Shown: positions 1-54,498 of the stretch, piece after piece | Layout of the letters: every line of letters begins with the position of its first letter | Numbering within the stretch: the first letter of the stretch is position 1 | Source of the DNA: an uncultured Planctomycetaceae bacterium | GTDB taxonomy: Bacteria; Planctomycetota; Planctomycetia; Gemmatales; Gemmataceae | DNA length: 54,498 nt | Direction of reading: 5' to 3' | Assembly: GCA_903960945.1 (NCBI GenBank) | Contig: CAJCCR010000311.1 | Span: 1-54,498, forward strand | Program-made: the position numbers and the translations under genes | Notes under the pieces: generated by a model | What the model was told of the DNA's origin: nothing | Database searches by the model: none | Seen by the model: the letters and a program-made list of their open reading frames with translations, nothing else

Positions 1-264
1 GGGTCTCTCAGCCTTCCAGATGTTTTGGGCGAATATCAGAATCCTGCCTATGGAAAAATCGAACTAAAAATGCAGGGTAAAAATGTCAGGCTGATTCTTG
101 GGAATCATTTTGTTGATCTTAATCATTTGGGGTCTTCCATTCTTTATGCGCGAGATTTTGTCTTCGATAACCCTATACTTACTTTTAGCAGAGATTCTTC
201 AGGGAAGATTGTTTCTTTTAAAATAACTGGCAGGCTCAATGCCGAGTTTTTTAAACTTCCTTGA
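1..264 (+). CDS. 3' end of a gene truncated by the window edge; product not assignable
   Basis: Frame 1 is open from nt 1 (GSLSLPDVLGEYQ...) to TGA at 262-264. The M at nt 25 in the ORF track is a TTG inside an already open frame, so the true start lies upstream of the window. No diagnostic motif in the visible residues. Confidence 0.45.
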   Translation, partial: GSLSLPDVLGEYQNPAYGKIELKMQGKNVRLILGNHFVDLNHLGSSILYARDFVFDNPILTFSRDSSGKIVSFKITGRLNAEFFKLP

Positions 265-285
265 TCATTTTTTAGCAGATTGCTT

Positions 286-3057
286 TTATGCTGCTTTGCT
301 AGTTGTTCTTGCAAATGCATTTTTGTTCATGCCTGATTTGGCCTTGATAGGTGCAAGTTGCAGTAAGCTTGGAAGCCATAATATTGAACAAATCATGCAA
401 GAACTTACGCCCAATGCTAATAGAAGTCCCAAGCTGGAAAGTCCAAGGTGGGAAGATATTGATAACGAACCAAAACCCAGTACCGTTGTGAGTCCTGCAA
501 CAAATATTCCTTTGAATGTGCTGCTTTTTAACTGGTAAGGTTTGCTTCGGTCTCGTCCTAAAAAGTCATGGATTACATGCACTGCATTGTCGATACCAAC
601 CCCAACGAGAATCGGAAATGCGATCATATTCGCTGGATTAAGTTGATAGCCTAATAGCCATACTGCTCCCATGGTAATACAAAGCCCCATGACTAAGGGA
701 ATGAGTGCCAAAGTTACCAAGATGGTTTTTCTAAAGTCCCAGGATAGAACCAGAATGATTGCAATTAACGCGTAGATCCCGGCCCATTGAAATCCAGACT
801 TCATTCCTTTTAAGCCTTCAAGAGTTGTAAAAGGTTTTCCCGTTGCACGAGCGTCAACTTTTTGAATGCTACTTACGAATTCTTTAAGGTTGCTGTATTC
901 CCAAAGATTTTTCTTTGCGAATACTCTTAATAGCCATTGGTTGTTTTCACTTAAATATCGATTTCGAATTGGAGGCGGAATATCCGCCACTTCAATAAAT
1001 TCAGGCGTGGAAACTTCCTTTAATTGATGGAGGTTTTCGATAAGGTCGCCGGTGACTGCTTCTTCAAATTTTTTGAGTTCAATATTCGACATTTTGTTTG
1101 TGCTGGATAGTACACCTAAAAAGGTTACCAATTCTTTTTTAACGTCGCTTAAATCTAAAAGGGAGCTAGCTTCATTAGTTTTATTTGCAAGGAGTTGTAG
1201 TTCCTTGCTCAAGCCATCAATATCCGGTGTAGCGTGGCCTGGTTTTGATCCCCGTGTTGGTAATAACCTTAGCCTGTGTTGGATTTCTTTTAGTTGTCCT
1301 TTGTTTATTGATTGATCTTTTGGCAGCATGCTGGCTATTTCTGCAACCTGACTTACTTCTGGAAGGGCTTCAAATTTCTTTTTCCATTCGATTGCTTCTT
1401 CCCGAGTTGCAGTAAAAGTTACAGCATGCCAAGTTGCGGATGGCATTTTTTCTAGTAACACTTTTTCCCATTTCACCGAATCAAGTGAGGATGATTGTAA
1501 ATGTAGAAGGTTATGATCGTAAGAAACTTTCAGTGCTGGAATTAAAAATAAACAGGTGAGCACTATGCCAGAAATCACCATGGTTTTTGGTTTGCTAAAT
1601 AAGGAGGTAGTCCAACTATTTTGAATGTCAGGGAAAGAAAGGATGCCGGGGAACGTAGCAATGGTTTCTGATTGTAATGCGGTTTTTTTATACGATTCTG
1701 TTATTCCTAATAGGGAAGGCAGTGAGGTGAAACAGCCGAGCGCACAAAACAATATGCCGCTTCCTGCAATCCAGCCCATTTCTGAAACTGCCTGAAAATC
1801 TGCGAGCATTGCAGCGAAAAAAGCTAGAGAAGTCGTGCAGGCCGCAGTTAGAATTCCAGGCCCTACGGAGAGCGCTGTTTTTCTTATCGATTCTTCTGCA
1901 GGAACACCTTTTTTTCTGTATTCGTCGAATGCGCTAACCCACAAAACCCCATAATCACCCAACCCGATCAACATGACTGCAAAAGTTGCAGATAACAAAT
2001 TAAGATGCCCGATAGTAATGGTTAACCATCCTAATGAAAGAATGGTTCCTACTAACAAGGTTGTGATGGTAAGAACTGGATATCGCCAAGATCTGTAAAC
2101 AATAATGTATAAGAAAAGAACGCTCAAAAATGCGACCCAAGAAGCCTTTGCGCTGTCACGTTGCGAGGCATTCATTTCGTCAGCTTCTAAAACTGGTAAT
2201 CCTGTAAGGCCAAGTTGAACATCTGGATGAAGTTTTGAGATGTCATTTAATATTTCACGCATCAATTTAACTGCTGGCATGGAACTGACGAAATCTGACT
2301 TTTCCTGAGTGATGGGGCGGGCTAAAAGAATCGCTACGGATTTGTCTTCTGAAACTAGATAATTTGGTTTTGAAAGCATGGTCGTGTTGTGCTGGGATGT
2401 TGGCAGAAGGCCAACCCAGGGGCTTTTATAGGTTTCTCCAGACTCCAGATAATTTGTTGCAGCTCTGAGAATGTTTTTGAATTGGGATAGAAATGCTATG
2501 TCTGCTTCGGTCACTGTCCCACGTGCTTCAATCTGTTTTATTCTTGCGTGTGCTTCGCAAGTTATACTTTTTGTGGTAAATAAATTCCAAGCAAAGGGGA
2601 ATTCAAGCAGAGGCGCCATGTTTGCAAGATGGCCAACAATTGTGCCTATTTCTTTGGGCTCAAGAAAAAGCAAAGATCTGTTTTTTAGATTTTGCAAGTC
2701 TACTTTGAAAAAGATACGGTCAAAACTTTCTTGATGTTCTGATAGTTTTAACGCTAGTTGTTCTAAGGCATCAATTTTGTTTTGTTCGTTCCCGCCTAGC
2801 GCAACTACCACCATGTCGTCGTCTTGTCCAAACTCTGCAAGATAATGCTTCCAGTTTTGCTGGCACCATTTGCGATTACTGATCATGTCATCGCGATGGG
2901 TTTTAAACTCTAGTTTTTTGTAGGAATAGATTAACGCGGAAGCGCAAAGGAGCATTCCCAACCCAAAAACCAACCAAGGTTTTTGAAATGAAAACATGGA
3001 AACAGTACAAATTAATCTGGCAGGAAACGAATCCTTGCCATCCTTGGCGTGACTCAT
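286..3057 (-). CDS. RND-superfamily MMPL/HpnN-like membrane transporter
   Basis: 923 aa. It has an N-terminal TM, a large soluble loop and a 5-TM bundle (about aa 305-455), then a second TM, large loop and 5-TM bundle (about aa 765-900). This is the duplicated 12-TM MMPL/sterol-sensing-type RND layout. GGAAGAGG lies about 10 nt upstream of ATG 3057. Confidence 0.8.
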   Translation of the reverse strand: MSHAKDGKDSFPARLICTVSMFSFQKPWLVFGLGMLLCASALIYSYKKLEFKTHRDDMISNRKWCQQNWKHYLAEFGQDDDMVVVALGGNEQNKIDALEQLALKLSEHQESFDRIFFKVDLQNLKNRSLLFLEPKEIGTIVGHLANMAPLLEFPFAWNLFTTKSITCEAHARIKQIEARGTVTEADIAFLSQFKNILRAATNYLESGETYKSPWVGLLPTSQHNTTMLSKPNYLVSEDKSVAILLARPITQEKSDFVSSMPAVKLMREILNDISKLHPDVQLGLTGLPVLEADEMNASQRDSAKASWVAFLSVLFLYIIVYRSWRYPVLTITTLLVGTILSLGWLTITIGHLNLLSATFAVMLIGLGDYGVLWVSAFDEYRKKGVPAEESIRKTALSVGPGILTAACTTSLAFFAAMLADFQAVSEMGWIAGSGILFCALGCFTSLPSLLGITESYKKTALQSETIATFPGILSFPDIQNSWTTSLFSKPKTMVISGIVLTCLFLIPALKVSYDHNLLHLQSSSLDSVKWEKVLLEKMPSATWHAVTFTATREEAIEWKKKFEALPEVSQVAEIASMLPKDQSINKGQLKEIQHRLRLLPTRGSKPGHATPDIDGLSKELQLLANKTNEASSLLDLSDVKKELVTFLGVLSSTNKMSNIELKKFEEAVTGDLIENLHQLKEVSTPEFIEVADIPPPIRNRYLSENNQWLLRVFAKKNLWEYSNLKEFVSSIQKVDARATGKPFTTLEGLKGMKSGFQWAGIYALIAIILVLSWDFRKTILVTLALIPLVMGLCITMGAVWLLGYQLNPANMIAFPILVGVGIDNAVHVIHDFLGRDRSKPYQLKSSTFKGIFVAGLTTVLGFGSLSISSHLGLSSLGLLLALGVSSCMICSILWLPSLLQLAPIKAKSGMNKNAFARTTSKAA

Positions 3058-3247
3058 TTTATTAGCGCCTCTTCCTCTTAATCCTTAAGCCTTTCTTTGG
3101 CTTAAGAGGGGCGGATATTAGGAAAGCGCCATTATATAAACAAGGCTAAAATTGAGATTGTTCTCATTAAAACATGCCATATTTCCTATATTGTGTAGGA
3201 TGGGTCTTATCGATATTGTTATGCCTTCCTAATTTACCGGGGCTCTT

Positions 3248-3580
3248 ATGGATCTGATTCCTTTTTTGATTTTTAAGACTGAATCTGGGCAGGTTGAATT
3301 TGCCCAATGGCGAACTCAGGGCGGTGATGCTGCACTAGCAATTTTTCAAGATCGTGCAAAAGCGGAGGCTTTCATCCAAGTTTCTTCATTAGGCGAAGCT
3401 TGGTTGGTTATGCAGCCAGCCTTACCCATGTTACAGTCGGTTTTCAAAGCCATGATCCAAGCCGGAGTTTTATTTGCCGTTTTGGATCCCGATGAAAAAA
3501 GCGCCAGAACTGTTTACAACCTTGCAGAAGTTGTAGCAGCGGCGGAAAGTTGGTTTTCAACCAACAACGGAAACAAGTAA
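3248..3580 (+). CDS. hypothetical small cytoplasmic protein (110 aa)
   Basis: Clean ATG ORF filling the gap between two genes, with no signal peptide. A weak resemblance to SseB-like small alpha/beta proteins is only an impression. Confidence 0.55.
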   Translation: MDLIPFLIFKTESGQVEFAQWRTQGGDAALAIFQDRAKAEAFIQVSSLGEAWLVMQPALPMLQSVFKAMIQAGVLFAVLDPDEKSARTVYNLAEVVAAAESWFSTNNGNK

Positions 3581-3581
3581 G

Positions 3582-5036
3582 TTAAAACTTCAAGGCTGCG
3601 TTTTGATTGGTCCATTCGCTTTTTGCTTTAAGAATTGGATCGACCTCTGCAGCCAGGAATTCTTCAACTTGTTCTTTGGCTCTACCCGAGAAGCGGCCTT
3701 CAGCCATTACTTTTTCAAAATTAATGCTCGAAAACTCAGGTTCTTTTTTAAGCCTTTCAAGTAGATCATTTTTTCTACTACCGGATTTTAACTCTGCAAT
3801 CACCGCATGACTATGCTTGCGGATGACTTCATGAAGATTTTGCCTGTCGCCCCCATTTCCCACTGCTGCCATCAGAAGGTTTTCGGTTGCCATGAATGGT
3901 AGTGTTCGTTCCACTTCCGATTTAATAACTTCGGGGTTCACAACAAGGCCACGAACAATATTGATTGCGATACGCATAATGGAATCAGCGCATAAAAAGG
4001 CTTGGGGAATAGTAAGCCTGCGGTTAACGCTGTCATCGAGGGTTCGTTCTAGCCATTGTACTGCTGCGGTTTCTGCAGTGTTTCCTGCAAGTTGAATGAG
4101 GAAACGTGAAAGTCCGCACATTCTCTCCGAGCGCATCGGATTTCGTTTGTAAGCCATTGCAGACGATCCAACTTGATCTGTTTCAAAGGGTTCGTCAATT
4201 TCTTGCCGGTGTGAAAGAAGCCTGATGTCGGTCCCAAATTTTTGAGCACTTTGGCCAATTCCAGAAAGTGTTTCAAGAATTTGTGAATCTACTTTTCTGG
4301 GATAAGTTTGGCCTGTGACAGGGAATACTTGATCGAAGCCCATTTTTTTAGAGACTAGTGTATCCAGATCGCGGACTTTCTGGTGATCGCCTCTGAATAG
4401 GGAAAGAAAACTCGCTTGAGTTCCTGTGGTTCCTTTAGCGCCCCGGAATTTCATGTTTTCGATACGATAGCTTACCTCGTGGAAGTCCATGAGGAAATCT
4501 TGGGCCCAAAGGCAGGCTCTTTTCCCAACGGTGGTTAATTGCGCTGGTTGGAAGTGCGTGAACCCAAGAGTTTCAATGCCTGCATACTTACGGCTAAATT
4601 TTGCAAAGTGGTCAAGCAAGCCTACCAGCGATTTTTGTAAAAGGGTAAGCCCCTGTCTCATAAGAATGAGTTCCGTATTATCCGTTACAAAACAACTGGT
4701 TGCACCTAGATGAATGATATCCCGTGCAAGGGGGCAGCATTCTCCATAGGCATGGATATGTGCCATTACATCATGGCGGAGCCTTTGTTCGTGTTCTTCA
4801 ACACGGGCAAAATCGATGTTGTGAATATTTTGTTCAAGTTGTTTGATTTGCGGCGGGGTAATGCGTGGAGTGGTTCCATCTTCGGAAAGAAGGCCAAGTT
4901 CCATCTGGGTTTGTGCGAGTGCAACCCAAAGTTTTCGCCAGGTTGAATACCTGTTTGCAGGGTTCCAGAGCGCAACCATTTCTTTGCCCGCATAGCGCTG
5001 TACCAGAGGATTATCGTGAACTTGAGTCGTTTCCAT
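3582..5036 (-). CDS. purB: adenylosuccinate lyase
   Basis: Fumarate-lyase superfamily signature GSSAMAYKRNPMRSE and a long-form PurB N-terminus (PLVQRYAGKEMVALW). The ATG at 5036 is preferred to the TTG at 5048, but the start is uncertain by 4 codons. Confidence 0.93.
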   Translation of the reverse strand: METTQVHDNPLVQRYAGKEMVALWNPANRYSTWRKLWVALAQTQMELGLLSEDGTTPRITPPQIKQLEQNIHNIDFARVEEHEQRLRHDVMAHIHAYGECCPLARDIIHLGATSCFVTDNTELILMRQGLTLLQKSLVGLLDHFAKFSRKYAGIETLGFTHFQPAQLTTVGKRACLWAQDFLMDFHEVSYRIENMKFRGAKGTTGTQASFLSLFRGDHQKVRDLDTLVSKKMGFDQVFPVTGQTYPRKVDSQILETLSGIGQSAQKFGTDIRLLSHRQEIDEPFETDQVGSSAMAYKRNPMRSERMCGLSRFLIQLAGNTAETAAVQWLERTLDDSVNRRLTIPQAFLCADSIMRIAINIVRGLVVNPEVIKSEVERTLPFMATENLLMAAVGNGGDRQNLHEVIRKHSHAVIAELKSGSRKNDLLERLKKEPEFSSINFEKVMAEGRFSGRAKEQVEEFLAAEVDPILKAKSEWTNQNAALKF

Positions 5037-5229
5037 AAAGTTTTCCAAGAAAAATTAAGGGTGCCGTGATTATTCGCTATGAATGCTCACCTTTTCGAAA
5101 TCGCCAAATAACCAACTTTCATCATCAAAGTATTGTAAAGAATTGTTCTGAAAAAACTTCTTTTAATTGAAATGGTGCTAGTGTTTATTTTAGTAACCCA
5201 AAGGCATCGGGTCAGGAGGACATTTTACG

Positions 5230-5541
5230 ATGAGGCTTATTTACAAAATAGTAATGTTGGTTGTGATTGGATTTATTGGGCAAAGTGCAATTGAAAATCG
5301 TGCATTAGCTCAAACGAATGATGGAAACTTGCAAAGGTTTTTTCACTATCCGTATTATTATTTTCCACACAATTACTGGCCTTCCATGGGGCCAAAATGG
5401 CCTGAAAGACCAGGCCAGCCTTATATGCCGCCACCTGCATACATGGCTAATCCTCCTTTCAGAGAGCCTCATTGGCGTTACGAAAGCCAGAAACCCCAGA
5501 AATATTATAGTGGTTTCCACTTCTGGCTAGATCAGTTCTAA
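5230..5541 (+). CDS. small secreted Pro/Tyr/Trp-rich protein (103 aa)
   Basis: Strong AGGAGGA Shine-Dalgarno 9-16 nt upstream of the ATG. The N-terminal signal peptide ends in ALAQ, and a terminator hairpin follows the gene. The mature part is HYPYYYFPHNYWPSMGPKWPERPGQPYMPPPAYMANPPF... Confidence 0.75.
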   Translation: MRLIYKIVMLVVIGFIGQSAIENRALAQTNDGNLQRFFHYPYYYFPHNYWPSMGPKWPERPGQPYMPPPAYMANPPFREPHWRYESQKPQKYYSGFHFWLDQF

Positions 5542-5562
5542 ATCGCAAATTGTTATTCGTAA

Positions 5563-5600
5563 AAAAAGGAAGACCTAATTGTTATTGGGCCTTCCTTTTT
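5563..5600 (+). terminator. probable intrinsic terminator after the 5230-5541 gene
   Basis: AAAGGAAG(a)CC ... GG(c)CTTCCTTT hairpin with an 8-bp perfect core, followed by a T-run (ttttt) at 5596-5600. Confidence 0.6.
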
Positions 5601-5662
5601 GCATTTGCTGCTTCAGTTTGCGATAATAAAAATTGGTACCAGCATTCTTAAAGAGGCCTCAA

Positions 5663-6694
5663 ATGTCTAAACCAGAACCCGGGGAAAATCCTGCAAAAGA
5701 TAAAAAAAAGCCAGTCGCCTCCAATCAAATCGATGTGCAGGGCGTTGCTGAAAAAGTAACTTCGAACATTGAAAAAGTAATATTGGGAAAGCGCAAGCAG
5801 ATTCTGCTGGCTCTTGCGGCTTACCTTGCAGAGGGGCACATACTTCTTGAAGATGTTCCAGGTGTGGCGAAAACCATATTAGCTAGGGCGATTTCCCGCA
5901 GCGTTGGTTGTGTCTTTAAAAGGGTCCAATGTACACCCGACCTGCTTCCTAGCGATATTAATGGGGTTTCCATTTTTAATCAGAAAACAGCCGAGTTTGA
6001 ATTTAGGCCAGGCCCTATTTTTGCTCAAACTGTTCTTGCAGATGAAATTAACCGTGCCACTCCTCGAACCCAGGCTGCACTTTTAGAAGCCATGGCTGAA
6101 AGAAGGGTGACTGCCGATGGTCAAACCTATAATCTTAAGCCACCTTTTCTTGTAATAGCTACTCAAAATCCGGTAGACCATGAAGGCACTTTTCCATTAC
6201 CCGAGGCCCAATTAGATCGATTCTTAATTAAATTAAGTCTGGGATACCCAACCATTGAAGAAGAAGCCTTGATGCTTAAAAGGTTGCAGTTTGGCCACCC
6301 GATTGATGATGTTGTGCCCGTCGTTAGTTCTGCAGACTGGATGGCTTGCCAGGAAGTGGTCAGGAAGATTCATTTGGATGATCAAATCCGAACCTACATT
6401 CTTGAGATCGTTCATGGCACCCGGGATAACGAAAATATTTTATTAGGTGGAAGTCCACGAGCATCGCTTTCATTGCAAAGGGCGGCACAAGCAAGCGCTG
6501 CAATTCAAGGAAGAACTTTCGTGGTTCCGGATGATGTGAAAAAGTTAGTTGCTCCGGTGCTTTCGCATCGCATCATTCTCAAGCCTGAGACACGACTTAG
6601 GAAAATTAAAACGGAAGATGTCATCAATGATGTCTTAGATGATATTCCAGTGCCTGTTTCCTCGGATTATCACACTGAAAAAGATTATTTCTAA
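5663..6694 (+). CDS. MoxR-family AAA+ ATPase
   Basis: Walker A is PGVAKT and Walker B is VLADEINRA. TQNPVDHEGTFPLPEAQLDRF is typical of MoxR. ATG 5663 (AGAGG upstream) is preferred to TTG 5633. The stop overlaps the next start (TAATG). Confidence 0.92.
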   Translation: MSKPEPGENPAKDKKKPVASNQIDVQGVAEKVTSNIEKVILGKRKQILLALAAYLAEGHILLEDVPGVAKTILARAISRSVGCVFKRVQCTPDLLPSDINGVSIFNQKTAEFEFRPGPIFAQTVLADEINRATPRTQAALLEAMAERRVTADGQTYNLKPPFLVIATQNPVDHEGTFPLPEAQLDRFLIKLSLGYPTIEEEALMLKRLQFGHPIDDVVPVVSSADWMACQEVVRKIHLDDQIRTYILEIVHGTRDNENILLGGSPRASLSLQRAAQASAAIQGRTFVVPDDVKKLVAPVLSHRIILKPETRLRKIKTEDVINDVLDDIPVPVSSDYHTEKDYF

Positions 6695-8025
6695 TGTATT
6701 GGCTACTTGGAATAACGCTGATCGGATTTTCTGCCCAAGTTTTGGGCTCCGGCCTCCTTGCGTTCTCTGCCTACTTAATGGCCTTGATCTTGATAAGCAG
6801 TCGGATGTTGGCTTGGCATTGGGCGAGCGGGTTAAGAATTGAAAGAAAAATGCGCTGCACCCTTGCAGAAGTTGGCGATAAGGTAAGGGTTAAAGTTTTA
6901 GTCCGCTATCTGGGTTTAATCCCTATTCCTTGGGTAATTTTAGAAGATCTGTTACCTGAAGATGCTATTAACCCTCGGCATCCATTCTTGAAATTGAAAG
7001 GGAAAAGGCTTAAAGTCTTATCGATGTTTTCGATGCAAACAGAAGAATTTTCTTATTCTCTTGAATGCATGCACCGTGGTTTTTTTCAGATTGGGCCCGT
7101 GTTTGCAGAAACCGGAGACCCTTTTGGCTTCATGCGAAGATATCGCATTGGATGCCAACCTTTTTATTTGCTCGTGCTTCCCAAGATAACTCATTTGCTT
7201 GGTTATGATTTAACCTCACGAAGGCCGATTGGTGAAATTCAAATGGTTATGAAAATATTTGAAGACCCTACCAGAATAGCAGGGGTTCGCGATTATGAAC
7301 CAGGTGACCCGATGTCCCGTATCCACTGGAAAGCCAGTGCCCGAACAGGTGTGTTTCAATGTAAAATATTCGAGCCAACCTGCCTTGCTGGTGCGATGAT
7401 CTTATTAGATTTTCATGAATCAAATTTTCCACCACGAGGAGAACCTTTTCGCTCGGAGCTCGCAATCGATGCTGCGGTTTCACTTGCCCATGCAGTTTGT
7501 TTGTTGAATCAACCATTTGGGATTGGAACGAATGCCACCGATGCCGCATTTAATGTTCAAGAAAATGAAAGTGAGCCAGAAGTCGATACTCGGGCAGAAG
7601 CTCGAACTTTTATGCTGGATAGCAGTAGGCCAAACCATTTGCAGCCAATGTTTTTACCATCACGAAGAGGTGTTGAGCACTTGCAATTGTTAAGGGAAAT
7701 GATGGGCCGTGCCCTTAAATCAGATTCTCTCAAATTCTCTGAAATGATTAGAGAAGTTTCAATCCATTTGCCCAGAGATTTAACTCTTGTTGCTGTTCTT
7801 TCTGGCGTAACCGAAGAAACGGCTATGATGCTCGGGAATTTGAAACAGCAGGGGTTTGCTGTGTCCGTTGTTTTAATTCAATTTGATGATGAGGGGTTGA
7901 ATCGTGCTTTTAAAAAATTGATCGCTAATGGTATCCGCGAGATTCGCCACGCCATTGATCAAGAGTCTCTTCCGCAGCTTTGTAGATCCCAGATCGATCG
8001 AACTTCTCTTTTAAGCCTTGTCTAG
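6694..8025 (+). CDS. DUF58 domain protein (MoxR partner, degenerate VWA-like)
   Basis: Two N-terminal TM helices and the DUF58 hallmark VRDYEPGDPMSRIHWKASARTG. The start is translationally coupled to the MoxR stop (TAATG at 6692-6696). Confidence 0.88.
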   Translation: MYWLLGITLIGFSAQVLGSGLLAFSAYLMALILISSRMLAWHWASGLRIERKMRCTLAEVGDKVRVKVLVRYLGLIPIPWVILEDLLPEDAINPRHPFLKLKGKRLKVLSMFSMQTEEFSYSLECMHRGFFQIGPVFAETGDPFGFMRRYRIGCQPFYLLVLPKITHLLGYDLTSRRPIGEIQMVMKIFEDPTRIAGVRDYEPGDPMSRIHWKASARTGVFQCKIFEPTCLAGAMILLDFHESNFPPRGEPFRSELAIDAAVSLAHAVCLLNQPFGIGTNATDAAFNVQENESEPEVDTRAEARTFMLDSSRPNHLQPMFLPSRRGVEHLQLLREMMGRALKSDSLKFSEMIREVSIHLPRDLTLVAVLSGVTEETAMMLGNLKQQGFAVSVVLIQFDDEGLNRAFKKLIANGIREIRHAIDQESLPQLCRSQIDRTSLLSLV

Positions 8026-8034
8026 GAAACGCAC

Positions 8035-9849
8035 ATGGCAGAGAAAAAGGCATATGCTTATCGCGATAAACCGGAAGTACTGGATCAATTGGTAAGTACG
8101 ATAGGCTTGGTTTTGATTGTTTTTCTGATGGTTTCATTAACATTTTTTATATTGGCTCGTTTTTCCCTTTCATCTAAATGGACTTCATCACATTGGGTTT
8201 TATTTTGGGAAGTGCTTGCCACTGTTTTGGTTAGCCGTATGTTTCTTATCGATGATTTGAAAAGGGTTGTTGGCGGTTATTCATTTGTGTTGGGAATGGT
8301 TATTTGGGTTCCGTTTGCTTTAATAGGAGACGTTGAAATTCTTGGTGTTGTTACCGCTCTAATGATTTTTGTTGGGTGGTTTACTTACAAGATTACTTGG
8401 GATGTGACAGATCTTGGCGAACGAGAAGAGGACGAAGATGGATTGCTTGCTTCAGTGGGTTTGAAAAAAGAGTTAAACCCGGGCAATAAAAAGGCTTCGG
8501 ATTCTTGGGGTGATACAAGAGAGGAAAGCACCGAATTTAATTATGAAGCAGAGGAAGTTCTTGCGGAGTTGGCTACGGAAAAGCCTAAGAAAGTTAAGGG
8601 CGGAAAAGGTCGCGGTGTCTGGGTGCTTTATTTTTTATTTGGCTCAATACCTGTTTTTGGATTAGGCGGGTCAACTCAAAATAGCACCGACCCAAATTTG
8701 GGGAAATATTTTTTACTCTGCCTTTGCATTTATCTTGCAAGTTGCATCGCTTTGTTAATGAGTACTTCTTTTTTAACAATAAGGTCCGACTTACGAAGGC
8801 GGAATCTATCCATGCCTTTGTTTACAGCGGGGTTTTGGTTGTTCTCTGGTTTGTTCTTATTGATATCATGTTTTCTTTTTGCATCACTGTTGCCCAGACC
8901 TCAGGGTTTTTTAGATCCTATTGCCATGGTTCTTTCCAAGGGGCAGGATAAGGATCAGGATGCAAGTAAATACGCAAAATCATCCGAGAAATCAGGTAAA
9001 GGGGAAGGGAATCCGGGCGAAAAGGAAGGTGATAAAGGTTCTCCTAAGGAAGGAAATCAAAAAGCGGGTAAGTCAGATGAGAATAAAGAAAGCAAAGGCG
9101 CATCCAAGGAGTCTGAAAAAGGTGGAAGTGATTCTGGTGAAAAAGGTTCTTCCACAGAAGGGTCTCAGAAGTCGGGCCAATCTAAAAATAATGAAGGTAA
9201 AAGTGATTCTCGTAAAAGTGATGGGAACCAGAAATCGAATTCTATTCCGAATCAAGAACCTCCTGCCTCGCCACCCCCTTCTTTTAATATTCCTGGCCTT
9301 GATAAAATCATGGCTGCACTTGAAGTTATTCTTAAAGTTGTTTTTGCAGTGGGTACTTTTTTGTTTGTTCTTTATGTTGTCGTTTACAAGATGAGTTTCA
9401 GTTTTGGTTGGGCGGATGACCTTTTAAATTGGTTCCGTAATCTTTTTGACTGGATGGATCGTTCGGAAAAAAAGAAAAAGCAGGCGGATGCTGCAGACTC
9501 CTCTATTGCGGACGAAACCTTGCCTTTCGAAGAGTTTGATAACCCGTTTGATCGCAAAGATTGGCAAAAATCTAGTCTTCGAGAATTGACAGGGTATACT
9601 TGGAAAGCTTTATTGGCTTGGTGCAAGTCCCAAAATATCCGTATTCCAAGAGGTTGCACCCCCTCCGAGTTAGAGGACATTATTTCAAACGAAGTGCCAC
9701 GTATTGAACCTGCTTATTATGCCTTTCAACAGGTTTTATTAAATGTTCAATATTCAAATAATAATGATTACCCCAAAGGTGTTGCAACGACACAGAATCT
9801 TTGGCGTCAAATGAATGGCGAATCAAATGCCGTAGTCCTTAAAGATTGA
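8035..9849 (+). CDS. polytopic membrane protein with a long Lys/Glu/Ser/Gly low-complexity linker and a DUF4129-like C-terminus
   Basis: It follows DUF58 by 9 nt. It has several TM helices, then roughly 130 aa of low complexity (SEKSGKGEGNPGEKEGDKGSPKEG...), another TM, and a C-terminal helical domain ending ...TPSELEDIISNEV...YYAFQQVLLNVQYSN. That ending resembles the DUF4129 tail of MoxR-operon proteins. Confidence 0.7.
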   Translation: MAEKKAYAYRDKPEVLDQLVSTIGLVLIVFLMVSLTFFILARFSLSSKWTSSHWVLFWEVLATVLVSRMFLIDDLKRVVGGYSFVLGMVIWVPFALIGDVEILGVVTALMIFVGWFTYKITWDVTDLGEREEDEDGLLASVGLKKELNPGNKKASDSWGDTREESTEFNYEAEEVLAELATEKPKKVKGGKGRGVWVLYFLFGSIPVFGLGGSTQNSTDPNLGKYFLLCLCIYLASCIALLMSTSFLTIRSDLRRRNLSMPLFTAGFWLFSGLFLLISCFLFASLLPRPQGFLDPIAMVLSKGQDKDQDASKYAKSSEKSGKGEGNPGEKEGDKGSPKEGNQKAGKSDENKESKGASKESEKGGSDSGEKGSSTEGSQKSGQSKNNEGKSDSRKSDGNQKSNSIPNQEPPASPPPSFNIPGLDKIMAALEVILKVVFAVGTFLFVLYVVVYKMSFSFGWADDLLNWFRNLFDWMDRSEKKKKQADAADSSIADETLPFEEFDNPFDRKDWQKSSLRELTGYTWKALLAWCKSQNIRIPRGCTPSELEDIISNEVPRIEPAYYAFQQVLLNVQYSNNNDYPKGVATTQNLWRQMNGESNAVVLKD

Positions 9850-9857
9850 TTTGCGAA

Positions 9858-10553
9858 TTATTTTTTTCTTCGGATATGTTCTGCTTGAATGATTTCCCTG
9901 TTAATGGAATCCTTAAGGAGTTTCAGCGAATCTTCCCGTGAAAGGTCCATAAGGGTTTTCGCCTCGATTGGGGCACCAATTGAAATACCAATCGCCCCAT
10001 GGTTTCCACCCAAGAAAAGTGGGCAAAGAGTTGGCCAGAAGTTATCGCGCGATAAAGCTTCATGTGCACCCGCGATCCCGACAGGAACAACAAGTGCATT
10101 GGATTTTCGAATAAGAAGCTGAATACCTGGCTTTAAATCCTGCATTAGTCCGTCTTCAGACCGAGTGCCTTCAGGAAATACAAGCACGGCTCGCCCATTG
10201 CTTAAAAGATCTAAGGTGGATCTGATGCCTTCCTTAGCGACTCCTTCGAGATCAACCGGGCAACATCCAACGGATTTTAGATAAACATCTAGTAAAGGTT
10301 TTTTAAAAAGCGATTTTCGTGCAAGGTACGAGAGCTCTCTGCAGGCTGTTAATCCAACAGCAATCGGGTCCAAAAAGCTTTGGTGGTTTGCTACCAGCAG
10401 GACCGGGCCTTTGCGAGGTACATTTTTCCAGCCTTGTTTTCGAAGGCTGAAAAGAAACGTGTATATACAATTGTAAGAGGTGTAATTTAATCCATACCAA
10501 ATGGAATTTAACTGCTCCATCACAAATTTGTAATCAAACATTCCTGCCTTCAT
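9858..10553 (-). CDS. plsC: 1-acyl-sn-glycerol-3-phosphate acyltransferase
   Basis: HX4D motif (NHQSFLDP) and the FPEGTRS motif. The start overlaps the cmk stop (ATGA). Confidence 0.88.
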   Translation of the reverse strand: MKAGMFDYKFVMEQLNSIWYGLNYTSYNCIYTFLFSLRKQGWKNVPRKGPVLLVANHQSFLDPIAVGLTACRELSYLARKSLFKKPLLDVYLKSVGCCPVDLEGVAKEGIRSTLDLLSNGRAVLVFPEGTRSEDGLMQDLKPGIQLLIRKSNALVVPVGIAGAHEALSRDNFWPTLCPLFLGGNHGAIGISIGAPIEAKTLMDLSREDSLKLLKDSINREIIQAEHIRRKK

Positions 10554-11203
10554 TGCATGCCACGCCTTTGAATTTCTTGATGCATTACTTCAATTACATT
10601 ATTCATGTGCATATCGGATGTATCAAGAATCATAGCGTCATGGGCAGGAACCAATGGGCTTATTTCTCTGTTTTCATCTCGTAAATCCCTTGAGATGATA
10701 GCGTCAAGAATCTCTTGAAGTGTGGTATGCACCCCTTTTTCTTGTAGTTCTATATATCTTCGTTGCGCTCTCATTTCAGGTCTTGCGGTCAGAAAAAACT
10801 TGCAGAAAGCTTCAGGGAAAACGGTGGTTCCCTGATCCCGTCCTTCGCAAACCATATTTCTTTCAAAAGCAGCGGCACGTTGTAATTCGACAAGCTTTGT
10901 TCGCACGACTTTGCTGGTTGCTATTACACCTGCTAATTCCGTTGTTTCTTTAGTTCGGATTTGAATCGAAACATCCATACCGTTTAGGATCACTTTGTTT
11001 TCTTCAAGTTTTATTGTTAACTTACTTAGAATTTGCTCAAGCGCAGGTTCGTTGAATGAAGATGCACCGGTGTTTAAAGCAGCTAGAGCAACAGCTCTAT
11101 ACATTGCGCCCGTGTCTAAGAACTGGAAGTTTATTTTTTTTGCTAGTAGTTTTGCAGCAGTGCTTTTGCCTGCACCTGCTGGCCCATCAATGGTGATTAT
11201 CAT
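10550..11203 (-). CDS. cmk: cytidylate kinase
   Basis: IITIDGPAGAGKST P-loop and full-length Cmk-like sequence (LDTGAMYRA..., GRDQGTTVFP). Confidence 0.93.
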   Translation of the reverse strand: MIITIDGPAGAGKSTAAKLLAKKINFQFLDTGAMYRAVALAALNTGASSFNEPALEQILSKLTIKLEENKVILNGMDVSIQIRTKETTELAGVIATSKVVRTKLVELQRAAAFERNMVCEGRDQGTTVFPEAFCKFFLTARPEMRAQRRYIELQEKGVHTTLQEILDAIISRDLRDENREISPLVPAHDAMILDTSDMHMNNVIEVMHQEIQRRGMQ

Positions 11204-11249
11204 GATCTAGTCCCCAAGCTAAACGATGATAATAAAAATTTACATTTCA

Positions 11250-11280
11250 TAAAAAAAGGCGACCGACTGAGGGTCGCCTG
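11250..11280 (-). terminator. intrinsic terminator after the 11304-11864 gene
   Basis: Perfect 8-bp GC-rich stem (AGGCGACC / GGTCGCCT, 11257-11264 and 11272-11279) with a 7-nt loop. A run of 7 T follows on the minus strand. Confidence 0.8.
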
Positions 11281-11303
11281 ACTTTTGGCAAAACCAAAAT
11301 CAT

Positions 11304-11864
11304 TTACCTAGGATAGATGTTGATGGTGAATGTTTCATTTGCAGCAAGGCTTCTGGTGGTTTGTTTTTGGATAATCCCAAATCCATCAGCAAGAACTTCG
11401 TACGTAAAATCGCCTGCATTTTGATTAGGTACGGAAAGAGTTTGATTTGCTTGGGCCTTATATACTTTTCCATTGATGATCACACTAGTGTTGGCGCTTG
11501 AAGTGTTGGCAATCTTGATGGTCCCGTTCGCAGCAACTGCAGGGGTGAACGATGCTGCAACACGTGTTGCTGCAAGTTTGGTGATGGCTTGTTCCATTCT
11601 ACTCATTTGATCTTTGAGAATACTAATCTCAGCTTCAATTTTTTTCAGCTTTAATTCGTGATCAGCGCTTTTAATGGATTGAAGAGATAACTGAATCTCT
11701 TTCAGTTGAGCCTGAATCGATTCGATGCTAGTAACGTCTAATTTTTTTTCTGGCGTGATAGGCGGTTCGGGTTTTTTATCGGAGGTGTTCTCAATGCCTC
11801 CAAAACTTGCACCGTAAGAAAAGCCGATTAGGGCTATCATCGTGATTGAATAAATAATTTTCAT
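11304..11864 (-). CDS. secreted coiled-coil protein with a C-terminal beta-rich (PEGA-like?) domain, 186 aa
   Basis: Signal peptide (MKIIYSITMIALIGFSYG), a heptad-like stretch (IQAQLKEIQLSLQSIK...LKKIEAEISILKDQMSRMEQ), then a beta-strand-patterned tail. It has its own strong terminator. Confidence 0.7.
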   Translation of the reverse strand: MKIIYSITMIALIGFSYGASFGGIENTSDKKPEPPITPEKKLDVTSIESIQAQLKEIQLSLQSIKSADHELKLKKIEAEISILKDQMSRMEQAITKLAATRVAASFTPAVAANGTIKIANTSSANTSVIINGKVYKAQANQTLSVPNQNAGDFTYEVLADGFGIIQKQTTRSLAANETFTINIYPR

Positions 11865-12024
11865 TGTTACACCGTCTAATAATTAATACTAAGTAAATCT
11901 AAATCTCCCTTCACATTAGAGGTTGCAAACCTTGTTTGCAATCGAAAACAAGGGAAAATGCATTGGTCATTTTGTTAAAATGTAACGATTATAACGAAAG
12001 AACTAAAGAAGGGGTGAAATGCAT

Positions 12025-12046
12025 AAAGCCGGGTTTCCCCGGCTTT
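12025..12046 (-). terminator. possible terminator hairpin downstream of rimI
   Basis: 9-bp stem AAAGCCGGG / CCCGGCTTT with a 4-nt loop, 23 nt beyond the rimI stop. The trailing T-tract is weak (tttatgcattt). Confidence 0.4.
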
Positions 12047-12068
12047 AGTTCGATTTTAGTAAACTCGA

Positions 12069-12605
12069 TTAAGCGTTTTCTTCGTATTGAGCAATACGAT
12101 TGATGGTTTCTTCGAAGTCTTCATCGGTGTCTGAAGGCAATTTGTATTGCATCAGGTATGCATCTTCATTGCTATCATCATAAAACGAGCGAAGCACTCT
12201 TATTGCTTTAAAACCTTGATTTCTGAAGAATACCTGGCCTGAGAGATTGGTTTCTCGGACTTCCAAAGTGATTCTTGTTCTACGGTGGCTCGAAAGCTTT
12301 CCAATCAATTTAACAGCCATCTGTAATCCTACGCCCGACCGTTGGTAATCAGGGTGGACAGCAAAATTCAAAATGTGAAGTTTGTTTTTGTGAAGTTCAT
12401 AAATCATGAACCCGATTACTTTGTCGCCAGCTTCTGCTACCATCCCAATACAATTGCGTTGCCTGAGGCAGCGTAAAAAATCTTCTTCAGTCCAAGACTG
12501 TGCGAAGCATTGTTGTTCTGCTTGTAATACTTCTTGCATGTCGCGTCTAATCATCCAGCGAATATGTACTTTAACTTGTTCTTTTTCTGTCTTATTACCG
12601 CTCAT
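12069..12605 (-). CDS. rimI: GNAT N-acetyltransferase, RimI-like (ribosomal-protein-alanine acetyltransferase)
   Basis: GNAT fold motifs (LHILNFAVHPDYQRSGVGLQM) and a RimI-like N-terminus (IRWMIRRDMQEVLQAEQQCF..SWTEEDF). ATG 12605 has a GAGGAG Shine-Dalgarno, so the longer ORF to 12665 is unlikely. Confidence 0.75.
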   Translation of the reverse strand: MSGNKTEKEQVKVHIRWMIRRDMQEVLQAEQQCFAQSWTEEDFLRCLRQRNCIGMVAEAGDKVIGFMIYELHKNKLHILNFAVHPDYQRSGVGLQMAVKLIGKLSSHRRTRITLEVRETNLSGQVFFRNQGFKAIRVLRSFYDDSNEDAYLMQYKLPSDTDEDFEETINRIAQYEENA

Positions 12606-13052
12606 TAAAAACTCCTCTTGTCCGTTAGCATGGCATACCATGATTCCGACATGTAAATTAGCCATGTTCCTTTGCCGACCAATTCGGCTAAAGGCCTTTG
12701 CAAAAAAGAAAGAAGGTTGAGACCTTTCGATCAGTTAAGCGGGCGGAATTTAGCAATGGTCGAGACAATTTACAAGACCAAGGTTCGTAAAACCCACATA
12801 AATAAAATCGGTATTTTTAAGCACGGAAATCACCGAGCTTAGAGGTGTTTTAAAAAAAAATTGTTGGAAATTTGAGAAGCAAGAAAAGGATGATAAAAGG
12901 GGGGATTCCCTTCCCCGTTAATCTGCGCTTCCTTGGCGATCCAAGATGAAATCTCATCTTGGGTTGAAGTGACTAAGATACAAAAATATTGCTTGATTAA
13001 CAACCAAATATTTACACAACGAAAATAAATTTTGTGAGGATGAGTGGATTGG

Positions 13053-14537
13053 TTAGGGTAGGGGGGAAACAATTATTGAGCACGCACTGCTGCGCTTGAT
13101 ATTTCCTATCCCGTATTCAACGACCACGCGGAATTCACCTGGGCTGAGGCCCTTTAAATTTACTGAATAAATCTTGTCTGCTCGGTTTGCTAAAACAGGG
13201 AGATCATCGAAATTTAAGTTCTGCCCGTTGAGCCCCGCAATGGTTGGCCCATTCCAAGCCAATGGAACAATTCCATCGGGAAAAAGAAACCGAACACTGG
13301 TGTTGTTTAAATCAATCGAACCATTGTTTTTCAGGGAAAACCTAATTTCGCTTTCACTGCCCAAGGTTGCTTTGATGGTTGCGGGTGTAAATACACCCAG
13401 GATCTCGGAGGTGCCTTCAATACGAACTAAAAACATCGAGGATGTATCTGCACTATTCTCCATCGAAGCTTTGGCGTTTAGCTGCCAATCGCCAGGCTTT
13501 GCTGCTTTTAATCGCAGCTTTGCAGACCATTTCCCCCCAACAATTTGCGGGTTGTTCCAGACAAGTAATTTATTTGTAGGAGCAGTTGATTCAAATTTCG
13601 CTTGAGGGTTGCTTCCTACAATTTCGAGCCCTTCAGGAATAATAGTCTGAATGGCAAGCTGGATTTCCCCAATTTTGATGGAATCGATTTTAGCTTCGAG
13701 AATCATTTCGAGTTCGCCCTTGGCGGTATCTTCCCAAGATTTTTTCCACTGAAGGTTAATCTGCCCATCACTGACAGATATATCTGATTGATAGAGCTTT
13801 TTTTCGCCATTGGTTGAGGCTACTTGAATGTTTTGAGAGAATTTACCGTTTTCCACAGCAAGTGTTTCAAGTCGAATAGATTTAGTTTGTCCTGCGGGAA
13901 TATCCCCCAAAGTTGCTTCAATAAGTTCGCCTTCAGGGTGTCTGAGGCCCTGGGGAAGTTTGTCGCGGATGGTTACATTTTCTGCCGGAGTTAAACCATG
14001 GTTTGCAACGACGATTTCAAAAACGGCCCTTTGCCCACGCCTTACCCATTGTGGCCCTTGAACTTGGACCAGTAAACCATCTTTCGTCTCAGCGTTTTTC
14101 TTTATTGTTGCAACTTTGTAAACGACTGCGGGCTTAAAATTTAAATTATCTTTATCTGCAGCATTAACTTTGAATTGGAATATTTTGCCGGTGCCTGATT
14201 GCAGTTCAGGTATTTCCCATGTCCATTTGTTTTCTTGGATGAAAGGTTTTGGGTTTACCTCTAAAATTTCAGGTTTAGTTTTCCATTCTTGACTTAGAAC
14301 AAGTTCTTCAAGAGGTAGGCTGCCAAGGTTTTTCAAAGTGATTTCCATGGTGCAAGGCTTGCCGATTTCAGGGTTATCAACAAAGCGTGTGATAATAGAA
14401 ACTTGGCTGCCTTCATCTGTTTTTAAGGTTGGCGTTTCTTTGTCGGATTCGATGGGTAAAGTGCCCGGAACCTGAGCCAGGGAAAAGAATGCCCCGGCAA
14501 AAAGCATTAAAATAGCAAAGCAATTTGTGTTCAACAT
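13053..14537 (-). CDS. secreted DUF11-type repeat (Ig-like) surface protein
   Basis: Signal peptide MLNTNCFAILMLFAGAFFSLAQV. The DUF11-like pattern recurs three times (TLKNLGSLPLEELVL, VVANHGLTPAENVTIRDKLPQGL, SLKNNGSIDLNNTSVRFLFPDGI). The start is set at ATG 14537, 4 nt after the upstream stop, rather than the overlapping 14633. Confidence 0.75.
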   Translation of the reverse strand: MLNTNCFAILMLFAGAFFSLAQVPGTLPIESDKETPTLKTDEGSQVSIITRFVDNPEIGKPCTMEITLKNLGSLPLEELVLSQEWKTKPEILEVNPKPFIQENKWTWEIPELQSGTGKIFQFKVNAADKDNLNFKPAVVYKVATIKKNAETKDGLLVQVQGPQWVRRGQRAVFEIVVANHGLTPAENVTIRDKLPQGLRHPEGELIEATLGDIPAGQTKSIRLETLAVENGKFSQNIQVASTNGEKKLYQSDISVSDGQINLQWKKSWEDTAKGELEMILEAKIDSIKIGEIQLAIQTIIPEGLEIVGSNPQAKFESTAPTNKLLVWNNPQIVGGKWSAKLRLKAAKPGDWQLNAKASMENSADTSSMFLVRIEGTSEILGVFTPATIKATLGSESEIRFSLKNNGSIDLNNTSVRFLFPDGIVPLAWNGPTIAGLNGQNLNFDDLPVLANRADKIYSVNLKGLSPGEFRVVVEYGIGNIKRSSACSIIVSPLP

Positions 14538-14541
14538 GGAA

Positions 14542-14919
14542 TTACTCATTAGAAGGTTTGGCATCTGGGGCCTTATAGGATCCGCGACACTTTTCCGCAG
14601 GGTACTTGAGCTCGTTTTTAAGCATTTTTGCATTTAAAGAATCAGAAAGATCAAGATTCATACAGTTGCATAATGCCATGATCAGGCAGGTGACATCTGC
14701 AATTTCTTCTGAAACTTCTTTTCGTTTGATAGGATCCAAAACAGAGAGTTTTGAATTTTCGGGAGTGATCCAAAGGAAATGCTCAAGCAACTCTGCAGCC
14801 TCTGCGCAAAGGGCCATCGCAAGATTTTTCGGATCGTGAAATTGTTCCCAATCTCTTGCTGCAACAAAGCTCGCCATCTTTTTTCTTAAATCTAATACCG
14901 TCGTTTGAGAATCTGCCAA
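14542..14919 (-). CDS. MazG-like all-alpha nucleotide pyrophosphohydrolase
   Basis: FVAARDWEQFHDPKNLAMALCAEAAELLEHFLW and EEIADV are the typical small MazG/dCTPase-like motifs. 125 aa. Confidence 0.82.
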   Translation of the reverse strand: MADSQTTVLDLRKKMASFVAARDWEQFHDPKNLAMALCAEAAELLEHFLWITPENSKLSVLDPIKRKEVSEEIADVTCLIMALCNCMNLDLSDSLNAKMLKNELKYPAEKCRGSYKAPDAKPSNE

Positions 14920-15033
14920 TTTCTTACTCCATGAAACTCTTAACTCAATGAAGAATCAAATGGAGTCAGATACATCAAATATTAAATGATGCAAGTCGGA
15001 TTTTTGGAGATATGGGGAAGCCGAGGCTTCTGG

Positions 15034-16131
15034 TTAAATTACGGCGAATTCTTGCAGAGCTTTTTCCGAAAAGCTCAAGCCTAAGCCGGAACCTTCAGGA
15101 GGTACAAGTTTGCCAGCTTTAAATTTCGGGTATTCATTAAATAGTGGTTCAAACCAAGGCATGTATTCCACTGAAGTCACTTGGGCCAAACCGCACCCGA
15201 TTTGGACCGCTAATTCGGGCAACAAATGAGGGCTAACGGGTATATTCTGGCTTTCACAGTAATGAATAAGTTTTAGAGTGTTGGTGATGCCCCCTAATCG
15301 GGTGATATCAGGCTGAGCGATGTCGAGTGCGCTTTTTTCAACATAGTTGTGAAACTCTTCTCTGGAAAAAAGCATTTCACCAGCCGCAATCGGAATATCC
15401 AACTTGTTCGCAAGATAAGCATGGCCTTTGATATTCTCGCAACTGATGGGCTCTTCAAACCAACCAACCCCAATTTCATCTTGGAAGAAGTTACCCATAG
15501 CAAGAGCCGTTCCGGTGTCGTAGCGTTCGTTGGCATCAACTGCCAGCCAAATTTCTTCTCCCATAGCTTCGCGTAAATTACCAATGCGTTCGATATCGCT
15601 TTGGGGGTTGGCGCCAACCTTCACCTTAAGGCCCATGACGCCTTGATCCAGATACGGTTTTGAGAGATCAATTATTTGCCCGACACTCATCCATAGCCAT
15701 CCCGTGTGTGAGATATAAGCGGGGATGGATTCGCGGAACCCACCGAGTAATTTATGCAGAGGCAAATTCGCGGCCTTGCCTTTGATATCCCAAAGGGCGA
15801 TATCAATGGCTGAATAAACTTGTTGAACCAGTCCGGTTCTTCCAATTGTTTGGGTGCGCCAATAAACTTTGGCCGCTAGTTTTTCGTTATCTAATGCGTT
15901 TTCATTGATTAAGATTGGGGCTAAATCTTCCTGACCCAATGCAAGCATTGCCTTGCCCCCGCCCTGAAGAGAATAAGCAAACCCAATGCCTTCGATGCCG
16001 GATTTGGTTTTAATCCGAACAACAAGAGTAGTGATTTTATCACTTCTCCCAGCAGCGATTTCGGTGGCAGAAGATCTTGTTGGGTCGGTAGGAATGCTAA
16101 GCAGACTGAATTTAATTTCTTGAATTTGCAT
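15034..16131 (-). CDS. enolase-superfamily enzyme, mandelate racemase subgroup (substrate unknown)
   Basis: KxK (LKVKVG), metal ligands in AVDANE / WFEEP / AAGEM, then a QPD...SPH Asp-His pair. This matches the MR-subgroup (acid-sugar dehydratase/racemase) active-site layout. It lies 6 nt downstream of the permease gene. Confidence 0.85.
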   Translation of the reverse strand: MQIQEIKFSLLSIPTDPTRSSATEIAAGRSDKITTLVVRIKTKSGIEGIGFAYSLQGGGKAMLALGQEDLAPILINENALDNEKLAAKVYWRTQTIGRTGLVQQVYSAIDIALWDIKGKAANLPLHKLLGGFRESIPAYISHTGWLWMSVGQIIDLSKPYLDQGVMGLKVKVGANPQSDIERIGNLREAMGEEIWLAVDANERYDTGTALAMGNFFQDEIGVGWFEEPISCENIKGHAYLANKLDIPIAAGEMLFSREEFHNYVEKSALDIAQPDITRLGGITNTLKLIHYCESQNIPVSPHLLPELAVQIGCGLAQVTSVEYMPWFEPLFNEYPKFKAGKLVPPEGSGLGLSFSEKALQEFAVI

Positions 16132-16137
16132 AATTAC

Positions 16138-17967
16138 TCAAATGGTATGAGGATTCCTTTTGCGCCAAAAGTAAAAAACAGGAATCCCAGAAGCTACAAT
16201 AATCAAACCAGGCCAAGTATATTCCGGCCTTACGATCAACAAATCAATCATTACAATGGTACAGAGCAAAATATAAAGAAAGGGTAGGAATGGATAGCCC
16301 CAAGCTTTATAAGGGCGAATTTCATTAGGTTTTGTTCTGCGCAAAACGAATAATCCGGAAACTGTAAGGGCATAAAATAGCAGGGCAGCAAAAATAACAT
16401 AGTCCAGCAGTTCGATGTATGTCCCGGAGAAAACTAAAAGAATAGACCATGCGCCCTGAAGTACTAAGCCATATGCAGGCACGCCTCTAGTGTTTAATTC
16501 GCCTGCAGCCTTGAAAAACAGCCCATCGTGAGCCATGGCGTAATATAATCTTGACCCCATTAAAATCATGCCGTTCACACATCCAAAAGTGGATATCATG
16601 ATGGCGATTGCCATAGCAATCATTCCATATTTAGGAAAAATCATTTGTAGAACAGCAGTCCCAACCCGGTCATCCCGTGCATGGGAAATCCCAAGTTCGG
16701 GCGTGCTTCTAACGATTCGTTCGTTAAGCCTTCGATTAGTTTCTTCACTTGCAGAATTGCTTGCATCCTTGGCAATGTCAGCTTTAATTTTAAAGGTAGA
16801 GGCTTCTGCAAGTTTGGATTCCGCATCTTGGATCAGTCTTTTTCCATTGGTTGTTTGACCATCTTTGTCAAGTAATGCAACTCTTGCTTTTAGAAAAAGA
16901 GATTCGCTTTCAAGGCGGTTTGCAGTTGCTGAAAGATAATTGGCTTCTGCGGCGTATTCTTTTCTGATTGCAAGTCCTTCTTCGATTTCAGCTTTAAGTT
17001 GAATGCTGACCAGCGGGTTGCCGTTTGCCTGTAAAACGCAAAGGTATGCAAGATTAACCAAAAGATAAAGAAGGATGACGGATCCCGTGCCGAAAATCAA
17101 ACTCAGTGGTAGATTACGGCTGGGATTACGGATTTCGCCTGCAGTAAAGGTCACATTATTCCAAGCATCAGCACTAAATAAAGACCCAACCATAGCTCCG
17201 CCAGCAACCATAAAAGCAACAAGCCAAGGTGCTCCCCCTACAAGTTCAGAGATTGAATTAAATCGGTCGGTGGAGAAAGAGCCAGCCCAAAGGTCTGCAA
17301 AGTTAAGGTTAATAACCTCTCTGTTCGCACCAATGCTAAATCCAAGAATAATTAGAATGATAAGGCTTAAAGTTTTGATCACCGTGAAAAGATTTTGAAT
17401 CCATTTGCCTTCTTTAACTCCTCTGCAATTAAGCAGTGTGAGAAAAGCAATAATTGCAACCGCAATCATTTGGCCTGAAGTGATTGCGAATTCTGTGCGT
17501 TTGAAAATAATCAAAGGTTCTTTAAGCCAGGGCAGAGGAAGTGAGATTACTAGGTTTAAGCCACTCCAATTGATGATTTTAGCTTCTTCACCGGTGCCTA
17601 GGGTTGGTGCAATGACTCCGAGAAATTTTGAAAAAGCAACTGCAACTGCTGCAATGGATCCTGTTTGAATGACTAGGAACAAACTCCAGCCATAAAGGAA
17701 TCCCCACAGCGGGCCAAAAGCTTCTTTAAGATAGATATACTGCCCACCTGCGCGAGGCATCATCGCTGCGAGTTCAGCGTAGCTGAGTGCGCCTAGAATT
17801 GTCATGAAGCCCGTTAAAATCCAAATCAGCAAAAGGCTTCCAGGGGAACCAACATCACGGATTATGTCTGCGGAAACAATGAAAATGCCGGAACCAATCA
17901 TAGTTCCTGCAACAAGCATTGTAGAATCGAAAAGGCCTAGCCGTTGTTGGAATTGTTTGTTGTCCAT
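16138..17967 (-). CDS. APC-superfamily amino acid permease with a large hydrophilic insertion
   Basis: N-terminal GTMIGSGIF motif and about 12 TM helices. Roughly 113 extra hydrophilic, coiled-coil-like residues (aa 313-425) sit between TM helices. Confidence 0.85.
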   Translation of the reverse strand: MDNKQFQQRLGLFDSTMLVAGTMIGSGIFIVSADIIRDVGSPGSLLLIWILTGFMTILGALSYAELAAMMPRAGGQYIYLKEAFGPLWGFLYGWSLFLVIQTGSIAAVAVAFSKFLGVIAPTLGTGEEAKIINWSGLNLVISLPLPWLKEPLIIFKRTEFAITSGQMIAVAIIAFLTLLNCRGVKEGKWIQNLFTVIKTLSLIILIILGFSIGANREVINLNFADLWAGSFSTDRFNSISELVGGAPWLVAFMVAGGAMVGSLFSADAWNNVTFTAGEIRNPSRNLPLSLIFGTGSVILLYLLVNLAYLCVLQANGNPLVSIQLKAEIEEGLAIRKEYAAEANYLSATANRLESESLFLKARVALLDKDGQTTNGKRLIQDAESKLAEASTFKIKADIAKDASNSASEETNRRLNERIVRSTPELGISHARDDRVGTAVLQMIFPKYGMIAMAIAIMISTFGCVNGMILMGSRLYYAMAHDGLFFKAAGELNTRGVPAYGLVLQGAWSILLVFSGTYIELLDYVIFAALLFYALTVSGLFVLRRTKPNEIRPYKAWGYPFLPFLYILLCTIVMIDLLIVRPEYTWPGLIIVASGIPVFYFWRKRNPHTI

Positions 17968-17969
17968 GC

Positions 17970-19481
17970 TTAAATCTTTTTGGCAAGGTTGTTATCTTCG
18001 ATCCGAAGTTTGCTGTGGTGGAAGCCATAAACAAAGTAAATAGCAAGTCCGATTCCAAGCCAGATGAATAGCCTAACCCAGTTTTCCCAACCTAGAGAGA
18101 ACATGAGTACCAAACATAAAACAATACCGCCAATGGGGCAAAACAGTCCAAGCGGAGCTTTAAAAGAGCGAGGCGCATTCGGGTCTTTGAACCTTAAAAT
18201 AAGTACCGCAGCACAAACCACCACAAAGGCAAACAATGTTCCAATGTTGGTAAGTTCGGCGAGAACATCAAGAGGAAGCAAGCTGCCACCTAATGCAACA
18301 ATTAGCCCGGTAAGCATGGTTGCAAGCCATGGTGTTTGATAAACAGGGTGAACACTGGCGAAAAACTTTTCAGGAAGAAGGCCATCGCGTGCCATCGCCA
18401 AGAAAATTCTTGGTTGCCCACACATCATCACCAAAAGAACGGAGGTAATGCCTGTTAATGCGCCAATAGAAACTAGTAATCTTGCCCAGGGCATACCAAC
18501 TTGTGCAAAAACATTAGCGACCGGGGCTTCTTTTGGAATGTCTTTGTAATTAACCATGCCGGTTAAAACCGCAGCTACCGCAATGTAAAGAACAGTACAA
18601 ATTAAAAGAGAGCCAATGATAGCAAAGGGCATATCACGCTTAGGGTTTTTAGCTTCCTCTGCGTTTGTGGAAACTGCATCAAAACCAAGGTAGGCAAAGA
18701 AAATAAGCGCCGCGCCTGCTAAAACACCAGACGGAGCATTAGTGGCAGGGTTGATATCTCCCCAGACCAAAGTTCCGAAAAAGCTTAAGCCGCCATACCC
18801 GAATGGTGCGAAGTTGTCCGTCCAGTTGGAAGTAACGATGTGAGGAATGCCTGCAATAATGACAAAGAAAACAACAGCAAGTTTGACAACAACCATAATG
18901 CCGTTGATGAAAGCGCTTTCTCGGATGCCTCGCACCAAAATGAAAGTGATGACAAGAGAAATAGCCACTGCAGGCAGATCGAGGATAGAACCCGTTGAAA
19001 CTATTTCGCCACCTTTGGCGATGTCAAAAGGTGCGTTTGTAAGAGCTGTTGGTATATGAAACTCAAATTGTTTCAGTATATCTTGGAAGTATTTAGACCA
19101 ACCGTGTGCGACGGTGCAACTTGCGACCGCATATTCGAGAACGAGATCCCACCCAATGATCCATGCCATCAATTCGCCAAGGGTAAGGTATGCGTAGGTG
19201 TAAGCACTGCCAGCAACAGGGGCCATGGATGCAAATTCTGCGTAGCAGAGTGCTGAAAAAATACATGCAAGGCCTGCAAATACAAAAGAAAGCATAAGTG
19301 CAGGGCCAGTAACATCGCGGGCAGCTTTACCCACTAAAACAAAAATTCCGGTGCCTATGATTGCGCCGATACCAAGAGCAGTTAATGCCCAAGGGCCGAG
19401 CACGCGTTTAAGGCTGTGCCCGCTTTCAGAATCTGCCATCACTTTTTGAAGCGATTTTCGCCGAAATATTCCGTTGGACAT
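17970..19481 (-). CDS. APC-superfamily amino acid permease (cationic amino acid transporter-like)
   Basis: GIGAIIGTGIFVLVG motif, about 13-14 TM helices, 503 aa. GGAG Shine-Dalgarno upstream. The stop is 2 nt from the next start. Confidence 0.88.
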   Translation of the reverse strand: MSNGIFRRKSLQKVMADSESGHSLKRVLGPWALTALGIGAIIGTGIFVLVGKAARDVTGPALMLSFVFAGLACIFSALCYAEFASMAPVAGSAYTYAYLTLGELMAWIIGWDLVLEYAVASCTVAHGWSKYFQDILKQFEFHIPTALTNAPFDIAKGGEIVSTGSILDLPAVAISLVITFILVRGIRESAFINGIMVVVKLAVVFFVIIAGIPHIVTSNWTDNFAPFGYGGLSFFGTLVWGDINPATNAPSGVLAGAALIFFAYLGFDAVSTNAEEAKNPKRDMPFAIIGSLLICTVLYIAVAAVLTGMVNYKDIPKEAPVANVFAQVGMPWARLLVSIGALTGITSVLLVMMCGQPRIFLAMARDGLLPEKFFASVHPVYQTPWLATMLTGLIVALGGSLLPLDVLAELTNIGTLFAFVVVCAAVLILRFKDPNAPRSFKAPLGLFCPIGGIVLCLVLMFSLGWENWVRLFIWLGIGLAIYFVYGFHHSKLRIEDNNLAKKI

Positions 19482-19505
19482 TTTATTACTCCGTTTTTGA
19501 CCACT

Positions 19506-19943
19506 TTAGGCATCAGCAATTAAGGTTACAGGCCCATCATTAACCAGTTCAACTTTCATATCAACGCCAAATTTTCCAGTATGGGTAGTAATTCCCAGTA
19601 ATCTTAATTTTCGGATAAAATGTTCGTACAACGGTTCAGCAATTTCAGGCCTTGCTGCGGTTATAAAACTAGGCCGACGGCCCTTCGAACAATCCCCGTA
19701 AAGTGTAAATTGACTGATAACCAAGATGGCACCGCCCGATTCAACCAAATCGAGGTTCATTTTTCCGTTTGAATCGGGAAATATTCTTAAGCTAGCTGCT
19801 TTTTCAGCGAGCCAATCAGCTTTTTCTTCGTTGTCACCATTGGTTATTCCTAAAAGGATGAGTAGTCCCTTTTGGATTTCGCCTAAAATCTGGCTTTCCA
19901 CCGTGACTTTGGCCATCGATACGCGTTGAATTACGGCACGCAA
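19506..19943 (-). CDS. dtd: D-aminoacyl-tRNA deacylase
   Basis: MRAVIQRV... N-terminus and the SQFTLYGD...KGRRPSF motif. TTG start with GGAG about 10 nt upstream. Confidence 0.92.
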   Translation of the reverse strand: MRAVIQRVSMAKVTVESQILGEIQKGLLILLGITNGDNEEKADWLAEKAASLRIFPDSNGKMNLDLVESGGAILVISQFTLYGDCSKGRRPSFITAARPEIAEPLYEHFIRKLRLLGITTHTGKFGVDMKVELVNDGPVTLIADA

Positions 19944-20113
19944 TGTAAAAACTCCGTTACCAACATCTTTAGAAACAAAGCGAAGTATACGATTTTATAG
20001 AAAAACTGGAAAATCAAATTTATCGTAGAAGCAATTCTGTGGTATATAATCAAAAGAAGAAAAGTTCAGGAAGGAATACTTGAATTAGGAAATTATGTAA
20101 GGGAGTAGTTGAA

Positions 20114-20377
20114 GTGGCACGAGATTTCAGTCCCTACCAGCAAAAAGTCATCAAACGATTTTACGATAACCAAAACCCGATTGCACATCAGCGATTGGCT
20201 GAACTCGTGGGAGAGTTGTATCTAAGCAGCGGAAAGAAAAGGGAAAAAGTTTGGAGCACCATAGTTGAAACTATGAAAAAGCTGGAAGTTCCCGAAGCGC
20301 GAATCAAGCACCTAGTAGAACAAGATAAGCCAGAATTACTGGCTCAGCTTGTTAAGGAACTCGAAGCAAAAAGCTAG
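20114..20377 (+). CDS. small conserved-looking helical protein, 87 aa, function unknown
   Basis: GTG start preceded by AGGGAG. Charged helical sequence. It fills the intergenic space exactly. Confidence 0.55.
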   Translation: MARDFSPYQQKVIKRFYDNQNPIAHQRLAELVGELYLSSGKKREKVWSTIVETMKKLEVPEARIKHLVEQDKPELLAQLVKELEAKS

Positions 20378-20380
20378 TTG

Positions 20381-21190
20381 TTATGCTGCTTCTTGCCTGT
20401 TGGTTTCAAGACTGATGCCCCTGGTTGCAGTGCGAATAAATGCGATGAATTCTGCGACCTCAGGGATGTGGCTTAATTCTTTTTCAACTTTAAGTAGCGA
20501 TTGAGGCAAGATCAAGCCTTCGCGGTAAATAATTTGAAATGCTTTTCGTATTCCATCAATGTTCGTATGTGAAATACCAGCTCTACGCATTCCTATAACA
20601 TTGACGCCTGATACCACATTAATTCGCTGTACAATGATAAAAGGTGGAATGTCTTTAGTCGTGGCAGAAACGCCGCTTAAAAGCGCCAGCCTTCCAACCT
20701 TGGCAAATTGATGCACTGCGCTGTTTCCTGATAAGAAAGCGCCATCTTCCATCACGCAATGCCCTCCCATGAGTGCCCCATTTGCAAGAATACAGCCGTT
20801 GCCTACCCTGCAATCGTGTGCGACATGGCTGTTTGCCATCAAGAAATTGCCGTTTCCAATGACTGTTTCGTTGGAGGAGGTAGTTCCCCGATGAACAGTA
20901 ACGCCTTCACGGATAATGTTGTTGTTGCCAATGATGGTTTTGGTGGGTTCGCCATCATATTTCATATGTTGAGGAGCTTCGCCAAGAATAGCACCACTGT
21001 AAACGATGTTTTTGGAGCCAAGGGAAAGGTTACCAAATAACTTTGCACCTGGTTTGATGACAGAGTTGTGTCCAATTTTTACCGGGCCATCAATAAGGGC
21101 GAGTGCGCCAATTTCTACATTTTCGCCTATCTCAGCGTCGGAAGAGATAATTGCACTTGGATGAATTCTTGCGGTCGAAGAAACAGGCAT
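20381..21190 (-). CDS. lpxA: acyl-ACP--UDP-N-acetylglucosamine O-acyltransferase
   Basis: Left-handed beta-helix hexapeptide repeats, followed by the LpxA C-terminal helical domain (GVNVIGMRRAGISHTNIDGIRKAF). ATG 21190 with GGGGGA upstream is preferred to TTG 21205. Confidence 0.9.
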   Translation of the reverse strand: MPVSSTARIHPSAIISSDAEIGENVEIGALALIDGPVKIGHNSVIKPGAKLFGNLSLGSKNIVYSGAILGEAPQHMKYDGEPTKTIIGNNNIIREGVTVHRGTTSSNETVIGNGNFLMANSHVAHDCRVGNGCILANGALMGGHCVMEDGAFLSGNSAVHQFAKVGRLALLSGVSATTKDIPPFIIVQRINVVSGVNVIGMRRAGISHTNIDGIRKAFQIIYREGLILPQSLLKVEKELSHIPEVAEFIAFIRTATRGISLETNRQEAA

Positions 21191-21399
21191 TGAGATATCC
21201 CCCAAAAACCAAAACTCAAAATAATGAAGCAGAAAGGAAAAGCCTAAACTTTGTAAAAGTTAAAGTTCAGCTGCTTCAAGGAATGATCGTATAAAGCTTT
21301 TTTACGATTCTATCTAGTCCATTTTAATCGGAAGAAGAATGGATAAGCTTAACTTTTGGTCAATAGAATTGTGGAATTGGTTGAAAAAAGGCAAAGATA

Positions 21400-21801
21400 T
21401 CAAATATCTTCGCTGATTTGATCTAAAACCTCTTCATAAACAAAAATAGGAACACTCATGGTGACCGCCAAGGCGATGGCATCACTAGGCCTGCAGTCGA
21501 TTTTCACAAACTTCCCATCCTGCCTAATTTTAAGTGTTGCGAAGTAGGTTTTGTCTTTGAGTTCATTAATTTGAATTTCTTGAAGTTCGCCCCCTAGGCT
21601 TGTTATCGTTTGGCATAATAAATCATGGGTTAGGGGTCTGGGGGAGGGAATCTTTTTAATTTTGCGATCAATGCTAGTGGCTTCAAAAATTCCAATTTGA
21701 ATTGAAAAACTTCTGTCGCCTTCCAGTTCTTTTAAAACGATGACTTGTTGTTCATGAATTTCGCTAATGATAATTCTTCTAAGACCCATTTCGACAGGCA
21801 T
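21400..21801 (-). CDS. bifunctional nuclease (BFN/DUF151) family protein
   Basis: RPLTHDLL ... DCRPSDAIALAV...PIFV motifs. ATG 21801 has an AAGGAG Shine-Dalgarno, and the 15-codon upstream extension is rejected. Confidence 0.82.
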   Translation of the reverse strand: MPVEMGLRRIIISEIHEQQVIVLKELEGDRSFSIQIGIFEATSIDRKIKKIPSPRPLTHDLLCQTITSLGGELQEIQINELKDKTYFATLKIRQDGKFVKIDCRPSDAIALAVTMSVPIFVYEEVLDQISEDI

Positions 21802-21998
21802 AATATTTCTCCTTACATATTCATAATTATATCTTAGCAAGTGCAATTAGTGCTTCGAGCAATAAATTGATCATTTCTTTATTAAAATGCATTTTATAAA
21901 TCAATCTCCAGAATTAATAATTGTTTATGGCAGAGGGCCGAAAATTATGATAATGACATTACTCTGAGATATTGATTTTTTCAGGAATATTCTTGCAG

Positions 21999-22754
21999 AT
22001 GCCAATTGAGTTTAAAGTGTCTTCTGAATCACTTCAGGGGCTTCGTTCAAATAATGAAGACGCAATAAAATGCACTATGGCTGATGGTTTGTTTCTAGCA
22101 TTGGTTGCAGATGGTATGGGCGGTCATGCTTCAGGCGAAGTTGCAAGTACTGAATCCATCAAAAGCATCGAGCAAGAGGTTTTTGACCAAGGACCCTTTT
22201 TAGACGGTTCAGAAGGTGGAGATACTGCACTTATTCACCAAGGATATATTTCTGCCAACCAATCCTTATTGAACCTTTCTCGAGCCAATCCGAAATTTTT
22301 GAACATGGGCACGACCATGGTAGGGCTGTTTTATCGTGAGAATAGCCCAAATGTATTAATTTCTAATCTAGGTGATAGGAGGTGCTATGTGCTGGAAGAT
22401 CAGAAATTGTCATTGATAACAGCGGATCATTCCTTTGCTCATGCGCTTTATATTGCGGGTTCAATCACACTTGCGCAAGTTGCTACCCACCCATTTCGAA
22501 ATCGGATTTATAAATATCTAGGTTCAAAAGATCTTACGGGCGGCCCGGATGTCTTTATCCATCATTTACGTCCCGGGCAAAGATACTTGATTTGTTCGGA
22601 TGGTTTGTCAGGCAGTATAAACTCGGCTGACCTTCAAAATTATCTTGCTACAGAACCTTTGGAAGGTCTTTCCCTTAAACTTTGTCAGATTGCTTTAAAA
22701 AACGGATCAACTGACAACACCTCTGCCATCATTATTGATGTCCTCGAAACCTAA
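21999..22754 (+). CDS. PP2C-family Ser/Thr protein phosphatase
   Basis: NEDA, ADGMGGH and C-terminal GSTDNTSAIIIDV motifs. The start is placed at ATG 21999 (MPIEFKV). Confidence 0.88.
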   Translation: MPIEFKVSSESLQGLRSNNEDAIKCTMADGLFLALVADGMGGHASGEVASTESIKSIEQEVFDQGPFLDGSEGGDTALIHQGYISANQSLLNLSRANPKFLNMGTTMVGLFYRENSPNVLISNLGDRRCYVLEDQKLSLITADHSFAHALYIAGSITLAQVATHPFRNRIYKYLGSKDLTGGPDVFIHHLRPGQRYLICSDGLSGSINSADLQNYLATEPLEGLSLKLCQIALKNGSTDNTSAIIIDVLET

Positions 22755-22769
22755 ATTGCTATTTTGGCA

Positions 22770-23504
22770 TTAGATATAAGTAGCTTTTGAAGGAATAATG
22801 ATAAGCTCGGGGATAACCACATGCTCAGGCAATCTAGCTACAAATAAAACACTTTGAGCAACATCTTCAGGTTGCAAAATAGATTTTTTATGTTCTTCAG
22901 AAACGGGATTGGGTCTAGCTTCAAGAATAGGCGTGTTTACTTCTCCGGGGAAAATGCTGCAGAATCGGATATTGTTTTTGGATTCTTCCGCAGCAGTTGC
23001 AACTACCAAACCATTAAGCCCGAACTTCCCTGCAACATAACCAGGGCCGCCCAAGGGGTTTCCCCGCAATCCAGAGATAGAATTTACAACAATCACCAAC
23101 CCATTTTTTCTTGGCCTCATTCCTTTTAAAACTTCATGAAACACATAATAAGCACTGTCTAGATTTCCTTCCACCAACGACCGCCAGCTTTCTGGATTAA
23201 GTTCCTGAAAAGATCTTTCTTTGACATTCATACCAACACAATGCACCAGAATATCGATGGGGCCAAATGCTTTAATTGTAGAACTGACCGTGTTTTCAAC
23301 TTCTTTTGGTTGGCCAGCATCACAGACCAAAGACAGAACTCTTTCCTTGGATTTTGAAATAAGTTCGGAGGCTTTATCAAGTTTGGTTTTATTCCGTCCA
23401 CAAATGGCAACCTTGGCACCAAGATTGTGAAATGCCTGAGCAGAAGCTAGACCGATACCGCTGCCGCCGCCAGTTACCAAAATTGTTTTTCCTTGAAATT
23501 CCAT
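22770..23504 (-). CDS. SDR-family oxidoreductase
   Basis: TGGGSGIG cofactor motif, NSISG, and the YVAGK (YxxxK) catalytic motif. Confidence 0.88.
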   Translation of the reverse strand: MEFQGKTILVTGGGSGIGLASAQAFHNLGAKVAICGRNKTKLDKASELISKSKERVLSLVCDAGQPKEVENTVSSTIKAFGPIDILVHCVGMNVKERSFQELNPESWRSLVEGNLDSAYYVFHEVLKGMRPRKNGLVIVVNSISGLRGNPLGGPGYVAGKFGLNGLVVATAAEESKNNIRFCSIFPGEVNTPILEARPNPVSEEHKKSILQPEDVAQSVLFVARLPEHVVIPELIIIPSKATYI

Positions 23505-23632
23505 TGTCGTTACCCTTTAGGTGAGGATCTAATAGTGAATCCTAATAATATGATATTATGAGAACAGAAGGCAGATTCATTTTGCTTTTTATTCAGGGAA
23601 ATATATTTCTGTAATTATTGAAGGATCTCAGC

Positions 23633-24782
23633 ATGAATAGTGAATTGAAAAGACGCGTAGAAAATCTGACCATCAGGTTGACCCAGCTACGGGACTCTCT
23701 TTGACATTGCTGGAAAAAAAACACAAAGGCAAACATTAACAGACCTTATGGGCACGCCTGATTTTTGGAACAATCAGGAGAAAGCCCAACAAACAATCAA
23801 TACATTAAAACCTCTCAACGGCCTATTAAAACCGTATGAGGAAATCGAGGTCGCCAATTTAGATATTGGAGCACTTGCAGAGCTTTGCGCAGAAGAAGTC
23901 TCATTGGAGGTTGATCTCGCTGCGGAGTTAGATAAAGCTGACACTAATCTTGCAGAGTTTGAACTGCGCTCCATGCTAAATGGGCCGCAAGATGCCAGCA
24001 ATGCATACCTTCGAATTCAGGCGGGCGGTGGCGGGACTGAGGCCTGTGATTGGGCGCAGATGTTGCTTCGTATGTATTCCCGCTGGGCCGAAAGAAATGG
24101 CTATAAAACTGAAATCGTTGATGAGCTTCGAAACGAAGAGGCAGGTATTAGAAATGCAACACTTCATATTTTAGGAGATTTTGCCTACGGCAACCTTCAA
24201 AGTGAAGCAGGTGTGCATCGCCTAGTTCGGATCAGCCCGTTTGATTCCAATGCCAAGAGGCACACTTCATTTGCAGCGGTCGATGTCATGCCAGAGATCG
24301 ATGGGAATATTCACATCGAAATTCATTCGGACGATTTGGAAAGGCAGACTTTTCGAAGTGGCGGTCCTGGTGGGCAACATCAGAATAAAACGGAAAGTGG
24401 CGTTCGTTATATTCACTTGCCTACGGGGATTGCTGCGGAAAGTCGTAGCGAAAGAAGTCAGCATAAAAATGATGATCTTGCTATGAAACTTCTGAAGGCC
24501 AAGCTTTATCGGATTGAAGAGCAAAAAAGAAAAGCAGAGGTTGAAAAGCTTTACGATGAAAAGGGTGAGGTGGCTTGGGGCTATCAGATTCGCAATTATG
24601 TATTGCAGCCTTACACGCTTGCAAAAGATGTTCGAACCGAGCATCATACTGCGCAAGTTTTTGAGGTTCTTGATGGTGCGATTACAGCTTTTATTCAGGC
24701 ATTTTTGCGCTTGAAAGCCGAAAGGGTTAACAAAAAGCAACCTCATAGGCCTCTGCCTAAGATTAATGATGACGATCTTTAA
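23633..24782 (+). CDS. prfB: peptide chain release factor 2, expressed through a programmed +1 frameshift
   Basis: A 23-codon frame-0 leader (ATG 23633, MNSELKRRVENLTIRLTQLRDSL) ends in CTT TGA C. A +1 shift at 23702 joins the frame of the 23748-24782 ORF. The RF2 SPF motif (RISPFDS) and GGQ motif (SGGPGGQHQNK) are present. Confidence 0.93.
23690..23705 (+). promoter_or_regulatory. prfB +1 recoding site (CGGGAC TCT CTT TGA C)
   Basis: The canonical slippery CUU UGA C is at 23699-23705. A partial SD-like GGGA sits at the same 3-nt spacing as the AGGGGG of the E. coli site. Confidence 0.85.
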
Positions 24783-24798
24783 TGGGTTCTCTAAATAC

Positions 24799-24844
24799 AA
24801 AAACATATCGCCCAGCAAGTTAATTGCAAAGGCGATATGTTTTT
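24799..24844. terminator. bidirectional intrinsic terminator between convergent prfB and apgM
   Basis: Arms AAAAACATATCGCC (24799-24812) and GGCGATATGTTTTT (24831-24844) are perfectly complementary. A small inner GCAA/TTGC hairpin sits between them. A- and T-runs flank the stem on both sides. Confidence 0.75.
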
Positions 24845-24863
24845 AAGTTTACTGCGATCCTTT

Positions 24864-26069
24864 TTACGCACCATATTTCCCAAGCTTGCCCGCATGAGCC
24901 ATCGCAAGGCTCATCAAATATTTAGCTTCAAAATGCCCCAAGCCTCCTTGCAGGCAATAGGATTCTCCAAATTCTGTCACACCATCGGTCCTGCAGGTTG
25001 GAGAAGATATCAAGGTTGGCACTGAATGCCAGCTATGGCTCTTGAGTTTGCTTGGCGTACTGTGATCACCCGTAACGATAAAGACATCTGGTTTTAACGC
25101 TTTGATTCCGGGAATCGCTGCATCTAACTTCTCAATCATTTCTACCTTGGCTTGAAAATTCCCATCTTCCCCGGTGCTATCGGTGTACTTGTAATGCAGG
25201 AAGAAAAATTCGTAATCATTCCAAGATTTCTTGAGGGTTTCAACTTGATCCGCAAGAGAACTTCCAGCGTTTAAGATGTCCATACCTACAAGGCGAGCCA
25301 AGCCCTTATACATGGGGTAAACAGCGATGGCAGCAGATTTAAGGCCGTAAACTTGTTCCATGGTTGCTATTTTTGGGAATGTCGCAAAACCACGAAGGGT
25401 GATCATGTTTGTTGGAGAATCTTGGGCCAGTACCAAGCTTGCTTCGTGAGCAAACTTATTGGTTATTTCGGCAGCTTTTTGCGATTCAGCGTCTTCTCCC
25501 TTGGCTACTAAAGGCTTTAATCCAACTTGTTGTGGATCGGTGTCGTTGACTCGGTCTCCCAATCCAGGAGCACGGAAAACGACAACAAAGCGGTGTTCAC
25601 GAACTGGTTCAACAAAAATTTCGACATCAGGGATTTTGATCTGCTTTAGTTTTTTGCACATCGCAACGCATTGTTCGGTTGTGGGTCTACCTGCTCTGCG
25701 ATCGGATATTTTGCCTTCGGCATCTACAGTGCAAAAGTTCCCACGAATTGCTACATCGTTTTTGCCAACTTCGAAATTAATGCCCAAAGCTTCAAGAATT
25801 CCGCGCCCGATGCGATATTTAAGGGGGTCATAGCCGAACAATCCAAGATGCCCGGGGCCGCTTCCAGGAGTGATTCCAGGCAATACTGGGATACTCATGC
25901 CGCAAATGCCTTCTCGTGCCAGTGTATCCAAATGGGGGGTGCTTGCAGATTCCAGTTCGGTTTTTCCACCCGGAGTCATGGGCAATCCGCCTAAACCATC
26001 TGCAACAAGCAGTACAATTTTAGATTTATTTACTTCTCGTAACTCTACAATCAAATCATGAAGATCCAT
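24864..26069 (-). CDS. apgM: cofactor-independent phosphoglycerate mutase, archaeal/alkaline-phosphatase-type
   Basis: N-terminal LLVADGLGG...GKTELE.A.TPHLD, a central metalloenzyme insert, and C-terminal VTGDHSTP. 401 aa. GGAG Shine-Dalgarno upstream. Confidence 0.8.
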   Translation of the reverse strand: MDLHDLIVELREVNKSKIVLLVADGLGGLPMTPGGKTELESASTPHLDTLAREGICGMSIPVLPGITPGSGPGHLGLFGYDPLKYRIGRGILEALGINFEVGKNDVAIRGNFCTVDAEGKISDRRAGRPTTEQCVAMCKKLKQIKIPDVEIFVEPVREHRFVVVFRAPGLGDRVNDTDPQQVGLKPLVAKGEDAESQKAAEITNKFAHEASLVLAQDSPTNMITLRGFATFPKIATMEQVYGLKSAAIAVYPMYKGLARLVGMDILNAGSSLADQVETLKKSWNDYEFFFLHYKYTDSTGEDGNFQAKVEMIEKLDAAIPGIKALKPDVFIVTGDHSTPSKLKSHSWHSVPTLISSPTCRTDGVTEFGESYCLQGGLGHFEAKYLMSLAMAHAGKLGKYGA

Positions 26070-26260
26070 TTAAAACTCCAGCTTTTAGGGTTGTATGGCA
26101 GTCTTTTTTAGTTTTATGGAAGCTTACGGGCCATGGGTATCTTACTTTTTGTGCATAAATGCAATTAGCATGGCTTCAACTGCCCAGTCTTGAATATACT
26201 TTCAAAAGTGCCGCGAAACTAACTAATAAGGGTATTGTTGTGGAAAATCAAGAAAACAGC

Positions 26261-26947
26261 ATGGAAAAAGAGCCGGTTACGGAGCTAGTATGGCCGGCCT
26301 TGGATATCCTAGAACGTAGAATTCTAGGTGTTTTAATTGAAAAAGCCAAAACAACTCCCGAGGCTTATCCCCTTTCGTTAAATGCATTGGTTAACGCCGC
26401 TAATCAAAAATCCAACCGTGATCCTATTATGAATTTGCAGGATTATCAGGTTGAATCTGGGATTCGCAATTGTATTGCCAAGGGTTTGATTTCGATGGTG
26501 CGGGGTGGCCGGGTCGAGCGCTGGCAGCATGAATTGTATTCAAAATGGAACCTAAGTAAGCGCGATATGTCCGTTCTAGGTGAGCTTTTGTTGCGAGGAC
26601 CGCAAACGGAAGGCTTGCTTCGCACTAGGGCAGGCAGAATGGAAACTTTCGATTCTCTTGAGGATTTACGCGAAGCATTGGATTCACTCGCAGCACGAAA
26701 ACTGATTTTTTGGGTCGATTCCAAGGGCGTTCGTGGCGCAAGAGTTACCCATGGGTTTCATTCTTCCGATGAAATAGCTAGAATTAGAAGTACTGCAATT
26801 CAGGTTATTGCTGATGATGAACCTTCTGCAACAACTAGGAGAAGCAGTGACGCAGCAGAATTGCGTGAGTTGGTTTCCGGTTTGCAAGAAGAAGTCAAAA
26901 GCCTTCGAGAAGAACTTGTTGCACTTAAGACTCAGCTTGGTGTTTGA
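26261..26947 (+). CDS. DUF480 (YceH-like) winged-helix protein
   Basis: RILGVLIEKAKTTPEAYPLSLNALVNAANQKSNRDP matches the YceH N-terminal pattern, and there is a C-terminal coiled coil (LRELVSGLQEEVKSLREELVALKTQL). The start is placed at ATG 26261. Confidence 0.75.
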   Translation: MEKEPVTELVWPALDILERRILGVLIEKAKTTPEAYPLSLNALVNAANQKSNRDPIMNLQDYQVESGIRNCIAKGLISMVRGGRVERWQHELYSKWNLSKRDMSVLGELLLRGPQTEGLLRTRAGRMETFDSLEDLREALDSLAARKLIFWVDSKGVRGARVTHGFHSSDEIARIRSTAIQVIADDEPSATTRRSSDAAELRELVSGLQEEVKSLREELVALKTQLGV

Positions 26948-26983
26948 TCAAAATTTTTAATAGTTTGAAAAGTGGAAAATAAG

Positions 26984-27742
26984 ATGAAAGAACCTGCAGA
27001 ACCAGTTGAAAAAGCCAAAAGATTAAACCAATACCTTGCCCACGCAGGTGTTGATTCTCGTAGGCATTGTGAAATTCTTATCCAACGCGGTAAGGTTAAG
27101 ATTGGTGGCGTTGTTGTGCGCGATCTTAGTGCTCGTGTTCGCCCAGGCGAAGTGGTTACCGTGGACGGGCAAGATCTTAACTCCGAGCAGCATGTATATT
27201 GGCTTCTTAACAAGCCACAGGGTTATCTTTGTACCAATCATGACCCTGCCCGAAGGCCCTTGGCGAAAGATCTTTTGCCCCATGTAAGTGAAAGAATTTT
27301 CACGGTGGGCAGGCTCGATGAAGATAGCGAAGGATTACTTCTTCTTACGAATGATGGGGAATTTGCTCAGAAGCTAATGCACCCTAAATTTGGAGTCGAG
27401 AAGACCTATCATGCACAGGTTGCGGGCCTTCCTAAAAATGAAGATATGCAACAGCTAGTAAAAGGGATTTGGTCAAGCGAGGGGAAACTTAAAGCGAAAA
27501 AGGTTCGTATCTTGAAAAGGCAGGGCGAAAGCTCTTGGCTTGAAATCACGCTTTGCGAAGGAAAGAATCGCGAGATCAGAAGAATGCTTGCCAAGTTGGG
27601 CCATAAAGTTATCAGGCTGAAACGGGTATCTATTGGCTCTATCAGGCTAGATAGATTGCCTAAAGGAAAGGCCCGCAAATTGAAAACTTGGGAATTGAGC
27701 TCGCTAATTAAAATTGCAGAACAAGCTATTGTGCAGGAATGA
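26984..27742 (+). CDS. S4-domain pseudouridine synthase (RsuA/RluB family)
   Basis: S4 domain (RLNQYLAHAGVDSRRHCEILIQRGKVKIGG) and the catalytic VGRLDEDSEGLLLLTNDG motif. Confidence 0.88.
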   Translation: MKEPAEPVEKAKRLNQYLAHAGVDSRRHCEILIQRGKVKIGGVVVRDLSARVRPGEVVTVDGQDLNSEQHVYWLLNKPQGYLCTNHDPARRPLAKDLLPHVSERIFTVGRLDEDSEGLLLLTNDGEFAQKLMHPKFGVEKTYHAQVAGLPKNEDMQQLVKGIWSSEGKLKAKKVRILKRQGESSWLEITLCEGKNREIRRMLAKLGHKVIRLKRVSIGSIRLDRLPKGKARKLKTWELSSLIKIAEQAIVQE

Positions 27743-27746
27743 TTCC

Positions 27747-28568
27747 ATGTTTCAAGAAAATGCTAAAGTTGTTGATCATTACACGATTGCAAGCAAAACC
27801 CATCTGATAAAGCTGCATTGCCCTAAAATTGCTGCGATTATCAGACCAGGGCAATTTGTGATGATCAAACTTCCTGGCGGGAATGATCCTCTTTTAGGTA
27901 GGCCTTTCGCACTCTACGACACGACTCTTGATGATCAAGGCAAGCCCACAGGAATTGAAATCGTTTACCTTGAACTTGGGAAAATGACTTCTCTTCTGCC
28001 TGCTGTTGTTCCAGGCCAATCCATTGAAACGTGGGGCCCCCTAGGCAAGCCTTTTCCGATTTTTCCAGACAAAGATCATGTTGCTTTTATTGCAGGTGGC
28101 ATTGGGCAAACGCCTTTTCTGGCCTTTGGAAAACAATTGCTGGGTATCAAAGCTTATGGCGGAGATTCACTTAAAAAATCGTTGAATAAGGTCACCATGA
28201 TTTATGGTGTCCGCTCTGCACCTTTTCTTGCAGGTGTTGACCATTTTGAAAGTATTGGCTTGAATTTGTTTTGCGCAACTGATGATGGATCTCAAGGTTT
28301 TCATGGCAGAGTAACAGAATTACTTAAAACATTGCCCAAAGCAGAGCACTGGTATGGGTGTGGCCCTGAACCTATGCTGCATGCGCTTTGCAAACTTGCT
28401 TTGGAAGATAATACACCATGTCATGTTTCGCTTGAATCGCCCATGGCCTGTGGCTTGGGTATTTGTTTTAGTTGCGTTGTAAAAGTAAAAGCAGAAGGTG
28501 GTTGGGACTATAAAAGAATCTGTGTGGATGGCCCCGTTTTTAATGCAGAAACTTTAGTTCTTGAATAA
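27747..28568 (+). CDS. pyrK: PyrK-like FAD/[2Fe-2S] electron-transfer subunit (dihydroorotate dehydrogenase B type)
   Basis: RPFALYD flavin motif, IAGGIGQTP, and a C-terminal cluster motif (MACGLGICFSCVV...KRICVDGPVF). ATG 27747 lies 4 nt after the preceding stop. No pyrD is adjacent. Confidence 0.8.
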   Translation: MFQENAKVVDHYTIASKTHLIKLHCPKIAAIIRPGQFVMIKLPGGNDPLLGRPFALYDTTLDDQGKPTGIEIVYLELGKMTSLLPAVVPGQSIETWGPLGKPFPIFPDKDHVAFIAGGIGQTPFLAFGKQLLGIKAYGGDSLKKSLNKVTMIYGVRSAPFLAGVDHFESIGLNLFCATDDGSQGFHGRVTELLKTLPKAEHWYGCGPEPMLHALCKLALEDNTPCHVSLESPMACGLGICFSCVVKVKAEGGWDYKRICVDGPVFNAETLVLE

Positions 28569-28713
28569 TCCGCCTCTTTTTGTGCTTTGCTAATAATAAT
28601 AAAAATCTTGAAACAAAAGTTTATCGTTCACCGTCTTAATGGTAGACGTTATGATATAAATAGCTTTTGCTCTTGATATCAGGAAATGATTTCCTGTTTT
28701 TAAAGGTTTAAAA

Positions 28714-30879
28714 ATGTCTACCGCTATTAATGCCACATGCCCTGGGTGTAAAAAAGTTCTTAAGGTTCCTACCCAGTGGGTCAACCAAGTTATTCGCTGT
28801 AAATTTTGCAACATGGCTATGCAAATAAAGCCTAATATTCCGCAACCTCAATCCGGTGCAAAAGCAAATCCAACCCAGCAAGGTCCTCAATCTGCGGGTA
28901 ATGTTCCCCAAACACCTTCTGCAGCAGGTCGTAATGGCGTTCCACCTTTGCCCGCGGTTCCGCCAATACCTACGAGCCATGCGGGCGCCAAATCGGTAAC
29001 CAATCAATTTGGATTAACCGATGTAAATTACAATCCTTCGTATTCATCGAAGTATCGAAAAAAGAAAGTAAACTGGATTATTCCCGTGGTTGTCATGTTG
29101 TTTATGGGAATTCTAGGCGTTGTTCTGGTGATGGCATTGCCGTATCTCAAGGATAAATTAAAAGATAAAGACGGAGAAATGGCCGCCGTTAATGGAGACG
29201 GAAAATCTAAAGGCGGTGATAAAAATGACCCCGCTAAAGATGCAGAAAACGGTAAAGCTGCGGGGAAAAACAGAAAGAATAATCCTGCTGTTGGCGGTTC
29301 AAATGCACCCTTCCCCAGAAGGGCCTTGGTTGTAAGCATTCATAATTATCTTTATGCCAATCCAACCCAGTATGGTTTGATGGTGCAAGGTATGAAAAAT
29401 ATTCCAGCTATCACTAAATATCTAACAAACCAAATGAGGGTACCGCAAAACCAAATTATGCACCTCAGTGATGCTGCCAAAGATAATCCTGCTCCACCTA
29501 CGAAATCTGTGGTTGAAAGTACAATTACGGACTTTTTAAAATCATCCCGAAAACAGGACCATCTGATGTTGGTGTTTGTGGGGCATGCTATTGAGAATGA
29601 TGGCCAGGTTTACCTCGCACCTATTGAAGGTGACCTTACCGATCCCGCCAGCCTCATTCCCCTGGCATGGCTTTATAAAGAACTTGATAGTTGTGTTGCG
29701 CATCAGAAGATTTTGGTTCTAGATGTTTGCAGATTTAGCCCAACCATTGGTGTTGAACGACCAGGCGGCCAACCAATGAGCGCCAAAATGGAGGAAATCA
29801 TCAAGGTTGTTCCTGCAGGCCTTCAGGTTATTACTGCTTGTTCTGCCGAACAGCGTTCCATGGAAACAGATGGCGAGCCATTGGGGGTGTTTTTGGATGG
29901 TTTTGTTGATGCTTTGCAAAAAGGTGTTCAGGGGCAGATACAAAAGCATGGCGATAATATTCCGATTGATAAACTTTTTGAGGCCACTGTGAAAAATGTT
30001 GAAGTGCTTGCAGTGGAACAAAAATTTAAGCAAACTCCTAAAATGTATGGTGCGTTTAAAGATAATGGCGCTGAGTTTGATCCTGCAGAACCAATGCCCC
30101 CAAAGCTTGCAATTACGGGATTAAAGCCTGTTAATAAGGAAGGTCTTGCACTTGTTAAATCTGTGCTCGAAGAAATTGGGACACCCCCAGTAAAAGCTTC
30201 AGAAATAGATAATTCAATTCGTTTGGAATATCTACCCCCGATTGCGGATCAGATTATTAAGGAATATGCAAAAGTTGATGGTCCTGAAACGGACTTGCAA
30301 AAAAATGTTAAAAAAGCTCGGGTTGAACTTTGGGTTATTTCATCTTTGCCTGCTCCCGCTGATATTAAAATGGAAGTGGATGAAAAACGAAAAATCGCCA
30401 AAGTGAACTTAAATGTTCTCAAAGATGGTTACCGGGCACCAGCCAATGAACTTACCTTTAAGACGGGTATTGAAAATGACGAGAAAGATGTTGCTCGTAT
30501 GTTCGTGAACTTACAGGATGCTCTTGATGATTTAAAGAAAAGTGAAGAAATGAAAGATGCTGAAAGCAAGCGTTGGCAGGCAAATTATGATTTTATACGA
30601 GCACGATTGGAAGCCCAAATCGCCTATCTCTACGAATACCAATCAATGCTTGGACAAATGCGTAAAGAACTCCCAGCAATGGATCCCAAAATTCATGGGG
30701 GCTGGAAATTAGCTGCAACAGCAAAACTGCAAGGGGATAGTGCAGGTAAAAAACTTGCAAAAGAATCTACCAAAACCATGGAATCATTGGTGAAGAGTGC
30801 CGCAGGCAGCCCTTGGGAAGTGCTAGCCAAGCGTGAGAAATTCACCACTTTAGGGCTTGAATGGCAGGCAGCAAAATAG
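28714..30879 (+). CDS. membrane-anchored Zn-ribbon / caspase-like (peptidase C14-type) protein with an uncharacterised C-terminal domain
   Basis: Four-Cys ribbon CPGC...CKFC (nt 28738-28809), a Pro/Gln-rich linker, and one TM (aa 120-143). A caspase-like core follows: LMLVFVGHAIENDGQVYLAPIEGD (His291, nt 29584-29586) and ILVLDVCRFSP (Cys339, nt 29728-29730). The last roughly 270 aa form a helical tail. Confidence 0.7.
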   Translation: MSTAINATCPGCKKVLKVPTQWVNQVIRCKFCNMAMQIKPNIPQPQSGAKANPTQQGPQSAGNVPQTPSAAGRNGVPPLPAVPPIPTSHAGAKSVTNQFGLTDVNYNPSYSSKYRKKKVNWIIPVVVMLFMGILGVVLVMALPYLKDKLKDKDGEMAAVNGDGKSKGGDKNDPAKDAENGKAAGKNRKNNPAVGGSNAPFPRRALVVSIHNYLYANPTQYGLMVQGMKNIPAITKYLTNQMRVPQNQIMHLSDAAKDNPAPPTKSVVESTITDFLKSSRKQDHLMLVFVGHAIENDGQVYLAPIEGDLTDPASLIPLAWLYKELDSCVAHQKILVLDVCRFSPTIGVERPGGQPMSAKMEEIIKVVPAGLQVITACSAEQRSMETDGEPLGVFLDGFVDALQKGVQGQIQKHGDNIPIDKLFEATVKNVEVLAVEQKFKQTPKMYGAFKDNGAEFDPAEPMPPKLAITGLKPVNKEGLALVKSVLEEIGTPPVKASEIDNSIRLEYLPPIADQIIKEYAKVDGPETDLQKNVKKARVELWVISSLPAPADIKMEVDEKRKIAKVNLNVLKDGYRAPANELTFKTGIENDEKDVARMFVNLQDALDDLKKSEEMKDAESKRWQANYDFIRARLEAQIAYLYEYQSMLGQMRKELPAMDPKIHGGWKLAATAKLQGDSAGKKLAKESTKTMESLVKSAAGSPWEVLAKREKFTTLGLEWQAAK

Positions 30880-30883
30880 TTCT

Positions 30884-33800
30884 TTAAACTGACTTATAAT
30901 CTTGGTTTAGCTCTGATCTTTCTGGGGTTTCCTGCCATCGTTTGATTGTGTCAAATGGAATTCTGTTTGGAGCGTTACCCACAATATCGGGTTCAACCCC
31001 TGCATAATAAAGAGGCCAAACATACAGGTTATTTGCAGATCGATCCCATCCGTCCGACCAATCTTGCCAAGTTAATGGTTGTCTGCCAAACAAAAGCCTT
31101 TCGAAATCAAGAGTTTCGAGGTTGCAGGAGTTTTCTGCCCGATTAATTTGGAGTTTTGGTTGGGTCTCACCACTATTAATTGGCACAAGAATAGTGCTTT
31201 GTTTTTCTGAAAAGAGTACAAGGTTTCCTCTATATATTTTCCAATCTGTGACCCAGCTTGGCAGGTTACTGCTGACCTGTTCTTTGGAAATTTCAATTCC
31301 AGCAAACTTGTACAATCCTGCAATTCCTAAACTTAGGCACCTGTTCTGCTGTTCGTTCAATGCTAGGGTTCCACCCGGTTTGGATACACTTCCCATGAGC
31401 ATTCCATCGATCAATTCCAGAGATATTTTGAAGGAAGCGTAACCGTTATCATCCATGCCCGTCATTTCTGCTTCGATGCGATTAATCCCAAGCGATATTT
31501 CTGAAACTCGCAGTGGCCTAACAAAAGATTTGTTGTTTTGCTGCATAGGAATAAGAAGATCCCGTTCAATAAAGCGCGCTAGTCTTTCCTTGATGGTTTG
31601 TAAATCAAGCCTTAGCGTTCTTGCTTTGCGCCAATCGCTTCTTGTCACTGCATCTTGTTCTGCTTTTCTTAGTTTCATGAAAAGCTTGGGGATGGTTCCG
31701 GAGTGAAAACCTAATTTTAGAAGCTGGGGAATAGTCTCGCCGTGCGTTCCTATTGCCATCGGGCGAAGTGATTGGGGCCTATTAGCTCGATAAAGCCCCC
31801 AGTTTTCTTTAGTTTCCCAGAAAAGAAACCCGAATAAATTGGGTGTTAGCCAAATGGTTGTACCGAAGAACAAATTTGAAAGTACATCGCCGATAAAAGG
31901 CGAAAAAAATTGGACGATTTCTGGAGTGAGCGGGATGATGATGGGGTAAGTGAATTTTGCTGCAACCGAAGAAATAGGGAATTTGATCGGGTTGATTCCT
32001 GGTTCAATTAAAACGACGGTATAAAAGCGCAGAAAAAATGCGACAGGCGACCAGAGTAATCCTAAAACCCCTCGTAGTGCCATCTGCCATGGTTTGGCAC
32101 GCCCCCTTAGCCTTAGCCAATCGTTGACCCATTGCAGGACAAACTCAAGCCCCTCGATGGTTTTCTTGAAACTTTGGACCATGATGGTGAAGAGGATAGA
32201 AATCAATCCATCTTGGATAAGCTTGCCTAAAGTGAGCATGCTCGAAATTGCAAATTCGGAAAGTAATCGTCCAGGCCTTGAGTTAAGTAGTAAGGTGAAC
32301 CCGATGAATAGAACAATTTCGCCTACGTGGTATGGGTAGGATTTAGGCAACCAGATGGCGATGGCTTCCGTGAATAAAAGGGGTTTGAGTATCAGAGAAT
32401 AAATTATTTGTACTGGCAGGCTTTTCCAGATTAATAAGAATGGATTCCATGTAAGAAGGGTTGAAGGGATTTTGTAAAAAATAAATTTGGCTGTTTTCCA
32501 GAAAATTAAAAGGCAATCAACTACAAAAGTTCTGAACGAATGACTGTTGATGACGGCAAAAAAGAATATACCAAGAGTTACAAAGGTTAGATTTCTAATT
32601 AAATCAGGAATACGATCGCCTGTAATTTTATCACAAATTAAATCTGCAGATTCGATTAGTAAAAAAGAGCCACCAAAGGGAAGCGTAAGGAATTTAGTTA
32701 TGGTTCTTCCCGTTGCGGTGCCGAAGTTTAAAGCGGTGGATTTTTCGAGCCAGCGGAGATAGAAATCGCTTCGTCTATACACGCCGTCTAACTGCGAAGA
32801 AAGATTTTCATCCAAGGTAAGAAGCGCATCACCCTTGAAAAATGATGCAGCATCTCTGATATCTTCAAGCTTAAGGTGATTTCTGGAAATCATATCGCGA
32901 AGCTCGGAGTAATTGAGATATCCCTGTTCGATAATGCGGTCGAGGAATTCTTCAACTAACCTTCTTCGGGCGATTTCGCCAAAGGCACCTTCACCTTTCA
33001 AGCCAACGGATTGCAAATTATTTTCAATGATTGGTCGAATTTCGTCTCGAAGCAGTTTCTCGTTTTGTTTCCATACTAATTGAAGAAGCGTTTCGAGTTT
33101 TTTGCGGTCTGCGAATGCAAGTCGGGTTGTGATAGCATTCAAACTGGCTTCTCTAAGCCTTTGGTGGATTTTTATTAGTCTTTGAAAACGGAGCGGGCGT
33201 TTCATTGGTTTTTTTCCCAACGATATCGCCCAGGTAAAAACATCGATCCGATATATTTCCTGCTCGTAATCTTCGCATGCACTTTGTAGTTCGGTAAGCA
33301 ACCGGGCTTCGACAGGGGAAGAACCCTGATCCGCTTTATCTAGCAGTGGAAGAAGCGCAGATTCCCAGTCTTGGAAATCGCTTGAGTTGAAATTTAGAGC
33401 AGCTTGAAGTCTTTTGACCAGTTTGCGGATTTCTTTGTGTGCTTTTTCGATGGTGCTCGAAGATAATTCCGCAGGGGCGACCCGATTTGCTTGAGTCCAT
33501 AATATTGCAGATACCGTAGCGTTATTTAGGGAGGATTCTTTCTCTGCCTGTTCAGAAAGCCTTTTAAAGTATTCGCTGGATTCTTCTGCATGAGTTTCTG
33601 GAGTAGGGTGAGGGTTTTGGGTTCCAGGTATTCGTGTTTCTTGAAAAATAATGTCTTCTGCAACATCATTTCTAATAATTGAAAGTAACGATTCATAGTC
33701 TTTGATGGATGGGAAATAGTTTGCTAACAAGTTTTCTGAAAAGCGATAGAGTTCTGCAAATGATGCTGCGAACGAAATATATTTGTCTGCGATATCTTGT

Positions 33801-34273
33801 TCAGGAAAAATCTTGTGTTCTTGTTCTAGCACCATTAACGCTTCAGAAAAAACGGTTCGACCTATAGTCTTGATTTTTTTTTCAACTGCGTCGTCAGATA
33901 GAAATCCATTTTCTTTGAGTTCGATGAATTTTAATTTGACCTCGGCGTGAAACAATCTTCGCCAGTACAGGGTGTTGCGTTCCTCAATATTGAACTTCCC
34001 TGGCATTTCTCCTTCAACTTTTGCAAGGAGTAATATCTTGCCAAATGGCAGTGACCCGATTTCTAATTCGAATTCAAGTTCCTTTGATAAAGAATTGATG
34101 GTTTCAAAATCTGTCCAAATAGAATCAATGCTGGAAAACTGGCTTGATATCAAGCCTAGGATTGCTGGAAGTTTGCGTTGGTGTAAAACAACTTTATCCA
34201 CGACTTTTCTTGGAACCAATACGAGTCGTGGTTCAATATTCTTTAATTCGATTTCGATAGTGTTTCGGTACAT
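30884..34273 (-). CDS. 1129-aa orphan polytopic membrane protein (helical N-domain, about 8-10 TM core, Trp-rich C-domain)
   Basis: Uninterrupted ORF from ATG 34273 with coding-like composition throughout. The hydrophobic core spans about aa 520-825 (nt 31799-32716). I recognise no motif from a known family. Confidence 0.75.
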   Translation of the reverse strand: MYRNTIEIELKNIEPRLVLVPRKVVDKVVLHQRKLPAILGLISSQFSSIDSIWTDFETINSLSKELEFELEIGSLPFGKILLLAKVEGEMPGKFNIEERNTLYWRRLFHAEVKLKFIELKENGFLSDDAVEKKIKTIGRTVFSEALMVLEQEHKIFPEQDIADKYISFAASFAELYRFSENLLANYFPSIKDYESLLSIIRNDVAEDIIFQETRIPGTQNPHPTPETHAEESSEYFKRLSEQAEKESSLNNATVSAILWTQANRVAPAELSSSTIEKAHKEIRKLVKRLQAALNFNSSDFQDWESALLPLLDKADQGSSPVEARLLTELQSACEDYEQEIYRIDVFTWAISLGKKPMKRPLRFQRLIKIHQRLREASLNAITTRLAFADRKKLETLLQLVWKQNEKLLRDEIRPIIENNLQSVGLKGEGAFGEIARRRLVEEFLDRIIEQGYLNYSELRDMISRNHLKLEDIRDAASFFKGDALLTLDENLSSQLDGVYRRSDFYLRWLEKSTALNFGTATGRTITKFLTLPFGGSFLLIESADLICDKITGDRIPDLIRNLTFVTLGIFFFAVINSHSFRTFVVDCLLIFWKTAKFIFYKIPSTLLTWNPFLLIWKSLPVQIIYSLILKPLLFTEAIAIWLPKSYPYHVGEIVLFIGFTLLLNSRPGRLLSEFAISSMLTLGKLIQDGLISILFTIMVQSFKKTIEGLEFVLQWVNDWLRLRGRAKPWQMALRGVLGLLWSPVAFFLRFYTVVLIEPGINPIKFPISSVAAKFTYPIIIPLTPEIVQFFSPFIGDVLSNLFFGTTIWLTPNLFGFLFWETKENWGLYRANRPQSLRPMAIGTHGETIPQLLKLGFHSGTIPKLFMKLRKAEQDAVTRSDWRKARTLRLDLQTIKERLARFIERDLLIPMQQNNKSFVRPLRVSEISLGINRIEAEMTGMDDNGYASFKISLELIDGMLMGSVSKPGGTLALNEQQNRCLSLGIAGLYKFAGIEISKEQVSSNLPSWVTDWKIYRGNLVLFSEKQSTILVPINSGETQPKLQINRAENSCNLETLDFERLLFGRQPLTWQDWSDGWDRSANNLYVWPLYYAGVEPDIVGNAPNRIPFDTIKRWQETPERSELNQDYKSV

Positions 34274-34426
34274 GGTTATCTACAATTAAAAATTTACCTA
34301 ATGCCAATATAAGAACAGGAATTCAAACGATTTTCGAGAATTCTTTTGAATATTTGTTTTAAAATTGATTTCTAAATTACAATAAGGTTGGGTTATAGGT
34401 TTAATCACTAAAATTACGGGTCATTT

Positions 34427-35845
34427 ATGAATATTTCAGAACTTCCCTCCAATTTAAAACAGCTTAAAGCTTCAGATTGGAAGTCAAAGCCAGTTAAGGA
34501 AGAAATAAGGTCTAATCTTCTTAAGGCGCTTAAAAATAATCTGCCTTTGTTTTCTGGGATCATTGGCTACGAAAATACTGTTTTGCCTTCTTTGCAAATC
34601 GCCCTTCTTGCAAGCCATGATATTCTTTTTCTAGGAGAAAAAGGCCAGGCGAAAAGTAGGCTCATGCGGGCTTTGATCCAATTCCTAGACGAATTTATTC
34701 CTTTTATTGATCACCCTTCCATCCCTGTTCATGAAGACCCATATCACCCAATTACCACCGTAGGCAAAAATTTTCTTGCCCAGCATTCTGATGATCAAGT
34801 TCCTATTGGGTGGTGGAAACGGGAAGATCGTTACGCAGAAAGGTTGGCCCCAGGTACAAAATTCGCTGATATTATTGGTGAAATCGATCCAGGCAAGTTG
34901 GTTTCTGGGGTAAGCATGGCAAATGAAGATGCATTGCATTTTGGGCTTATCCCGAGAATGCATCGTGGTATTTTTGCTATGAACGAAATTCCAGAATTAG
35001 ATGAATTGGTGCAGGTTGGTTTGTTTAATATTTTAGAGGAGCGCGATGTACAAATCCGCGGTTATCCCGTTAAATTTGATCTCGATATTTTTGTTCTTTT
35101 TTCCGCAAATCCTTCCACTTACAACCGCAGTGGTAAAGTGATTCCTCAATTAAAAGACCGTATAGGGTCTCTTATACAAACTCATTACCCCCTTGATAGG
35201 GATGGTGGGATTGAAATCATGGAGCAAGAATCAGGGAATGTAGAAGACAAAAATTTTCCTGTTGCTGTTCCTAGATTCATGAAGGAAATTGTTGAACAAA
35301 TCAGCAGGTCTGCACGAAAATCGAAGTTTATTGATCAGCAGTCCGGTGTAAGTGCCAGATTTTCAATTGCTAATTATAAAACCATGATCGCCAGTGCAAG
35401 GCGTAGAGGCGTTTGCCTTCAAGAAGCGTCTGCTGTTCCCAGAATAAGCGATCTATCACATCTTGCTTCATCCTCACTAGGGAAGTTGGAATTAGATTTG
35501 ATGGGTAGTCATCAAATGACAGAAAAGCAGATACTTGATTCGTTAATTGCTGATGCTGTAAAAATGGTTTTTCAGGAGTATGTAGATGCAGCAGGGTTAG
35601 AGGAGATATCACAAGTATTTGGTAAAGGTGTTAAGATAGAAGTAGGAGATATGCTTCCATCTTCGCATTATGCGGAAAGAATTAAAGTGATACCCAAGGC
35701 TTGGGAGAAGACCTTTGAAGTAAACCCAAGTGAAAATGATGCAGTGCGAGCGTCGTGCATTGAATTTGTATTAGCAGGTTTGCACGCATCGGACAAAATT
35801 TCCCGCTCTTCAAAACATGGCCGGATTAGTTACGAATTACGCTAA
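34427..35845 (+). CDS. ChlI/BchI-like AAA+ ATPase (orphan subfamily, VWA-partnered)
   Basis: [11 protein letters not shown]...[18 protein letters not shown] (Walker A, nt 34634-34657) and [14 protein letters not shown] (Walker-B-like, nt 34970-34987). This aligns by eye with the Mg-chelatase ChlI pattern. 472 aa. Confidence 0.78.
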
Positions 35846-35858
35846 TAGTGAGGGATTG

Positions 35859-37559
35859 ATGGCAACTGAACCAAAGTTTGGTGGCATTGTTCATACTTAT
35901 CAAAAGTATGATCCAGTAAGTTTTCCGAACCCTAGTTCGGATGCTCCAGATCTTGTTTCGCCTGCTTTTGAACACATGATGCATTATGGTTCCCTTAAAA
36001 GATTAACCGAGGAGCAGCTTGCCCGTGCTGTGCAAATAGATCCTAGTCAAATCCAAGGGTTTGGGCCCACCATGGAGCGGTTGATGGAGGTCCTTGAAGC
36101 CCGGAAGCGAAAAATTCTTGAAACTTTTGAAACTGAATCCGTGAGCAAGGAAGCTAAAGACGAATACGAAAACTCTTATCGCAATTTAAAGCCCCCGAAG
36201 AATATCGCAGAGGAGTTCAAGAAAGCAACTAAGGCTGAGCAATTAAATCAAATCGAAGATCTTTGGTATAAAGCGGGCGGTGAGAAATCACCTTTTGGAA
36301 ATCAGTTGCTTGGCGTTTTTGAATCTTTAGCCATTAAATACCAAGTGGATGAGCTTGCTTCAAAATATGAATTCACGGGCACCCAATCTCTTGATGTTCC
36401 CAAGGCTTTAGAGGTAAAAGCGGAGCTTGAAAAAATTGATGAGCTTTTAAAGCAGTTAAAAGATGCCATGGAGAATGCTCAGATTGGTGTCATTAATATG
36501 GAGGATCTTTCCCAGTTTTTAGAATCAGGCGACATGGATCAATTGAATGCCTTGCAAAGGCAGATTCAAGAAATGATTAAAGCCATGCAGGAAAATCAAG
36601 GTATCGACTCCGATGGGAAAAATTTAAAGCTGACCCCCAAGGCATATAAAATCTTTCAATCCAAACTCCTTGGTAAGATTTTTGACCAGCTTAAAGCTTC
36701 TCGTTCAGGTAGGCATATGGTAGGGGTTTCTGGCGAAGGAGCTGTTGAAACACAAAAAACCAAACCATTTGAATTTGGTGATTCACTTGCTAGCCTTGAT
36801 ATTCAATCTTCCATTGTAAATATGTTGGTTCGATCGGGTGGAAAGATGCCCGAATATCTTCATGCTGGGGATTTGGTGGTTAACAAAACTAAAAATAATC
36901 CCAAGTGTGCTACGGTTGTGTTGCTCGATATGTCTGGGTCAATGCGATACGATGGTCAGTATGTGAATGTGAAACGAATGGGCTTGGCGTTGGATGGCTT
37001 GATTCGTTCTGAATATCCGGGTGATAGGCTTCACTTTGTAGAGATGTACACTTTTGCCAAGGTTCGGAGCAGTTCAGAAATAGTATCTTTGATGCCCAAG
37101 CCTGTGACGGTTTTTGATCCGGTGGTAAGGCTAAAGGCAGATATGTCGGATCCTGACATTACTGAAATGGATATACCGCCTCACTTCACCAATATTCAGC
37201 ATGGATTGCAGCAGGCCCGCACTCTTTTGGCTAATTCCGATACCTGCAACAAGCAGGTTATGATCGTTACCGATGGTTTACCTACAGCACATTTTGAAGG
37301 GAAGGATCTGTATCTTTTTTATCCTCCCGACCCAAGAACCGAGGCTGCGACATTGAAGGAAGCGATGCTTTGTGCGCGCGAAGGGATTACGGTAAATGTT
37401 TTTCTTATGTCGTCTTGGAATCAATCCACGGAAGATGTTCAGTTTGCGTATAAGATGGCTCAAAGTTCCAAAGGAAGAGTTATATTTGTCGCAGGTAAGG
37501 ATCTCGATCGCTATGTGATTTGGGATTACCTTTCTCGAAGAAAAACCATTTTAGGTTGA
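35859..37559 (+). CDS. VWA-domain protein (helical N-half, C-terminal von Willebrand A domain with MIDAS)
   Basis: MIDAS DMSGS in VVLLDMSGSM (nt 36927-36941), later ...VMIVTDGLPTA. ATG 35859 is preceded by GAGGG and lies 13 nt after the AAA+ stop. The overlapping start at 35817 is rejected. Confidence 0.82.
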   Translation: MATEPKFGGIVHTYQKYDPVSFPNPSSDAPDLVSPAFEHMMHYGSLKRLTEEQLARAVQIDPSQIQGFGPTMERLMEVLEARKRKILETFETESVSKEAKDEYENSYRNLKPPKNIAEEFKKATKAEQLNQIEDLWYKAGGEKSPFGNQLLGVFESLAIKYQVDELASKYEFTGTQSLDVPKALEVKAELEKIDELLKQLKDAMENAQIGVINMEDLSQFLESGDMDQLNALQRQIQEMIKAMQENQGIDSDGKNLKLTPKAYKIFQSKLLGKIFDQLKASRSGRHMVGVSGEGAVETQKTKPFEFGDSLASLDIQSSIVNMLVRSGGKMPEYLHAGDLVVNKTKNNPKCATVVLLDMSGSMRYDGQYVNVKRMGLALDGLIRSEYPGDRLHFVEMYTFAKVRSSSEIVSLMPKPVTVFDPVVRLKADMSDPDITEMDIPPHFTNIQHGLQQARTLLANSDTCNKQVMIVTDGLPTAHFEGKDLYLFYPPDPRTEAATLKEAMLCAREGITVNVFLMSSWNQSTEDVQFAYKMAQSSKGRVIFVAGKDLDRYVIWDYLSRRKTILG

Positions 37560-37626
37560 TAACTTAGAAGTTGCTTCCTTTAGATCATCGATTAGCATAC
37601 TACGATGATTATAAATGGAGGCTTGG

Positions 37627-38466
37627 ATGACACGAAAATTGCTAAGTGATTTTGATATCGCACGATATCATGAAGATGGTTTCGTTATTTCAAAATCTTT
37701 TTTTGATCCCCAAGAAATTGAACTTTTAAGCAAATCTGCACGGGAAGATCACGAACTTGATAAGCATTCGTTTGGAAGGCGCGATGGCGAAGGCGGCACC
37801 GTCAAACTTTCTCTTTGGAATCATCCTGGAGATGGTATTTATGGCATGTTCGCCCGATGTGAGCGCATGGTTCGTTCGGTTGAAAAAATTCTTGAGGGCG
37901 AGGCTTATCATTATCATTCTAAAATGATTATGAAGGATGCGAAAATTGGTGGCGCTTGGGCTTGGCACCAAGATTATGGTTATTGGTACCAAAATCATGT
38001 CCTTCGTCCGCTGCTTACAAGTGTTAGTATTGCTGTAGATCCTGCCACTCGAGAAAATGGCTGTTTGCAAGTTATTGCGGGGTCTCATCATTGTGGGCGA
38101 ATTAACCATGTGCTGTCAGGTGATCAGGCTGGGGCAGACATGGAACGAGTCAATGATATCTTAAAAAGAATGCCATTGGTTTATTGTGTGATGGAGCCTG
38201 GTGATGCGATATTTTTTCATCCCAATTTGTTGCATCGATCGGATCAGAACAATTCCGAAAACCCAAGATGGTCTATGATTTGCTGCTATAACGCTGCGAG
38301 AAATAATCCTGCAAGGGAATCCCACCATCCCTCTTATACTCCTTTGCATGTGGTTTCAGATGCAAAGATAAAAGAAGTTGGGATCAAGCGTTTTGCAGAT
38401 GATGCAACGGATGTTGCATGGTTAAGTGACTCTAAGGATAAAAGCGCAAAGAAGCTTGAATCCTAG
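37627..38466 (+). CDS. PhyH-family Fe(II)/2-oxoglutarate dioxygenase
   Basis: WHQDYGYW (HxD facial-triad region) and FFHPNLLHRSDQN. ATG 37627 has GGAGG 5 nt upstream. Confidence 0.82.
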   Translation: MTRKLLSDFDIARYHEDGFVISKSFFDPQEIELLSKSAREDHELDKHSFGRRDGEGGTVKLSLWNHPGDGIYGMFARCERMVRSVEKILEGEAYHYHSKMIMKDAKIGGAWAWHQDYGYWYQNHVLRPLLTSVSIAVDPATRENGCLQVIAGSHHCGRINHVLSGDQAGADMERVNDILKRMPLVYCVMEPGDAIFFHPNLLHRSDQNNSENPRWSMICCYNAARNNPARESHHPSYTPLHVVSDAKIKEVGIKRFADDATDVAWLSDSKDKSAKKLES

Positions 38467-38493
38467 TAAAAGTTCAAGCACTGGGACTAGCGT

Positions 38494-39729
38494 TTAAGAT
38501 TTTGCCCAGACTTGCGCTAGATGTAAAAGGACTTCAACCGCCTTTTCCATTTCTTCGAGACAAGTCCATTCTAAAGGGGAATGGGGGTTGTGCTCACCCG
38601 TGGATAAGTTGGGAGTTGGAAGCCCTATTTCTGTCATTCTTGATCCATCGGTGCCCCCTCGAACGGAGGTAACCTTTGGTTGCAACCCTGCGAGTTTCAT
38701 GGCTTCTACAGCAAAAGGTATCGCTCGCGGTTCTTTGCTCATTCCATCCGCCATATTGCGATATTGTTTTGTCACAATAATGTCAAACTTGGATTCAGGG
38801 TATTCAAGTTGAATTTGAGAAGCAATTTGGGAGAGGAAAGCTTCATACTCGCGGAGTTTCTTGGAATTAAAATCGCGTAATAGAATCTTGATCGTCACTT
38901 CAGCGACGCCGCCTGCAATAGTGTAAGGGTGAAGAAATCCTTCCATTCCTTCGGTAGTTTCAGGGGCAAGTTTTTTCGTAGGCAATCGTTCGATAAAAAT
39001 AGCAGCAAGACGTATGGCATTGGTCATGCGGTTTTTTGCAATGGAAGGGTGGATGTTTCTGCCATGAATGGTGACAGTTGCCAGATCTGCAGAGAATGTT
39101 TCGCCATCGATTTCGCCTTGGCCACCGCCATCCAATGTGTAGGCTGCAATCGCACCTAATTCTTTAAGATCAAGATGGTTTACGCCTTTGCCTATTTCTT
39201 CATCGCAAGTAAAGCAGATGCGTATATCACCATGAATGATGTTGTTGTTTTTGATTAATTCTTGTGCAGCTTGCATGATAACAGCGACGCCTGCTTTATT
39301 ATCTGCTCCTAAAAGTGTAGTGCCATCGGTGGTGATGATGGTTTTTCCTTTAAGGGGTGGTAAGTCATGATTTTCGCTTGTGGTGATGATTTTGGTTTTA
39401 TCTTTTGGAAGGATAATATCTTTGCCATCGTAGTTTTCATGAATAATGGGGGAGACATTTTTGCCCGTGGTTTCAGGGGATGTGTCCATGTGGGCGACCC
39501 AGGCTATCGTAGGGGTAGACTTACCTGCATTGCTTGGGATTGTGCCATATACTAGGCCATATTCTGTTTGGTAGGCATCTTTGATTCCGATTTCATGAAG
39601 TTCTTTAACCAGCATTTTGCCTAGTTCTAATTGTCCTTTTGTACTGGGATAAGTTTTGGAATTCTCATCTGCCTGGGTATCAATTTTTACATAGTCGCAA
39701 AATCGTTTGAGTAAGCTGTTGTGGTTCAT
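38494..39729 (-). CDS. pepT: peptidase T (tripeptide aminopeptidase, M20B)
   Basis: N-terminal LLKRFCDYVKIDTQ, then AHMDTSPE, ADNKAGVA, TCDEEIG and NLSTGEHNPHS motifs. The start overlaps the nth stop (ATGA). Confidence 0.9.
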   Translation of the reverse strand: MNHNSLLKRFCDYVKIDTQADENSKTYPSTKGQLELGKMLVKELHEIGIKDAYQTEYGLVYGTIPSNAGKSTPTIAWVAHMDTSPETTGKNVSPIIHENYDGKDIILPKDKTKIITTSENHDLPPLKGKTIITTDGTTLLGADNKAGVAVIMQAAQELIKNNNIIHGDIRICFTCDEEIGKGVNHLDLKELGAIAAYTLDGGGQGEIDGETFSADLATVTIHGRNIHPSIAKNRMTNAIRLAAIFIERLPTKKLAPETTEGMEGFLHPYTIAGGVAEVTIKILLRDFNSKKLREYEAFLSQIASQIQLEYPESKFDIIVTKQYRNMADGMSKEPRAIPFAVEAMKLAGLQPKVTSVRGGTDGSRMTEIGLPTPNLSTGEHNPHSPLEWTCLEEMEKAVEVLLHLAQVWAKS

Positions 39730-40400
39730 GATTTCTTTTTTCCTTTAGTTGGTGTTTTGGTAACGCCCTTTTGAGGGCAAAGATCGATTAGGGCGCAATC
39801 CGAACACTTGGGCTTTCTGCTGGCGCAAACTTTTCTGCCATGGTCGATTATCCGAAGGCCAAAGATTGTCCACTCTTCTTCCTTTATCACCCGATGCAAA
39901 TCCAATTCGATTTTTACGGGATCCTTGGATTTCGAAAGCCCAAGCCTAAAGCTTAATCTACCTACATGGGTATCGACTGGCAGGCCTGGAATGCCATAAG
40001 CATGTCCCAAAACCACATTTGCCGTTTTTCTGCCCACTCCTGCAAGAACCACCAGTTCTTCCATGGTTTTTGGTACTTCCCCTTGATGATCCTTAACCAA
40101 TGCCTTGCAGCAAGCTATGATGTTTTTTGCTTTGTTCTTATAGAACCCGGTAGATCTTATAAGGGATTCGAGTTCATTGGAGTTGGCTTCTGCTAAGCTG
40201 AAAGATGTGGGAAAGCGCTTGAAAAGGGCAGGGGTTACCATGTTTACCCTGACATCCGTGCATTGTGCTGAGAGAATGGTTGCGATTAAAAGCTGCAAAG
40301 GCGATTGGTATGTAAGCGCACAATATGCGTCTGGGTAAAGTTCTTTAAGTCTGTTTGCCAATCTTTGGGATCGAGCTTTTAGTTCTTTGCTGTTTTCCAC
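39726..40400 (-). CDS. nth: endonuclease III
   Basis: HhH-GPD motif (LAGVGRKTANVVL ... VDTHV) and a C-terminal 4Fe-4S loop (CASRKPKCSDCALIDLC). GTG start. Confidence 0.92.
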   Translation of the reverse strand: MENSKELKARSQRLANRLKELYPDAYCALTYQSPLQLLIATILSAQCTDVRVNMVTPALFKRFPTSFSLAEANSNELESLIRSTGFYKNKAKNIIACCKALVKDHQGEVPKTMEELVVLAGVGRKTANVVLGHAYGIPGLPVDTHVGRLSFRLGLSKSKDPVKIELDLHRVIKEEEWTIFGLRIIDHGRKVCASRKPKCSDCALIDLCPQKGVTKTPTKGKKKS

Positions 40401-40538
40401 GCTTTAACTTATTCCTTTTCTTAAATGCTTAGCAATCAACTATTATTAAATCTACCTAATGATAAATATGGACTGGAGAACAGATTCCATTACCATGAGG
40501 AAAGTTTAATTGTACCAGCTAATGAAAGAAATGATTTT

Positions 40539-41441
40539 ATGAGGCAAATTGGTTTTATTCCTGATCCTGTAGATGCCAAGAAGTTTGAAGACTATCTTTA
40601 CACTCAAGGCACTCTGGTTCGTATGGACAGGCTTAATGCCGGTTATAATGTGTGGGTGTTTGATGAAGATAAACTGCTTTTTGGTAAGCAAGAATTGCTT
40701 CAATACCTTGAAAACCCGCAAAGTAAGATCTACACCGATGCAGGTTTAATTGCCAAAAACCAACGAGCTAAACAAGAAAAAGAAGATAGTGCAATCCCTG
40801 AATACAAAGTGGTATTTTCAGATCAGGGTTTACAATTCCCCCGAGTAACTTTTCTGCTTACGATTTGTATCCTTGCTGTTAGTGTTCCCATGCTTTTGGA
40901 TGATGAAAAAAAAATTCAAATGGTTTCAATCTTTGGTTTGGCTGGGCAAGGAATGGGGCTTTTTTCAAACTTGGCTTTTTCGACGCAACCGTGGCGCTTA
41001 ATCACGCCAGTTTTTCTTCATTTCGGCCCGCTTCATCTACTCTTTAACATCATGTTATTAGTTGAATTTGGGCGTATGATTGAATCGCAACGAGGCGTCG
41101 TCAAATTCTTTTTCTTATTCTTAGCATTGGCCGTTTTTTCAAACCTTGCTCAACTTTTCTTGGGTGGTATTAGATTTAACCAAGGTCTATATTTCGGGCC
41201 AGCATCGACCTTTGGGGGCATGTCGGGCGTTATCTACGGGCTATTAGGCTATGCTTGGATGAAAGCAGAATTCCAACCCGAACTTGGAATAAGTGTTCCA
41301 AGCTCTACGGTTAAATTTATGCTTTTCTGGCTCGTATTATGCATGACAGGCATCTTAGGCTCCGTAGCTAATATTTGCCATATTAGTGGCCTGCTCATGG
41401 GTTTGATTATCGGGTTGCTCCCAAGAAAATTTACCCTTTAA
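40539..41441 (+). CDS. glpG: rhomboid intramembrane serine protease with a GlpG-like cytoplasmic N-domain
   Basis: Catalytic GGMSGVIYGL and HISGLLMG. The N-terminus MRQIGFIPDPVDAKKFEDYLYTQG parallels the E. coli GlpG N-terminus, so ATG 40539 is preferred to 40425. Confidence 0.85.
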   Translation: MRQIGFIPDPVDAKKFEDYLYTQGTLVRMDRLNAGYNVWVFDEDKLLFGKQELLQYLENPQSKIYTDAGLIAKNQRAKQEKEDSAIPEYKVVFSDQGLQFPRVTFLLTICILAVSVPMLLDDEKKIQMVSIFGLAGQGMGLFSNLAFSTQPWRLITPVFLHFGPLHLLFNIMLLVEFGRMIESQRGVVKFFFLFLALAVFSNLAQLFLGGIRFNQGLYFGPASTFGGMSGVIYGLLGYAWMKAEFQPELGISVPSSTVKFMLFWLVLCMTGILGSVANICHISGLLMGLIIGLLPRKFTL

Positions 41442-41444
41442 AAG

Positions 41445-42995
41445 TTAAAGGGTTGGTCCAATACTCCAAGGGGCAAATTCTTCTTCTCCAACCCCGTTGA
41501 TTTCACTCTTGGTTTTTTTGCCACTTGCAACCTCAAGAATTTCTTCGAATATTTGTTTCCCTACTTCTTCCACAGGGGTTCCTTCAAGAATTACGCCTGC
41601 GTTGATATCCATGTCGTCAATCATGTGATTATACATGGGGGAATTAGTAGCAACTTTGATTGAAGGAGCGGGTTTGCATCCAAAAACAGAACCACGGCCA
41701 GTGGTGAACACCAAAACATTGGCGCCCCCTGCAACAATTCCAGTCATGCTCACAGGATCATATCCAGGTGTATCCATAACAACAAAACCCTTTGCTTTAA
41801 CGGGTTCTGCGTAACGAACCACATCCACCATTGCAGTGCTTCCGCCCTTAGCGATTGCCCCAAGGGATTTTTCAAAGATTGTGGTAAGCCCGCCATCCTT
41901 GTTCCCGGGTGAAGGATTATTGTTGATTTCAGCACCGAAAATACCAGTGTACCATTCCCACCATTTGATTCTGTCCACGAGCTTTTGGCCAACTTCCTTG
42001 GAAATTGCTCTACGTGTTAAGAGATGTTCTGCGCCATAGATTTCGGTGGTTTCCCCAATGATCGAGGTTCCTCCTTGGGCAATTAATAAATCAGAAGCAA
42101 TCCCAAGAGCAGGGTTGGCGGTGATCCCACTATTGCCATCGGACCCACCACAATTCGTTCCCAGAATAATTTTATCTGCGGAAATTTTAACCCGCTTGTG
42201 TTGGTTAACCGAAGGAAGAAGTTCAGCAATGGCTTTAATGCCTGCATCCACGGTTTTTTTAATGCCGCCACATTCTTGAATACTTAAAACCAGTGGTCTA
42301 TTTTTAGTGCCATTTAACTGAATGAGATTCTGGTTTTCGATCAGATGGATCGCCTGGCCTGTTTCGCAGCCAAGGCCAATTAATATGTAGGCAGCAACAT
42401 TTGCATGCTTGGCAAAGCCTGCAAGGGTTAAATCAAGTTGATTATGGTCGGGGCCATTGTATTGCATTGCGCAACCAGCCTTGTGGGTGATCGCTACCAC
42501 GCCATCAACATTCGGGTACTGCTTTAGTAAATCAGAAGCACGAAAACGTTCGGAAATGTATTTGCTCGTGCTGGATGCACAATTAACGGTGCTTATAATT
42601 GCGATGTAATTGCGTGTGCCATACCTGCCATCACCCCGGTCGTATCCCATAAAATGTCTTAGTTCAGATGGTTTAGCAGGGGAGGGTGGCAAGTCTGCGC
42701 AAAAGGCGTAATCTCGGGCGAAATTTTCAGCACCGATATTGTGCACGTGCACATGATCCCCAGGATTAATGTCCGTGGTCGCAAAGCCAATAATCTGGCC
42801 ATATTTGATGACCGTTTCGCCCTTTTTAATATGCTTTAGAGCCATTTTATGGCCCAAACCAATTCTTTTAGAAGGCGCAATTTTATCACCACCCACATCG
42901 ATCGAGGCGCCTGTTTCAAGCGTGCGCGTCGCAATTGCGACATTATCTTCAGGGCGTAAATGAATTGCCGGTGGGACTTCAATTTTGCTTGCCAT
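41445..42995 (-). CDS. UxaA-family (altronate/galactarate-type) sugar-acid dehydratase
   Basis: N-terminal SAF domain (LRPEDNVAIATRTLETG) and a large UxaA C-domain with conserved Cys and Gly-rich segments (NCGGSDGNSG, TGRGS). The start is placed at ATG 42995. Confidence 0.85.
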   Translation of the reverse strand: MASKIEVPPAIHLRPEDNVAIATRTLETGASIDVGGDKIAPSKRIGLGHKMALKHIKKGETVIKYGQIIGFATTDINPGDHVHVHNIGAENFARDYAFCADLPPSPAKPSELRHFMGYDRGDGRYGTRNYIAIISTVNCASSTSKYISERFRASDLLKQYPNVDGVVAITHKAGCAMQYNGPDHNQLDLTLAGFAKHANVAAYILIGLGCETGQAIHLIENQNLIQLNGTKNRPLVLSIQECGGIKKTVDAGIKAIAELLPSVNQHKRVKISADKIILGTNCGGSDGNSGITANPALGIASDLLIAQGGTSIIGETTEIYGAEHLLTRRAISKEVGQKLVDRIKWWEWYTGIFGAEINNNPSPGNKDGGLTTIFEKSLGAIAKGGSTAMVDVVRYAEPVKAKGFVVMDTPGYDPVSMTGIVAGGANVLVFTTGRGSVFGCKPAPSIKVATNSPMYNHMIDDMDINAGVILEGTPVEEVGKQIFEEILEVASGKKTKSEINGVGEEEFAPWSIGPTL

Positions 42996-43191
42996 CTTTT
43001 GCTCCATGTAAATCAACAAATTACTACCTTAACAATTTATTGATTTTAACCATTTTGAGATGACCCTACATCAACCCTTTTGATTTTGTGAAGAATTGGC
43101 GTGCATTAAACATTTAATTTTTTAGTTGTATATTCTTTGGTAGTTTAGTCTTATAAATGAATTGTTTATTTAATATTAGGATTTTTTATAC

Positions 43192-44529
43192 ATGCTTAAT
43201 TGCCATGTAGGAACATTTACAGCAGATATTTCCCCACCATTAGGCCATCCACTTTGTGGAGGTTGGATCGAGCCTGTGCGTGGGCAGGATGATCCATTGG
43301 AAGCTGTTGGCATTGTTCTTTTGGGTTGCGGTGCGCCGGTGGTTCTGTGTGCTTTGGATTGGTGCGAAATCAACAATGATGCATATTTAAAGTGGCGCCA
43401 GGTACTTGCTGAAGCTGCACATACCACCATCGAACGAGTTCATGTGCATGCTGTTCATCAGCATAATGCCCCCATAGCCGACCTTGAAGCTGAGAAAATA
43501 ATTCAAATCAATAATGCTTCTCCCAGTTTGGATCTGAAGTATTTTGATAGGTGCCTTTTGAAAACTGCAGAGGCATTGAAAGCCAGCCTTGCAAAAACAA
43601 AAAAGATAAACCGAGTTGGAACGGGCTATGGCAATGTAAATCAAGTTGCATCGAATCGCAGGATTCTTGATTCAGATGGTAAAGTAAAATACACTCGCAC
43701 TAGTGCAACTAAAAGCAAGGAAATCCGCGATTTTCCGGAGGGATTGATTGATCCAATTTTGCGAACGCTCAGTTTTTGGATGGGTGAAAAACCAGTCGTT
43801 GCAATACATTACTACGCCACACATCCAATGAGTTATTATGGTGACGGCATGGTGAGTGCAGATTTTTGTGGCTTGGCGCGAAGAAAGCGGCAGGCTGATT
43901 CCCCTTCAGTTTTTCAAATGTATTTTACTGGCTGTGCGGGGAATATTACCGCAGGGAAGTACAACGATGGCAGTAAAGAAAATCGTGCCATATTAAGGGA
44001 TAGGATTTATCTCGGGATGACTGATGCTTGGAAAGTTACATACACTTCCCCAATTACAAAAATGGATGTGCGTGTTGAACAGATTAAGTTGGGAAAACGA
44101 AGCGAGAGAGAATTCTCGCTGGAAGAAAATTTGAAACTGGTTGCAGATAGTAAAGAAACAAAAGTTAAACGGAACATTGCTGCATTAAAACTTGCCTGGC
44201 TGCAAAGGCGAGAACAAACGGTTGATATTTCGTGCTTGGACTTGGGCGTTGCCTCGATATTAAATTTGCCTGGTGAAGCTTTTGTTGAATACCAATTAGC
44301 AGCTCAGGAAATGCGCCCCGATTTATTCGTTTGTGTTGCTTCTTATGGGGATGGTGGGCCAGGTTATATTCCAACCGATAAAGCTTTTGCAGAAGGGGGG
44401 TATGAGCCTACTGGGGCTTTCGCACCGCCTAATGAAGGGCTTCTAATCAGCACAATCAGCAAGTTGTTGGGCCCAAAAGCCCCGCAAACCACAATTCCTT
44501 TTAAACGATTCAAGAAAAAGAATAAGTAA
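43192..44529 (+). CDS. hypothetical protein, 445 aa (neutral-ceramidase-N-terminal-like pattern suspected)
   Basis: Clean ORF. The N-terminus GTFTADISPPLGHPLCGGW...DPLEAVGIVL resembles the start of the neutral/alkaline ceramidase fold. This is recollection only. Confidence 0.55.
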   Translation: MLNCHVGTFTADISPPLGHPLCGGWIEPVRGQDDPLEAVGIVLLGCGAPVVLCALDWCEINNDAYLKWRQVLAEAAHTTIERVHVHAVHQHNAPIADLEAEKIIQINNASPSLDLKYFDRCLLKTAEALKASLAKTKKINRVGTGYGNVNQVASNRRILDSDGKVKYTRTSATKSKEIRDFPEGLIDPILRTLSFWMGEKPVVAIHYYATHPMSYYGDGMVSADFCGLARRKRQADSPSVFQMYFTGCAGNITAGKYNDGSKENRAILRDRIYLGMTDAWKVTYTSPITKMDVRVEQIKLGKRSEREFSLEENLKLVADSKETKVKRNIAALKLAWLQRREQTVDISCLDLGVASILNLPGEAFVEYQLAAQEMRPDLFVCVASYGDGGPGYIPTDKAFAEGGYEPTGAFAPPNEGLLISTISKLLGPKAPQTTIPFKRFKKKNK

Positions 44530-44601
44530 GCTTGTAGAATAGTTGCATAGATATGCTTTAGTAGTCTCGTATTCCTGAGCTTGTTATTTGATGATTGGAT
44601 T

Positions 44602-45915
44602 ATGCAAATGCCTGCTTCTTCTTTAAAAATTGGTATGATCGGTTTGGGTGTAGTTGGTACCGGCGTTGCCAAATTGCTATTTGAGCAGCAAGAAAGGCTG
44701 GCAAAAAAAGCCGGCAGGCCACTCGAACTTACCAAAATCGCTGTCCGCGACCCCTCTAAACCGAGGGATATAAATATACCTGATTCAATTATTACTTCAC
44801 GCTGGGAAGATGCCGTAAATGATCCTTCCCTTGACATTGTGGTTGAGCTGGCAGGTGGCACCACTTGGACCAAGAAAGCCATTTTAGATTCTCTTGCCTC
44901 TGGCAAACACATTGTTACTGCCAACAAAGCTTTGCTTGCAACTCATGGCAAGGAAGTTTTTGATTGTGCCAGGAAATATAATCGCTGCGTGGCTTTTGAA
45001 GCAAGCGTTGCGGGCGGTATTCCCATCATCGGCGCTCTTACGCAAGGCCTTGCTGCAAATAAAATCATTGGGTTGCGTGGCATTCTGAACGGAACATGTA
45101 ATTTTATTCTTACATCTATGAGTGAAACGGGTGATTCTTATCAAAGTGCATTGGCTGAAGCTCAAAAGCTCGGGTTCGCTGAAGCTGACCCAACTATGGA
45201 TGTTGATGGTACTGATACCGCACATAAACTCGCAATCTTGGTGCAAATTGCTTTCGGCCAAACTGTTCCCTTTAGTGCCATTGATCGTGTTGGCATTGCT
45301 GGCTTAAACAGCATTGATATTCACTTTGCCCATGAGTTGGGTTATGGCATAAAATTGCTTGCCGAAGCTTGGATCAATGATGGCAAACTCGCAGTTCATG
45401 TCTCCCCGGTTTTACTTCGAATGCATTCCCCACTTGCACAGGTTCGTGGTGCCTATAATGCAATTCAGGTAATTGGCGATGCGGTAGGAGATACACTTCA
45501 TTATGGCCTTGGTGCAGGTCGAATGCCCACTGCCTCTAGTGTGGTTGCAGATATCATCGATATCGCTGTTGGAAGGGCTCAAAATACTTTTACTTCCATG
45601 AATTTGTGGTCGGATTCTAGTGCTGTAACTCCATTGCTCTTAAGTGATGATGTTAATAGTAGATATTATCTTAGGTTGCTTGTGGAAGATAAACCTGGTG
45701 TTCTTGCCGATGTTACACGCTTGCTTGCCAATCACCAAATTAGTATCGCTTCTATTATTCAACATGAAGCGCAGGGCGAAAACGCAAACGGTAAGGTTCA
45801 GCTAGTTATAATGACCCACTTATCCAAGTGCGGAAAATTCAAAGCAGCAGCCAATGAATTGACTCGTCTCGATTGTGTATCGGGCAGTGCTGTGCATTAT
45901 CCTGTCGAAGATTAA
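44602..45915 (+). CDS. hom: homoserine dehydrogenase (with C-terminal ACT domain)
   Basis: IGMIGLGVVGTGV Rossmann motif, ANKALLA, the EASVAGGIPII catalytic core, and an ACT-like tail (YYLRLLVEDKPGVLADVTRLLANHQISI). The start may be at 44602 or 44608. Confidence 0.92.
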   Translation: MQMPASSLKIGMIGLGVVGTGVAKLLFEQQERLAKKAGRPLELTKIAVRDPSKPRDINIPDSIITSRWEDAVNDPSLDIVVELAGGTTWTKKAILDSLASGKHIVTANKALLATHGKEVFDCARKYNRCVAFEASVAGGIPIIGALTQGLAANKIIGLRGILNGTCNFILTSMSETGDSYQSALAEAQKLGFAEADPTMDVDGTDTAHKLAILVQIAFGQTVPFSAIDRVGIAGLNSIDIHFAHELGYGIKLLAEAWINDGKLAVHVSPVLLRMHSPLAQVRGAYNAIQVIGDAVGDTLHYGLGAGRMPTASSVVADIIDIAVGRAQNTFTSMNLWSDSSAVTPLLLSDDVNSRYYLRLLVEDKPGVLADVTRLLANHQISIASIIQHEAQGENANGKVQLVIMTHLSKCGKFKAAANELTRLDCVSGSAVHYPVED

Positions 45916-45932
45916 CCCCATAGGTACCTAAA

Positions 45933-47159
45933 ATGAAGTATGTAATTGTCATTCCAGATGGATGTGCTGATGACCCACAAATATCCTTGGGCGGAAAAAC
46001 CCCGCTTCAAGCTGCTAACAGGCCTGCGATGAATGCTGCTGCGAAAATGGGGATGGTTGGTTTATCCAATAATGTTCCAGCATCTCTTACCCCCGCAAGC
46101 GATGTTGCCACGCTTAGCCTATTTGGTTACGACCCAATGGAAGTTTATACAGGCAGAGCCCCTCTTGAAACCGTGGCGATGGGCATCAAGCTAAACCCAG
46201 GCGATTGGGCGATCCGTTGCAATCTTGTTAATGTTGTTGATGGCGTGATGAAAGATTTTACCGCAGGCCACATCGCAAACGAAGATGGAAAGGAACTCAT
46301 CAACACACTGCAGGAAAAGTTGGGTGGAGAAATTAAATCGCCTTCTGGGAAGGTGCTGGGTGTGCTTGAATTTCATGCCGGAGTAAGTTACCGCAACATC
46401 TTGGTTTATCGGTGCAAAGAGCCCGCGCCATTTGCAAAAGAAACTAAAGGACAGCCGCCCCATGATATCCCTGATAAAGCTGTGGCACCTTATCTTCCTA
46501 GCGGGCCTGGATCTGAATTGTTGAAAGATATCATGCAGAAAAGTCAGGCATTATTTCTTGATCATAAGGTTAATAAGAAACGAATTGCAGAAGGCCACAA
46601 ACCAGCCACCCAGTGTTGGCTCTGGGGTATGGGCGTATCTCCAGTGTTAAAAAAGTTTGCGGATGTTCATCATGTGAATGGCGCAATCATCAGTGCGGTT
46701 GATCTCGTTCGAGGTGTCGGCATGTTGCTGGGTTGGAACCGTATCGATGTTCCTACTGCAACAGGATATCTTGATACGGATTACGCTGCTAAAGGCCGTT
46801 ATGCGATTGAGGCAATCAAAAACCACGACCTTGTTTGTGTACATGTTGAAGCACCAGACGAAGCTTCGCATGAAGGTCGGGTTGATGCCAAAATTGAAGC
46901 TCTGGAACAAATCGATCGACACATTGTTGCGCCATTGATGGCGGTATTGCCCAGCTACAAGGATTGGCGGATATTAATTTCGCCTGACCACCGGACACCA
47001 GTTCAGACCCGTGCGCATTCCCATGGTGCGGTTCCGTTTGTCATCGCTGGTACAGGAATTCTTGCCAATGGGCACGAGACTTATGATGAGGTTACTGCCG
47101 CTGCTAGTTCAATTCTTTTTGCCAAGGGGCATGATTTAATGAACGTTTTTCTTAAATAA
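45933..47159 (+). CDS. iPGM-like alkaline-phosphatase-superfamily protein; candidate non-canonical homoserine kinase
   Basis: MKYVIVIPDGCADDP...LGGKTPLQAA and C-terminal SPDHRTP. It is a paralogue of the apgM-type gene at 24864-26069. It lies 17 nt downstream of hom. Confidence 0.7.
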   Translation: MKYVIVIPDGCADDPQISLGGKTPLQAANRPAMNAAAKMGMVGLSNNVPASLTPASDVATLSLFGYDPMEVYTGRAPLETVAMGIKLNPGDWAIRCNLVNVVDGVMKDFTAGHIANEDGKELINTLQEKLGGEIKSPSGKVLGVLEFHAGVSYRNILVYRCKEPAPFAKETKGQPPHDIPDKAVAPYLPSGPGSELLKDIMQKSQALFLDHKVNKKRIAEGHKPATQCWLWGMGVSPVLKKFADVHHVNGAIISAVDLVRGVGMLLGWNRIDVPTATGYLDTDYAAKGRYAIEAIKNHDLVCVHVEAPDEASHEGRVDAKIEALEQIDRHIVAPLMAVLPSYKDWRILISPDHRTPVQTRAHSHGAVPFVIAGTGILANGHETYDEVTAAASSILFAKGHDLMNVFLK

Positions 47160-47163
47160 ACAA

Positions 47164-47196
47164 TCACCTGCATTTAAAGTACATGAATGCAGGTGA
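47164..47196. terminator. bidirectional terminator hairpin between convergent genes
   Basis: Perfect 11-bp stem TCACCTGCATT (47164-47174) / AATGCAGGTGA (47186-47196) with an 11-nt loop. It sits in the 50-nt gap between the two stops. Confidence 0.7.
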
Positions 47197-47209
47197 ATCT
47201 TGTTTGAGC

Positions 47210-48253
47210 TTAGCGTTGGAAAATAGGTATGTATTGTGCTGGTACCGAGAGTGCAATCACAGCGATACTGGTTTGGTAAATAGGCCCTACTTTGTGCGAG
47301 TCAAGGTTGTTGCCAGACCACGAACCATCCGGCCCTTGTTCTGGTAAAACAAGTTCTTTTAGCTTTGCATACCAAGAGTTCCAAGCAGCACCGCCCACTT
47401 GATGCATGGCATGGCTTGCATAGTAATGACCGTACCAAAAGTGAGATTTACTCTTGAAGTGTTTTTCAAGATATTCGACAGCTAGGGGGATATCCTTGGA
47501 GTCGTACTTGCCAGCTAACTGTAAAACACAAAGCCCTGCTGCTGTTCGTGCGAATTCCGGACCACCAGATCTTGGCTGATAATTATAGCCTCCGGTTTTT
47601 GCATCTCTGCAGCTTTCGATGTATTCGATTGCTTTTTTGAGTGTTTGATCAGGAACATGAAGGCCAGCATTTTTTGCTGCCCTTAGTGCCATAACTTGCA
47701 TAACCGTGACGGAGATATCAGCATCAGCAGGAGTCGGGTTGTAGCGCCATCCGCCCTGAGGATTTTGGCTCCGGATGATCAAATCGACTGCACGCTTTAG
47801 CACGGGCCGAATCGAATCATCCGATGTTGTTCCCCAAAGTTGGGATAAGGTAAGCGTTGCAATCCCATGTGAATACATGCTTTGGCCGCCCCCTCGAGCG
47901 CCAATAAGTAGACCATCAGGCTCTCGTGCAGAAGCAATCAAAAACTGTGCACCTTTATTCACTTCAGGTCCAAACATACCTTGTCCAGGCAGGTGCCCCT
48001 GGCTCATATAAGCCAACAATGCAAAAGATGTTATTGCGGTGCTGTGTTGATATCCCCCATCAGACCAAGAGCCATCAGGGTTTTGCTTGGTTGCCATGAA
48101 TGCCAAAGCTTTGGCAATCGCTTTTTTTGTAGGCTCATCCAGTTTTGCATGGATTACGGAGGAGGCCTTTTCTTGAGCAAAACCAGGGACTGCAATCCCA
48201 AGGATTGAAGCTGTTAAGCAAGAATTAAACTTTCGCCTGTTGAATTGGTTCAT
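47210..48253 (-). CDS. secreted prenyltransferase/squalene-oxidase-repeat (alpha/alpha-toroid) protein
   Basis: Tat-like leader (NRRKFNSCLTASILGIAVPGFAQE). Repeated QxxDGSW/GGW motifs (QNPDGSWSDGGY, QNPQGGWRYNP, EQGPDGSWSG) are typical of terpene-cyclase/prenyltransferase-like repeats. Confidence 0.8.
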   Translation of the reverse strand: MNQFNRRKFNSCLTASILGIAVPGFAQEKASSVIHAKLDEPTKKAIAKALAFMATKQNPDGSWSDGGYQHSTAITSFALLAYMSQGHLPGQGMFGPEVNKGAQFLIASAREPDGLLIGARGGGQSMYSHGIATLTLSQLWGTTSDDSIRPVLKRAVDLIIRSQNPQGGWRYNPTPADADISVTVMQVMALRAAKNAGLHVPDQTLKKAIEYIESCRDAKTGGYNYQPRSGGPEFARTAAGLCVLQLAGKYDSKDIPLAVEYLEKHFKSKSHFWYGHYYASHAMHQVGGAAWNSWYAKLKELVLPEQGPDGSWSGNNLDSHKVGPIYQTSIAVIALSVPAQYIPIFQR

Positions 48254-48263
48254 GATGATCAAC

Positions 48264-51194
48264 TTATCTAGAAGAAGGCAGCGGTGCCTTGCTCGTTTTT
48301 TGCTTATCTGCCAAGTCGCGGTAGTATTTTTGAATCATAGCTGAATATTCAGGTGGAAGATTCGCACCTAACGATTGCAGTAAAGCTTCGCGTTCTTTTT
48401 CAGGAAGCTTAAGGAATCCGCCATTGGCTTGAAGTTCAAGCAATTTTGCAAGCGCAGCTTCTTCTGTGCCATCGGGTTTGCGGTCCCCATCGCCTTTGGT
48501 TTCCGCTTGTTTGGAATTTGGCATGGGTGAATCCTTAGGTTCAGCTTTGGCATCTTTAGGCTCCGCTTTTTGGTCGGATTTTCCGTCTGCTTTTGCCAGT
48601 GCTGTTTCACCCGGAACCCCCATGGGTACATCCAAGGCCTTGGCCAGCTCATTAAGCATTTCTAAAGCTTTTTCTAAACTCTTGGTAGCTTCTTCTTGCT
48701 TAGCCGCAGCTTCTTGAATATTACCCTTAGCGGCAGCTTCTGCGCCCTTTTCAAGCAAAGCTTCCGCAGCTTTCAAATCACCCTTTAGATTGTCCGGAAC
48801 CAACGCCTCAGCTTGCATTAAGGCGTCTTTTGCCATGTTTCCTGCATCTTGAGCTTTCGCAAGATCCTTAGTTGCTTCTAATAAAGCTTTCTGTTCATTC
48901 GCCATTTCCTTAGCGCCCTTTTCTGGAGATTCATTAAGGCCTTCCAATGCGGCTTTTTGGGCGTCGATAGCTTTATTAATGTCGCCCTTGGCTAAAGCTT
49001 TTGCAGCATTCGCAGCAGCTTCTGCCGCTTCAGGGTTCTTATCTTTGGCATTATCAAGTTGCTTTGCGAGGTCTCCTTGCTTCTTTGCAAGATCCATTTC
49101 GGCTTTACCTTCGCCAAGTTTTTCCTTGGCATTTGCGGTGGCTTTTTCAGCTTCTTTATTTTTGTCGAGGGCTTGTGCAACTCTGCGTGCAGCTTCGCTT
49201 ACATCAGCTTGCTTCATCTCTTCTTTTGCTTGAGCAACAGCTTTATCCTGCTTGTCAGCCTTTACCATTTCAGCAGCATCTTTTGCAGCCATGTCAAGTT
49301 TTTCTGCAGCATCAGCAGCAGCTTCTGCGGCTTTAGCAATATCATTGTTTTGCAGAGCTTTTTCAGAATCCTTCTGATCTTTTACAGCTTCATCCGTAGC
49401 TTCTTTAACATCGCCCTTGGTGTTTTTAGCTGCTTTTTCTGTTTCTGCCATCGCTTTTTGTACATCTTTAGCAAGATTTTTTGCGATATCTTTTGATTTT
49501 AGTGCATCCATTGCACCTTCTTGTTTTGCCTTATCCAACTTCTGTGCGACTTCTTTTTGTATTTCTGCAGCTTTGGCTAATTCATCTGCAGCTTTTTCTC
49601 GCTTGGCAACATCATCAGCTTTGGCTTTTTCCTTTGCTACTTCTGTTTTCGCGGCTTCCTTTGCTTTGGTTAATTCTTCTAATGCTTCCTTCATTTTGGG
49701 CGCAGCTTTTTCTAACCCTGCTTTAGGGTCAGGGTTATTGACCGCTGCTTCCGCCGCTTTATCTTGAGCATCTGCAGCCTTTTCTAAAGCTTTCTTTACT
49801 TCTTCAGGTATGCCGGGGGATTCCTTTGCAGTATCCTTTGCTTTTTCAGATAAGTCTTTTTCTTGTTTTGCAATGTTTTCTGCTGCTTTTGAATCAGGTT
49901 TTGCTTCAGGCGTTGTCATGTTTTTTGCAGTTTCATTAACCTGCTTTTGTTTCTCTTCTAATTTCTCGATTTTATTTACCAAGTCTTGTGCTTTGGCAAC
50001 TGGGTCTTTCGCCTTATCCATGATCTTTGCAACTTCAGCATCGATTTTTTCTTTTGCGGCTTCTAATGCTTTCAGTGCTTTATCTTGGGCAACCTCAGCT
50101 TTTTTATCTTCCGCAGCAGCAAGAGTCTTGGCAGCTTCTTCAAGTGCAGCTTCAGCCTTAGCTAAATCTGGTTTAGCATTTTGTACTGCTGGTTCAGTAG
50201 TCTTTAAAATATCCTTCGTTAGATTAGCCATGTCCGCTTCTTTTTTTGCCACTTCCATTTTGGCTTCAGGTGTCTTGGGGGTATCTTCATCTTTCATCTT
50301 TTCATTGATTTCTTTTTGATCGCGAACCATTTTACCTACTTTGTCCTGCAACTCTTTTAATGTTTGTAGGGTGTTTTTTGGTGCTCTCCAAGCATCTGCT
50401 ATTTTCTTCATCGCAAAATGATTTTGTTCGGTGTAGTTGGAAGCAGGTTTGAAATTGCGAATTGATTCCTGATTGTCACCATATTTGGTTAAATGATCTG
50501 TAACCAAAGAAAGCGTCCCTCGAATGTTTTCCGCTTTGGCAATTCTTAGGCCTTCTTTTAGTCTATCTTTGCGCTGGTCATCTAATTTCGATTCAAGATC
50601 TGCAGCTTGTGAAAGAATTACTGATACATCAACATTAAGGTCGCGTTGGCGATCTATTAGCTTGGTTACAATCGTTGGGAACATTGATTTGGTTTTGCTG
50701 TTTTTGTCTTCGAGCATGCCGTAAAAAATCATAAGAGTTGCATTGATCGAGAATTCTTCTTTCGAAGCTTTGGCCATTCTTTCAGCAGCAATTTCAAGCG
50801 AGCGAATTGCTTGTTGCTTTAATGCCAATTCGCGAAGCTTTTCTAAAATTTGTTGATGGCGAACATAGGCTAGTTTTGTTTCATCATCGGAGGTGATTTT
50901 TGAACTTGCCTTCGCTGAAGTTTCGAGGTGCTTAATAACTGCAACCATATCTTGTTGGCGCAGTGATTTAAGAACGGTGGTTGCTTCGACAACCAATTTT
51001 GATTCTTCAGAATCGTTAAGGTTGTAGTACGACAAAATGTTTAATAAGGTTTCGAGGCGCTTGGTTGCTTTTTCTGTTTGTAAGGCTGTTGATTCTTGTC
51101 TTTCAATTTTTACTTTTGTTGTGGTTTGGCCTTGGGCCAAAACGGGAAGTGAAATCAGAAAACAAAGCAAAGAAAAACGAATTGTTTTGAACAT
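48264..51194 (-). CDS. secreted giant coiled-coil Ala/Lys/Glu-rich protein (976 aa)
   Basis: Signal peptide MFKTIRFSLLCFLISLPVLAQG, then about 600 aa of A/K/E/D low-complexity helix. The conserved-looking tail is LPEKEREALLQSLGANLPPEYSAMIQKYYRDLAD. The stop is 10 nt before the next gene. Confidence 0.8.
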   Translation of the reverse strand: MFKTIRFSLLCFLISLPVLAQGQTTTKVKIERQESTALQTEKATKRLETLLNILSYYNLNDSEESKLVVEATTVLKSLRQQDMVAVIKHLETSAKASSKITSDDETKLAYVRHQQILEKLRELALKQQAIRSLEIAAERMAKASKEEFSINATLMIFYGMLEDKNSKTKSMFPTIVTKLIDRQRDLNVDVSVILSQAADLESKLDDQRKDRLKEGLRIAKAENIRGTLSLVTDHLTKYGDNQESIRNFKPASNYTEQNHFAMKKIADAWRAPKNTLQTLKELQDKVGKMVRDQKEINEKMKDEDTPKTPEAKMEVAKKEADMANLTKDILKTTEPAVQNAKPDLAKAEAALEEAAKTLAAAEDKKAEVAQDKALKALEAAKEKIDAEVAKIMDKAKDPVAKAQDLVNKIEKLEEKQKQVNETAKNMTTPEAKPDSKAAENIAKQEKDLSEKAKDTAKESPGIPEEVKKALEKAADAQDKAAEAAVNNPDPKAGLEKAAPKMKEALEELTKAKEAAKTEVAKEKAKADDVAKREKAADELAKAAEIQKEVAQKLDKAKQEGAMDALKSKDIAKNLAKDVQKAMAETEKAAKNTKGDVKEATDEAVKDQKDSEKALQNNDIAKAAEAAADAAEKLDMAAKDAAEMVKADKQDKAVAQAKEEMKQADVSEAARRVAQALDKNKEAEKATANAKEKLGEGKAEMDLAKKQGDLAKQLDNAKDKNPEAAEAAANAAKALAKGDINKAIDAQKAALEGLNESPEKGAKEMANEQKALLEATKDLAKAQDAGNMAKDALMQAEALVPDNLKGDLKAAEALLEKGAEAAAKGNIQEAAAKQEEATKSLEKALEMLNELAKALDVPMGVPGETALAKADGKSDQKAEPKDAKAEPKDSPMPNSKQAETKGDGDRKPDGTEEAALAKLLELQANGGFLKLPEKEREALLQSLGANLPPEYSAMIQKYYRDLADKQKTSKAPLPSSR

Positions 51195-51286
51195 TACGGT
51201 ACTCACTTTAGGTAGGAATATCTTTTGAAATGATAACCTGTAACTAATTACTTTGCCAATGCTAATTTACTTTAAAACCCTATAAA

Positions 51287-53140
51287 TTAAGGTTTTGGCG
51301 GTAAATTTGGTAGAAAGCCTTCGAAAACTGTCGATTGTTTGTTTTTAAGTTGCATTAATTTCTCTGTTTCTTTTTCTTTTCGTCTCCACCAAGCCAGTAA
51401 TTCATCTACTCCTACAACTTCTTTGATTAGTATTTCAGACTGCCCAGTTTTAGGTTCTGCGGGATTCATGTCGGTGACTTCAACGAAATACTCAATTTTA
51501 TCGCCTACCCGAATGTTTTTTAATGGCCCAATCTGGAAATCAAATCTGCCACCTGCAAGCCTTCTGCTAGGGGTTTTCCAAGGGTCTTCCGAGGGCAATG
51601 GGTAAAAGTCAATAACAGCTTTTGCTGAGCTATTTTCAAATGATCCTGCTTCGATGAGAAATTTTCCTGTTTTTTCTGATTCAGGTTTGAACTCTTGAAG
51701 AGGAAGTGTATTCCAATCACCTTTTTCATTGATCCGATAGCGGAACTTTGCAACCGATAAACCAGAATAACTTTCAGCTTTGTATGCAACCCTAAATTGT
51801 TTCCCAATCAATACGGGAAGGCCATCGATTTCAGTGTCTTCATCTTTGCCAAATACTCTTACGATGCCTGGTACTTGCTCAGGTAATAGAGTTACCAACG
51901 GTTCTTGAGTTTGCAGCACAGTGAGTTTTCGTTGCCAGTTGGGGTTTGATTCCAAACCATCTTGGTTACAAATATTAACCTGATATCTTACATTTCCCAA
52001 TTTAAGATTAAAACGAACAATCAAGGTTTGCTTGTTTTCGCCTAGGGCGCAGGGCATTGTCTCGGGGGTAAGATTTGAATCATAATTTTTGACGACTAAA
52101 GTTGCATCTTTGAGTGCTTGTGAACTTTTGAATTCAACTTGAACCGTGCTGCCTTCAATTCCATCAATGTCACCCTTGGGGAAGGTTTTTTCATAGGGAG
52201 AACCATCAGGGCGCTTCCCAAACCATTCGGGCATAAGTATTTTCGCAGAGACCATTTCCAAGGTAGGGCGATTTTTTCGGATAACAGGTAATGGCCCTGC
52301 TCTGCCGTCCCCAATCCGTATGGTTACAAAGCCATCTTCGATTGAAGAGGCTAGGGTTGCTTTCCACTGCCCCATTTCGTCAAGCTCTATGGGGATAACA
52401 AGTGTTTTTCCAGCTTGGTTTTTCCAGCGCATTTTACCCATTGCTGGGATGTAGCCTTTTGTCAGGCGTAAATCGAAACCGATGCTGACTTCTTCGCCTT
52501 CTGCAAGCACAATTTTTTCGGGAAGGTTAATGATGGTGGTGTTTCTCGGGATGGGCGTGTTCAAAAGAAATTGGCGTTTTAATAATGCCATTGCAGAATC
52601 GTGTGCGAAAAGCAATGAGATCACAACAAACAAGAATACTGGTGCGAATCGATAAGAGGATTCTTTCAGTTTTTTTAATTCAAGAGCATTGTTGAAATTA
52701 AAATTGGGGGAGCAGGCAACAACCTCGCCTGTTAATTCAGCAAGAAGTTTTTCCGACTTTTTGTCAAATCGTGCTTCTGGTCTGGAAAGTTGCAGAACTG
52801 TAATAAGGCGGTGATCAAATTCGGGGAATGTTTGTTCGATTTTAAGTGCGGTTTCATCTTCTTTGAATCGTTTAATTGCAGGCAGCACAACATAACTTGC
52901 AAAGCTTACCATTAATAAGGATAACCAAGAGGCGGTCATGAGTAATCGGAAGGGCATAGGAGTATCTTCTTCGATATCCCAGACCCAATCTGCAAGGCAG
53001 GCAATAGCAAGCAAAGGCAGAACGAAAAGAAGAGCTTTCGAAATCCCATAAATAATGTCTATGGATTTATTAAGCAGCCAGATTTTCTTAATCTGGTTGC
53101 GTATGGGACCCAGGGATTTGTAAATAAGTGCCTCTGCCAT
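51287..53140 (-). CDS. two-TM membrane protein with a large beta-rich extracytoplasmic domain (DUF4175-like N-terminus)
   Basis: Two TM helices (about aa 30-55 and 70-95 of the trimmed protein), then IEQTFPEFDHRLITVLQL, then about 430 aa of beta-strand-patterned sequence. ATG 53140 lies 2 nt after the upstream stop. Confidence 0.7.
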   Translation of the reverse strand: MAEALIYKSLGPIRNQIKKIWLLNKSIDIIYGISKALLFVLPLLAIACLADWVWDIEEDTPMPFRLLMTASWLSLLMVSFASYVVLPAIKRFKEDETALKIEQTFPEFDHRLITVLQLSRPEARFDKKSEKLLAELTGEVVACSPNFNFNNALELKKLKESSYRFAPVFLFVVISLLFAHDSAMALLKRQFLLNTPIPRNTTIINLPEKIVLAEGEEVSIGFDLRLTKGYIPAMGKMRWKNQAGKTLVIPIELDEMGQWKATLASSIEDGFVTIRIGDGRAGPLPVIRKNRPTLEMVSAKILMPEWFGKRPDGSPYEKTFPKGDIDGIEGSTVQVEFKSSQALKDATLVVKNYDSNLTPETMPCALGENKQTLIVRFNLKLGNVRYQVNICNQDGLESNPNWQRKLTVLQTQEPLVTLLPEQVPGIVRVFGKDEDTEIDGLPVLIGKQFRVAYKAESYSGLSVAKFRYRINEKGDWNTLPLQEFKPESEKTGKFLIEAGSFENSSAKAVIDFYPLPSEDPWKTPSRRLAGGRFDFQIGPLKNIRVGDKIEYFVEVTDMNPAEPKTGQSEILIKEVVGVDELLAWWRRKEKETEKLMQLKNKQSTVFEGFLPNLPPKP

Positions 53141-53142
53141 AA

Positions 53143-54498
53143 TTAGCTCAGGTTGTTCCATCTTCTGAAAAACCATTCAAGGCTTAGCCCGATTGTAAGC
53201 ACAAGAAAAAGTAAGGGGTTAAGTTTTGGGATTTCAGTATTGAAAGTAATCTGGAAAAATTTCGAAGGGATATCGGCTAGGATTTTTTCTGCATCGTTTT
53301 CAAGAACAAATTGTCCATTGCTAAGCCTTGCGGATTCAGAAAGCTGAGATGTTGCCAATCCGCCTTTTTCGATATCTTGCTGGGGGAATACTCGCCATTC
53401 AATCCGTGCATCCTGCTCACCGGGAATAGAAAACGAGAATTTTCCGACTTTATCGTGGGTAAGGTTGAGTAGATATTCTCCGGCTTTATCCGGGATTTTT
53501 TTCAACTCAATCTCTCTAGTCTTGGTTTTTGCATCGGTGTTTTCGGGTGCATCAAGCCATTCGATTTTGGCGTTTATAGTTTCTTTGCGTTCGGGCAAGA
53601 AGTTTTTATCCAAAACCCGAACAGCAATCTGCCCGCCGGTGTTTAAAAATGGATCAGGCCTATCGATGGATAATCGGATTTGTTTGATTGCTCCAACCCT
53701 AGGACCAGCAGCCCAATAAACCCATTGGCTCCAGAACCTGCCGTAAATAGCATCGCCATCGTTGTAGCGCCAACGCCAAGCTTCATCAAAACCAAACCAA
53801 GCAACCTGGCCTCTGCCGTAGGGTTGTGTAGCTAAAAGAGGCACTGGGCCAGTGGGAGTTTTTACGCTGGGGTGAACCAGCAAAGGCGTTGCACCTGGTT
53901 TAAGTTTGCTGACAGGGGCATGCCAATACATACCGGGTAAATCTTTCCAAGTACGAAAGTTGGCTTCTGGTGTTTCAGCAAGTTTCATTGCTTCTTGAAC
54001 CAAGCCATCCTTGGTTAAAAGGGGATTGAAAATCGTAGTACGTTTTTCGTTGAGAGAAACGGTGTCATAGGGGCCGGGCTCAATGGGAAGTAGATTACTC
54101 AAGGGGGAATCATTCCAACCTTGATTGTTGTATCGTTTGCCGCCTAGGATTATTAATCCACCGCCTTCTTCACAAAATTGTCTGATTCGCTCAGGGCCAT
54201 CGGGCCCAAGTTTTTCCAAAGGAATGTCGCCAAGAATAATAACATCAAAGGCGAAAAGATCTTTTCGGGTGGTTGGTATTTCCTGAAGGAATGGGTCTTT
54301 CGAAGTTAGATCGGGGTCACCCTCTAAAATCACAAATTTAGGATCAAGTGCTTTGCGTGGAGGTTTTCCGTCGCCACCTGATGATGCAGTTTCGCGGGTT
54401 AAATTCATTAAGAGGAAGCGAAGATCCCATCTGGGAGATTTATCGATCACCAAGATTTTGATTTTACGATCAATGATTTTCACAGGACGGGTCAATGA
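53143..54498 (-). CDS. GATase1-like (DUF1355/Bat-cluster) membrane protein, 5' end outside the window
   Basis: The frame is open to the window edge. DVIILGDIPLEKLG...EEGGGLIILGGKRYNNQGWNDSPLSNLLPIE is the class-I-amidotransferase-like fold seen in Bat/MoxR-associated clusters. A C-terminal TM anchor is present (LLFLVLTIGLSLEWFFRRW). Confidence 0.75.
   Translation of the reverse strand, partial: SLTRPVKIIDRKIKILVIDKSPRWDLRFLLMNLTRETASSGGDGKPPRKALDPKFVILEGDPDLTSKDPFLQEIPTTRKDLFAFDVIILGDIPLEKLGPDGPERIRQFCEEGGGLIILGGKRYNNQGWNDSPLSNLLPIEPGPYDTVSLNEKRTTIFNPLLTKDGLVQEAMKLAETPEANFRTWKDLPGMYWHAPVSKLKPGATPLLVHPSVKTPTGPVPLLATQPYGRGQVAWFGFDEAWRWRYNDGDAIYGRFWSQWVYWAAGPRVGAIKQIRLSIDRPDPFLNTGGQIAVRVLDKNFLPERKETINAKIEWLDAPENTDAKTKTREIELKKIPDKAGEYLLNLTHDKVGKFSFSIPGEQDARIEWRVFPQQDIEKGGLATSQLSESARLSNGQFVLENDAEKILADIPSKFFQITFNTEIPKLNPLLFLVLTIGLSLEWFFRRWNNLS

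Follow-up and report, generated by a model that had tools for sequence, protein, structure and literature searches.

We found that the 1129-aa protein encoded at positions 30,884-34,273 on the minus strand of the window (the whole 54,498-nt stretch of DNA analyzed here) belongs, judging from sequence comparison, to a large unnamed membrane protein family found across Planctomycetota, and that the modelled membrane core of this family matches no known fold. The novelty claimed concerns the family and its fold, not a mechanism. With regard to function, we tentatively favor a membrane-embedded signalling or sensor module, a reading to which we would assign a probability of about 40%. Planctomycetes have unusual membranes and an expanded repertoire of eukaryote-like kinases, whose inputs are mostly unknown. 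A module of approximately 1100 residues, represented by about 1,800 sequence clusters, having neither a Pfam model nor a detectable relative of solved structure and repeatedly fused to kinases, is a concrete and testable candidate for such an input; it is also an obvious choice for structure determination and for defining a family in the form of a new DUF or Pfam entry.

The gene is complete, with an ATG start and a stop codon, and is indeed the longest open reading frame (ORF) of the window, as the original prediction had stated. Its start (MYRNTIEIEL...) is conserved in orthologues, and comparison with congeneric orthologues gave dN/dS values of 0.05-0.10 in all three parts of the protein; the gene is real and under strong purifying selection. 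Parts of the ORF were also covered by metatranscriptome contigs from four studies, including one with a single mismatch in 266-272 nt (X16) and one with no mismatch in 131 nt (X19). These are Logan contigs of RNA runs, which give no strand or level and may reflect DNA carry-over; the expression evidence is weakly positive, and the unexpressed ORF that the original prediction had allowed for was not what we observed.

First, the protein had been regarded as an orphan, which was clearly not the case. A word index contained 82 full-length homologues, and clustering at 50% identity put the family at 1,783 clusters for E ≤ 1e-3 and at 920 for 1e-30. In a collection of species-representative genomes, two motifs from aa 811-870 used as patterns gave at least 575 confirmed matching stretches. 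The named matches were mostly from Planctomycetota (Gemmatales, Pirellulales and Planctomycetaceae), and the spread inside the phylum was patchy: the family was present in 17 of 301 evenly sampled genomes and in 3 of 16 complete genomes of the same class (f4). When the ESM Atlas was searched with the whole protein, only unnamed Planctomycetota clusters were returned, and the core alone gave no usable match to a named cluster. No fused forms longer than 1977 aa were found in the family. Short stand-alone forms of the core were considered and rejected, the short matches being mostly located on contigs of a few kb or labelled partial; none of them carried a functional name. We found no description of the family in the literature.

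Second, the absence of a recognizable family was confirmed by all approaches used. Analysis of Pfam-A 2025, NCBIfam 20.0 and PADLOC 2.0 by hmmscan with curated cut-offs gave best E-values of 0.19 for Pfam and 0.098 for NCBIfam, both falling far short of the cut-offs, and no match for PADLOC. When 33 family members were scanned one by one, no curated family appeared in more than two of them. A sequence profile search of the PDB gave no match and no channel, and Foldseek and VIA-align revealed nothing significant for either the whole model or the membrane core alone. Thus, neither sequence nor structure searches produced the confident transporter, channel or enzyme match that would have spoken against the original prediction.

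The proposed three-part layout (helical N-terminal half, hydrophobic core and C-terminal domain with a Trp-rich segment) held up well, with a helical N-terminal domain of ~520 aa, a helical membrane core of ~300 aa and a C-terminal region of ~300 aa; the AF2 model of the whole protein had a pLDDT of 80.7 and a pTM of 0.72. By AF2 secondary structure, a small alpha/beta unit (aa 17-84) precedes a helical subdomain at the start of the N-terminal half, and this region (aa 1-213; 33,635-34,273(-)) was the least conserved part of the half according to conservation blocks. The ORFs of distant classes were longer and left the first ~240-285 profile positions unmatched (the match began at position ~240-285 in G048, G111, G105 and G146), and no Pfam match was found in these unmatched N-termini. 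A disordered Pro/Glu-rich linker (aa 214-234; 33,572-33,634(-)), recognized by its composition and by pLDDT below 50 at aa 224-233, agrees with the acidic linker previously placed at aa 215-250 (seven D/E versus three K/R in that range). It leads into an all-helical, putatively cytoplasmic domain (aa 235-519; 32,717-33,571(-)), whose last ~80 residues (aa 441-519) form a highly conserved juxtamembrane sequence with invariant D445, R459, D460, K468, G481, D482, G497 and Y499.

Behind the core, two long K/R-rich helices (aa 860-912; 31,538-31,696(-)) are predicted to form a helical hairpin or possibly a coiled coil, followed by a beta-rich alpha+beta domain with seven strands and helix 974-991 (aa 916-1035; 31,169-31,528(-)). 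The expected Trp-rich segment was located at aa 1067-1090 (31,004-31,075(-)); it is predicted to be helical at aa 1069-1080 and contains a conserved WxxWxxxW motif (W1069, W1072 and W1076, each at least 90% conserved in the family). The tail (aa 1091-1129; 30,887-31,003(-)) was weakly conserved (column identity 0.15-0.21) and mostly of low confidence, with pLDDT below 50 at aa 1090-1107 and 1116-1129. Neither a Walker A nor an HExxH motif was present in the protein, as anticipated from the reported lack of a P-loop and a peptidase motif.

Third, a signalling role is suggested by the protein kinases found joined to some members of the family. Of the 150 best family representatives, five carried an intact Hanks-type Ser/Thr kinase: PF00069 was N-terminal in four of them (P0088, P0095, P0101 and P0120) and C-terminal in the fifth (P0085). 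All five fused kinases had the glycine-loop and DFG motifs, and four had HRD[LV]KPAN (the pattern missed P0095). In a FastTree tree, read without support values, fused members adjoined unfused ones at no fewer than 3-4 places, and all of them fell in the major clade that also holds the window's protein. However, PF00069 was absent from the window's protein, as well as from ~97% of the representatives, and kinase genes occurred within 8 kb of unfused members in 9 of 85 loci, roughly the estimated background. In addition, hundreds of kinase architectures, and ~100 kinases per genome, have been described for planctomycetes (PMC11032199); such promiscuous kinase fusion weakens the signalling inference.

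The kinase fusions also bear on topology, which was deduced from parity, charge and indels rather than from coordinates or experiment. The membrane core was delimited at aa 520-830 (31,784-32,716(-)) by AF2 helices, family hydropathy and charge, and indel positions; the hydrophobic core initially reported at 31,799-32,716 corresponds to aa 520-825 and is in good agreement with the AF2 helices and family-averaged hydropathy. The AF2 model of aa 505-915 had a pLDDT of 88.5, with 291 of 411 residues at 90 or above. Hydrophobic helices were located approximately at aa 525-547, 557-576, 619-639, 648-664, 728-757, 765-783 and 796-815, K/R-rich amphipathic helices at aa 577-618 and 665-727, and exposed variable loops at aa 552-556 and 781-795, the latter following the short helix 765-783 and tolerating insertions of up to 14 residues. 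A positive-inside pattern was evident, with K/R-rich segments (577-618, 665-727 and 816-915) opposed to the acidic or variable loops. Because kinases are fused at either terminus with no membrane segment in between (no hydrophobic segment was found in the kinase-module linkers of fused members), both termini are predicted to be cytoplasmic, and with seven hydrophobic segments one of these would then be non-spanning. Thus, the core probably consists of six spanning helices and one re-entrant or short helix, or of eight at most, and the 8-10 TM segments suggested earlier are probably too many in view of the family's charge and indel patterns. No internal repeat was detected in the core by hhalign of helix-group sub-alignments (probability at most 1.2%), in line with what the sequence had first suggested; the sequence repeat between membrane-domain halves expected of an inverted-repeat secondary transporter was not found.

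The same layout raises the question of whether the protein might be an ion channel or a transporter whose large cytoplasmic domains are regulatory. In that case, helix 765-783 would be re-entrant between the last two of six spanning helices, the WExKENW helix would be interfacial, the hairpin would serve oligomerization and the kinase-fused members would be "chanzyme"-like. The parity of termini and hydrophobic segments, the variable exposed loop directly after the short helix, the long K/R-rich helices behind the core and the terminal kinase fusions are all consistent with it, and the top rows of both Foldseek searches were mainly TRPM, TRPC, Kv and K2P channels. However, these rows were not significant (E ≥ 0.04, TM-score ~0.1), and the likeness to TRPM was lost on re-alignment. 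Moreover, no Ion_trans or TRP model of Pfam matched the query (E ≤ 1) or the 33 members (E ≤ 0.1), the alignment consensus displayed no selectivity-filter-like motif, and the inverted or direct repeats typical of transporters were missing. When the region was examined as a re-entrant pore loop, the conserved EPxxNPIK was found to precede the short helix, whereas the loop past it was variable and open to 14-residue insertions, unlike a filter. With TM1-4 being the core's least conserved part as well, a channel or transporter appears doubtful.

Conservation in the family instead reached its maxima at juxtamembrane polar residues: those in the segment ahead of the core (aa 441-540), those at the tip of a helical turn (R749, E757, N761, K764 and K773) and those in the stretch behind the core (W819, E820, N824, H844, E846, H857 and S858). 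The tip (aa 749-773; 31,955-32,029(-)) is a predicted helix-turn-helix with the conserved pattern R749...IE757-P-x-x-N761-P-x-K764-x-P766...K773; E757, P758, P762, K764, P766 and K773 were invariant in alignment A1, where R749 and N761 reached at least 90% conservation, and E757, P758, P762, K764 and K773 were still invariant in alignment A2 (84 sequences). Directly past the last membrane helix, aa 811-870 (31,664-31,843(-)) read FGFLxWExKENW...ANR...GxHGET...PGFHSGTxPK...R and constitute the most conserved stretch of the protein (column identity 0.6-0.78), with F816, W819, E820, N824, G842, E846, G855, S858, G859, P862 and R869 invariant and H844, G845 and H857 at least 90% conserved. A reading of GxHGET as an "RHGE"-type histidine phosphatase was dropped, the Arg being absent and Pfam giving no match.

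The invariant His, Glu, Ser and Lys residues are equally compatible with a catalytic site. The protein might accordingly be an enzyme embedded in the membrane that makes or modifies a planctomycete-specific envelope component and works at the cytoplasmic face on a substrate that is anionic, lipid-linked or bound to the membrane, with R749, K764 and K773 as candidates for substrate binding and H844, E846, H857 and S858 for catalysis. Such a role agrees with the interfacial clustering of invariant polar or ionizable residues (in the IEPxxNPIK tip, WExKEN, GxHGET and GFHSGT), with the fact that this interfacial stretch is the most conserved one, and with the restriction of most named matches to a phylum with an unusual envelope. 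Nevertheless, no enzyme family was matched by sequence or fold, conserved biosynthetic neighbors were lacking, and the conserved segment 835-860 was of low confidence when modelled in isolation (pLDDT 53-66). In addition, the patchy spread (17 of 301 genomes) fits an essential envelope step poorly, and we regard an enzyme as unlikely. It seems very unlikely that the protein is a scaffold that supports or shapes the invaginated cytoplasmic membrane, with neither signalling nor catalysis. The membrane architecture of Planctomycetota, to which most named matches belong, has been described as unusual (PMC8567305), and the large size of the helical cytoplasmic domains and a Trp-rich helix at the interface would suit a scaffold; however, invariant ionizable residues and Pro/Asn turn motifs are unexpected in a pure scaffold, recurrent kinase fusion points away from it, and the family occurs in just 3 of the 16 complete genomes of the class (f4).

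Analysis of the genomic neighborhood revealed that the link to the adjacent AAA+/VWA pair is local synteny only. The gene and the divergent AAA+ gene are separated by a 153-nt AT-rich intergenic region (34,274-34,426), presumed to be the shared promoter region that had been proposed, in which no sigma-70-like consensus was found; the divergent arrangement was confirmed, whereas a wider association with the pair was not supported. The protein could be a membrane partner or substrate of the ChlI/MoxR-like AAA+ ATPase and the VWA protein (and of the PhyH dioxygenase), as the divergent arrangement might suggest, and the pair adjoined the gene in those loci of the window's genus whose flank reaches it (15 of 17) and in one sister genus (L028). 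However, in the sister genus L030, whose orthologue is 51% identical, the pair was missing and PhyH directly flanked the gene, and none of 83 more distant loci had an AAA+, VWA or 721-aa homologue within ~8 kb. Co-occurrence thus failed beyond two sister genera, an AAA+/VWA/PhyH/721-aa "module" was ruled out by synteny, and the partnership is largely refuted and highly improbable. ORF clustering revealed no conserved neighbor: among 85 loci from other genera, each family was confined to nine or fewer, and the commonest (Pkinase-WD40, PSD1/PSCyt2, DUF1501, ABC ATPase and TPR) were generic planctomycete families.

We return to the membrane-embedded signalling module, for which purifying selection, the size and range of the family, the confident models, the positive-inside pattern, the juxtamembrane polar conservation, the kinase fusions, the lack of a conserved neighbor in the 85 loci, and the joining of the N-terminal half to a WD40 propeller in one member (P0038) all count; the rarity of kinases (5/150) and their background frequency nearby (9/85) count against it. 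As such a signal-input module, the protein would use its conserved interfacial polar site to sense or bind a cue carried by the membrane or the envelope, such as an ion, a lipid head group or stress, and its two large cytoplasmic domains would relay the sensed state to soluble partners. Several lineages may have hard-wired this output by fusing an intact Hanks-type Ser/Thr kinase at either end, whereas the window's protein would have as its partner a kinase encoded by a separate gene, or some other effector. The gene would work alone, not in an operon with the AAA+/VWA pair. A bolder and somewhat unlikely extension is that the core represents an undescribed membrane fold, a polytopic N-in/C-in sensor or channel that would give Planctomycetota a receptor or gated module of a new class, linked to Ser/Thr phosphorylation of the eukaryote-like type. 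The interfacial polar site would then control the cytoplasmic domains, and its repeated welding to kinases would amount to a receptor-kinase or "chanzyme"-like arrangement in bacteria.

Three known systems offer the nearest comparison. The head-to-head position of the gene and the AAA+/VWA pair resembles MoxR/ChlI-like AAA+ and VWA modules (e.g. Bat/BatA-D-type operons), but co-occurrence is confined here to two sister genera, and the window's protein lacks DUF58, BatA and VWA features. Similarly to TRPM-type and other 6-TM tetrameric cation channels, which head both non-significant Foldseek lists, it is predicted to have a helical membrane core preceded by a large helical N-domain in the cytoplasm, with an amphipathic helix past the last TM and long C-terminal helices; TRPM7 also carries a kinase. 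Finally, the membrane-spanning Hanks-type kinases of Planctomycetota combine Pkinase, TM and accessory sensor domains; Odelgard et al. (2024, PMC11032199) reported most planctomycete Ser/Thr kinases to be membrane proteins, with as many as 18 TM regions predicted in some, and some family members likewise join an intact cytoplasmic Pkinase to a membrane module. However, no kinase domain is present in the window's protein, and the family module, which has no Pfam model, appears to be a polytopic unit of ~1100 aa with both ends cytoplasmic, in contrast with a single-pass anchor bearing periplasmic WD40 or TPR arrays.

The originally predicted open reading frame (30884-34273, minus strand) was confirmed: it has an ATG start and 1129 codons, and is the longest in the window (the runners-up encode 980 and 923 aa). 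Congeneric genomes contained eight more full-length orthologues, 75-97% identical and with the same start and length, plus two that were partial or split. Pairwise dN/dS against the congeneric orthologues was 0.05-0.10, with equally low values for all three parts (N-terminal half, membrane core and C-terminal part); the gene is therefore protein-coding, and purifying selection acts along its whole length. Parts of it were covered by contigs of four metatranscriptomic studies (lake, river, estuary and marine), including near-identical contigs from RNA runs (X16, one mismatch in 266-272 nt; X19, none in 131 nt); with strand and level not obtainable from such contigs and DNA carry-over possible, this is weak positive evidence for transcription. 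In one congeneric MAG (locus L011, G003:C90:4169-9211), the orthologue appeared in two frames that overlap (aa 1-681 and 639-1129) and the neighbouring AAA+ gene was likewise split (aa 1-153 and 116-412), which looks more like assembly frameshift errors than two independent pseudogenes.

The protein had been described as an orphan, which proved incorrect. A word-index search returned 82 homologues, mostly near full length, the named ones belonging to Gemmataceae, Tundrisphaera, Fuerstiella and other Planctomycetota. Exhaustive phmmer searches gave 1,783 clusters at 50% identity with E<=1e-3 (920 with E<=1e-30), and two conserved peptide patterns had at least 575 confirmed matches in a collection of species-representative genomes. 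Most of the 80 loci listed were labelled Gemmatales/Gemmataceae, Pirellulales, Planctomycetaceae or Thermoguttaceae; some few labels were implausible. The family occurred in 28 of 41 relatives' genomes, larger ones often carrying two or three copies, and only 17 of 301 genomes sampled evenly across the phylum had a match; thus, it is widespread but patchy. Some family contigs were deposited as Candidatus Kuenenia, Alcaligenaceae, Bacteroidales or Proteobacteria (L027, L029, L035, L044, L045, L075 and L090), probably through taxonomic mislabelling of bins; given the 91-95% identity of the L027 and L029 genes to that of the window, the Kuenenia label looks wrong. Members from other Planctomycetota classes (genomes G048, G111, G105, G146 and G077; loci L103-L105, L108 and L109) were 1245-1463 aa long; in those from the five genomes, the family-profile match began only at position ~240-285, and the differing N-terminal regions had no Pfam match.

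The absence of a recognisable family, on the other hand, held under much stronger tests. Pfam, NCBIfam and PADLOC gave no match near threshold, individual scans of 33 members revealed no recurrent family, the family profile matched no PDB sequence, and ESM Atlas returned unnamed Planctomycetota clusters only. A whole-protein AlphaFold2 model, built from a 33-sequence alignment, was confident (mean pLDDT 80.7, pTM 0.72) and had no Foldseek match at E<=1e-3. The family warrants description as a new domain family, and its core may represent a new membrane fold. The model also reproduced the predicted three-part layout. On the minus-strand product, aa 1-213 form a small alpha/beta unit with helices, aa 214-234 a disordered Pro/Glu-rich linker and aa 235-519 an entirely helical region; the hydrophobic core (aa 520-830) coincides almost exactly with the predicted nt 31799-32716 and contains no detectable internal repeat. 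It is followed by the most conserved loop (aa 831-859), two long K/R-rich helices (aa 860-912), a beta-rich domain (aa 916-1035) and a Trp-rich segment (aa 1067-1090) whose W1069, W1072 and W1076 show conservation of at least 90% across the family. The 1129-aa protein has neither a Walker A nor an HExxH motif.

Five of the 150 best representatives carried a Pkinase domain and were ~350-400 aa longer, with the kinase at the N-terminus in four (P0088, P0095, P0101 and P0120) and at the C-terminus in one (P0085). The glycine loop and DFG were present in all five and HRD[LV]KPAN in four (the pattern missed P0095), and no hydrophobic segment was found in the linkers between kinase and module. A kinase requires ATP, so the module must have both its ends in the cytoplasm. 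In a FastTree tree of 81 members, read without support values, fused and unfused proteins adjoined each other at three or four separate places at the least, with every fused one inside the major clade holding the window's protein. P0038 (1469 aa) was homologous over the N-terminal half alone (query coverage 47%) and had a WD40 beta-propeller at aa 577-911 in place of the usual membrane core; the N-domain is therefore a separable module.

Family-averaged hydropathy indicated seven hydrophobic segments (~525-547, 557-576, 619-639, 648-664, 728-757, 765-783 and 796-815). Regions 577-618 and 665-727 and all sequence past 816 are K/R-rich, whereas the acidic loop 552-556 ranges in length between 3 and 61 residues across the family; region 781-795 has two points, each tolerating insertions of up to 14 residues. 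Since both termini are inside, one of the seven segments cannot span. Either six helices span and 765-783 re-enters from the outer face, or eight do, with the weakly hydrophobic charged helix 690-712 also crossing. This parity argument and the layout resemble 6-TM channels, and TRPM channels made up nearly all of the weak top Foldseek rows (E 0.04-0.6, TM-score about 0.1); however, no test supported membership, and a channel or transporter appears doubtful.

Within the core, TM1-4 were the least conserved part (column identity 0.32-0.41). One conservation peak was the juxtamembrane region preceding TM1 (aa 441-540, 0.59-0.72). Another (aa 741-780) is a tight helix-turn-helix tip with R749, E757, N761, K764 and K773 invariant or nearly so, and a third (aa 801-870, up to 0.78) includes FGFLxWExKENW, ANR, GxHGET and PGFHSGTxPK. 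Model confidence for segment 835-860 was lower in the isolated core than in the full-length context, which suggests that it packs against another domain or partner. Such invariant His/Glu/Ser/Lys residues would fit an interfacial membrane enzyme, but neither enzyme homology nor biosynthetic context was found; we consider this reading unlikely.

The original prediction also hinted at a link with the AAA+/VWA pair through a common promoter region. In the window's genus, the gene lies between a convergent 721-aa gene (28714-30879, plus strand, stop codons 4 nt apart; no Pfam match at E<=1e-3) and the divergent pair, followed by PhyH. One sister genus (L028, 49% identical orthologue) keeps the 721-aa gene and the pair. 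The other (L030, a Baikal-deep Gemmataceae MAG, 51% identical) keeps the 721-aa gene, PhyH, M20, Nth, PyrK, RluB and DUF480, but lacks the pair, PhyH directly adjoining the upstream region of the big gene (L030:7024-8001 versus window 34274-38466). Between PhyH and the big gene, the pair therefore behaves like a cassette subject to insertion or deletion. The 721-aa gene, convergent in all three genera, was the sole neighbour whose linkage outlasts the pair. No homologues of the 721-aa, AAA+ or VWA proteins were found in 83 further loci, and PhyH occurred in one (L051). Thus, the common promoter region reflects a local accident of gene order, and a partner role with the pair is very improbable. 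ORF clustering over 85 loci revealed no neighbour family in more than nine, the commonest being generic planctomycete families. In a Gemmata/Frigoriglobus-like subgroup (L043, L046, L048, L050 and L054), a same-strand FolD gene (THF dehydrogenase/cyclohydrolase) lay upstream at a distance of 8-107 nt, and in another (L022, L069, L073 and L078) an ABC ATPase gene lay 1-32 nt upstream; these arrangements are lineage-specific and not conserved family-wide. As far as synteny tells, the big gene is thus functionally autonomous.

Taken together, the gene is real and encodes a conserved polytopic membrane protein with an N-in/C-in topology. It belongs to an unnamed family, whose labelled members are mostly Planctomycetota, and has neither a detectable relative of solved structure nor a conserved gene partner. 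Its function is a matter of inference. A membrane-embedded signalling or sensor module, whose state the cytoplasmic domains would relay, fits best (probability roughly 0.4), because kinase fusion recurs at either end, the N-domain is separable and conservation focuses on an interfacial polar site. Nevertheless, planctomycete kinases number ~100 per genome and occur in hundreds of architectures (PMC11032199), only ~3% of representatives are kinase-fused, and kinase genes near unfused members are roughly at the estimated background level. A purely structural scaffold appears improbable. For a phylum of cell-biological interest, the family represents a considerable blind spot, and one concretely tied to Ser/Thr signalling.
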